Positions 1 to 37,334 of a DNA stretch of 37,334 bases are shown piece after piece. Below the pieces are notes generated by a model. That model had not been told where the DNA came from and did not search any database. It saw nothing but the letters and a program-made list of their open reading frames with translations. The DNA lies in assembly GCA_013415795.1 (NCBI GenBank), contig JAAEEL010000020.1, forward strand, positions 1 through 37,334. The letters run 5' to 3'. Both the position numbers and the translations under genes were made by a program. The DNA comes from Methanocellales archaeon (GTDB lineage: Archaea; Halobacteriota; UBA148). Within the stretch, counting starts at the first letter, position 1. Every line of letters begins with the position of its first letter.

Positions 1-788
1 TGGGATGCATCCAATAATTCATACAAGCCAGATTCATCCGTATATGAAACATCGAATACTCCAAGAATCTTTTGTTGTAGTTCGTGATGTAGGTATTCGC
101 CTGCAATGAATTCATCCTTTGTCGGACTTGGCCCACCGATAATAATGCCCTCCAGATCCTTGATACCAAGAAATATCTCGCTTGCCTTGTCGCCAATCCT
201 CTTATAAAATTCGTTTATCGATACCAGTCTCAATCTTTCGAATCTGCGCGAAGATTGCCCCCCCTTTCTCTGTTTGCCTGGAACATTAGACGTCATGTGT
301 TTGATTGTTTCGACACTTTTCCTATGAAGCAATCCAATAGTTGCCTCCCTCCTATCTAATACAAGTAAACCATAGTTTTTCTTCTCCTCGAGCATTTCCT
401 CTAGAGGCGTAAGTACAAACTCAGAACCACACCTATATTGATATGACATAATGGGTTCAGGTGGCTCCAGAACCAAGGTCTCCATCGTGGTCTTATCTCC
501 ACCAAGTGAGATATTTCCACAAAAAAGAGCCATTCCGTTTTCAGGGGGTTTTCTAAAGTACTTAAGCCTGGCCATGATTGAGGATAATGCACTCTGGACA
601 TTGGTCCTAGTTGATTTTGATTTTATGTTTGATGCTTGACCGTGTTCATCTCTCAACTGCGACACGACATCAGATATCTGCTTATCTGGAGGGATGTATA
701 TCGTAATCAACTCTGTGCCTTTTCCGGTTTTTTCCCTTAACTCCTCTAATTTCCTTTTGAACTCGTATTTTTTACGCGCCTCTAACAT
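1..788 (-). CDS. prf1: Peptide chain release factor aRF1, N-terminal ~262 codons (3' end lies beyond the left window edge)
   Basis: Absent from the ORF track because it is edge-truncated. My translation of the minus strand from the ATG (complement of 786-788) reads MLEARKKYEFKRKLEELREKTGKGTELITIYIPPDKQISDVV...QASNIKSKSTR...GKQRKGGQSSRRFERL... with no stop down to position 1. NIKS and GGQ are the aRF1/eRF1 signature motifs. AGGGG lies 7 nt upstream of the ATG. Confidence 0.9.
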   Translation of the reverse strand, partial: MLEARKKYEFKRKLEELREKTGKGTELITIYIPPDKQISDVVSQLRDEHGQASNIKSKSTRTNVQSALSSIMARLKYFRKPPENGMALFCGNISLGGDKTTMETLVLEPPEPIMSYQYRCGSEFVLTPLEEMLEEKKNYGLLVLDRREATIGLLHRKSVETIKHMTSNVPGKQRKGGQSSRRFERLRLVSINEFYKRIGDKASEIFLGIKDLEGIIIGGPSPTKDEFIAGEYLHHELQQKILGVFDVSYTDESGLYELLDAS

Positions 789-798
789 TCAAAAACCC

Positions 799-1137
799 CT
801 AAAACTCATACTCAATATCAAATGTGCATTTATAATCCTCAAAAATATCTCCGAATGCTTGGTAAAAATAGTCACATGCGCTTTTTAGACCATTTTTACC
901 ATCAATTGTGAGTTTGTATATGCGCATTTTCCCTACTTGCTCAGATTGGACTAATCCTTTACTCTCCAAATCCTTGAGTGTTGGATATAAAGTTCCGGGA
1001 TTTGGGGTATATCCTTTCCTCTTCGCTATTTCTCCTGCTATCTCTTGTCCATACATTTGTTTTTTGGATAACAACCAGAGGATCATGAATGATAACATAC
1101 CTCGCATATCACAACATGATGGCGGACTATATCTCAT
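799..1137 (-). CDS. PadR-family winged-helix transcriptional regulator
   Basis: 112-aa ORF with the PadR-like core MILWLLSKKQMYGQEIAGEI...PGTLYPTLKDLESKGLV. Its stop is only 10 nt upstream of the aRF1 start. The true start may be the internal Met at 1107. Confidence 0.8.
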   Translation of the reverse strand: MRYSPPSCCDMRGMLSFMILWLLSKKQMYGQEIAGEIAKRKGYTPNPGTLYPTLKDLESKGLVQSEQVGKMRIYKLTIDGKNGLKSACDYFYQAFGDIFEDYKCTFDIEYEF

Positions 1138-1148
1138 ATGATTATTAT

Positions 1149-1158
1149 TGGACGTCCA
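1149..1158. promoter_or_regulatory. Perfect 10-bp palindrome TGGACGTCCA, 11 nt upstream of the padR ORF start; candidate autoregulatory operator
   Basis: Read directly from the sequence. The operator role is only inferred from its position relative to a dimeric wHTH regulator gene. Confidence 0.25.
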
Positions 1159-1227
1159 TTGATTTTAAATGTTATGGTCACTAGTGTTTATATTGTACAC
1201 CAAATACATAAATAAAATAAGAAGCTG

Positions 1228-2472
1228 TCAGCGGTTTGATATAGTCCTATTATAGACATATCCAAAAGCAAGTCCTATGTCACCGAGATCTAGAACAAAA
1301 TAGTGTATGTTAAGTAGATGCTTTAAAAGCATTGCAAGATAGCCTGAGAAGGTAAGTTTTCTTATAATGGGGAGATTAACTATGTCAGCCACTGCGTATT
1401 TGCCTCCGATAGATACCACGGTTCCATGTATCTTAGGTTTATATGCCTTCTTATCTGCACCCTTAAATTCAGCTATGATGTTATTGGCAGCACAATCTGC
1501 TGTCTGAAGGGCTGCTTCGACAAATTGCGGTAGAGGTTTTTCATCATCGGTGATGAAATATGCACAATCTCCAATTGCATACACCCCAGGATGATCAGTA
1601 ACCTGTAAATATTTGTTGACCTCTATTCGGTTTCGTCCACAGGTCTTTAACTCCAAACTATCGATAAGGTGATTTCCACGAATGCCCCCCATCCAGATCA
1701 AAGTTCTGGTCGTGATCTTCTCACCCGATTTAAGTTCTACTTGGTTCATTCTTGCTCTTGTAACTGGTGAATTTACCATTATCTTAACGCCCTTTGATCT
1801 TAGGATTCTCTTAGATTTATCGACGAGAATTGGTTGTAGGGTGGACAAGATATCTGGCAGAGCTTCCACCAAAATTAAATTTATTTGTTCCCGAGAGATG
1901 TTGTATTTTCTGGATAAATCTATAAACCATTCAGATAATTCACCGGCAATCTCAACTCCAGTAAGACCTCCACAACATAAAACAAAGTTGAGTAACTCCC
2001 TTCTTTTTACCTCATCTTGTTCCTTCTGAGCAGAGGCAAATATGTGCTCTATATGGGCCTTTATCCTAATTACATCTTCGAGACCCCATAAAGGAAAACT
2101 GTGTTCCCGCATTCCAGAAATGTTGAAGAATTCTTGCTCACTACCGACTGCAAAGATAAGATAATCATATTTCAAGATATCAGTCTCAGTCGAAACTTTT
2201 CGCTGCTGGAAATCTATTTTCTTGACTTCTCCCTTTAAAAACGATGCATGATTAACATATTTTTTTATCGGAGTTGTCACTAACTTTGGTTCAATCCTAT
2301 TTCCCACCACCTCATGCAACTCAGCCAATCTTATGTGCACATCATTTTTGTCGATTAGCGTAATACTAGTATACTTACCCAAAGATCGGCTTAATTTTCT
2401 AGTAGCATGAAGTCCTGCATATCCTGCACCTATGATGATGATGTTTTTTTTGTTTTGCAAAATAAACAACAA
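1228..2472 (-). CDS. FAD-dependent pyridine nucleotide-disulfide oxidoreductase, type II NADH dehydrogenase (NDH-2)-like
   Basis: 414-aa ORF with two Rossmann dinucleotide motifs (IIIIGAGYAG near the N-terminus, CCGGGLTGVEIAGEL mid-protein) and GDCA near the C-terminal third. It uses a TTG start; no nearby ATG. Confidence 0.8.
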   Translation of the reverse strand: MLFILQNKKNIIIIGAGYAGLHATRKLSRSLGKYTSITLIDKNDVHIRLAELHEVVGNRIEPKLVTTPIKKYVNHASFLKGEVKKIDFQQRKVSTETDILKYDYLIFAVGSEQEFFNISGMREHSFPLWGLEDVIRIKAHIEHIFASAQKEQDEVKRRELLNFVLCCGGLTGVEIAGELSEWFIDLSRKYNISREQINLILVEALPDILSTLQPILVDKSKRILRSKGVKIMVNSPVTRARMNQVELKSGEKITTRTLIWMGGIRGNHLIDSLELKTCGRNRIEVNKYLQVTDHPGVYAIGDCAYFITDDEKPLPQFVEAALQTADCAANNIIAEFKGADKKAYKPKIHGTVVSIGGKYAVADIVNLPIIRKLTFSGYLAMLLKHLLNIHYFVLDLGDIGLAFGYVYNRTISNR

Positions 2473-2521
2473 CCACTGAAATCAAAGATTGTAGATGTGT
2501 GTCTCTATCTGGAGGGCTATA

Positions 2522-3268
2522 CTATTGCGTTAACCACCCACCATCTACGAACAGAGTAATACCGTTGACAAAGTTTGACTCACCTGAGGCGAGGAACGAA
2601 GCAGCATTTGCTATATCTTCTGGCTGACCTATCCTACCGAACGGGGTTACCCCAAGCAACATCTGCTTGATTGCAGGATCTGCTAACATCTCCCTCGTCA
2701 TAGGAGTCTCGATAGAACCAGGACCGATGGCATTCACATTGATGTTTTTTGGCGCCAATTCCAATGCCATTTCTCTGGTAAGGTTAATGACTCCACCCTT
2801 AGATGCACAGTATGCAGATGAATTTGCGAAGCCAACTTGTCCAGCAACAGATGCGAGATTAATTATCTTGCCACCTCCTCGCTTAAGCATTTCCTTCACA
2901 ACACGCTTGGAGCAAAGGAATGCCCCCTTAAGATTGATGTCCAGTACCTTGTCCCAGTCTGCCTCTGTAGTCTCCAAAAGTGGCTTTTGAATGAAAATGC
3001 CTGCATTGTTTACCAGTATGTCGATTTTCCCGAAGTTGTTGATGGTCTCGGTTACCATTCGATCGACGTCTGAGGAATTAGAAACATCCATTTTTATGAC
3101 CAGAGAATTTCGACCGAGAGCTTCGATTTCTTTGGCAGTATTTTGGGCACCTTCCAAATTTAAGTCCGGGATAACGATGTCTGCCCCTTCCTTAGCAAAA
3201 CGCAGAGCTATTCCTCTCCCAATTCCAGACCCTGCACCAGTTACTATTGCCACCTTACCTTTGAGCAT
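2522..3268 (-). CDS. Short-chain dehydrogenase/reductase (FabG / glucose 1-dehydrogenase-like)
   Basis: 248 aa with TGAGSGIG cofactor motif, NNAG, and the catalytic YxxxK (YCASK). GGTGAT lies 6 nt upstream of the ATG. Confidence 0.85.
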   Translation of the reverse strand: MLKGKVAIVTGAGSGIGRGIALRFAKEGADIVIPDLNLEGAQNTAKEIEALGRNSLVIKMDVSNSSDVDRMVTETINNFGKIDILVNNAGIFIQKPLLETTEADWDKVLDINLKGAFLCSKRVVKEMLKRGGGKIINLASVAGQVGFANSSAYCASKGGVINLTREMALELAPKNINVNAIGPGSIETPMTREMLADPAIKQMLLGVTPFGRIGQPEDIANAASFLASGESNFVNGITLFVDGGWLTQ

Positions 3269-3607
3269 ATAATATCACCGACAGTGAAAAAGAACACATT
3301 TGGTTATTAATTTTTCCACTGAAAAAATTAAAAATCAATTAGAATGTCAAGCATACCAGCATACTGAGCAGGTTGATACCTACTAACATAACGAAAACAC
3401 TGCAACAATTCCCATTAAAACCATAATAGTGATTCTATTCTCCAACACAATTTGATACATTATAGTCATGGGAAAATCATGCAAACCAATTGAATGTATT
3501 GGATAAGATACGGCTCCAAACATATATATGAAGATATTTGACCAATCGGAAATTTTCTGTTCTGAATATTTAGATGGCTTATGTGGACATGCCTTACCAT
3601 CAAATTA

Positions 3608-4297
3608 TCACTTATTATAAGAGGAGATGATCTCTGTTCCAAAATGATAATTTTTGATCACGGCATCGACTATATTTTTCGGATCGGTACCATTTAGCAC
3701 TATCGTAGGAATCTTAGACCTCTCGATGATCTTTGCCGCAAGGGGATCAATAACTGACTCTGCACCTGCCTTCATCTCAGATTTCATCACAATCTCGACC
3801 AACTGCTCCGGCGTGATCTTGTCAAGCTTTTTTGCACTTGGTTCAACTCTTGGATCCGAGGTATAAACTCCATCGACCGATGTTGCGTTAACGAATAGGT
3901 CTGCTTTAACAAATTCAGACAATATTGCTGCAGTAGCATCTGTTGTTTGTCCTGGAATGACACCACCCATTACAACTATTTTTTCAGAGGATGCAAAACT
4001 TTCAGCTTCTTTATAATCTAGGGGGGGTATGGGATATGCGTCTTCTGATAGAGCTGAAATCAATAAACGTGCGTTCAATCTCGTCAGATCGATGCCTATA
4101 AGATCACAAAACGCTTCATTCGCACCTAAATTCCTTGCAATGCGGATATATTCACGCGCCATAGCACCTCCTCCGACGGTAATGAAAACCTTATGTTGAG
4201 CTGCTATCTCCTTTATCGCCTTTGCATATTCCTTGAAACTTTTCGAGTGCAAATTGGGCGCAATTATTGAACCACCTATTGCTATTACTACTATCAT
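3608..4297 (-). CDS. pyrH: UMP kinase (archaeal type)
   Basis: Amino-acid-kinase fold motifs IAIGGS, VTVGGGAMAREY and VMGGVIPGQTTD. I place the start at the internal ATG (complement of 4295-4297, MIVVIAIGGS). The 18 extra codons of the longest ORF are hydrophobic and not kinase-like. Confidence 0.85.
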   Translation of the reverse strand: MIVVIAIGGSIIAPNLHSKSFKEYAKAIKEIAAQHKVFITVGGGAMAREYIRIARNLGANEAFCDLIGIDLTRLNARLLISALSEDAYPIPPLDYKEAESFASSEKIVVMGGVIPGQTTDATAAILSEFVKADLFVNATSVDGVYTSDPRVEPSAKKLDKITPEQLVEIVMKSEMKAGAESVIDPLAAKIIERSKIPTIVLNGTDPKNIVDAVIKNYHFGTEIISSYNK

Positions 4298-4693
4298 GGA
4301 TAGATTGTTACATGTATATGGTATAAATAAATAACATAAACCCAAAAGCAAGATATTCTGATTGCATTATTTTTAGGATCATAATTCTACAGGCATTGCA
4401 TGATGTGGAAAGGTCAGTAGAGTTTTATAGGTATAACGTAATTATAACTTTGAATCATGCTCATAAAATTGCAAGAAAGCTTCAAATCCTGCAATAAAAT
4501 ACAAAAAACGTTTTCTGTGTGGGTTTATCAGTTAGGATCGAATAGATTCTATTATAGTTCAGTGATAATTCTTGATATTAGAAAAAAAAAGTGACTAGTC
4601 TCAGAAAGAATATTAGAAAGGTAGATATAGCAAGTCATACAAATATTAAAATAGTAGGGGGTGGTGCAGAAGTCAAAACAGTAGAGGGATACG

Positions 4694-5140
4694 TTGAGAT
4701 TTAAATCGGCTTTCATGATTGGGATGGGATTGCTTCTGATTACGATGCCGATCGTGTCAGCTGCAGATACTCAAAGATCTAATTATATTCACATCGAAAA
4801 TGTGACCATGACTTTCGATGGATCCGATGTGAATGTTACCGTTAAATACAAACTTGATTTATTCGCTAAAATATACATGCTGCTTTTTGGTCCTAAAGTT
4901 GTAGAGCCGAAATTAGAGGGCATATTTGCTAACTTCGAAAATGCAGAGATCAAAAATATATCCCAAGATAGTGCGGAGATATTTGCCGTTAATGTGCTGA
5001 TAAACGAGGGTGAAACCTATCGAATCAGCCCACATAAACTGGGACAAGAGGTAGATATACTCATCATAGTGTTTCCAGACAACCACACCATTACCTTTGA
5101 TGATATAAATACAGTGCCATCCATAACTTACTCATACTGA
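4694..5140 (+). CDS. Hypothetical secreted/exported protein
   Basis: 148-aa ORF with a TTG start, preceded by AGAGGGA. The N-terminus MRFKSAFMIGMGLLLITMPIVSA/AD looks like a signal peptide. I recognise no family. Its 3' end overlaps the convergent gene by 9 nt. Confidence 0.5.
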   Translation: MRFKSAFMIGMGLLLITMPIVSAADTQRSNYIHIENVTMTFDGSDVNVTVKYKLDLFAKIYMLLFGPKVVEPKLEGIFANFENAEIKNISQDSAEIFAVNVLINEGETYRISPHKLGQEVDILIIVFPDNHTITFDDINTVPSITYSY

Positions 5141-5524
5141 TCGCTTCTTAGGCTTCTTAACACTTTTACCAAAAATGGATGGCAAGTGAACTACATATGT
5201 TCCATTTTCTTTAAGTGCCATGATAATTTCTTTTCGATCAAGCAGGGTTTTGATGTTCAGTTCATATGAACCGGGACCTAGTATCTTTATACTTTCAATC
5301 CTTTTGACGTCCTCGGTGCTTTTTACGCCCTCGGTGATCGCTTCTGACTTTTCGTCAATATCTGCTTTGCTTATCAGTTCATCTACATCAGATGCCTTTG
5401 GATCAGCTTGTTCTTCACCCATTACATATAGAAATTTGTTCCAACCACAACTTGGACAACCACTTAGAATCTCAGGCGATCCGTCCCTGAACAACTGCCC
5501 GCATCTAGTACATTTATGTGGCAT
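5132..5524 (-). CDS. Zn-ribbon protein (archaeal DUF2072-like)
   Basis: 130 aa. The N-terminal ribbon is CTRCGQLFRDGSPEILSGCPSCG, followed by an acidic linker and a conserved-looking C-terminal domain. It is the last gene of the GTPase cassette. Confidence 0.7.
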   Translation of the reverse strand: MPHKCTRCGQLFRDGSPEILSGCPSCGWNKFLYVMGEEQADPKASDVDELISKADIDEKSEAITEGVKSTEDVKRIESIKILGPGSYELNIKTLLDRKEIIMALKENGTYVVHLPSIFGKSVKKPKKRSV

Positions 5525-5532
5525 CTTTACCC

Positions 5533-5937
5533 CTATGATCGTACAGAAACCATTGCGCTGATAAAACCATGATCTCTTTTCAGCGTCTTTAGCTGATCTG
5601 CAGGTCCTACGACCGTCAATCGAGTTTCTATAACTTTTTTACCCAGGAGCCTATCAAGTAGGGAAGATTTTTGTCTGCTAGGATAGCTTTCTATTTCGAT
5701 GCCTACGAAGTTGTCTGGTTCAATCTCAGCCATTGTTGTTTCGATTAACTTCGTTTCCTCTTCTGGCGTTAAACCTCTTTCGAGAATGACGATGTTGCCT
5801 TTCCTAACCCCTTCCAGAATGAGGTTTATTTTCTCCATGGAGGTCATAGTTGATATAAAGTCTTCTGATATCATATCTATCTGAACGCCTTCCACCTTAG
5901 TCTTTCTCTTGGTCTTCTTAGCCATCGTATCACCCAA
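5533..5937 (-). CDS. Conserved archaeal protein (DUF2073-like)
   Basis: 134 aa with a basic N-terminal patch KKTKRKTK followed by an acidic globular part. Its start overlaps the GTPase stop by 8 nt. The family name is recalled from memory and not searched. Confidence 0.65.
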   Translation of the reverse strand: MGDTMAKKTKRKTKVEGVQIDMISEDFISTMTSMEKINLILEGVRKGNIVILERGLTPEEETKLIETTMAEIEPDNFVGIEIESYPSRQKSSLLDRLLGKKVIETRLTVVGPADQLKTLKRDHGFISAMVSVRS

Positions 5938-6565
5938 ATTGGTTAGCTATTGCTTCATAGAGTTTATCAATGTTTAACCCCTCCAAAGCAGAAATAGGAA
6001 TTACGGGATGCTGCGGAAATGCGCTCTTTATCCTAGCTGGTGATGCTTCCTGCAGGTCTATCTTATTGGCAATGATCAACAGTGGTAATTCTCGTGCTTC
6101 CATGTTGCCAACAACTGTAACATTTACCTGTGTGAAGGGGTCCTCTGTAGAGTCCATTATCAACAAAATTCCATCCAGATCATCCAACCATTTGATTGCT
6201 TCGATAACGCCTTCTGTTGCCTCTTTAGCGCGACGCTTAGCCTCCTCCTCCTCTAATCCAAATGCCATGAAATCGTGAAAATCGACTTTCGTCGCTAAAC
6301 CTGGTGTGTCAACGATATCTAAAGTCAAAGTTGCATCATCGGCATTGATTATTACGCCCTCTCTTCTCCTAGCTCGACGAGTCTCATGTGGAATCTCCGA
6401 CACAGAGCCCATCACATCTCCACTCCAATCCCGAATGATTCGGTTGGCCAAAGTAGTCTTTCCTGCACTTGGGGGACCATATATGCCTATGCGCGTCGCC
6501 TTCTTTTTGAATACCTTTTTAATCCATGTTGGCAGAATGCGCTTGATACCTTTTATTATGTCCAT
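5930..6565 (-). CDS. Small P-loop GTPase (Era/Arf-like, archaeal)
   Basis: G1 GPPSAGKT, G3 DTPG, G4 NKID. I place the start at the internal ATG (complement of 6563-6565, MDIIKGIKR), which has GAGGGG just upstream. The 24 extra codons of the longest ORF (to 6637) look non-coding. Confidence 0.85.
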   Translation of the reverse strand: MDIIKGIKRILPTWIKKVFKKKATRIGIYGPPSAGKTTLANRIIRDWSGDVMGSVSEIPHETRRARRREGVIINADDATLTLDIVDTPGLATKVDFHDFMAFGLEEEEAKRRAKEATEGVIEAIKWLDDLDGILLIMDSTEDPFTQVNVTVVGNMEARELPLLIIANKIDLQEASPARIKSAFPQHPVIPISALEGLNIDKLYEAIANQFG

Positions 6566-6689
6566 CTCATCCCCTCTTATACATAATAATACATAAAAAT
6601 TACAGTACCATACATATATATATGTCTCTATTGACATGGTCGTGACCCTTTTATATCTTTAAACCTTACTATCAAGATGGCGTGTTGAA

Positions 6690-7241
6690 ATGGAAACGAG
6701 AATGTCAGTGCGAGAAATCATGACAAGAGAGGTGGTTACCGCTGAGAAGGACACGAAGGCATCAAAAGCAGGAGAGATGATGATAAAACAAAAAGTGGGC
6801 AGCTTGATCGTGACTGAGAAAGGTGAGCCCACTGGTGTTGTGACCGAACGAGACCTTGTGCTAAAAATTATCTCAAAGGACTTGAAGCCAAGTTCTATGA
6901 CTCTGAAAGACATAATGACTAAACCACTTGTCACCATTGAACCCAACGAAAGCATTAGTGAAGCAGCACGAAAAATGATTAGATTGGGTATAAGACGCTT
7001 GCCTGTCATCGAAAATGGAAAACTAGTTGGTATTGTTACCGATACTGATATGATTGCAGTTTCTTCTGAGCTTACTTATATTCTTTCGGATATCATCGAG
7101 ATGAGTCGAGAACACATCTCATTTAACGAAAGTAAAAAATTAACACAGAGTATTTGTGAGAAATGTGGATGTTTTACGTCGTCTTTAGAGCTCGTAAACG
7201 GAACGCTAGTCTGTGATAGCTGTAAAGATGAAGGGTTTTAG
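6690..7241 (+). CDS. CBS-pair domain protein with C-terminal Zn-ribbon
   Basis: 183 aa with two CBS repeats (REIMTREVVT..., LKDIMTKPLVT...RRLPVIENGKLVGIVTDTD) and a C-terminal CEKCG...CDSC ribbon. Confidence 0.85.
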   Translation: METRMSVREIMTREVVTAEKDTKASKAGEMMIKQKVGSLIVTEKGEPTGVVTERDLVLKIISKDLKPSSMTLKDIMTKPLVTIEPNESISEAARKMIRLGIRRLPVIENGKLVGIVTDTDMIAVSSELTYILSDIIEMSREHISFNESKKLTQSICEKCGCFTSSLELVNGTLVCDSCKDEGF

Positions 7242-7262
7242 TATAATATTTGGGAGGAGTGA

Positions 7263-8024
7263 TTGAAAACTATGAAGGTCCAAAGCATAATGTCTAAAAA
7301 TCCGGTATTTGTCAAAGACGAGGAGTTTATTACTAGGGCGCGTCAATTGATCCGAGACTCACACTTCAGGAGCTTGCCTGTCATTGATGATGCTCGAAAA
7401 GTCACTGGAATGATAACTGAAGAAGGCGTTCTAAAGATTACGTCCACAAAGTCAAATGTGACCGTCCGAGGATTCGTCCGCGAGTGCCCGATAGTTACAC
7501 CTTTATGTGATATAAGAGATGTCGCGATGACGATGGCAAATGTAAAAATGGGGGGATTGCCCGTAGTTAGGTCCTCACAAGATAGGGAATTGTTGGGAAT
7601 GGTCAGTATGGTAGACATATTTAAAAATATAGATCTCAATAAGGTTCCTAACAAAGAGGTAAAGGAGATAATGACCTCCAAAGTGAAAGCTTTTTCCCCT
7701 AAAGACCCGGTATCGAAGATCTGGGCGAACATCCTCGAACTCGGATATTCTGGGTTCCCTGTAATCAAAAGTAATAGAGAGATTGTTGGAGTGATCACTC
7801 GACAAGACATAATCAGAGCTGGTTGTGCCAGGAGCGGTAAGGAGTCTCCCCCAGTAGAAAAGATAATGAGTACCCATGTATACTCGGTTACTCCTGAGTC
7901 TACAATAAAAGAGGCCGCATTAATGATGATGAAACATGACATAGGTAGATTGCCTGTTGAAAAAAATGGCAAATTGGTTGGAATAGTTGACAGATATGAC
8001 CTGACAGAATCGGTGATAAGATGA
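7263..8024 (+). CDS. CBS domain protein (four CBS repeats)
   Basis: 253 aa with repeated ...IM(S/T)x..V....(L/G)LPV(V/I)....(L/V)(V/L)G(M/I)(V/I)... units. The start is either TTG 7263 or ATG 7272; GGGAGGAG lies at 7251-7258. Confidence 0.85.
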   Translation: MKTMKVQSIMSKNPVFVKDEEFITRARQLIRDSHFRSLPVIDDARKVTGMITEEGVLKITSTKSNVTVRGFVRECPIVTPLCDIRDVAMTMANVKMGGLPVVRSSQDRELLGMVSMVDIFKNIDLNKVPNKEVKEIMTSKVKAFSPKDPVSKIWANILELGYSGFPVIKSNREIVGVITRQDIIRAGCARSGKESPPVEKIMSTHVYSVTPESTIKEAALMMMKHDIGRLPVEKNGKLVGIVDRYDLTESVIR

Positions 8025-8926
8025 GGGGGCTTGAAAGCAGCTCTTCACAAGATAGGGGGCCCATAGAGTTCAAATCACGAGTTTCGTCTCGTCCCGGAGA
8101 TGTGATGATGGTCGCATCCAAGGATGTGGTCAGCGTTCCACCTACTATGACGATCATGGGCGTCGTGAAAACGATGGTAACATATGGCTTTCGGAGAATA
8201 CCCGTCGCAGATGCTGGAACGAATCGGCTCGTAGGAATCATTACATCTATTGACCTGATAGATTTCTTTGGAGGGGGAGAGCGATATAATCTGGTCGAGA
8301 ATAAGTATGGCGGAAATCTGCTAGCTGCCATAAACGCTGAGGCTCGAGAGATAATGGAAAATGATGTGATAACACTGACAGAGGATAAATCCCTAAAGGA
8401 TGCTTTGAACTCGATGATCAAGTATAACACTGGCGGATTGCCTATAGTAGATTATAAGAGTCGGATAACCGGAATAATCTCTGAGCGCGTCTTCATGGGT
8501 TTGATTGCAGGGAAGAATACCGGAAAATTCGTCAAAGAATACATGAATGAACGCGTGTTAACGGCTAGTCCTAACATTTCTTTAAAGGAGGCGACCAAAA
8601 TTATGGTCAGTAACGTGTTTAGGAGATTGCCCGTCGTCGTTGATGGCTTATTATTAGGAATAATTAATGCAACAGATATCGTCAAGTTTCTTGGTAGTGG
8701 TGAAGCATTTAGCAAACTAATCACCGGACATATAAACGATGCTTTTGGTTTGCCCATTAAGACGCTTATGTCCTCTGAAGTCGTAACAATAGAACCTGAT
8801 GTCGACATTGGCATTGCAGCCGAGATGATGACGAAAAAAGACGTTGGATCACTGCCTGTTCTAAAGGAAGGAAAATTGGCAGGAATAATCACTGAAAGTG
8901 ATTTTTTAAGAGCGCTGGCTGATTGA
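8021..8926 (+). CDS. CBS domain protein (four CBS repeats)
   Basis: 301 aa. It shares a 4-nt ATGA overlap with the previous CBS gene. It contains repeated RR(I/L)PV...GI(I/T)(T/S)..D motifs. Confidence 0.85.
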   Translation: MRGLESSSSQDRGPIEFKSRVSSRPGDVMMVASKDVVSVPPTMTIMGVVKTMVTYGFRRIPVADAGTNRLVGIITSIDLIDFFGGGERYNLVENKYGGNLLAAINAEAREIMENDVITLTEDKSLKDALNSMIKYNTGGLPIVDYKSRITGIISERVFMGLIAGKNTGKFVKEYMNERVLTASPNISLKEATKIMVSNVFRRLPVVVDGLLLGIINATDIVKFLGSGEAFSKLITGHINDAFGLPIKTLMSSEVVTIEPDVDIGIAAEMMTKKDVGSLPVLKEGKLAGIITESDFLRALAD

Positions 8927-8967
8927 TATAAAAGGTAAGGATTCAATGAGTTCTTGGTGTACTTAGA

Positions 8968-9011
8968 TTTTCTTTTTCTGTATCTTATTCAGATGATTTT
9001 TCAAAAAAAAA
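8968..9011. terminator. Candidate bidirectional oligo-T terminator region between convergent genes
   Basis: The plus strand has TTTTCTTTTTCT (about 8968-8979) and T5 (8997-9001). A9 at 9003-9011 reads as T9 on the minus strand. Archaeal termination at oligo-T tracts is established; its use here is inferred. Confidence 0.4.
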
Positions 9012-9077
9012 TAATCGCATCATATATCAACCTAAACATCGACAAAAACCATCAATTAGAGAGGGGGTTCCGGTGAC

Positions 9078-10220
9078 TTATTTTAAAAAAGCCCCAATCC
9101 TGTCCAGTGCCTCTTTTATTTCTCTTCGAGAGACAGCATATGAGCATCTTATAAAGCCTTTGCCGGATGAGCCGAATACATCTCCCGGCACAACTGCGAC
9201 TTTTTGCTTTTTTAGTAGTCCTTCTGCAAACTCCTCTGAGGTCATGCCAGTGCTCTCTATCGAAGGGAAAGCATAGAAAGCGCCCTTAGGATCAAAGCAA
9301 TCTAAGCCCAAATCATTTAGTCCCTTGACGATTAACCTTCGCCGCCGATCATATTCCTTAACCATGGCGAGCATTTCATCTCTGACATTTTTTAAGGCCT
9401 CAATTGCAGCCATCTGTGCCGTGATAGGAGCGCATAACATCGTATACTGATGGATCTTCAGCATTGCGGCTATGATTTCAGACGTGGAAGCTGCATAGCC
9501 CAGACGCCAACCGGTCATAGCATATGCCTTAGAGAAGCCATTTAACAATATCGTTTTTTCATATATTCCGTTCAGAGAGGAAAAGCAAGTATGTGTACCA
9601 TCGTATGTAAGCTTATCATACACCTCATCAGATATCACAAGCAAATCATGATCCTCGGCAACATCGGCTATTCCTTCTAGATCTTTTTTACCCATAACTG
9701 CGCCAGTTGGATTGTTTGGATAGGATATGATTATTGCCTTTGTCTTTTTCGTGATTTTCTCGCCCATCTGCTCTGGAGTGACCCTGAAATCATTGGACAT
9801 GTTTGTCGCCACCACCACGGGCTTTCCGCCGGCAAGTATCACGCAAGGTTTGTAGGAGACATAGCATGGCTCCACGATGATGACTTCGTCTCCTGGATTT
9901 ATTGTTGCCCGTATGGCAAGGTCTAAAGCTTCGCTTACGCCTGTAGTCACAAGAATCTGATTCTCTGGATTGTATCGTACTTGATAATCTGAAGCGATGC
10001 AAAGGGATATTTCATTTCTCAAATCAATTAAGCCCCAATTAGATGTGTAGGAGGTATACCCCTTTTCCAATGCATATATACATGCCTCCCTGATGGGCCA
10101 GGGAGTGACAAAATCCGGCTCGCCTACACCCAATGAGATGACATCATCCATCCCTATGACCATGTCGAAATACTTTCGAATGCCAGACGGTGGAATGTGC
10201 TTTAACTTATCTGCGATCAT
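9078..10220 (-). CDS. PLP-dependent class I/II aminotransferase (aspartate aminotransferase-like)
   Basis: 380 aa with PLP-lysine context SFSKAYAMTGWRLGY, plus the NPTG motif and a C-terminal IRCSYA-type motif. Its start overlaps the Lrp/AsnC gene stop by 4 nt. Confidence 0.85.
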   Translation of the reverse strand: MIADKLKHIPPSGIRKYFDMVIGMDDVISLGVGEPDFVTPWPIREACIYALEKGYTSYTSNWGLIDLRNEISLCIASDYQVRYNPENQILVTTGVSEALDLAIRATINPGDEVIIVEPCYVSYKPCVILAGGKPVVVATNMSNDFRVTPEQMGEKITKKTKAIIISYPNNPTGAVMGKKDLEGIADVAEDHDLLVISDEVYDKLTYDGTHTCFSSLNGIYEKTILLNGFSKAYAMTGWRLGYAASTSEIIAAMLKIHQYTMLCAPITAQMAAIEALKNVRDEMLAMVKEYDRRRRLIVKGLNDLGLDCFDPKGAFYAFPSIESTGMTSEEFAEGLLKKQKVAVVPGDVFGSSGKGFIRCSYAVSRREIKEALDRIGAFLK

Positions 10221-10696
10221 GGTGTTATCGCCAACCTCTTAGATTCCTCTTTTTCTAATAAAATATCGCCGTCTTGCTTGTATGTTTTAAGTATGAAATG
10301 TGTAACTGTACTCTGCACCTGATCCAATGGTGCAACCTTCTCAGCTATGAAAAATGCAACTTCCTTCATCGTTTTGCCCTTAACCAGCAAAGATAGATCA
10401 TGATCACCAGATATCAGACGTACTGAAACTACCTCTGGGAACCTTGCAATTCTCTCTGCTATTGAATCATAGCCAACATCCCGCTCAGAGGTGACTTTCA
10501 CCTCTATCATCGCATAAACATGTTCCTTCTCTACTTTATCCCAGTCAATCACTGTTTTATATTTCCGGATGATCCTTTTTTTCTCGGCATCCTTGATCAT
10601 CTCTATGACTTTTTTCTCGGGAATTTTTGTGAGCGTAGCAATCTCAGCAGTACTTATCCTTGCATCATTCTCCAGTATTTCGAGTATTTCTTTCAT
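10217..10696 (-). CDS. Lrp/AsnC-family transcriptional regulator
   Basis: N-terminal HTH (ILEILENDARISTAEIATLTKIPEKKV) plus a C-terminal AsnC/RAM-type ligand domain. I place the start at the internal ATG (complement of 10694-10696), preceded by GGGGGG. The longest ORF runs to 10723. Confidence 0.8.
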   Translation of the reverse strand: MKEILEILENDARISTAEIATLTKIPEKKVIEMIKDAEKKRIIRKYKTVIDWDKVEKEHVYAMIEVKVTSERDVGYDSIAERIARFPEVVSVRLISGDHDLSLLVKGKTMKEVAFFIAEKVAPLDQVQSTVTHFILKTYKQDGDILLEKEESKRLAITP

Positions 10697-10831
10697 AATA
10701 CCCCCCATAAGTGTTTGATACATATAATATATAGTAATTAACCTTAAGCAAATGAATATTTATTATAGCTTGAATTCTATCTGAAATGTAGAGGGATGTA
10801 TTTGGCAGATGTAAGAAGTGGCTATCTTACC

Positions 10832-12040
10832 ATGGATAACTTCAACCTAGTTAACAAAACGGTTTTAGTCAGATTGGACCTGAACTCACCAATCGATCCC
10901 AGCACAGGGAGAATACTTGGAGAGGAAAAATTTTGGAGCCATGTAGAGACATTGAAGAAATTAGATAAATCAAGAACAGTTTTGCTTGCACATCAGAGCA
11001 GACCAGGAAAAAAGGACTTTACAACGATGGAGTCTCATGCAAAAGTGCTCAGAGGAATTTTGAGACAAAAAGTAACCTATGTAGATGACATTTTTGGTTC
11101 CTATGCTAAAAAAGCCATAGAAGAAATGGTAGTTGGAGACATTCTTCTTCTGGAGAACGTGCGATTCTACTCAGAAGAGAGGATAGAGAGGAGTTCAGAG
11201 GAGCACTCCAAAACGCATCTTGTGAGAGGTCTTACACCCCATTTCGATTTATTCCTAAACGATGCATTTGCATCTATTCACAGGTCGCATGCTTCTCTGT
11301 TGGGATTTACAGAAGTATTACCATCTGGAGTGGGCAAGTTGATGGAAAAAGAATTGAGTGTGCTGAACAGGGTCCTTCTCGGTGCTAAGCATCCGTGCGT
11401 ATTCGTGCTCGGTGGAACGAAAGCACATGACACTCTTGATGTAATCGAAAACATTCTAGTAAGGGAGAGTGCCGACAAAATCTTTTTAACTGGCGTTACG
11501 GCAAACATATTCTTGGCCGCATCTGGAGTAGATATAGGCGCACCAAGTCTACAGTACATCGAAAAAGAAGGATATTCGGATGAAATTCCAAAGGCAAAGT
11601 CATTGCTTCAAAAGTTTGGAAATAAAATAGAGCTTCCCCAGGATGTTGCTCTGAACAAAAAAGGTGAACGCGTTGAGATTTCAATAGAGGATTTACCTGC
11701 AAAATATCCAATTTGGGATATAGGGCTTGAGACTATCGTGAAATTTCAAGATGAAATAGAGGGTGCAAAGATGGCTATCTTGCATGGTCCTGCAGGAGTT
11801 TTTGAGAGGGAGAATTTTGAGTTGGGGACATTTGAGATGATTAAAGCCATAAATAACGCAGGTTTTTCTATCGTGGGAGGTGGACACACCGGTGCTGCTG
11901 TGCAAAAGGCTGGGTTTGAAAAAAAAATTACACATGTGAGCACCGGAGGAAATGCTTGCCTCGGTGTGCTTGCCGGAAAGGATTTACCGGTAGTAGAAGC
12001 ACTCAAGAATGCATCAAAACGATTTGGGTCCAAGCGGTAA
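10832..12040 (+). CDS. pgk: Phosphoglycerate kinase (archaeal)
   Basis: About 402 aa with VLVRLDLNSPI near the N-terminus, the LLENVRFY motif and C-terminal GGGHTGAAV...STGGNA. I place the start at ATG 10832; the longest ORF begins at 10796. Confidence 0.9.
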   Translation: MDNFNLVNKTVLVRLDLNSPIDPSTGRILGEEKFWSHVETLKKLDKSRTVLLAHQSRPGKKDFTTMESHAKVLRGILRQKVTYVDDIFGSYAKKAIEEMVVGDILLLENVRFYSEERIERSSEEHSKTHLVRGLTPHFDLFLNDAFASIHRSHASLLGFTEVLPSGVGKLMEKELSVLNRVLLGAKHPCVFVLGGTKAHDTLDVIENILVRESADKIFLTGVTANIFLAASGVDIGAPSLQYIEKEGYSDEIPKAKSLLQKFGNKIELPQDVALNKKGERVEISIEDLPAKYPIWDIGLETIVKFQDEIEGAKMAILHGPAGVFERENFELGTFEMIKAINNAGFSIVGGGHTGAAVQKAGFEKKITHVSTGGNACLGVLAGKDLPVVEALKNASKRFGSKR

Positions 12041-12081
12041 TGCTTATGTTGAATCTTGTCAATAAAAATAATAATTAATAT

Positions 12082-12171
12082 GCCTCGGTGGCTCAGTCTG
12101 GCTAGAGCGAGTGACTTGTAACAAAATTGCAAGAAATCACTAGGTCGCGAGTTCAAATCTCGCCCGAGGCT
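12082..12171 (+). tRNA. tRNA-Thr (anticodon TGT) with a 15-nt intron at the canonical 37/38 position
   Basis: Folded by hand. Acceptor GCCTCGG/CCGAGGC, D stem GCTC/GAGC, anticodon stem AGTGA/TCACT, loop CTTGTA|A, T arm GCGAG-TTCAAAT-CTCGC. The intron 12121-12135 (ACAAAATTGCAAGAA) sits in a bulge-helix-bulge: a central helix CTTG/CAAG flanked by 3-nt bulges TAA and AAA. Confidence 0.85.
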
Positions 12172-12190
12172 CTGAGGGGGGTGTAATAAA

Positions 12191-12466
12191 ATGGAAAGCA
12201 AAAAGCATTTTACTGCCAAGGAAGCCAAGAGAGTTGGTGAAGCATTGGGTATCGACTGGACTGAATTCGATGTGGAACAATTTAGAATGGGAATGGACGT
12301 AGAACTGGAACATGGGTTGGTGGACCCTAAAACCAATGTCACTAACGATGATCCGATGATAACGGGGAAAATAGCACTTGCACACCTAAACGAATTCTCG
12401 GATTACTACACCAGGCTCGATGATATGGAAGTAGAGGCAGAAGAATACTGGGAAAATAAAAAATAG
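12191..12466 (+). CDS. Small acidic hypothetical protein (91 aa)
   Basis: Clean ORF with GAGGGGGG 9-16 nt upstream of the ATG, followed by T-rich tracts. The sequence (…GMDVELEHG…TNVTNDD…KIALAHLNEFSDYY…) resembles a small conserved family I cannot name with confidence. Confidence 0.6.
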   Translation: MESKKHFTAKEAKRVGEALGIDWTEFDVEQFRMGMDVELEHGLVDPKTNVTNDDPMITGKIALAHLNEFSDYYTRLDDMEVEAEEYWENKK

Positions 12467-12524
12467 AATAAAAATAAGATGAAAATAATGTATGAAGGCT
12501 CAGCCAAATGTTCATTTAGCTTGC

Positions 12525-12536
12525 TTTTTTGTTTTT
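12525..12536 (+). terminator. Candidate oligo-T terminator (T6-G-T5) downstream of the 91-aa gene
   Basis: TTTTTTGTTTTT read directly, about 60 nt after the stop at 12466. Its function is inferred. Confidence 0.35.
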
Positions 12537-12574
12537 ATTATTCTTTTGTATGGCGTGGTTTGTCCTTACTTTAG

Positions 12575-12673
12575 TTATTTGCACTTACTTGTTTTCTTTG
12601 ATTGATTGGACTTAACGGGTTGCTTTTGTGATGCTTTGTCTTTTGTCTTGAGTTTGTCTTTGGTGTGTTTCAT
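12575..12673 (-). CDS. Candidate 32-aa lysine-rich micro-protein (MKHTKDKLKTKDKASQKQPVKSNQSKKTSKCK)
   Basis: Below the ORF-track size cut-off. The ATG (complement of 12671-12673) follows a strong GGAGGGAG with 3-nt spacing. The low-complexity composition could simply reflect the T/G-rich plus strand, hence the low confidence. Confidence 0.3.
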   Translation of the reverse strand: MKHTKDKLKTKDKASQKQPVKSNQSKKTSKCK

Positions 12674-12696
12674 GTCTCCCTCCAACTTTTTTTATA

Positions 12697-12722
12697 AATA
12701 TATTGTTTTTGAACAATATATT
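12697..12722. repeat. Perfect 11-bp inverted repeat AATATATTGTT-TTTG-AACAATATATT
   Basis: Read directly from the sequence. It lies 24 nt upstream of the micro-ORF start and about 180 nt downstream of the argF stop. It is AT-rich enough to overlap a TATA-like element. Confidence 0.6.
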
Positions 12723-12901
12723 GTTGTAGCATATATACATTATATATAAAAAGATTTCTATAGACTAGATGTAGGTCAAAAAACAATAGATTAAGAAGTC
12801 AGTTGAAAGACGGAAATATCGTGAAAAAAGTATGGCTTACAGTAATCGTCTGGGTCATCTTGTTAATTTGGGCTTGGGCGTTTTATGCCCAATAATCGGT
12901 T

Positions 12902-13801
12902 TCACCCCAAAAGTTTAACCAACAGCGCCTTCTGGGCATGCAACCTGTTTCCTGCCTGCTCAAAGATGACAGAATGTGGATCGTCGATAATTTCTGGGTC
13001 TATCTCCTCCCCCCTATGGGCTGGCAGGCAATGCATGACGATGACATCGTTCTTTGCCATCTTTATAACATCCGCATTAATCTGGAATCCTTTGAAATCG
13101 CGCATTCTCCTCTTTTTCTGTGTTTCGTCGCTCATAGAAACCCAAACGTCGGTATATAGCACATCTGCATTCTTTGCCGCTTCCTGAGGATCGTAGGTTA
13201 TTTTCGTATTTCCTCCGAGGTCTTTTGACTGTTTTAATATCTTAGTATCGGGTTCATATCCCTTTGGACATGCTACTATGATATTCATTCCTGTAAGTGC
13301 ACAGGCCAGTATAGAGGAATTGCAGACGTTGTTGCCATCTCCTATCCAACCAAATTTCAGCCCTGAAAATTTGCCCTTATACTCACGGATCGTCAAAAGA
13401 TCTGCGAGAGATTGGCACGGATGCTCCAATTCTGTCAAGCCATTGATAACTGGTAAGCTCGCGCTTTTTGCCATTTTAAGAAGATTTGAATGTTCCGCAC
13501 GCATCATTATTCCATTTACGTAACCAGAAAGCACTCTTGCGGTATCCTCTATGCTCTCACCTCTCCCAAGCTGCATGTCCTGCCAGTTCATGCATAGTGC
13601 ATGCCCGCCCAGATCAGACATCGCAACTTCAAATGAGACTCTTGTTCGAGTGGATGGTTTTTCGAAGAGCATTGCCAAGCTCTTATTTCTAAGCAAATCG
13701 ACTGTTTTGCCTTGCTTTCGCTTTTCTTTCATATTCTCGGCTTTTTCAAGTATATCCATGATATCTGCAATAGATAGGTCCGCAATTGAAATGAGATTCA
13801 T
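12902..13801 (-). CDS. argF: Ornithine carbamoyltransferase
   Basis: 299 aa with the carbamoyl-phosphate motif STRTR, HPCQ, the ornithine-type GDGNNV and HCLPAHRGEE. Confidence 0.9.
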   Translation of the reverse strand: MNLISIADLSIADIMDILEKAENMKEKRKQGKTVDLLRNKSLAMLFEKPSTRTRVSFEVAMSDLGGHALCMNWQDMQLGRGESIEDTARVLSGYVNGIMMRAEHSNLLKMAKSASLPVINGLTELEHPCQSLADLLTIREYKGKFSGLKFGWIGDGNNVCNSSILACALTGMNIIVACPKGYEPDTKILKQSKDLGGNTKITYDPQEAAKNADVLYTDVWVSMSDETQKKRRMRDFKGFQINADVIKMAKNDVIVMHCLPAHRGEEIDPEIIDDPHSVIFEQAGNRLHAQKALLVKLLG

Positions 13802-13807
13802 TTATTT

Positions 13808-15184
13808 CTACCCTCTCAGTGATTTCATATGTTCTACGCTTTTCACAATGTGTTCTTTTGATCCAATGTCCCATCTGTTCCATAAGGGTCCATCTATGGC
13901 TACTATGCCCTCTAAAGAAATACTCCTTGCCGACTCGATGTCATCTGCAATGCCTACGGTACATACTGTTCTTGATCCTAGAGCATATGTTTCTTTTCCA
14001 CGAAGCTCCATAGAACCCGGATATATTCGGATGGCATCACCATATTTCTCGCTAAGTTTACGTGATTTGATAAGATCTACTCTGCTGTCACCAGAAAACA
14101 CCGTCCTATATCCTCCATAGGTCATGGGTACAGCATATGTGACAACACTTGCTTTTTTGGCGAAGTTTAGCCGAGTTAGATTGCCATCAAGGATGCGGAA
14201 ACAAACATCAACGAAGTCGTCCTCTAGGGTTGGGAGTAAGTTTTGTATTTCTGGGTCTCCTGGACGAGAATTGATCTCCAAAACTTTTACTCCTTCGGCA
14301 GTACAGATATATGCCATATAGAGAGGTATGCCAAGCAACTCTTTGTCACCATTGACCTTTAATTCTTTGAATATTTTTTTGCCAATTTCGAGTCCTGCTT
14401 CCCAGTCCTCTTGATCCATGAAAGGTAATTTTTTCCCTTGTGACTTATAGGAGCCCATGCCGCCCGTATTTATACCCCTATCGCCATCAAATGCCCTTTT
14501 GTAATCCCTTACGGCTTCTGTCGGAACCAAATGTTTACCATCCGAAAAAAACTGCAAACTGAATTCCTCTCCTTCGATTTTTTCCTCTATTACTACAGGT
14601 CCATAGTCACATATGAAAATAAAGTGGTTGAATACTTCCTCTCTGGTTGAAAAGTGGTCTCCCCAAACTCCAACACCCTTACCAGTAGCAGGAGCATCTG
14701 GTTTTACAGCCACTTGATTCTCCAGCTCATCTAACCAAGAATAAACGTCTTTTCTCAGATCATACTTGCTAGAATAATCCTTTATATTAAATACCTTAAA
14801 TCTGGGATTTGCTTCTGGGAAGCACTTTTCCAGTAAGTGGCGTTGTGAAACTTTGCTGCCTTCGATGGCATATTCTTTCCTAGGACAAATCATCGGAATC
14901 TTGGTTTCTTTTTCGATTATGTCCCTGATGCCCCCGATTATATGGCCTTCTGGCCCGACAATCCCAAAATCTATTTCATCCTCGTGTCTTTTTGCAAATT
15001 CGCATATTTTTTGCAAATCCTGCCCAATATTATAATCGGTTGCCCTTTCAACTATGAAAGGATTTTTTTGTTTATCTGCGTCAAAAATATTAACCTTATA
15101 ATTCTCACTCCTCCAAAAAGAATCGGCAATAGCTGCCTCTCTTGATCCGTAACTAACGAGCAAAATGCCAACCTTTTCCATCAA
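13808..15184 (-). CDS. purD: Phosphoribosylamine--glycine ligase
   Basis: 458 aa with ATP-grasp architecture, NTGGMGSY motif and EINSRPGDPE. It lies 6 nt upstream of argF and 3 nt downstream of pyrE. Confidence 0.85.
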   Translation of the reverse strand: MMEKVGILLVSYGSREAAIADSFWRSENYKVNIFDADKQKNPFIVERATDYNIGQDLQKICEFAKRHEDEIDFGIVGPEGHIIGGIRDIIEKETKIPMICPRKEYAIEGSKVSQRHLLEKCFPEANPRFKVFNIKDYSSKYDLRKDVYSWLDELENQVAVKPDAPATGKGVGVWGDHFSTREEVFNHFIFICDYGPVVIEEKIEGEEFSLQFFSDGKHLVPTEAVRDYKRAFDGDRGINTGGMGSYKSQGKKLPFMDQEDWEAGLEIGKKIFKELKVNGDKELLGIPLYMAYICTAEGVKVLEINSRPGDPEIQNLLPTLEDDFVDVCFRILDGNLTRLNFAKKASVVTYAVPMTYGGYRTVFSGDSRVDLIKSRKLSEKYGDAIRIYPGSMELRGKETYALGSRTVCTVGIADDIESARSISLEGIVAIDGPLWNRWDIGSKEHIVKSVEHMKSLRG

Positions 15185-15187
15185 AAA

Positions 15188-15709
15188 TCACCTATGGTCC
15201 AATAATTCACTTGATTTAGCTATAGAGATTAATGAGACTCCCATCGAATGCAAATTTTCTCTTGCACCTTCCTCTCGATCAACAACTACAAGAACGGAAT
15301 ACACTATTGCTCCGTGGTCGCGTAGCGTTTGTACCGCCCTAACAGCCCCAGAACCAGTAGTGGTGACATCCTCAACCACAAGGACCTTCTCTCCAGGGTA
15401 GAGTTCTCCTTCAATGGCCTTCTTTGTTGCGTATGATTTCTTTTCCTTCCTAACTATCACATAGGGCAATTTGCTCTTGATGCTTGCCACCGCAACCAAC
15501 GATATAGATCCAAGTTCGATCGCAGCAAGCTTTTGTGTGCCTGGCGGAATCAGATCTGAGATCTCTTTACCTATGGCTTCCAAGCAATTGGGATCTGTCT
15601 CAAAGAGGTATTTGTCAATATAATAACTGCTTTTTACGCCAGATGAAAGTGTAAAATCCCCAAACTTAATGGATCCTTTCAATGCATTTAGCAGTTCCCT
15701 ATCTCCCAT
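15188..15709 (-). CDS. pyrE: Orotate phosphoribosyltransferase
   Basis: PRPP-binding motif VLVVEDVTTTGSG. The longest ORF starts at 15727; I prefer the ATG at 15709 (MGDRELLNAL). Either start overlaps the upstream micro-ORF. Confidence 0.9.
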   Translation of the reverse strand: MGDRELLNALKGSIKFGDFTLSSGVKSSYYIDKYLFETDPNCLEAIGKEISDLIPPGTQKLAAIELGSISLVAVASIKSKLPYVIVRKEKKSYATKKAIEGELYPGEKVLVVEDVTTTGSGAVRAVQTLRDHGAIVYSVLVVVDREEGARENLHSMGVSLISIAKSSELLDHR

Positions 15710-15845
15710 GTTTTCCCTTAACCTCATCGCTTACACAATCAGCACATACAGCCATCATGAGATAAAAATGATTTGCACAAACGCTTTTACCACAGACTAT
15801 ACATATTCTTGTCTTTGTATCTTCTCCACACATCTCACATCTCAT
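15699..15845 (-). CDS. 48-aa cysteine-rich zinc-finger micro-protein (MRCEMCGEDTKTRICIVCGKSVCANHFYLMMAVCADCVSDEVKGKHGR)
   Basis: Below the ORF-track cut-off; I translated it myself. Its ATG overlaps the carS stop by 1 nt (TAATG on the minus strand), and its 3' end overlaps the pyrE start by 11-29 nt. It has four metal-ligand pairs: CxxC-x8-CxxC-x4-CxxH-x7-CxxC. Confidence 0.55.
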   Translation of the reverse strand: MRCEMCGEDTKTRICIVCGKSVCANHFYLMMAVCADCVSDEVKGKHGR

Positions 15846-16363
15846 TACCAAGGCACATCCTTTTTCCCAAATTTATGACCTATGATATTAGTAATCCTAT
15901 GTAAGAATGGTGTTATAACCAATATAACGATTACGTGATACGATGTAAAATTCCCTAGGAACCAAGAATTAGCGAATAGTATCAAAAATAACCATGCGCC
16001 TAGAACAAAATCCAGTTGATCCATGATTAGAAATTTTGACCCGCTTTCAATGTCTAGTCTTCTTTTGATGAAACTCTTACACAGGTCACCAAATAAAGCT
16101 CCAAATGTCAAACAAAACAATACTATCAAAGGAAATGAAATAAAACTTGGAATTAATACGTTTTGCGCACTTCCTGTAAAAATTCCAACAACAACTCCTC
16201 CGATAAATCCATTCCAGGTTTTTCCGTTCCCAAAAATTCTTCTCCCATCGAAAAAATTCTTATCCAAATCAATCGACTTTCCACCGCCAGTTAACACGGC
16301 AAAGACATTTGCCACATATGCTGGCAACATTAACCAGATTGCAATCAATATTGTATTAAACAA
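15845..16363 (-). CDS. carS: CDP-archaeol synthase (CDP-2,3-bis-O-geranylgeranyl-sn-glycerol synthase)
   Basis: 172-aa polytopic membrane protein with LPAYVANVFAV and DGRRIFGNGKTWNGFIGG, as I remember for the CarS/DUF46 family. Confidence 0.8.
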   Translation of the reverse strand: MFNTILIAIWLMLPAYVANVFAVLTGGGKSIDLDKNFFDGRRIFGNGKTWNGFIGGVVVGIFTGSAQNVLIPSFISFPLIVLFCLTFGALFGDLCKSFIKRRLDIESGSKFLIMDQLDFVLGAWLFLILFANSWFLGNFTSYHVIVILVITPFLHRITNIIGHKFGKKDVPW

Positions 16364-16414
16364 ATCGACACCGAAAACGTTTTTTGCATAGGAACTGATA
16401 AACGTTGTTAAGGT

Positions 16415-16434
16415 TTAATTAATTAATTAATTAA
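16415..16434. repeat. (TTAA)x5 microsatellite in the 87-bp carS/tes divergent intergenic region
   Basis: TTAATTAATTAATTAATTAA read directly. It is self-complementary and AT-only, so it could supply TATA-like elements in both directions (inferred). Confidence 0.8.
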
Positions 16435-16450
16435 TGGGAGGTATACTACA

Positions 16451-17968
16451 TTGAGTTCTTACCAAAGCATACTTAAGCAGGGGCTACCCAAACACACCAC
16501 TTCGCTGTGCCCAGAGTGCAAGAATGTCATTGGTGCGAAAATCTTTGAGCGGAATGATGCTGTTTGGATGTCGAAGGAGTGCCCAGATCATGGTCTTTTT
16601 GAGGATATCTACTGGTCAGATGTTGACATGTACCTTAAGGCAGAGAAATATTCATATGATGGTAAGGGCGTTCAAAACTACCAAACCATTGAGTCGAACT
16701 GTCCGTTTGATTGCGGGCTTTGCGACGTTCATCTGAGTTCCACTTGTCTTGGAAACATCGATGTTACAAACAGATGCAATCTATCATGCGATTTCTGTTT
16801 CGCAAATGCTAAGGTCCAAGAGAGAGTATACGAGCCTTCGTTTGAGCAAATAGAGGAGATGCTCGCTGCATTGAGGGGTGAGCGCCCGGTTCCCACACCT
16901 GCAGTTCAATTTTCTGGGGGAGAACCAACCCTAAGGGATGATCTTCCGGACATCATCAAGCTTGCCAAAAAAATGGGATTTCTACAAGTACAGGTAGCTA
17001 CAAATGGCGTCAGATTGGGAGAGGAACCTAGATATGCTCAAACGCTAAAGAGTGCTGGCCTAAGCACAGTCTATCTTCACTTCGATGGAGCATCTAGGAA
17101 TACAGAACCCCTAATAGAGATCAGAAAGAAAGCTATTGAACATTGCAGAAACGCAAGTCAGGGAGTTACGCTCGTTCCAACCATCATCAATGGTTTTAAC
17201 GATCATGAGATAGGGGATACCATCCGGCTTGCTGTAGAGAACATTGACATTGTAAGGGGTGTGAATTTCCAGCCCATCGCATTTACGGGGGCGGCTTCCG
17301 TCGGAGGGGAGCGACGACAAAGGTTCACGATCCCGGACCTAATAGATCGGATAGAACAACAAACAAACGGAGCGATAAAGAAAAGCGATTTCTATCCAGT
17401 TCCATGCGTCGTATCGCTATCAAAATTAGTCGAGGAATACACTGCAGAGCCCAAGATCGAATTCAGCGCTCACCCACATTGTGGTATGGCAACATACGTG
17501 TTTGTAAACGGAAAAGATCTCGTTCCAATAAATCGATTCGTTGACGTAGATAAATTCTTCAAATCCGTGGATGATGTGATTGACATCTTAAAATCTGGTG
17601 GTTTATTGGGCAGATCAAAAGCCATGATGAAAGGTGTGAAAGTGATAAACGATTGTATACATGAGAGTATTCAGCCAAAAAATGTGCATTTTAAGGAGAT
17701 GCTCAAGCAGATATTGAAAAAACAAAACTATAAATCGCTGGGAGAGTTCCATTGGAATGCGCTGTTCATCGGAGCAATGCACTTCCAAGATTCATATAAT
17801 TATGACATAGAACGTGTTAAGCGATGCGTGATTCATTACGCAACGCCCGATCCAGAAAGAAGGATTATACCTTTCTGTGCATACAATTCTGGCCCGAATT
17901 TTAGAGAAGAGATTGAACGAAAATACAGTATTCCGTTAGAGGAGTGGGAAAGCCAACATAGAAAATGA
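16451..17968 (+). CDS. tes: Radical-SAM enzyme, tetraether lipid synthase (Tes / GDGT-MAS, MJ0619-like)
   Basis: 505 aa. N-terminal Cys4 knuckle CPECKNV...ECPDHG, a second cluster CPFDCGLC, and the radical-SAM motif CNLSCDFC. The length and C-terminal IPFCAYN match my memory of MJ0619-type proteins. TTG start, 9 nt after GGGAGG. Confidence 0.75.
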   Translation: MSSYQSILKQGLPKHTTSLCPECKNVIGAKIFERNDAVWMSKECPDHGLFEDIYWSDVDMYLKAEKYSYDGKGVQNYQTIESNCPFDCGLCDVHLSSTCLGNIDVTNRCNLSCDFCFANAKVQERVYEPSFEQIEEMLAALRGERPVPTPAVQFSGGEPTLRDDLPDIIKLAKKMGFLQVQVATNGVRLGEEPRYAQTLKSAGLSTVYLHFDGASRNTEPLIEIRKKAIEHCRNASQGVTLVPTIINGFNDHEIGDTIRLAVENIDIVRGVNFQPIAFTGAASVGGERRQRFTIPDLIDRIEQQTNGAIKKSDFYPVPCVVSLSKLVEEYTAEPKIEFSAHPHCGMATYVFVNGKDLVPINRFVDVDKFFKSVDDVIDILKSGGLLGRSKAMMKGVKVINDCIHESIQPKNVHFKEMLKQILKKQNYKSLGEFHWNALFIGAMHFQDSYNYDIERVKRCVIHYATPDPERRIIPFCAYNSGPNFREEIERKYSIPLEEWESQHRK

Positions 17969-17978
17969 TTTGTGCAAC

Positions 17979-17986
17979 TTTTTTTT
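17979..17986 (+). terminator. Candidate oligo-T (T8) terminator after tes
   Basis: T8 run 11 nt after the tes stop. Its function is inferred. Confidence 0.4.
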
Positions 17987-18041
17987 GATCTTTGGAGTAA
18001 TAAAAAGATAATTAAACTAGCAAATGCGAGAATGAATGTAG

Positions 18042-19277
18042 GTGAATGACTTGAGATTAAGCGATGTTGATCCAGAAGTGGCAAGAGCAATTATGCAGGA
18101 AAAGAAAAGGGAAAAATCCGGATTAGAGTTGATCGCCTCTGAAAACTTTGTTAGCGAGGCTGTCTTAGAGGCACAAGGCTCAGTCATGACGAACAAGTAT
18201 GCTGAAGGCTATCCATCAAGGCGATATTATGGTGGTTGTGAATACATGGACGTCGTGGAAAACTTGGCTATAGAGAGAGTCAAGAAGATTTTTGGTGCCG
18301 AACATGCGAACGTCCAACCACACTCTGGATCGCAAGCAAACATGGCCGTTTACTTCGCAATGCTAAATGTAGGTGATACTATAATGGGGATGGAATTATC
18401 CCATGGCGGCCATCTGACACATGGAAGCCCAGCAAGCTTTTCAGGGAAGCTTTTTAACGTCGTCACCTATGGTGTGGATCGAAAGACACAAATGATCAAT
18501 CATGATGATGTGAAAAAACTCGCAAAAATACATAAACCCAAGATGATCGTGGTAGGTGCTAGCGCATATCCAAGGGAAATAGATTTTTCTGCCTTCAGAG
18601 AGATAGCTGATACCGTCGGTGCATACTTAATGGCGGACATTGCCCATATAGCGGGATTAATTGTGGGTGGAGTTCATCAGAATCCTGTGAAACATGCGCA
18701 TTTTATCACGAGTACCACCCATAAGACGTTGCGCGGCGCTCGTGGCGGATTCATTCTTTGCAAGAAAGAATACGCCAAGGCTATAGACAAGACGGTTTTT
18801 CCAGGAATTCAAGGTGGTCCTTTGATGCATTCCATCGCTGCCAAAGCTGTCACTTTCAAAGAGGCTATGGATCCAGAGTTTGTAAATTATCAAAAACAGA
18901 TTATAAAAAATTCAAAGGCATTAGCTGATGAGTTGATGAAAAAAGGATTTGATCTAGTCTCCGGCGGAACTGATAATCATCTGATGCTTGTAGATCTGAC
19001 TAGCAGAGGAATAACAGGTAAAGAGGCTGAAGAGGCTCTAAATGAAGTTAACATCATAGTGAATAAGAATACTATCCCGTTCGATCCGAAAAGTCCTTTT
19101 ATCGCTTCTGGTATAAGGATAGGTACACCAGCAGTGACAACAAGGGGGATGAAAGAGAACGAGATGAGAGATATAGCAGACATGATCAGTATATTGCTAT
19201 CAGACATTGATAACGAGAAGATACGCATAAATGTGAAAAAAGAAGTAGAGGATATTTGTAGTCAATTTCCACTTTAA
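18042..19277 (+). CDS. glyA: Serine hydroxymethyltransferase
   Basis: 411 aa with PLP-lysine motif [23 protein letters not shown] and [13 protein letters not shown] start (TTG at 18051 is an alternative). Confidence 0.95.
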
Positions 19278-19295
19278 CTTTATTAGGTATGAATT

Positions 19296-20141
19296 ATGAT
19301 CATCGACGGACATAAGATTGCTGAAGAAATCCAAGAAGAAGTTGCAAGAGGGGTCAAAAGGCTTAGAGAGTATTATGGGGTTACCCCATGTTTAGCTACT
19401 ATCTTGGTTGGGGAAGACCCCGCATCAAAGACATATCTTTCGATGAAAAGGCGAGCTTGTGAAAGAACAACAATACATTATGAAGAGTATCTTTTTCCGG
19501 AAAGGGTGCAACAAGAGGAGTTGATTAAACTAATTCAGGAGTTGAACAATGATTTGAAGATTCATGGCATCTTGATACAGCTTCCTTTACCAGCACATTT
19601 GGATGAAGACTTCGTCTTAGAAAGAGTTTCGCCAAAAAAGGATGTCGACGGATTTCACCCCCTTAACCTGGGCAATCTACTTATTGGTAAAGAAAATATG
19701 CCTCCTTGTACGCCTTCTGGCATAGTTTTCATGCTAGAAAAGATAGGCTTGAATCTGAAAGGTATACATGTTGTTGTGGTAGGTAGAAGTAAGATCGTCG
19801 GTCGACCCCTTGCAGCGATGTTTTTGAATAGGGATGCTACAGTCACAATTTGTCACTCAAAAACGAAGGACCTAAAAAGATACACCAATCAAGCCGATAT
19901 ATTGGTGGTGGCCGTTGGCAGGGCCAAGTTAATCACAAAAGAAATGATAAAGGAGGGCACAGTGATTATCGACGTTGGGATGAACAGGGTTGAGGGAAAA
20001 CTTTGTGGTGACGTAGATTTTGAAGACGTCAAGGAAAAAGCTTCTGCCATAACACCTGTACCTCGCGGTGTTGGACCTGTGACAGTAGCTATGTTGATGA
20101 AGAATACTTTAATTGCAGCGAAGAGCACGTTAAGAGGGTAA
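19296..20141 (+). CDS. folD: Bifunctional 5,10-methylene-tetrahydrofolate dehydrogenase / 5,10-methenyl-tetrahydrofolate cyclohydrolase
   Basis: 281 aa with YLSMKRRACE, VVVGRSKIVGRPLA and TPVPRGVGPVT motifs. Confidence 0.95.
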   Translation: MIIDGHKIAEEIQEEVARGVKRLREYYGVTPCLATILVGEDPASKTYLSMKRRACERTTIHYEEYLFPERVQQEELIKLIQELNNDLKIHGILIQLPLPAHLDEDFVLERVSPKKDVDGFHPLNLGNLLIGKENMPPCTPSGIVFMLEKIGLNLKGIHVVVVGRSKIVGRPLAAMFLNRDATVTICHSKTKDLKRYTNQADILVVAVGRAKLITKEMIKEGTVIIDVGMNRVEGKLCGDVDFEDVKEKASAITPVPRGVGPVTVAMLMKNTLIAAKSTLRG

Positions 20142-20142
20142 G

Positions 20143-20712
20143 ATGAAGAGGTGCATCAAAAACAAGATTCTCTTAATAAGAGATGCACAGTCCAATGAAG
20201 AAAGGATATCCAAAAGTTTGCGGATAGAAAAAAATCTTCTTGGATTAGAGGAGTTTGACAAAGCTAAAACGGTCATGTTCTACATCTCAAAGGGCAGCGA
20301 AGTTCATACAAAGATGATGATAAAAGAGACGATTAGGAGGGAGAAGAAAGTCGTTGTTCCTGTCACGAAGTTAGATCAGAGAGAACTCGTTGTATCTGAG
20401 CTGCTGGATTTGGATGAACTTAAGTTGGGTGCTTTTGACGTTCCAGAGCCAAAGAACCCAAAACCCTTTCCTGTAGATAAAATAGATTTGATTGTAGTTC
20501 CGGGCATAGCATTCGATAAGAGGGGAAACCGTCTAGGATATGGTCTGGGCTTCTATGATAGATTTTTGTGCTCATTGAAAGAGGGTGCAACCATATTGGC
20601 ACTAGCCTATGATTTCCAGGTCTTGGAAGAAATACCAAATGATCACCATGATGTGCCTGCTGACATAATCATAACCGAGAGCCAAATAATAAGTCCTCTT
20701 AAAAGAGGGTGA
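20143..20712 (+). CDS. 5-formyltetrahydrofolate cyclo-ligase (MTHFS)
   Basis: 189 aa with VVPGIAFDKRGNRLGYGLGFYDRFL, the family signature. It starts 1 nt after the folD stop. Confidence 0.85.
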   Translation: MKRCIKNKILLIRDAQSNEERISKSLRIEKNLLGLEEFDKAKTVMFYISKGSEVHTKMMIKETIRREKKVVVPVTKLDQRELVVSELLDLDELKLGAFDVPEPKNPKPFPVDKIDLIVVPGIAFDKRGNRLGYGLGFYDRFLCSLKEGATILALAYDFQVLEEIPNDHHDVPADIIITESQIISPLKRG

Positions 20713-20716
20713 CATC

Positions 20717-21331
20717 TTGCGAAGAATAAATATAGGGATACTCGTATCGGTCTCAAGTTGGGGAGGAAACTTAAAATCCGTTATAGAGCATGTTAAGAGA
20801 CGTGAACTAAACGTGAACATTGCAGTAGTAATCTCTGATGGTCTAAATGAACACATTTTAGACGTGACAAAGAAGCACAACATCAGGAGCGAAATTATCT
20901 ATCCAGACAGGAAGAGCGTTGAGGAATACGATGAAGAATTGATCTCCTGCTTGAAGGATAATTCAGTAGATTTAGTCGTGATGGATGGATACATGAGGAT
21001 CCTAAGCCATAGAGTTGTCTCTACCTATAAAAACAGGATTATGAACGTTCACCCCGCCCTACTTCCAAGTTTTCCTGGCCTGAACGCATGGCAGCAGGCA
21101 TTAGATTATGGCGTGAAGATATCTGGATGCACAATTCACTTCGCGGATGAGAACATCGATTCAGGACCGATAATTTTGCAGAGTCCTGTCCCCGTTAGAG
21201 ATGATGATACAGTTGAATCATTGCGCAAAAGAATTCTCAAAGAGGAGATGAGGCTTTACATAGAGGCAATTAAACTTTTCGCAGAGGAGAAGATAAGAGT
21301 AGTTGGAAGAAAGGTGGAGATAGAAAGATGA
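20717..21331 (+). CDS. purN: Phosphoribosylglycinamide formyltransferase (folate-dependent)
   Basis: 204 aa with NVHPALLPSFPG and GCTIHFADENIDSGPII. TTG start with AGAGGGTGA upstream. Confidence 0.9.
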   Translation: MRRINIGILVSVSSWGGNLKSVIEHVKRRELNVNIAVVISDGLNEHILDVTKKHNIRSEIIYPDRKSVEEYDEELISCLKDNSVDLVVMDGYMRILSHRVVSTYKNRIMNVHPALLPSFPGLNAWQQALDYGVKISGCTIHFADENIDSGPIILQSPVPVRDDDTVESLRKRILKEEMRLYIEAIKLFAEEKIRVVGRKVEIER

Positions 21332-22263
21332 AAAGATGCCTAAAACTAACTTTTGAGAAAATTCAAGATTTAAGATATGGGGAAAATGCACATCAAAAAG
21401 CAGCCTTCTACCGAGACCCCAAGTTCAAAGGTGCATGCGTGGCTAACTCAACACAGCTTCATGGAAAGATGCTGTCGTTTAACAACATCGTTGATCTGGA
21501 TGCCGCCTTAGAGTTGGTGAAGGAATTTGAAAGACCTGCAGTAGCGATAATAAAGCACACCAATCCTTGTGGAGCTGCGTGCGGTGATAATATTTACGCT
21601 GCATATAAGAAAGCGCATGCATCAGACCCTCTTTCTGCCTTTGGTAGCATTGTTGCATTGAACAGAGAATGCGATCCGGAGACTGCCAAAGAAGTCACAT
21701 CGACTTTTGTAGAGGCAATTATCTCCCCCAGTTACAATGACAATGCACTGGAGACATTGAAGAAAAAAAAGAATTTGCGTGTATTGGAGGTAGGCGATCT
21801 TATCAAAACGACCGAGAAGGACGTGAAAAAAGTCGTTGGTGGGCTCTTAGTTCAAGATAGAGATGTTATAGGAATAGGTAATTTGAAGATCGTGACTGAG
21901 AAAAAGCCAAGCGAAGAGGAGATGAAAACGCTATTGTTCGTTTGGAAAATTGTTAAACATGTGAAATCCAACGCAATAGTGCTCGCCCATGATGAGCAGA
22001 CCGTTGGCGTAGGTGCAGGCCAGATGAGTAGAGTTGATGCCGTCGAGATAGCAATAAAAAAAGCAGGATATCGGACACAGAAGAGTTGCATGGCATCGGA
22101 TGCTTTCTTCCCCTTCAGAGATGCAATAGATGTGGCAGCTAATGCGGGCATTACGGCCATAATACAGCCGGGCGGATCCATTAGAGATGAGGAGATTATT
22201 CGGGCTGCAAACGATTACAACATTCCAATGGTTTTCACCAGAATACGACACTTCAAGCACTGA
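21328..22263 (+). CDS. purH: AICAR formyltransferase (PurH C-terminal AICARFT domain only; no MGS-like IMP cyclohydrolase domain)
   Basis: 311 aa beginning directly at the AICARFT motif LRYGENAHQKAAFY, then KHTNPCGAA and QPGGSIRD. It has a 4-nt overlap with purN. Confidence 0.9.
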   Translation: MKRCLKLTFEKIQDLRYGENAHQKAAFYRDPKFKGACVANSTQLHGKMLSFNNIVDLDAALELVKEFERPAVAIIKHTNPCGAACGDNIYAAYKKAHASDPLSAFGSIVALNRECDPETAKEVTSTFVEAIISPSYNDNALETLKKKKNLRVLEVGDLIKTTEKDVKKVVGGLLVQDRDVIGIGNLKIVTEKKPSEEEMKTLLFVWKIVKHVKSNAIVLAHDEQTVGVGAGQMSRVDAVEIAIKKAGYRTQKSCMASDAFFPFRDAIDVAANAGITAIIQPGGSIRDEEIIRAANDYNIPMVFTRIRHFKH

Positions 22264-22273
22264 GGATTTTTGC

Positions 22274-23494
22274 ATGATGATCTTCGATGAAATTGCTGGC
22301 ATGATGATAGGTGATTCATGTCCGACAAAGATCATGGGAGTCATAAATCTGAGTGGGGAATCATTTTACAAGGGTTCTGTAGCCAGCGGAGACGAAGTGG
22401 TCGAAAGGGCATCCATAATGATTGAAGAAGGGGCTGATATTATAGATGTTGGCGCTCGTTCTACTGCCCCTGGTGTTAGACAAATTTCAGTGCAAGATGA
22501 AAGAGAGAGACTGATACCTGCCTTAAAAGGTGTTCTAGAACTCGGTGTTCCCATATCTGTGGATACGCAATACTCGGAGATAGCTGAGGTTGCTCTGGAC
22601 ATGGGTGCATGGATAATAAACGATGTCAGTGGACTAAAGACGGATCCTAAGATGGCAGACACAATATCTGATTTTAATGTGCCAGTTATATTGATGGCAT
22701 CCAAGGTAAAGCCTGGTGATTGCCTTACATTTCCAGAGATCGTGTCATCTTTGGTCGATAGCATCGCATTAGCCGATGGTAAGGGAATAAGCAAGATAAT
22801 CATTGATCCTGGCATTGGCAGATGGGTAGAAGAAAAGACATACGAGTATAATCTGGATATCATAAACGGTCTTGAGAGGCTTAGAGTTCTTGGAAAACCC
22901 ATCTTAGTTGCCATATCACGCAAATCCTTCATCGGTGATATCCTAGGCGTACCAGAACCCTGTGACCGGTTAGCTGGCACTTTAGCATGCACTGCCATCG
23001 CCGTTTATAAAGGAGCACACATAGTGAGGACGCACGACATAAAGGAGACAAGAGATTTAATCAGAACAGCAAGAGCTACAAGAGGAGGAAAGATTGTGGC
23101 GGAAAAAGGAGATTACCGGGTTATCAATATAGATTACCTAAAAAGCCCAGAAGATTCCGTCGAGCTCATGAGATCTCTTGACGTGACGGAGATGGGCATA
23201 AAGATCATGAGCGGAAAGACTGTTTCTAGGGTTATTCTCATCAAAAATGTAACAGCACCAGAGGCTTTAATCATAAAACAGGAAATGCTCGCCAGAGGGG
23301 GGGACGCAGCCATACCCATGGGAACTATGTCAGGCGAGATAAAAAGAGTAGACATTATTATCATGGGCACGATTTTACAAATTAACGAGTTGATAAAGAA
23401 GCTAAAGATGCAATCTTTCAACCTGCCTGTGATAAGCAGCTTAATCAGGGATGTGCTTGAAAAGGAGCGGGACGTAAAATATCTTTACAGGTGA
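22274..23494 (+). CDS. folP: Dihydropteroate synthase with an extra ~133-aa C-terminal domain of unknown function
   Basis: Pterin-binding motifs GVINLSGESFYKGS, DVGARSTAPG, ISVDT, INDVSG, IIDPGIG, SRKSFIG and VRTHDI occupy about the first 270 aa. I place the start at ATG 22274, after the purH stop (the longest ORF starts at 22187 inside purH). The extension is encoded at about 23093-23491. Confidence 0.85.
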   Translation: MMIFDEIAGMMIGDSCPTKIMGVINLSGESFYKGSVASGDEVVERASIMIEEGADIIDVGARSTAPGVRQISVQDERERLIPALKGVLELGVPISVDTQYSEIAEVALDMGAWIINDVSGLKTDPKMADTISDFNVPVILMASKVKPGDCLTFPEIVSSLVDSIALADGKGISKIIIDPGIGRWVEEKTYEYNLDIINGLERLRVLGKPILVAISRKSFIGDILGVPEPCDRLAGTLACTAIAVYKGAHIVRTHDIKETRDLIRTARATRGGKIVAEKGDYRVINIDYLKSPEDSVELMRSLDVTEMGIKIMSGKTVSRVILIKNVTAPEALIIKQEMLARGGDAAIPMGTMSGEIKRVDIIIMGTILQINELIKKLKMQSFNLPVISSLIRDVLEKERDVKYLYR

Positions 23495-24273
23495 AATCCT
23501 TGAAAAAGATGAGTCTATATTCTATAAATACACCCATAATCCGACCTGGGGATAATATTGCGAAAGTTATGATTAATGCATTGGAGAAGGAAAAGTTACA
23601 CTTGAAGGACGGAGATATCATAGTTATTGCTGAAAGTGTAGTTGCTACCTCTCAAGGTAGATTAGAAAAATTAGATCAAGTTAATCCTTCAGAAGGTGCG
23701 ATTAGATTGGCTAAAGAATATGATCTTGATCCTAAGATTGCGGAGATAGTCCTAAGAGAGGCCAACGAGGTATGTGGTGGGGTGAAAGGAGTATTGTTAA
23801 CCCAGAAAGATGGTTTGTTCGTTGCCAATGCAGGTGTGGACTCCTCTAATGCCCCCAAGGACTATGTTGTACTGCTGCCAAAGGAGCCTCAAAAAACAGC
23901 AGATGGTATAAAAAAGCAGGTCGAAAAGAAAACTGGAAAGAAGATAGGTATAATCATAGGAGATAGTAGAGTTATTCCGCTTAAAAGGGGGGTAATAGGC
24001 GTTGCACTGGCAACGGCAGGCATAGAGCCTGTGGAAGACTGCAGGGGAATGGTCGATCTATTTGGAAGGAAATTGCAGGTGACCTTTAGGGCGATAGCCG
24101 ATGATGTAGTTTCTGCAGCACAAATCCTCATGGGGGAGGCAGACGAACAAAGTCCGATGGTGCTAATAAGGGGGGCCCCAATTAAATTTACTGAAGAGCC
24201 ACAACAAGAGATGCAATTGTCGCCGGAAGAATGCATGTACATGAATGTCTTTCAACTGAGACATACGAATTGA
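23491..24273 (+). CDS. CofE-like gamma-glutamyl ligase (F420-0:L-glutamate ligase family)
   Basis: 260 aa with DGDIIVIAESVVATSQGR, ANAGVDSSNAP, GIIIGDS and MGEADEQSPMVLIRG, which match my memory of the CofE fold family. The GTG start overlaps the folP stop (GTGA); ATG at 23509 is an alternative. Confidence 0.75.
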   Translation: MKSLKKMSLYSINTPIIRPGDNIAKVMINALEKEKLHLKDGDIIVIAESVVATSQGRLEKLDQVNPSEGAIRLAKEYDLDPKIAEIVLREANEVCGGVKGVLLTQKDGLFVANAGVDSSNAPKDYVVLLPKEPQKTADGIKKQVEKKTGKKIGIIIGDSRVIPLKRGVIGVALATAGIEPVEDCRGMVDLFGRKLQVTFRAIADDVVSAAQILMGEADEQSPMVLIRGAPIKFTEEPQQEMQLSPEECMYMNVFQLRHTN

Positions 24274-24518
24274 AATATCGTCGTTACTTATTGGTATCAT
24301 AGGCTGGTCTTTCTTTTATTTATATTTGGATACCTATACCATAAACATGCTAAATTTGAATTCTACTTTTTCATATAAATAAAATAAAAATGAGGTTTAT
24401 CTACAAGCATTGGGTTATTCATAGACGGATGGATTGATAGGTATCATATGTCATTAGGTCAATAGAAATCGATAGATAATATAAACAACACAATCAAATA
24501 AAAATAAAATACAACAGC

Positions 24519-24591
24519 AGCCCGGTGGTGTAGTGGTCAATCATACAAGGCTCTGGACCTTGTGACTGCGGTTCGAATCCGTGCCGGGCTA
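24519..24591 (+). tRNA. tRNA-Gln (anticodon CTG), no intron
   Basis: Folded by hand. Acceptor AGCCCGG/CCGGGCT, anticodon stem CAAGG/CCTTG with loop CTCTGGA, T loop TTCGAAT, discriminator A. Confidence 0.85.
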
Positions 24592-24668
24592 TTATTGATG
24601 CTATCTTGGTTCATGTTCTGAAAAACGGGTCAGAATAGCGGAAAATTTATAGGTATTAAGTGCACCTA

Positions 24669-24911
24669 ATGTTTAGAGGATTTATTTTGTTTCCGAATGA
24701 TAAAGTTAAAGGATTAGTTGGCTCAAAAGTTCAGATTGAAATGAAAGGCGAAAAATCTACTCTTGAGGGCATATTAGAGATTGCAGATGAATATCTAAAC
24801 CTACACTTGATGAACACCACCGAGATCGTCGATGGGAAAAAAGTGAGAGCGTTAGGATCGGTCTTGGTACGTGGCAACAATATCATTCTTGTAAATCCAG
24901 TCAATGAGTGA
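24669..24911 (+). CDS. Sm-like (LSm/SmAP) RNA-binding protein
   Basis: 80 aa with an Sm1-Sm2 pattern (VQIEMKGEKSTLEGILEIADEYLNLHL ... LGSVLVRGNNIILVNP). ATG 24669 is preferred over the GTG at 24660. Confidence 0.85.
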   Translation: MFRGFILFPNDKVKGLVGSKVQIEMKGEKSTLEGILEIADEYLNLHLMNTTEIVDGKKVRALGSVLVRGNNIILVNPVNE

Positions 24912-24917
24912 GATGAA

Positions 24918-25322
24918 ATGAAATGCTGGACCGAAGATGAAATCAAGCTGCTTAGAAGGCATGCTTCATCATCAAAAGAGGAATTAATAAAAATTTTCCC
25001 AGACAGATCGTGGGCAAGCATAAAGAAAAAAAGATCGAGGATCACAAAGACGAGAAAACTCCCGAAGTGGTTTTCTTTTGACTTGCTCAAAGACAAATCA
25101 ATAGAAGAGTTGGCCGAGGAGAAGGGGCTAAACACGAGAACCATTCATAGAATTATACAAGCAGGTGGCAGATCGGTAAAGGAATTTAAGAGGTCCCCTT
25201 TTTCAAAATACGAGTTTATGATGGCAGATGATTTGTTCTCCCCATGCGTTGGCTGTACTGGTGGGGAATGCATGCCAGAACATTGTGCTAATTTAGAGGT
25301 ATGGATCCAAAAATTGATATGA
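24918..25322 (+). CDS. Hypothetical DNA-binding protein: SANT/Myb-like repeat + HTH + C-terminal Cys cluster
   Basis: 134 aa starting 6 nt after the Sm gene stop. WTEDEIKLLRRH...IFPDRSWASIKKKRSRI resembles a Myb/SANT repeat. SIEELAEEKGLNTRTIHRIIQAG resembles an HTH. The C-terminus carries CVGCTGGECMPEHC. The domain calls are by-eye pattern matches. Confidence 0.5.
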   Translation: MKCWTEDEIKLLRRHASSSKEELIKIFPDRSWASIKKKRSRITKTRKLPKWFSFDLLKDKSIEELAEEKGLNTRTIHRIIQAGGRSVKEFKRSPFSKYEFMMADDLFSPCVGCTGGECMPEHCANLEVWIQKLI

Positions 25323-25457
25323 AGCCTTTATGATGCCAAGTTTTATCGCCTCTTCCGCATCTTCAGCGACTATTAAATCTTACGTCTACCAGTAAAACCC
25401 CTTCTGCCACACACCCAAATTTCTCAGACAGCAGCACATTCAATCACATTAGCCTAT

Positions 25458-26516
25458 TTACACATCTACACCCGCATTAAAACTCGAGACTGCCATGGCG
25501 GCATTTTTGAGCAATTTTAGAGCTGCTTCCTGATGAATAAAACCCCCTAGACCACAATCTGGACCTGAGTATTTTATCCTGTTTCCAAATTTCTGATATG
25601 CTATTTCGAGCCTTCTCTTTATTATGTTGACGTTTTCGGTCTCGTCGATCATTTGCAACGCTTTACATGTATCCCTCCATATATCAATTCCAGTCGCATC
25701 CCTATATCCTGCTGCCATAGCATCTATGTCCGTTCTAGCTATTCCAACACGTAAAAACTTATCATATTTGTCCAGATCTTTCTTCGATATCACATCCAGA
25801 CTGCTGGGCGTAGATGCAGATTCCACACCAACGATGTTTATGCCATCCACTCCGTATATTTTCTCGGTCTCCAGTGGAGAGTGAAGATGAATCTGAACGT
25901 CCATTCCTTTCGCTGGATTGGAGACTTTTTCTAGCGCCATCAGCAATTCGTCATCCTCTATTATCAACTGTGGGTCCACTCCAAGACTTGGTTCGTCGAT
26001 AGATATCACCCGCGTCTCAAGATGTTTTTTTCTCAGAATGCCATTTTTCACGAAATTGGACAAGCTTTTTGCCAAACTCTCCAACACGTCAACATGGATC
26101 ACATGGCCATAGCCCCTGATATGCAGTTCGACTGGCCCGGTAATGCAGACCTTTATACCCAATGCTTTGCCCGATGAATCATGATGTTCCTTTGCAACAT
26201 GCTCTATGGCACTGAGTTCGTGGATATTCGCTTTGTCCTCTTTAATCATCAGAGGTTTGTCGACCCAGTTCTTTGGATTTGTTATGGGGTACAAAAACTG
26301 AGAGATCATATTTTGTAATTGAGGATAGGTGAGCACGTCAACTCCAGATAGCATTTTCATCCGCATGACATCTTGCACCAATCGCTCATACTGATCGTGA
26401 TCGTTGATCACCATCTTCCCTATGTCTTGTCTTGTCAAACTCTTTGGAAGTGGAAAACTTCCTATGTCGTCAGATGCGATGAAATCCATTTTTGGGTCAT
26501 CTCCTCTATTCATCAT
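25458..26516 (-). CDS. MetE-like protein (cobalamin-independent methionine synthase catalytic-domain family / UROD-like TIM barrel)
   Basis: 352 aa. ISIDEPSLG resembles the MetE (I/V)QIDEP motif, and GPDCGLGG resembles the C-terminal Zn-Cys motif PDCGL. The usual HxC Zn motif appears as HLHS. It shares a 4-nt overlap with the upstream gene. Confidence 0.55.
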   Translation of the reverse strand: MMNRGDDPKMDFIASDDIGSFPLPKSLTRQDIGKMVINDHDQYERLVQDVMRMKMLSGVDVLTYPQLQNMISQFLYPITNPKNWVDKPLMIKEDKANIHELSAIEHVAKEHHDSSGKALGIKVCITGPVELHIRGYGHVIHVDVLESLAKSLSNFVKNGILRKKHLETRVISIDEPSLGVDPQLIIEDDELLMALEKVSNPAKGMDVQIHLHSPLETEKIYGVDGINIVGVESASTPSSLDVISKKDLDKYDKFLRVGIARTDIDAMAAGYRDATGIDIWRDTCKALQMIDETENVNIIKRRLEIAYQKFGNRIKYSGPDCGLGGFIHQEAALKLLKNAAMAVSSFNAGVDV

Positions 26517-27478
26517 CGAAGATAGATGTGCTTAAAATCTTTGGTGTATATCCAAGGGTCTTCCGTCTCAGCCTCCTTCTTAAGACGGAGGCAGTAGTCT
26601 ACCTTTGCATCACATTCATCTGAAAAGTATATCGCAAGGGCTTCTGGAAATTGCGGTTTCTTGGGCGATCCGTATTCGTTATGTCCATGATGACTTAGAA
26701 TAATGTGTGCCAACTTCAATCTAAGGGTCTCCGGGAAATTTTCAAGCCTGCCTATCCTGTCCAGGACCATCTGCTCCCCAACGACCAGATGCCCCCTCAG
26801 CATTCCCTCTTCAGATATGTCTATGCTTGTTGTTATGGCATACTCTTCTGTTTTACCTATGTCATGGAGAACTGCACCAGTCAAAAGCAAGTCCTTATCC
26901 AACGAGGGGTGAAGTATATATATGGAGTTACATAGCTTGACCACATTCAGCGTATGTTCGAGCAATCCGCCAATATAATTTTGATGCCTATGCATGGATC
27001 CGGGACAATTCTTGAATTTCTCGACGAATTCCCAGTCATCGAAAAAGGAATGTAGAAGAGTCTTCAGGTGTGAATTCTGCACAAAATCGACAATTTCCAG
27101 AAGTTCCCGCATCATCTGACCCATATCTTTGCTAGTTTTCGAGACAAAATCACCCATATCATACTCAGAGGGTTCGCACCTCCGCAAGGTATGGGTTGTG
27201 TCCAGGGCTATCTCCAATCTGTCCCTGAACTCGCTAACTCTGCCCGTGATGTGGATGACATCGTTCGTTTGGAATATACCGTAGATCTCCTTTATCTGCT
27301 CTTCGTTCCTGTCTCCCCAGTATTTTGCCGTGATCTCACCACTGTTATCGCTAACCCTGAACTCAAACCAAAACCCAGAGGCATATTCTCTCGGCGGTTT
27401 TTTGTATTTGATCGCGAAGAGACTGTCCACGTTGTCCCCCACCCTTAGGTCCTTGACGAACTGATTTTTTCTCACCAT
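26513..27478 (-). CDS. OB-fold + HD-domain phosphohydrolase (YhaM-like 3'-5' exonuclease architecture)
   Basis: N-terminal OB-like segment (VKDLRVGDNVDSLFAIK...FEFRVSDNSGEITAKYWG) and an HD domain (HRHQNYIGGLLEHT...VLHDIGK). I place the start at ATG 27478; the longest ORF extends to 27499. Confidence 0.7.
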   Translation of the reverse strand: MVRKNQFVKDLRVGDNVDSLFAIKYKKPPREYASGFWFEFRVSDNSGEITAKYWGDRNEEQIKEIYGIFQTNDVIHITGRVSEFRDRLEIALDTTHTLRRCEPSEYDMGDFVSKTSKDMGQMMRELLEIVDFVQNSHLKTLLHSFFDDWEFVEKFKNCPGSMHRHQNYIGGLLEHTLNVVKLCNSIYILHPSLDKDLLLTGAVLHDIGKTEEYAITTSIDISEEGMLRGHLVVGEQMVLDRIGRLENFPETLRLKLAHIILSHHGHNEYGSPKKPQFPEALAIYFSDECDAKVDYCLRLKKEAETEDPWIYTKDFKHIYLR

Positions 27479-27517
27479 ATTTTCTCGCCCACCAGTCACC
27501 TTTCTTTATTCATCTTT

Positions 27518-28126
27518 TCAGACATCATTCTTTTGATTTAGAAATAAACATTCATCACATTTATGCTTGTTACAAAATTCTTTTCCATAGTTGACAATAA
27601 GGGCGTGGAACTCTTTGAACATAGCTATGTCGTTAGGTAATTCATTCTCAAAACGTTCCTGCAACAGATCATAGCCTCCCGATATGCCAAGGCACTTACA
27701 GATGCGAGCCGTATAGGCATCGATGACGAATTTCGGCCTGTCTAGTGCATAGAGAAGTATGCTGTCTGCTGTCTCCTTTCCGATGCCCTTTAGTGAGAGC
27801 AGATCGTTCCTTAGGTTTTCAAGGGGCATCTCAGATGTTGATAAATTTTCAGCAAAATATACCGAAGCAGTCTGTAGTCGTTCTGCCTTTTGCCTGTAGA
27901 ACCCAGTACATTTAACCAGTGACTCCAGTTTTGACCTATCGACCTTGGCGAGGGCATCAGGCTCCAGCAGATTGTGTTCCTTCAGATTGTTAATAGCCAT
28001 TTCCACGTTCTCCCACCTCGTCCGCTGGGTTAGTATGGCACCAACTACCACTTCAAAAGGGGTTTCTGCGGGCCACCATTGCTGTTCTCCCAACTCTTCC
28101 AGAAGTTTGTTGTAGATTTCGATCAT
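27518..28126 (-). CDS. Endonuclease III-related HhH-GPD superfamily protein
   Basis: 202 aa with WWPAETPFEVVVGAILTQRTRWENV, the HhH motif LLSLKGIGKETADSILLYA, the Asp in VIDAYTARI, and C-terminal cysteines (CNKHKCDEC). Confidence 0.8.
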   Translation of the reverse strand: MIEIYNKLLEELGEQQWWPAETPFEVVVGAILTQRTRWENVEMAINNLKEHNLLEPDALAKVDRSKLESLVKCTGFYRQKAERLQTASVYFAENLSTSEMPLENLRNDLLSLKGIGKETADSILLYALDRPKFVIDAYTARICKCLGISGGYDLLQERFENELPNDIAMFKEFHALIVNYGKEFCNKHKCDECLFLNQKNDV

Positions 28127-28527
28127 TTTTGTCCTACATTATCGATAATTTTCTGTTGAATAAGAGAGACTTTTTATCCTCAGTTGCGAATGAGAGAAGT
28201 TTATCCAAACGATATTCGGCCATCGGATCGTTGATGATTGGATTACTTTTTTGGGATTAGATTATATGACATCTTAGTGTCAATATCGCCGTTTTTGATA
28301 CATCTGTTAATCTCATGATGAAACTGCTTTTAATTTTTTGTATTTGCGCGGCTTTGGACGTTTAGTCTTTATAATTCTTTATAATAGTAGAGTAATTAAT
28401 CAATTAATAGCAGATCGATTTGAATATTTAAAAATTTATGGAATCATTAGGTACTTAGTTTAAGTTTAATTTACATCCCAAGATTTTATCAGATTGGTAA
28501 AAGATGGGTTAAGAGGTTGTCTAAAAA

Positions 28528-29007
28528 ATGGAAAACGATTGTGAGTGTCCAATATTGGATAAAAAGGATTGGGACCTTAAGAAACATCATTGGAATGAAA
28601 GAGCCTTCTACAGAATAAAGCATTTCTTGTTTCTTCACATGCCAATTGGCATTGGTAGAGCAATTAAAAAAGGCATGGATAAAATCGAAGAAAGGGGCTA
28701 TACGGTCAAACCACCATACATGATGCTCGATGATGAAACTGGATTCTTTTCTGCAAACATGTTGATTGCAATAGAAGAGATTCCAAAAAATGTTCCTGAT
28801 GTAGAAGTGTGGAGTCCTGCAACCACTTATTCAAAATATTATCACGGTCCTTTCAAGGGTTTGAAAAAAGAGATAACCGAACTCATAGATTTTGTTGAAA
28901 ATAAGGAGAAAAAGAAGCCAGTCAGGATTTACTCATGGGTCACGAATTGTCCAAAATGCTGGGAAAAACACGGCGGACCTAAGACAATAATTTTTGCCAG
29001 AGTTTAA
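28528..29007 (+). CDS. Hypothetical protein (159 aa) with N-terminal CxC and C-terminal CPKC
   Basis: Clean ORF with an ATG start, preceded by a 400-bp AT-rich gap. I recognise no family with confidence. Confidence 0.5.
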   Translation: MENDCECPILDKKDWDLKKHHWNERAFYRIKHFLFLHMPIGIGRAIKKGMDKIEERGYTVKPPYMMLDDETGFFSANMLIAIEEIPKNVPDVEVWSPATTYSKYYHGPFKGLKKEITELIDFVENKEKKKPVRIYSWVTNCPKCWEKHGGPKTIIFARV

Positions 29008-29127
29008 GATAAGATAAAAAAACATGAAATGAAAATGGGCAAATAACTATAAGAGAATGGATTAGGTTATATCAGATGGACGCGAACTGGAATAGCATAA
29101 AGGCAGGAAGTTAAAGGGGTATAATCA

Positions 29128-29733
29128 GTGAGAATTCTTGGTTATAATACGAGTTTGATAGAGACGTTAATAATAGCCAATGCAGTGATGTTCATTATCA
29201 CATTGATAAATCCGGGTTTAATAATAAATAATCTGGGTCTTCAACCTTCTTTAGCCCTTGAAAGACCGTGGACATTGGTTACATCCATGTTCCTGCATGG
29301 TGGCCTTTGGCACATATTTGCCAACATGTTTACGCTATTTTTCTTTGGCAATTACCTCCAGGGTCTGATTGGTAATAGAGACCTGTTAAAACTATATTTC
29401 GTTGGCGGCACACTCGGGAATATCCTCGTTGTTTTTTTGGCGGCTCCCGACTCGATAGCAGTTGGCGCCTCTGGTGCGATATTCGCGCTCGGAGGTACCC
29501 TATCCGTGTTAAGACCTAACCTCAGGGTATTCATTATTCCCATTCCCATCCCAATACCGCTCTGGATTGCCGTGATTGGCGGTTTCTTAGTACTTTCATT
29601 AATGCCTTTTATTTCATGGCAGGCACACTTGGGAGGGTTGATTGTAGGACTTGTATTTGGCTATTATTTCAAAAAAAATGGCGTTGGACGGGAAGGAGCA
29701 TACAGATTCTACGACTATGAATATAGATATTGA
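29128..29733 (+). CDS. Rhomboid-family intramembrane serine protease
   Basis: 201 aa with HGGLWHIFANM (HxxxN), the catalytic GASGAIFAL (GxSG) and the downstream AHLGG histidine; multiple TM segments. GTG start after AAAGGGG. Confidence 0.85.
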   Translation: MRILGYNTSLIETLIIANAVMFIITLINPGLIINNLGLQPSLALERPWTLVTSMFLHGGLWHIFANMFTLFFFGNYLQGLIGNRDLLKLYFVGGTLGNILVVFLAAPDSIAVGASGAIFALGGTLSVLRPNLRVFIIPIPIPIPLWIAVIGGFLVLSLMPFISWQAHLGGLIVGLVFGYYFKKNGVGREGAYRFYDYEYRY

Positions 29734-29775
29734 AAAATATCTTGATACTTAATATTTTCAGGAAAGATGTTAATG

Positions 29776-31149
29776 TTATTTTTGGGAGATATATTCATGA
29801 ATCGCTCTGGCGGCTCTCTTTCCTGCCCCCATGGATTCAATAACAGTAGCAGCACCAGAAACAATATCACCGCCAGCAAATACCCCCTCTTTGGACGTCA
29901 TGCCATTCTCGTCGACCAACAAGGTACCCCTCTCAGTAACTTGTAGTCCCTCTGTAGTTCTCGATATCAGTGGATTGGGGCTTTGACCAATGGCTATTAT
30001 CACGGTATCGACGTCAATGGTAAACTCAGAATTTTTTATTATGACGGGCTTTCTTCTACCGGATTCGTCTGGATCTCCCAGCTCCATCCGAACGCATTCA
30101 ATTTTTTTTACCCAACCCTTCTCATCGCCCAAGATTTTCGTCGGTAGGGTTAGAAACTTAAATTTAATTCCCTCTTCCTTGGAGTGCTCTATTTCCTCCT
30201 GCCTGGCAGTCATTTCCTTTTCTGTTCTTCTGTACAGGATGCACACTTCATCAGCCCCCAGTCGTAGAGCTGCTCTTGCAGAGTCCATTGCTACATTACC
30301 ACCACCGATCACCGCCACTTTCTTGCCTTCTCTGATGGGCGTGTCATACTCTGGAAACAAATAAGCGCCCATTAGATTAATTCTTGTCAAAAACTCATTT
30401 GCAGAGTAAACTCCACATAGGTCCTCACCAGGTATATCCATCCAGCGAGGTAAGCCCGCACCGGTTCCTATGAATACAGCATCGAATTCTTCCAGAAGTT
30501 CATCGATACTGATCGTTTTTCCTATAATGACACCAGTTTTAATGGAAACTCCAAATTTTTTTATGTAATCGATTTCCGCTCTAACTATTTCCTTCGGCAA
30601 CCTGAACTCGGGGATGCCATAAACGAGCACCCCACCAGTCGCATGAAGAGCCTCAAAAAGGGTCACCTGGTACCCAAGCTTTGCTAGATCCGCAGAAACG
30701 GTTATTCCTGCCGGACCGGAGCCCACAACTGCCACTTTTTTGCCTGTAGACTTTGGTTTACTTGAAATCTTAAACCCCTTTTGACGATCGTAATCAGCAA
30801 CGAACCTTTCAAGTTTACCTATGGCCACTGGCTCCCCTTTCTTAGCTAATAAACAGAATTTCTCACATTGATTTTCGTGAGGGCAAACGCGTCCACAAAT
30901 AGCTGGCAGTTGGTTTTTATTTCTCACTACTCTGATGGCCTCATCAAAACTGCCATCTTTGATACGCTCGATAAAATCAGGTATGTCAACTTCCACAGGA
31001 CATCCATTTATGCAGCCTGGATCAGCGCAGTGCAAGCATCTTTTGGCTTCAGAAACTGCTTGATCGGCGCTGTAACCCAGAGCCACCTCCTCAAAATTTT
31101 TAATTCTCTTTTCAGGATCTTGCTCCTGCATCGGTATTCTAAGCGTCAT
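29776..31149 (-). CDS. NfnB / SudA / GltD-like NAD(P)H-dependent oxidoreductase large subunit (glutamate synthase small-chain family)
   Basis: 457 aa with N-terminal Fe-S cysteines (CLHCADPGCINGCP, CGRVCPHENQCEKFC) and two Rossmann motifs (VAVVGSGPAG, VAVIGGGNVAMD). Confidence 0.85.
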   Translation of the reverse strand: MTLRIPMQEQDPEKRIKNFEEVALGYSADQAVSEAKRCLHCADPGCINGCPVEVDIPDFIERIKDGSFDEAIRVVRNKNQLPAICGRVCPHENQCEKFCLLAKKGEPVAIGKLERFVADYDRQKGFKISSKPKSTGKKVAVVGSGPAGITVSADLAKLGYQVTLFEALHATGGVLVYGIPEFRLPKEIVRAEIDYIKKFGVSIKTGVIIGKTISIDELLEEFDAVFIGTGAGLPRWMDIPGEDLCGVYSANEFLTRINLMGAYLFPEYDTPIREGKKVAVIGGGNVAMDSARAALRLGADEVCILYRRTEKEMTARQEEIEHSKEEGIKFKFLTLPTKILGDEKGWVKKIECVRMELGDPDESGRRKPVIIKNSEFTIDVDTVIIAIGQSPNPLISRTTEGLQVTERGTLLVDENGMTSKEGVFAGGDIVSGAATVIESMGAGKRAARAIHEYISQK

Positions 31150-31155
31150 CTTTAA

Positions 31156-31905
31156 CTATCCCAGCACCAAGGCCAACTTTTCTTCTGTTAGGTATCTTTG
31201 CAGTCTAGTCATCAAATGATCAAAGTCAACCCCATGGGCATCAAATTCTGGTCCATCCACACAGGTAAACTTAGTCTCACCATCAACCCTAACCCTACAA
31301 GAGCCACACATTCCCGTTCCGTCCACCATAATTGGATTTAGACTTACTATGGTCCTTATGTTGTGCGGCCTCGTAACATTGGCTACTGCCTTCATCATTA
31401 TAACCGGTCCAACAGCTTCCACAAGATCGATATTTTTTCTTTCATCGATCAGCTTTTGTAGAATGTCTGTAACGAAACCATGATGTCCTTTGGAGCCGTC
31501 ATCCGTCGTTATGTAAAGTTCATCGCTTATTTTCTGCAATTCTTCCTCTAATATTAACAATTCTTTGGTTCTGGCTCCGATGATAGATATGACCTTATTT
31601 CTGGCTTTTGCTAATTCTTTGACCTTAAGATATATGGATGCCGCGCCAACTCCGCCACCGATACAGACAACTCTTCCATATCTTTTGATCTCTATTGGAT
31701 TTCCCAAAGGACCCGCAAAATCCAAGATTTGGTCACCCTCGTTTAGATTTCCCAATCTTTTTGTGGTCTTGCCAACTTCTTGAAATATGATAGTGATAGT
31801 TCCTTTTTGAACATCGAAATCAGCAATGGTTAATGGTATCCGCTCTCCTTTTTCATCTATTCGCAAGATTATAAATTGTCCTGGCTTAGCTTTCTTTGCA
31901 ACCAA
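31156..31905 (-). CDS. NfnA / SudB / PyrK-like FAD and [2Fe-2S] electron-transfer subunit (N-terminus probably extends to about 31980)
   Basis: PGQFIILR (FAD-binding barrel), GGGVGAA (NAD-like fold) and the C-terminal cluster motif DGTGMCGSCRV...FTCVDGP. The coordinates are the track ORF (TTG start). See the finding on the missing canonical start. Confidence 0.8.
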   Translation of the reverse strand: MVAKKAKPGQFIILRIDEKGERIPLTIADFDVQKGTITIIFQEVGKTTKRLGNLNEGDQILDFAGPLGNPIEIKRYGRVVCIGGGVGAASIYLKVKELAKARNKVISIIGARTKELLILEEELQKISDELYITTDDGSKGHHGFVTDILQKLIDERKNIDLVEAVGPVIMMKAVANVTRPHNIRTIVSLNPIMVDGTGMCGSCRVRVDGETKFTCVDGPEFDAHGVDFDHLMTRLQRYLTEEKLALVLG

Positions 31906-32052
31906 TGGAGCGAATACTTCAAATAATTTGACGGTTGGAGCTAGCTCTTTTTTGTTAATGATCGTATTTATTTTAGATATTAACTTCCCTCCTGTTTGTG
32001 CAAAGACCTATCCAAGCAGTGGTATTTTAAGTTATGGTTTGCTTATAACGAT

Positions 32053-32712
32053 ATGATGTTAGAGTCGTTTTACTTGATGATTGGAAAAATAACCGTCTAT
32101 TTCTTCCTAATAGCTGCAGTAACGACCATATTCATAGCAATCTTTGTGATACATTCATTCAGGACTGGTAGTTTTCCTTTCCCAAATGTTGTGCTCTCTG
32201 GAATATTAGTTTTGGAGGGTTCGATCAAGGCACTATTCCGATTGTTTAAGGTAGATGATTCGATAGTAGATGACGTCGTCATTAGATTAAGAAATAAGGT
32301 TTCTTTAAAAAGGTTCAAGGGTCTTCCCTTTGAAAAGAAGTCGATATTTCTGCCCCAGTGTCTTCGCTCAGTGAACTGCCCGGCGAAGCTCTCACCAGAG
32401 GGTATCCAATGCATAAACTGCGGTCGATGTAAAATCGGGGATGCGAAAAAAAAGTTAGAGTCCTCGGGTTATAGGGTTTTCGTCGTCCCTGGATCAAGTT
32501 TCATCAAGCGAATGGTAGAAAAATATAGACCTGAGGCGATCCTGGGTGTTGGGTGCATATCAGAAGTGAAAGATGGTATGGATTTATGTCATAGATTCGG
32601 TGTTCCGGCGGTGGCCATTCCATTGGACACAGATGGTTGTATATCCACTGAGTTAGATTGGGATGTTTTTTATAATACGACAAAAGCAGACAAGATTGCT
32701 AGTGAATCATAA
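32053..32712 (+). CDS. DUF116-family protein (membrane-anchored, Cys-rich)
   Basis: N-terminal TM helices followed by LPQCLRSVNCPAKLSPEGIQCINCGRCKIG and VVPGSSF...GVGC, as I recall for DUF116. ATG 32053 is preferred; the TTG at 31996 would sit on the nfnA-like ribosome-binding site. Confidence 0.7.
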   Translation: MMLESFYLMIGKITVYFFLIAAVTTIFIAIFVIHSFRTGSFPFPNVVLSGILVLEGSIKALFRLFKVDDSIVDDVVIRLRNKVSLKRFKGLPFEKKSIFLPQCLRSVNCPAKLSPEGIQCINCGRCKIGDAKKKLESSGYRVFVVPGSSFIKRMVEKYRPEAILGVGCISEVKDGMDLCHRFGVPAVAIPLDTDGCISTELDWDVFYNTTKADKIASES

Positions 32713-33667
32713 CATTAGTTATCGCATCTATTGGAATAGCTGTAAATCCCTTCTCATTAAGATATTGCGCGAGTTTTGTCGGCCGGCCCCCAGGAGGATG
32801 ATAAAGGATCGTAACCTCTGGATTACAATCGTGCACCATTTCCATCAAGCCATCGAAATCGAGGTGATCGCTTATCTGAATTCGTTGATGCGAACAACTC
32901 CTCCCAGTTAATACGAATTTATCCAGATGATCTGGTAAGCGATTCAAATAACGTGGTGGAACGATGCGCATTTTGCCATTTTCGCCTAGATCTGCCAGCG
33001 GCCCCATGTGTTCCATTAATTCTCTAGTCAATTCCAGTGATTTACTGTCCATAACTATTTCTTCTCCATAACCCAGCATACGAAGTAGTTTTACCGCCCT
33101 TTGAGCCTTACCAAATGAATATGCACCGAATGCAACGTTCTCCCTAATCGCATCCTTGAAGGCGCCTATATCGTCCTTAAACCTGCATTGTGGATCGTAG
33201 GGATCTCCATAGGTTGCTTCCGTAACAAGAACATCGCATCTTGGAAGATGAGAAGAATCCTTGACATCTCCTGTTGCCAGTATGGTGGTACCGACTTCAT
33301 TTTCCCAAGAAAAAGCTGTGGATCCGATGGTATGACCTGTCGGATGCGTTCGAATCCTAACGCCGTCCATATCCAAATTATCTCCGACCTTAAAGGTCGT
33401 CCCAACAAATCTTCTTCCACATAAGATCTCAAGAGCTTTCGCTGTTTTTTCAGATGCTACAGACTTTTTGGAAGCCATTGCAGAGCGACCATAATGATCC
33501 GAATGTGCGTGGGTTATCAAAAGTCTATGGGAGTCTTCGTTAGGGGTGGTATCGATTCCAAATACATGTCGCTTTTCTGACCTAAATAGGATCAACAGAT
33601 GTGGCGTATACCCTTTCGAACTCCTCCTACGTATTGGCAATACACCCAGATCTATCAGTTTTTTCAA
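32699..33667 (-). CDS. Metallo-beta-lactamase fold hydrolase, short beta-CASP-like (putative nucleic-acid exonuclease)
   Basis: 322 aa with HxHxDH motif (THAHSDHYG), the downstream His in TGHTIGS, ATGD, and TEATYG typical of beta-CASP members. It overlaps the convergent DUF116 gene by 14 nt. Confidence 0.7.
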   Translation of the reverse strand: MKKLIDLGVLPIRRRSSKGYTPHLLILFRSEKRHVFGIDTTPNEDSHRLLITHAHSDHYGRSAMASKKSVASEKTAKALEILCGRRFVGTTFKVGDNLDMDGVRIRTHPTGHTIGSTAFSWENEVGTTILATGDVKDSSHLPRCDVLVTEATYGDPYDPQCRFKDDIGAFKDAIRENVAFGAYSFGKAQRAVKLLRMLGYGEEIVMDSKSLELTRELMEHMGPLADLGENGKMRIVPPRYLNRLPDHLDKFVLTGRSCSHQRIQISDHLDFDGLMEMVHDCNPEVTILYHPPGGRPTKLAQYLNEKGFTAIPIDAITNVMIH

Positions 33668-33763
33668 AAGGCACCCATCCCTCTTGATAGGAATTGTGTC
33701 TTAAGATATATATAGATATATGAAAAGTTATTTCTGCTCTAAAGGTTAAATGTTGAAGAGATT

Positions 33764-33861
33764 GCTCCGGTAGTGTAGTCCGGCCAAATTCAGCCAGAAC
33801 TGGAGGTCATTCATGCAGGACTCTCACTCCTGCGACTGGGGTTCAAATCCCCACCGGAGCA
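33764..33861 (+). tRNA. tRNA-Glu (anticodon CTC) with a 23-nt non-canonical intron in the D-loop
   Basis: Acceptor GCTCCGG/CCGGAGC, anticodon stem CAGGA/TCCTG with loop CTCTCAC, T arm TGGGG-TTCAAAT-CCCCA, discriminator A. Removing 33788-33810 (ATTCAGCCAGAACTGGAGGTCAT) restores the usual archaeal tRNA-Glu D arm GTGTAGTCCGGCCAATCAT. The insert folds into a bulge-helix-bulge. Confidence 0.8.
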
Positions 33862-34246
33862 TACGTATTATCGGAAAATGTCCTAAACCCTCTTTAAGGA
33901 TTTTGTTGATGAAAAACTCCTCAAGTAACCCCTCATCTAGTCTTTGTAGACCTTCTTCTCCCCGCCCATTATAAATCTCCTTTATCGATTAAAAGCACGT
34001 TCTGACGCCTCGACCTCTATCCACTCACGATTCCGCTGTACAAGATTGTTCAAATAATGATTAGAAAAAAGCTTGCTGTTCCGCATGAAACTCAGGCTTA
34101 ACTGGACCAGGGATATACCCCAATTATCCTACGATACTTCGTATATCCTATCTTAAACCCCTTTAAATATACGTTACCAAAATTTTGCCTATAAGTTAAT
34201 TTTTATAAAAAGAAAATAGCAAACCTTATGTTTTCATAAATCAAAC

Positions 34247-35902
34247 TTGAATTTAAAAATTAGATTTAGGGGCTTAATCTTGGATCTTGTTAAAATACCG
34301 GGCATAGGACCTAAAAAAGAAAAGGAACTTAGTAGCATTGGGGTCTTCACCGTAGAGGATCTGGCTAAGCGAAGTTTCTGGGATGATCGAGGAGAAGCCT
34401 ATTTTGGGCATAATTGGTGGGTACGCTTGGTTAGAGGGGCTAGGATGTCCGTTGGGCAGATTATCATAAATGATGTCAAAAAAATATCTCAAGACGAGAT
34501 CGTAATAGAAACGGATAAAACATATTCTGATGAAGAACTGATAAAAAAATCAGTTGCTAGTCTTCTCCATTCCCACGATTACTGGTTCTTGACGTCAATT
34601 AAGGAAGATATTAACTCGTACAGGGTAACCGTCTTGCCTGTTGAGAGCAGCAAGCACTATTTCACGAAATACATCATAACCAGCGCTGAATGCTTGATAG
34701 AGCAGATACGAAGAGGGAGAAATGGTGAAGAGACCAAAGATTTCACAGAAAAAGAAACTGCAAGAGATATGGAAGCTTCCCTAATGAACTATTTAAAAGG
34801 CCTGATGCCCAGAGAGAGAGACGTCAAGGACTTCGCCAAGTCCATGCAACTTAGCTCTCTCTGTGAGTACTTTGAAGAATACGGAGGAATGGCATCTATA
34901 GATGTTTTATTGTCATGGGCTCAGCTTTTCGGTATTGCAGACGTAGATGTACTGAAGCCTAATGGCGAGAAGTTGACCACCACGGGCTTTCACCTGGCAT
35001 ACTTCGGTGATGTTGGAACTGGGAAGACATATTCCAGCATCGATTTCGTTATGGGCAACGAGAGAATCGGACTGGAACCTCACGGTATTCCTGGAAGATA
35101 CAGATACTGTGGAGGTATAACTCCCTATATGTTTATTCAAATGGGGCAGTATTATGAGGGAGATAAGATGGTGTTCCTCGTTCCAGAGTTCAACGACTGG
35201 TTCTTTCATGAAAAAGGGATGGTCGAGAGGTTGAAGCTAGCGATGGAGCAAAAACCTCTGAAGTATGAGTCGTCTCGCGAAACCATAGGACCTTATGTTT
35301 TTACCTCCTTCTTTAACGCGAACTACAACGTCAAGATAAAGAAGAAAGGGTATAAGCTCACTGTTTCCGACCCGAACTTTAACGCCATCGAAGACAGGTG
35401 TTTCTGCAGACTTCATAAGATGACTAAGCAAAGGTTCTTGGATATTATCGATTCAATAGAAAAACACACACTTGGTACGAACAAGGAAATAAAGATTACA
35501 CCCGACCAGATAAGAGATCATGCAACGCTCCTCTACTCGATAAATACCGGACTGATCAACCACTACAAGCCATCAAAAGTCCAGTTCTCAGAGGAACAAA
35601 TAAGTACCATCATGTCAGCCATCAAAATATTTGCAGAGGAGTATATGGGTGATGGGAAGCTCATAAATGCTTCTCCGAGATCCATCTATAAATGCCTACA
35701 ACTTGCATCTACTTTGACGTTGCCCTTTTACTTCACCGCCAAGGCCATAGAATCCCCTAGCCATCGGATACTATTGGTTGAGGATAGGGCATTAAATATG
35801 GCTGTTGAGATTATGATTGAGGAGCTAACCGTTAGGATGCTAAAAGATTCCTCTCCGGAGAACGTAAAGGAGACCGTTCTTCCGAAGTTATTCGATGGCT
35901 AG
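34247..35902 (+). CDS. Hypothetical HhH + AAA+ ATPase (MoxR/MCM/Lon-BrxL-like clade), function unknown
   Basis: 551-aa ORF with a TTG start (an in-frame TTG at 34280 after AGGGG is an alternative). N-terminal helix-hairpin-helix VKIPGIGPKKEKELSSIGVFTVEDLA. Walker A GDVGTGKT (35006-35029). Walker B-like MVFLVPEF. Box VII-like AIEDRCF. Sensor-2-like ASPRSIYKCLQLA. Confidence 0.7.
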   Translation: MNLKIRFRGLILDLVKIPGIGPKKEKELSSIGVFTVEDLAKRSFWDDRGEAYFGHNWWVRLVRGARMSVGQIIINDVKKISQDEIVIETDKTYSDEELIKKSVASLLHSHDYWFLTSIKEDINSYRVTVLPVESSKHYFTKYIITSAECLIEQIRRGRNGEETKDFTEKETARDMEASLMNYLKGLMPRERDVKDFAKSMQLSSLCEYFEEYGGMASIDVLLSWAQLFGIADVDVLKPNGEKLTTTGFHLAYFGDVGTGKTYSSIDFVMGNERIGLEPHGIPGRYRYCGGITPYMFIQMGQYYEGDKMVFLVPEFNDWFFHEKGMVERLKLAMEQKPLKYESSRETIGPYVFTSFFNANYNVKIKKKGYKLTVSDPNFNAIEDRCFCRLHKMTKQRFLDIIDSIEKHTLGTNKEIKITPDQIRDHATLLYSINTGLINHYKPSKVQFSEEQISTIMSAIKIFAEEYMGDGKLINASPRSIYKCLQLASTLTLPFYFTAKAIESPSHRILLVEDRALNMAVEIMIEELTVRMLKDSSPENVKETVLPKLFDG

Positions 35903-36352
35903 CTCATCCAATACCATTTCTACCACTTGTTTCACCGCTTCATTCACTTTAGTCGTAAGCCCAATGGTGAAATTTTTTGTCCTCTCAATTTCAACACCGA
36001 TGATGATGATGTCTTCTGTTATTGACATGACTTTTTTTCCGATGTTTAGAACGTCAACTAAGCCAAGCTCATGCAATGAGAAGTATATCGAAGAAGGATC
36101 TGGAAGTTCTTTGTAAGTGAACCTATATATTTTACCAACCTCTGATCCTGAGCTCATGGCATCGATGATGATTACCTTGCCAGCATTTTCCATAAAACTG
36201 AGTAGACTAAGACTACCAGTACCTGCATCTATCAGCTCCACATGGACCGGCAGTTCTTTTCTCTTAAGTTCCTCTAAAACGTAAAAACCAAATCCATCGT
36301 CGCCCATCAAGGGATTTCCACAGCATAATACAACGGTTTTCAGAAGCCTCAC
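35888..36352 (-). CDS. hycI: Hydrogenase maturation endopeptidase (HycI/HyaD family)
   Basis: 154 aa with VVLCCGNPLMGDDGFG near the N-terminus, IIIDA mid-protein and a later His (SLHELG). It lies immediately downstream of hypE with no gap, and overlaps the convergent AAA+ gene by 15 nt. Confidence 0.8.
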   Translation of the reverse strand: MRLLKTVVLCCGNPLMGDDGFGFYVLEELKRKELPVHVELIDAGTGSLSLLSFMENAGKVIIIDAMSSGSEVGKIYRFTYKELPDPSSIYFSLHELGLVDVLNIGKKVMSITEDIIIIGVEIERTKNFTIGLTTKVNEAVKQVVEMVLDELAIE

Positions 36353-37334
36353 CTAGCATACCCTTGGAATTAGTTCCCCTAAAGGCGTTTCAACGTATCT
36401 CTTACCACCAAGTCCCGTTTCTAAGATTACCTTTTTTCTATGTTCTCCAATGACCTGACCTATTATTCTCGCTTCTTGACCATATTTTGTCTTTTTGATA
36501 GCCTTTAGAATGAGATCGGCACTATCTGGCTTCACGCCGATTACAGCTTTCCCTTCATTCGCAACATCCAAAGGATCGATTCCAAGCATCCCCGATGCTG
36601 ACCTAACGGCGTCTTTCAATGGAATCTGATCCTCTTTAATTAGTATCCCCACACCACTTTTCTTTGCCATCTCATTTAACGCAGACGACAAGCCGCCTCT
36701 TGTTGGGTCTTTCATTGCAGTTACTCCCCCAATATCCAAAGCCGCCTTTATCATGTTCCACAATGGAGCTGCGTCAGACTCTAGTTCAGTCTCAAACGAA
36801 AATCCTTCTCTGAACGCTAAGAGTGATATACCATGGTCTCCGACGGTTCCCGTGACGATGATCTTATCGCCAACATTTAGGCCTGAGTCGCGTATCAGTT
36901 GATCTGCAAAGCCAATACCAGATGTGTTAAGTACCAAATTGTCCAATGCACCCTTTTCCATTACCTTGGTATCACCAGTGATGATTGATACGCCTACTTC
37001 ATTGGCAATTTCATCCATAGACTGAACGATACGTTCCAGTTCCTTAATTGGAAACCCCTCCTCTACAATAATGCTGCTGGTCAAAGCAAGTGGACGAGCC
37101 CCCATGACTGCCAGATCATTTATGGTTCCACAAACTGCAATTTTACCAATATTACCACCCGGAAAGAATAATGGTTTGACAACATAGCTGTCTGTGGTGA
37201 GCACAACCTCTTTATCGCCTATGTAAACGGTTGATCCGTCATCAAGATCAGACAAGCCAACACTTCCAACACTGTGGTCAGACATGTTACTGAGTATCTT
37301 AGCTATTAACTCCTGCATGAGCACTCCTCCGGAA
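36353..37334 (-). CDS. hypE: Hydrogenase maturation protein HypE (5' end lies beyond the right window edge)
   Basis: KPLFFPGGNIGKIAVCGTINDLAVMGA, TGDTKV, GDHG and the C-terminal PRVC tail. The frame stays open upstream of the track's GTG start and reads ...SGGVLMQELI, matching the conserved HGSGG...M..LI HypE N-terminus. A few codons are therefore missing off-window. Confidence 0.9.
   Translation of the reverse strand, partial: SGGVLMQELIAKILSNMSDHSVGSVGLSDLDDGSTVYIGDKEVVLTTDSYVVKPLFFPGGNIGKIAVCGTINDLAVMGARPLALTSSIIVEEGFPIKELERIVQSMDEIANEVGVSIITGDTKVMEKGALDNLVLNTSGIGFADQLIRDSGLNVGDKIIVTGTVGDHGISLLAFREGFSFETELESDAAPLWNMIKAALDIGGVTAMKDPTRGGLSSALNEMAKKSGVGILIKEDQIPLKDAVRSASGMLGIDPLDVANEGKAVIGVKPDSADLILKAIKKTKYGQEARIIGQVIGEHRKKVILETGLGGKRYVETPLGELIPRVC

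What the first reader, a model, noticed from the sequence alone, without database searches (positions are those of the whole stretch)
33862..35902. Orphan 551-aa HhH + AAA+ ATPase behind a 385-bp non-coding gap next to tRNA-Glu: best candidate for an undescribed function
After tRNA-Glu comes an unusually long gap with no ORFs (33862-34246). A single large gene follows, and I cannot place it in any characterised family. Residues about 12-40 form a helix-hairpin-helix DNA-binding motif (VKIPGIGPKKEKELSSIGVFTVEDLA). Residues about 45-245 are unassignable. Residues about 250-551 carry an AAA+ core: Walker A GDVGTGKT, Walker B-like MVFLVPEF (Glu but no preceding Asp), a conserved-looking insert IGLEPHGIPGRYRYCGG, Box VII-like NAIEDRCFCRL and a lid motif NASPRSIYKCLQLA. 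These motifs recall the MoxR/Mg-chelatase/MCM/Lon-BrxL (helix-2-insert) clade. Unlike BrxL or Lon there is no protease domain, and unlike MCM there is no OB/Zn N-terminal tier. It has no operon partners: it converges on hycI with a 15-nt overlap. A DNA-tethered AAA+ motor beside a tRNA gene is the kind of solitary gene seen in defence or mobile-element-derived loci. I see no integrase or att repeat here, so a housekeeping DNA-remodelling role is equally possible.
Basis: partly seen in the sequence, partly recalled or inferred. Interest (0 to 1): 0.7.

Follow-up and report, generated by a model that had tools for sequence, protein, structure and literature searches.

The report
Unnamed MCM-fold DNA motor with HhH
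The gene is real, is kept by selection, and belongs to an unnamed, mostly archaeal family of ring-ATPase-like proteins shaped like the MCM replicative helicase; here it stands alone with a DNA-binding tip, whereas relatives elsewhere sit behind restriction-modification enzymes.

Summary
An intron-bearing tRNA-Glu(CTC) lies at 33764-33861, followed by a gene-free gap and one large ORF that overlaps hycI by 15 nt. The real start is probably TTG 34280 (540 aa), not 34247.

Pfam, NCBIfam, PADLOC and PDB sequence searches place only a borderline HhH motif. The AlphaFold model matches MCM helicases (Foldseek E about 1e-8, TM about 0.4). An HMM profile shows no similarity to BrxL.

The family is small and mostly archaeal, and every member is labelled "hypothetical". 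The scans found 329 protein clusters and 356 loci among 185,579 species genomes. None were found in the viral contigs, phage records or plasmid records searched.

Catalytic residues are nearly invariant, but the Walker B Asp is replaced by Pro or Thr. Three members carry inteins at catalytic motifs. dN/dS is about 0.1.

In other clades the gene follows type IIG or PglX-like methylase-nuclease fusions, sometimes with a HEPN-like tail. In Bathyarchaeia it follows a 547-aa coiled-coil protein. The HhH clade (Methanocellales, Micrarchaeota) has no operon partner, native composition and conserved local synteny.

Best reading: a DNA-tethered, ring-forming ATP-driven DNA motor. Whether it serves genome maintenance or defence is unresolved. 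It is a new family of a known kind.

The parts
33764..33861 (+). tRNA-Glu(CTC) with a 23-nt non-canonical insert (33788-33810) in the D-loop region
   Evidence: Rfam RF00005, 52 bits. ARAGORN misses it. In alignment with L011, L012 and L014, the insert is shared with L011 and L012 and absent from L014, whose copy ARAGORN calls tRNA-Glu ctc.
33862..34159 (.). Lineage-variable spacer directly 3' of the tRNA; no gene, no Rfam family, no repeat
   Evidence: About 33877-34160 does not align with any relative. The equivalent interval is about 180 nt in L011. In L012 it is about 600 nt and holds an N6_N4 methylase fragment. In L014 it is about 2.1 kb and holds a Clp1-type kinase and a DUF488 gene. 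GC of the whole 33862-34279 gap is 0.35.
34160..34279 (+). Conserved upstream region: A/T-rich TATA-like box about 34200-34212 (TTTTTATAAAAAG), leader, and AGGGGC 6-7 nt before the start
   Evidence: 80-86% identical in L010-L013 while the preceding spacer is not alignable. The promoter role is inferred from position and conservation only.
34280..35902 (+). Coding sequence of the MCM-fold AAA+ ATPase (540 aa from TTG 34280; the maximal ORF starts at TTG 34247, 551 aa; residue numbers in this report use the 551-aa frame)
   Evidence: ORF. The start is invariant in relatives and is ATG in L001 and L016. dN/dS is 0.08-0.12 against L011-L014.
34280..34369 (+). Helix-hairpin-helix motif (residues 12-41, IPGIGPKKEKEL...)
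   Evidence: HHH_5 E 2.2e-5, 25.3 bits, just under the cut-off. IMS_HHH and Cdd1 give weaker hits. Pol beta HhH in PDB, E 0.025. G19, G21 and K23 are invariant in the HhH clade (G8, G10, K12 in A2 numbering).
34379..34747 (+). Clade-specific N-terminal region (residues 45-167): long helix, then a small beta-beta-alpha-beta-beta domain, then a helix; fold not assigned
   Evidence: AlphaFold N-terminal model, pLDDT 81-94 up to about residue 150. No Foldseek match at E<=0.001.
34748..34933 (+). Two long helices (residues 168-229) that open the family-wide conserved module
   Evidence: pLDDT 90-95. Homologues of every clade align from about residue 165 onward.
34934..35422 (+). AAA+ alpha/beta core (residues 230-392). 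Walker A GDVGTGKT 35006-35029. Loop HGIPGRYRYCGG 35081-35116. Walker B VFLVPEFNDWF 35171-35203. Predicted beta-hairpin before sensor 1 (residues 337-351). Sensor-1 FFNANYN 35309-35329. Arg-finger motif DPNFNAIEDR 35369-35398.
   Evidence: Foldseek top 50 PDB hits are all MCM, E 8e-9 to 5e-7. Conservation in 220 sequences: K260 219, E314 219, N361 220, R384 220. Inteins interrupt the Walker B and Arg-finger motifs in P0141, P0166 and P0140.
35423..35899 (+). Helical lid and C-terminal helices (residues 393-551), with sensor-2-like SPR (35672-35680) and invariant R530
   Evidence: Secondary structure and pLDDT 94-97 over residues 420-460 and 480-520. R478 is present in 219/220 and R530 in 215/220.
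35888..36352 (-). hycI (hydrogenase maturation protease), convergent, 15-nt overlap with the ATPase stop region; a neighbour, not a partner
   Evidence: PF01750, 4.6e-28. Same arrangement in L010-L014.

Best explanation
The gene encodes a stand-alone member of an unnamed, mostly archaeal family of AAA+ ATPases whose conserved C-terminal two-thirds has the MCM-type fold.

Inferred mechanism. Subunits assemble into a ring. ATP is bound by Walker A K260 and hydrolysed with E314. Sensor-1 N361 assists in the same subunit, and the neighbouring subunit supplies R384 (and R478) in trans. The hydrolysis cycle moves central loops along DNA: the invariant H-G-x-P-G-x-x-R-Y-C-G-G loop and the hairpin before sensor 1. 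In this clade (Methanocellales and Micrarchaeota) the clade-specific N-terminus begins with one helix-hairpin-helix motif, which would hold the ring on the DNA backbone without sequence preference.

The protein is therefore most likely an ATP-driven DNA translocase, helicase or clamp-like motor. It is expressed from its own conserved upstream region as a resident chromosomal gene.

The biological role is not settled. I lean towards genome maintenance (about 45%) over a partner-less defence motor (about 30%).

Shown here: the fold class, conservation of the catalytic residues, purifying selection, family distribution and gene neighbourhoods. Inferred: ring assembly, DNA as the substrate, and direction of action.
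For: - Fold: the AlphaFold model (pLDDT 79.8, pTM 0.69) gives only MCM2-7 and archaeal MCM among the top 50 PDB matches (E 8e-9 to 5e-7). Viral replicative helicases top the BFVD search.
- Active site: K260, E314, N361, R384, R478 and K330 are each kept in 219-220 of 220 family members.
- Inteins sit directly after Walker B and inside the Arg-finger motif. This is the pattern described for replication and repair ATPases (PMC4760082).
- The gene is functional and resident: dN/dS 0.08-0.12, native GC and codon usage, synteny kept in L011, L012 and L014 with a conserved 120-nt upstream region.
- DNA link, in this protein: the HhH motif.
- DNA link, in other clades: the gene lies immediately downstream of DNA methylase-nuclease fusions. 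These are PglXI-like (1.6e-68), type IIG (5.8e-93 and 1.9e-54), and N6_N4_Mtase+NmeDI_C.
- DNA link, in a second Methanocellales subclade: the gene sits beside DNA ligase, a LigD-type PrimPol and Nre.
Against: - No biochemical data exist for any family member.
- The Walker B Asp is missing (Pro 167, Thr 50, Asp 1 of 220), so Mg2+ coordination must be unconventional and activity could be low or regulatory.
- TM-scores to MCM are only about 0.4, with 10-15% identity. Profile searches find no MCM, BrxL or other PDB relative.
- No helix-2 insert hairpin is evident in the model.
- The R-Y-C-G-G loop resembles the aromatic-hydrophobic-Gly pore loop of protein unfoldases (my own knowledge), so the substrate could be a protein.
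- The HhH score is just below Pfam's threshold.
- The ligase neighbourhood has an intergenic gap of about 275 nt and may be mere synteny.
Confidence: 0.55

Rival explanations
1. Partner-less defence motor. The protein would be the ATPase subunit of a restriction-modification-like anti-virus system that has lost its methylase-nuclease partner or works with one encoded elsewhere. It would load on foreign DNA and block or hand it over, much as BrxL is thought to do in BREX.
For: - In at least three clades the gene is the distal gene of a two-gene operon with RM-type enzymes.
- Some of those ATPases carry a C-terminal extension with an invariant RN[RK]AAH (HEPN-like Rx4H) motif. It gives sub-threshold DUF4145 and HEPN_Swt1 hits.
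- Distribution is patchy, including a few CPR and other bacterial genomes, and there is no hit in cultured Methanocella.
- The spacer next to the gene is a variable hot spot that holds a methylase fragment in L012.
Against: - No methylase, nuclease or effector domain lies in or next to the gene here or in L010-L014.
- The HhH clades are separate from the RM-linked clades in the NJ tree.
- Composition is native and synteny is fixed.
- There is no PADLOC hit for any family member tested.
- The gene is present in Micrarchaeota, including on a contig of about 1.17 Mb.
- A motor alone has no evident way to tell self from non-self.
Confidence: 0.3
2. DNA-tethered protein remodeller. The ring would thread or strip proteins (for example stalled or cross-linked DNA-bound proteins) through an aromatic-hydrophobic-Gly pore loop. 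The HhH would only localise it to DNA.
For: - The invariant R-Y-C-G-G follows the short predicted strand at residues 285-287 and precedes the helix at 293-303. That is where classical AAA+ unfoldases carry pore loop 1 (sequence and model; loop identity from my own knowledge of ClpX, FtsH and Lon).
- The main partner in Bathyarchaeia is a coiled-coil protein with no nucleic-acid domain detected.
Against: - The best structural matches are DNA helicases, not unfoldases.
- Partners in other clades are DNA enzymes.
- No protease or adaptor domain is present.
Confidence: 0.1
3. Decaying or non-enzymatic remnant. The loss of the Walker B Asp would mark a pseudo-ATPase kept only as a scaffold, or a gene on its way out.
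For: Walker B reads VPEF rather than hhhhDE. There is no partner and no annotation anywhere.
Against: - The Asp-less Walker B is the family norm (218 of 220), while every other catalytic residue is invariant.
- dN/dS is about 0.1 over both the N-terminus and the core.
- The ORF is intact in all relatives, and the start and upstream region are conserved.
Confidence: 0.05

Closest known systems
MCM replicative helicase (archaeal MCM, eukaryotic MCM2-7)
   Same: The closest solved fold: the top 50 Foldseek hits are all MCM, E about 1e-8. The order of elements matches: P-loop, Walker B followed by an 'E-F-x-D' and 'A-M-E-Q' stretch, a predicted hairpin before sensor 1, an Arg finger after strand 5, and a sensor-2 Arg in the lid. 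The motif comparison comes from my knowledge of MCM sequences. Some members also carry inteins at catalytic motifs.
   Different: There is no Pfam MCM hit and no profile hit to any PDB MCM. There is no OB-fold or Zn-finger N-terminal tier; instead there is an HhH plus a small alpha/beta domain with no fold match. No helix-2 insert is evident. The Walker B Asp is replaced by Pro or Thr. Distribution is patchy, not universal.
BrxL (BREX type 1/4 MCM-family AAA+; PDB 8EMC)
   Same: Comparable layout in concept: an N-terminal DNA-binding module plus an MCM-family AAA+ domain, as PMC12839542 and PMC10164562 describe for BrxL. Type-4 BrxL also lacks a C-terminal domain. Relatives of this gene are encoded next to PglX-like methylases.
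   Different: There is no sequence or profile similarity to E. coli HS BrxL beyond the P-loop (hhalign probability 1.5%). There is no PADLOC BrxL hit and no Lon-like or HKD C-terminal domain. No PglZ or BrxC was seen in the RM-linked loci inspected (L026, L032, L038, L047, L172-L174), and neither appeared among the window ORFs scanned with Pfam (25458-37324). BrxL is not among the top 50 structural hits.
RuvA-RuvB branch-migration motor
   Same: HhH DNA-backbone binding is combined with an AAA+ ring motor. Here the two are in one polypeptide; in RuvAB they are in two proteins (my own knowledge).
   Different: The AAA+ core matches MCM, and no RuvB appears among the top 50 PDB matches shown. 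There is no RuvA- or RuvB-family hit.
ATP-dependent restriction systems with a separate AAA+ motor (McrBC/LlaI type)
   Same: In several clades the ATPase is a separate subunit encoded next to a DNA-recognising nuclease/methylase.
   Different: It is not McrB-like by sequence. The partners are type IIG or PglXI-like methylase-nuclease fusions, not McrC. The window gene has no such partner.

Membership tests
MCM (PF00493 and N-terminal tier) | Significant match to the MCM AAA+ profile or sequence | tested here: not met
   No MCM family at E<=1 in Pfam or NCBIfam. The family profile finds no MCM among PDB sequences.
MCM (PF00493 and N-terminal tier) | MCM-type AAA+ fold | tested here: met
   Foldseek top 50 are all MCM, E 8e-9 to 5e-7, TM about 0.4.
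MCM (PF00493 and N-terminal tier) | N-terminal OB fold with Zn-binding motif | tested here: not met
   The N-terminal model shows HhH, a long helix and a beta-beta-alpha-beta-beta unit, with no significant fold match. The sequence has no CxxC pairs.
MCM (PF00493 and N-terminal tier) | Helix-2 insert beta-hairpin | tested here: inconclusive
   The model shows an uninterrupted helix at 293-303 between strands 285-287 and 309-312. The conserved loop 279-290 lies before it. No coordinates-level superposition was possible.
MCM (PF00493 and N-terminal tier) | Walker B hhhhDE | tested here: not met
   VPEF here. Pro 167, Thr 50, Asp 1 of 220 at the Asp position; Glu is kept in 219/220.
BrxL (BREX) | Match to BrxL profiles or sequence | tested here: not met
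   PADLOC gives 0 families for the window protein at E<=1 and for P0020 and P0078 at E<=0.01; P0096 gives only two marginal non-BrxL hits (MkoA, TPR). hhalign of the family profile against E. coli HS BrxL gives probability 1.5% over 20 columns at the P-loop.
BrxL (BREX) | C-terminal Lon-like or HKD domain (type 1) | tested here: not met
   The protein ends in a helical lid with no further domain.
BrxL (BREX) | Encoded in a locus with PglZ and BrxC | tested here: not met
   Neighbours here are tRNA-Glu, an MBL-fold gene, DUF116, hycI and hypE. The related RM-linked loci show only a methylase-nuclease gene.
Functional AAA+ ATPase (general) | Walker A Lys, catalytic Glu, sensor-1 polar residue, Arg finger, sensor-2 Arg | tested here: met
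   K260, E314, N361, R384 and R478 are kept in 219-220 of 220 sequences. Assignment of each role rests on position in the predicted fold.
Functional AAA+ ATPase (general) | Ring oligomer and ATP hydrolysis | not testable with these tools
   No multimer prediction or biochemistry was available.
HhH DNA-binding motif (PF14520 HHH_5) | Profile match above the gathering score | tested here: inconclusive
   25.3 bits against a cut-off of 27 (E 2.2e-5). The 93%-identical P0002 is annotated PF14520. The GxG hairpin is invariant in the clade, and the two helices are modelled with pLDDT above 90.
Integrated mobile element / genomic island at a tRNA | Integrase, att direct repeat of the tRNA 3' end, atypical composition, presence/absence polymorphism of the gene | tested here: not met
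   There is no second copy of the tRNA 3' end (up to 3 mismatches) and no direct repeats. GC is 0.425 against 0.418+-0.023. The gene is present at the same place in L010-L014. Only the spacer 33877-34160 varies.

The most novel reading that the evidence does not exclude
The family would be a second, previously undescribed lineage of MCM-fold ring motors in archaea, with two lives. In one, it is the ATP-driven subunit of a new class of two-gene restriction/defence modules: a methylase-nuclease fusion plus the motor, sometimes with a HEPN-like RNase tail. In the other, it is a domesticated chromosomal DNA-maintenance motor. That form is HhH-fused and stand-alone in Methanocellales and Micrarchaeota, and paired with a 547-aa coiled-coil protein at a fixed locus in Bathyarchaeia. 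The window gene would be an example of the domesticated form.
Probability: 0.3. Interest if true: 0.75.

Novelty: new variant of a known kind. Interest (0 to 1): 0.6.

Why it matters
MCM-type motors are known as replicative helicases and, more recently, as the BrxL component of BREX. This family would be a sequence-unrecognisable third branch. It is conserved enough to host inteins, has an Asp-less Walker B, and is used with at least four different partners.

That would give a new handle on how ring motors are recruited to restriction-modification enzymes. It would also point to an unstudied DNA transaction in Bathyarchaeia, Micrarchaeota and Methanocellales.

For annotation, it would turn several hundred "hypothetical proteins" into a defined family with testable catalytic residues.

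Tried and rejected
- Sequence family searches (Pfam, NCBIfam, PADLOC, PDB phmmer, and the family profile against PDB) gave nothing beyond the HhH.
- An exhaustive phmmer search of 1.84 billion representatives found only the family itself (83 hits) and no bridge to a known family. Pfam on the most distant hits found only inteins.
- The BrxL hypothesis was rejected as membership. I fetched E. coli HS brxL and compared it by hhalign and BLASTP, with no similarity.
- The mobile-element hypothesis was rejected: no hits in viral contigs, phages or plasmids, no att repeat or direct repeats, and native composition.
- The N-terminal region was modelled alone and searched against PDB. There was no significant match. 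Only weak resemblance to Y-family polymerase thumb/little-finger regions appeared (E 0.05-0.2; also NCBIfam Pol IV at E 0.009). I do not rely on this.
- The coiled-coil partner (c1) has no Pfam hit, only coiled-coil noise in PADLOC and PDB, no relation to the ATPase N-terminus or to the methylase partners, and no copy in the window.
- The HEPN reading of the C-terminal extension in the roughly 820-aa members gave only sub-threshold Pfam hits. It is kept as a lead, not a finding.
- Four literature searches, including one for the family's signature peptides, found no description of this family.
- ARAGORN failed on the intron-bearing tRNA and appears to have mis-registered it in L011.
Full report
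1. THE OBSERVATION

The ORF list shows a 551-aa ORF at 34247-35902 (+). It converges on a 154-aa ORF at 35888-36352 (-) with a 15-nt overlap. The latter is HycI (PF01750, 4.6e-28), and the next gene has the AIRS/AIRS_C domains expected of HypE.

ARAGORN reports no tRNA near 33800, but Rfam finds one at 33764-33861 (52 bits). Alignment with relatives shows why. The window copy, like those in L011 and L012, carries a 23-nt insert (33788-33810) after the D-loop GGCCAA. The L014 copy lacks it and is called tRNA-Glu(ctc).

The gap has no ORF of 60 aa or more and no Rfam family.

The start needs correcting. The in-frame TTG at 34280 is invariant in six relatives, is preceded by AGGGGC, and is ATG in the 61%-identical orthologues. 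The upstream TTG/ATG at 34247 is out of frame or followed by a stop in L012 and L014. The database gene call is also 540 aa.

2. WHAT THE SEQUENCE LIBRARIES SAY

- Pfam gives only a helix-hairpin-helix match for residues 12-41 (HHH_5, E 2.2e-5, 25.3 bits against a cut-off of 27), with weaker HhH families.
- NCBIfam gives only marginal non-family hits, PADLOC gives nothing, and PDB sequence hits are limited to the HhH of Pol beta.
- A profile of 46 homologues finds no PDB sequence.

3. IT IS NOT AN ORPHAN

The word-indexed search returns 329 homologous clusters, all "hypothetical" or unnamed. None carries a precomputed Pfam domain over the ATPase module; the only entries are an HHH_5 match on P0002 and PF01428 on two members. 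The exhaustive search of 1.84 billion representatives returns only 83 hits, all from the same family.

In one-genome-per-species data there are 356 loci among 185,579 species. Among the best 80 loci kept, most are Bathyarchaeia. Micrarchaeota, Methanocellales MAGs, Thermoplasmata, Korarchaeia and Thermoproteota follow, with a few CPR and other bacteria. No relative turns up in IMG/VR contigs, GenBank phages or PLSDB plasmids.

All clades share residues from about 165 to 551, at 40-45% identity across phyla. The N-terminal third is clade-specific.

The HhH start is found in all but one (N-terminally cut) member of two clades, Methanocellales and Micrarchaeota, and in no other clade.

4. FOLD

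The AlphaFold model built with the 46-sequence alignment has mean pLDDT 79.8 and pTM 0.69. Its parts in order are:
- the HhH motif;
- a long helix;
- a small beta-beta-alpha-beta-beta unit;
- two long helices (168-229);
- a five-stranded AAA+ core;
- a helical lid.

Foldseek against PDB returns only MCM2-7 and archaeal MCM chains in the top 50 (E 8e-9 to 5e-7, TM about 0.4, 10-15% identity). Against viral models it returns replicative and primase-associated helicases.

The N-terminal 234 residues, modelled alone (pLDDT 76, above 80 up to about residue 150), have no match at E<=0.001. Residues 45-167 therefore remain unassigned.

5. ACTIVE SITE

Counts are from 220 family members.

| Element | Residue(s) | Conservation |
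|---|---|---|
| Walker A | GxxGTGK[TS], K260 | 219/220 |
| Walker B Asp position | P313 here | Pro 167, Thr 50, Asp 1 |
| Catalytic Glu | E314 | 219/220 |
| After Walker B | F-N-D-[WF]-F | conserved |
| Helix after Walker B | K330, E334 | 220 and 219 |
| Sensor 1 | N361 | 220 |
| Arg finger | R384 in D-P-N-F-x-A-x-E-D-R | 220 |
| Lid | S476-x-R478 | R478 219 |
| Loop | H-G-x-P-G-x-x-R-Y-C-G-G (279-290) | nearly invariant |

The loop follows a short strand and precedes helix 293-303. The hairpin at 337-351 before sensor 1 is consistent with a pre-sensor-1 hairpin.

Three family members carry inteins. Two are inserted directly after Walker B (…EFNDWFxx|SGMVE) and one inside the Arg-finger motif (DPNF|SAVEDR). 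Inteins cluster at functional sites of replication and repair ATPases (PMC4760082). This fits with these motifs being the catalytic centre of a strongly constrained enzyme.

Against its four closest orthologues the window gene has dN/dS of 0.08-0.12, in both the N-terminus and the core.

6. THE LOCUS (ISLAND TEST)

The order DUF116, MBL-fold gene, tRNA-Glu, ATPase, hycI, hypE is kept in L011 and L012. L014 keeps the MBL-fold gene to hypE part, and L010 and L013 keep the part from the ATPase onward. Their ATPases are 84-93% identical to the window protein.

The last roughly 120 nt before the start codon are 80-86% identical among relatives. They include an A/T-rich TATA-like box at about 34200-34212.

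By contrast 33877-34160, directly 3' of the tRNA, aligns with nothing. The same interval is about 180 nt in L011. In L012 it is about 600 nt with a truncated N6_N4 methylase ORF on the other strand. In L014 it is about 2.1 kb with a Clp1-type P-loop kinase and a DUF488 gene.

There is no second copy of the tRNA 3' end in the window and no direct repeats around the gene. Gene GC (0.425) and codon usage lie within the window's range; GC3 is 1.8 SD high.

So the tRNA 3' flank is a small variable hot spot, but the ATPase is a resident gene beside it, not cargo.

A second Methanocellales subclade (about 61% identity) has the gene elsewhere. It lies about 275 nt downstream of DNA ligase, next to a LigD-type PrimPol and Nre.

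The nine Methanocellales loci all come from MAGs, and none is a cultured Methanocella. The gene is therefore patchy within the order.

7. NEIGHBOURHOODS ACROSS THE FAMILY

I called ORFs in 170 sequences (169 fetched loci plus the window), clustered them, and looked at the gene immediately upstream. Of 138 ATPase genes with upstream sequence:

| Upstream gene (same strand) | Count | Notes |
|---|---|---|
| ~547-aa coiled-coil protein | 61 | Often a 4-nt overlap; Bathyarchaeia; no Pfam or PDB relative |
| ~1040-aa type IIG restriction-methylase | 10 | Eco57I/N6_Mtase; PADLOC REase_MTase_IIG 5.8e-93 |
| ~900-aa PglXI-like N6_N4 methylase | 6 | PADLOC 1.6e-68 |

L033 and L035 add a third type IIG family (1.9e-54 and 3.4e-57).

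In three further loci (L172-L174), encoding two ~820-aa ATPases, the partner is an N6_N4_Mtase+NmeDI_C fusion, with a 20-nt gap or a 4-nt overlap. Those ATPases have a 250-aa C-terminal extension ending in an invariant RN[RK]AAH. This is the Rx4H signature of HEPN RNases, but it gives only sub-threshold DUF4145 and HEPN_Swt1 hits.

In a neighbour-joining tree of the core, the RM-linked, coiled-coil-linked and HhH clades are separate.

The HhH clades have no recurrent same-strand operon partner.

8. INTERPRETATION

Fold, conserved catalytic residues, inteins and selection show an active, constrained AAA+ enzyme of MCM type.

DNA as the substrate is inferred from three things: the HhH in this clade, the DNA enzymes encoded next to relatives, and the helicase-type structural neighbours.

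The most economical mechanism is a ring that hydrolyses ATP at subunit interfaces and moves along or holds DNA. In this clade the N-terminal HhH would tether it to DNA.

The role of the window gene cannot be fixed. Features that favour a maintenance role:
- fixed synteny;
- native composition;
- presence in Micrarchaeota, including on a contig of about 1.17 Mb;
- the ligase/PrimPol/Nre neighbourhood;
- absence of any discrimination or effector module.

Features that keep a defence role alive:
- RM association elsewhere in the family;
- patchiness within the order;
- the HEPN-like fusions;
- the adjacent hot spot.

A protein-remodelling reading rests only on the pore-loop-like RYCGG motif and the coiled-coil partner.

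9. COMPARISON WITH KNOWN SYSTEMS

The protein works most like MCM or BrxL, but it is a member of neither.
- No MCM profile hit, no OB/Zn tier, and an altered Walker B.
- No BrxL profile hit, no Lon or HKD domain, and no BREX genes nearby.

PMC12839542 and PMC10164562 describe BrxL as an N-terminal DNA-binding region plus an MCM-family AAA+ domain. That is the same design idea, reached with unrelated sequence.

I found no paper describing this family.

10. VERDICT

It is a new, unnamed family within a known kind of machine. The family has several unusual features: an Asp-less Walker B, an invariant HGxPGxxRYCGG loop, inteins, and at least four partner types. The function of the window's stand-alone HhH form is unresolved.

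Interest is 0.6. The mechanism-level reading has confidence 0.55.

Noticed in passing
window 33764-33861 (insert 33788-33810); L011, L012, L014: The tRNA-Glu(CTC) carries a 23-nt insert at a non-canonical position after the D-loop GGCCAA. L011 and L012 share it; L014 lacks it. L014 also has compensatory changes in the anticodon stem (GCAGG/CCTGC to TTGGG/CCCAA). ARAGORN misses the window and L012 copies, and in L011 it appears to call a shifted 73-nt tRNA.
   Followed up: partly
window 12082-12171 (+): A second tRNA is found only by Rfam (57.7 bits, 90 nt) and not by ARAGORN, so it probably also contains an intron. Its identity was not determined.
   Followed up: no
window 33877-34160; L012:9282-9857(-); L014:8478-9950(+): The interval directly 3' of tRNA-Glu is a variable hot spot. 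It is unique sequence in the window, holds a truncated N6_N4 DNA-methylase ORF in L012, and holds a Clp1-type P-loop kinase plus a DUF488 gene in L014.
   Followed up: partly
P0140, P0141, P0166 (family members, not in the window): Inteins (with LAGLIDADG or HTH inserts) interrupt the family ATPase directly after Walker B and inside the DPNF|xAxEDR Arg-finger motif.
   Followed up: yes
L005:6358-8004, L008:6376-8004, L025:548-2191 and about 58 other loci: In Bathyarchaeia a conserved ~547-aa protein lies immediately upstream of the ATPase, often with a 4-nt overlap. It has a globular N-terminal domain, about 230 aa of coiled coil and a C-terminal domain. It has no Pfam or PDB relative. The pair often sits at a fixed locus after genes that look, by eye, like an S-adenosylhomocysteine hydrolase and a sugar nucleotidyltransferase (not tested with Pfam), plus a small predicted membrane-protein gene.
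   Followed up: partly
P0079, P0096, P0106, P0107; L047:9485-11926: ATPases of about 820 aa have a 250-aa C-terminal extension ending in an invariant [YFH]RN[RK]AAH (HEPN-like Rx4H). In L172-L174 and L047 they follow methylase-nuclease fusions (N6_N4_Mtase+NmeDI_C in L172-L174). This may be an undescribed defence module.
   Followed up: partly
window 32699-33667 (-); L086; L005, L008, L040, L078: The MBL-fold gene upstream of the tRNA has a homologue four genes upstream of the ATPase operon in a Bathyarchaeota locus (L086). An unrelated small Lactamase_B gene is the divergent neighbour of the operon in several other Bathyarchaeia loci. This may be coincidence.
   Followed up: no
window residues 12-101 of the ATPase (34280-34549): There is weak resemblance to the thumb (HhH) and start of the little finger of Y-family DNA polymerases: NCBIfam Pol IV E 0.009, IMS_HHH E 0.007, and Foldseek Pol iota/Dpo4/DinB E 0.05-0.2. 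None is significant.
   Followed up: partly
L015 and L017 (same MAG, JAWCMA01): One Methanocellales MAG holds two copies of the gene in the same ligase/PrimPol/Nre context on two contigs. Strain mixing in the bin is more likely than true paralogy.
   Followed up: no
window 27518-28126 (-): An HhH-GPD base-excision glycosylase gene lies about 6 kb upstream. The segment 28157-28519 next to it is also not alignable with relatives.
   Followed up: no
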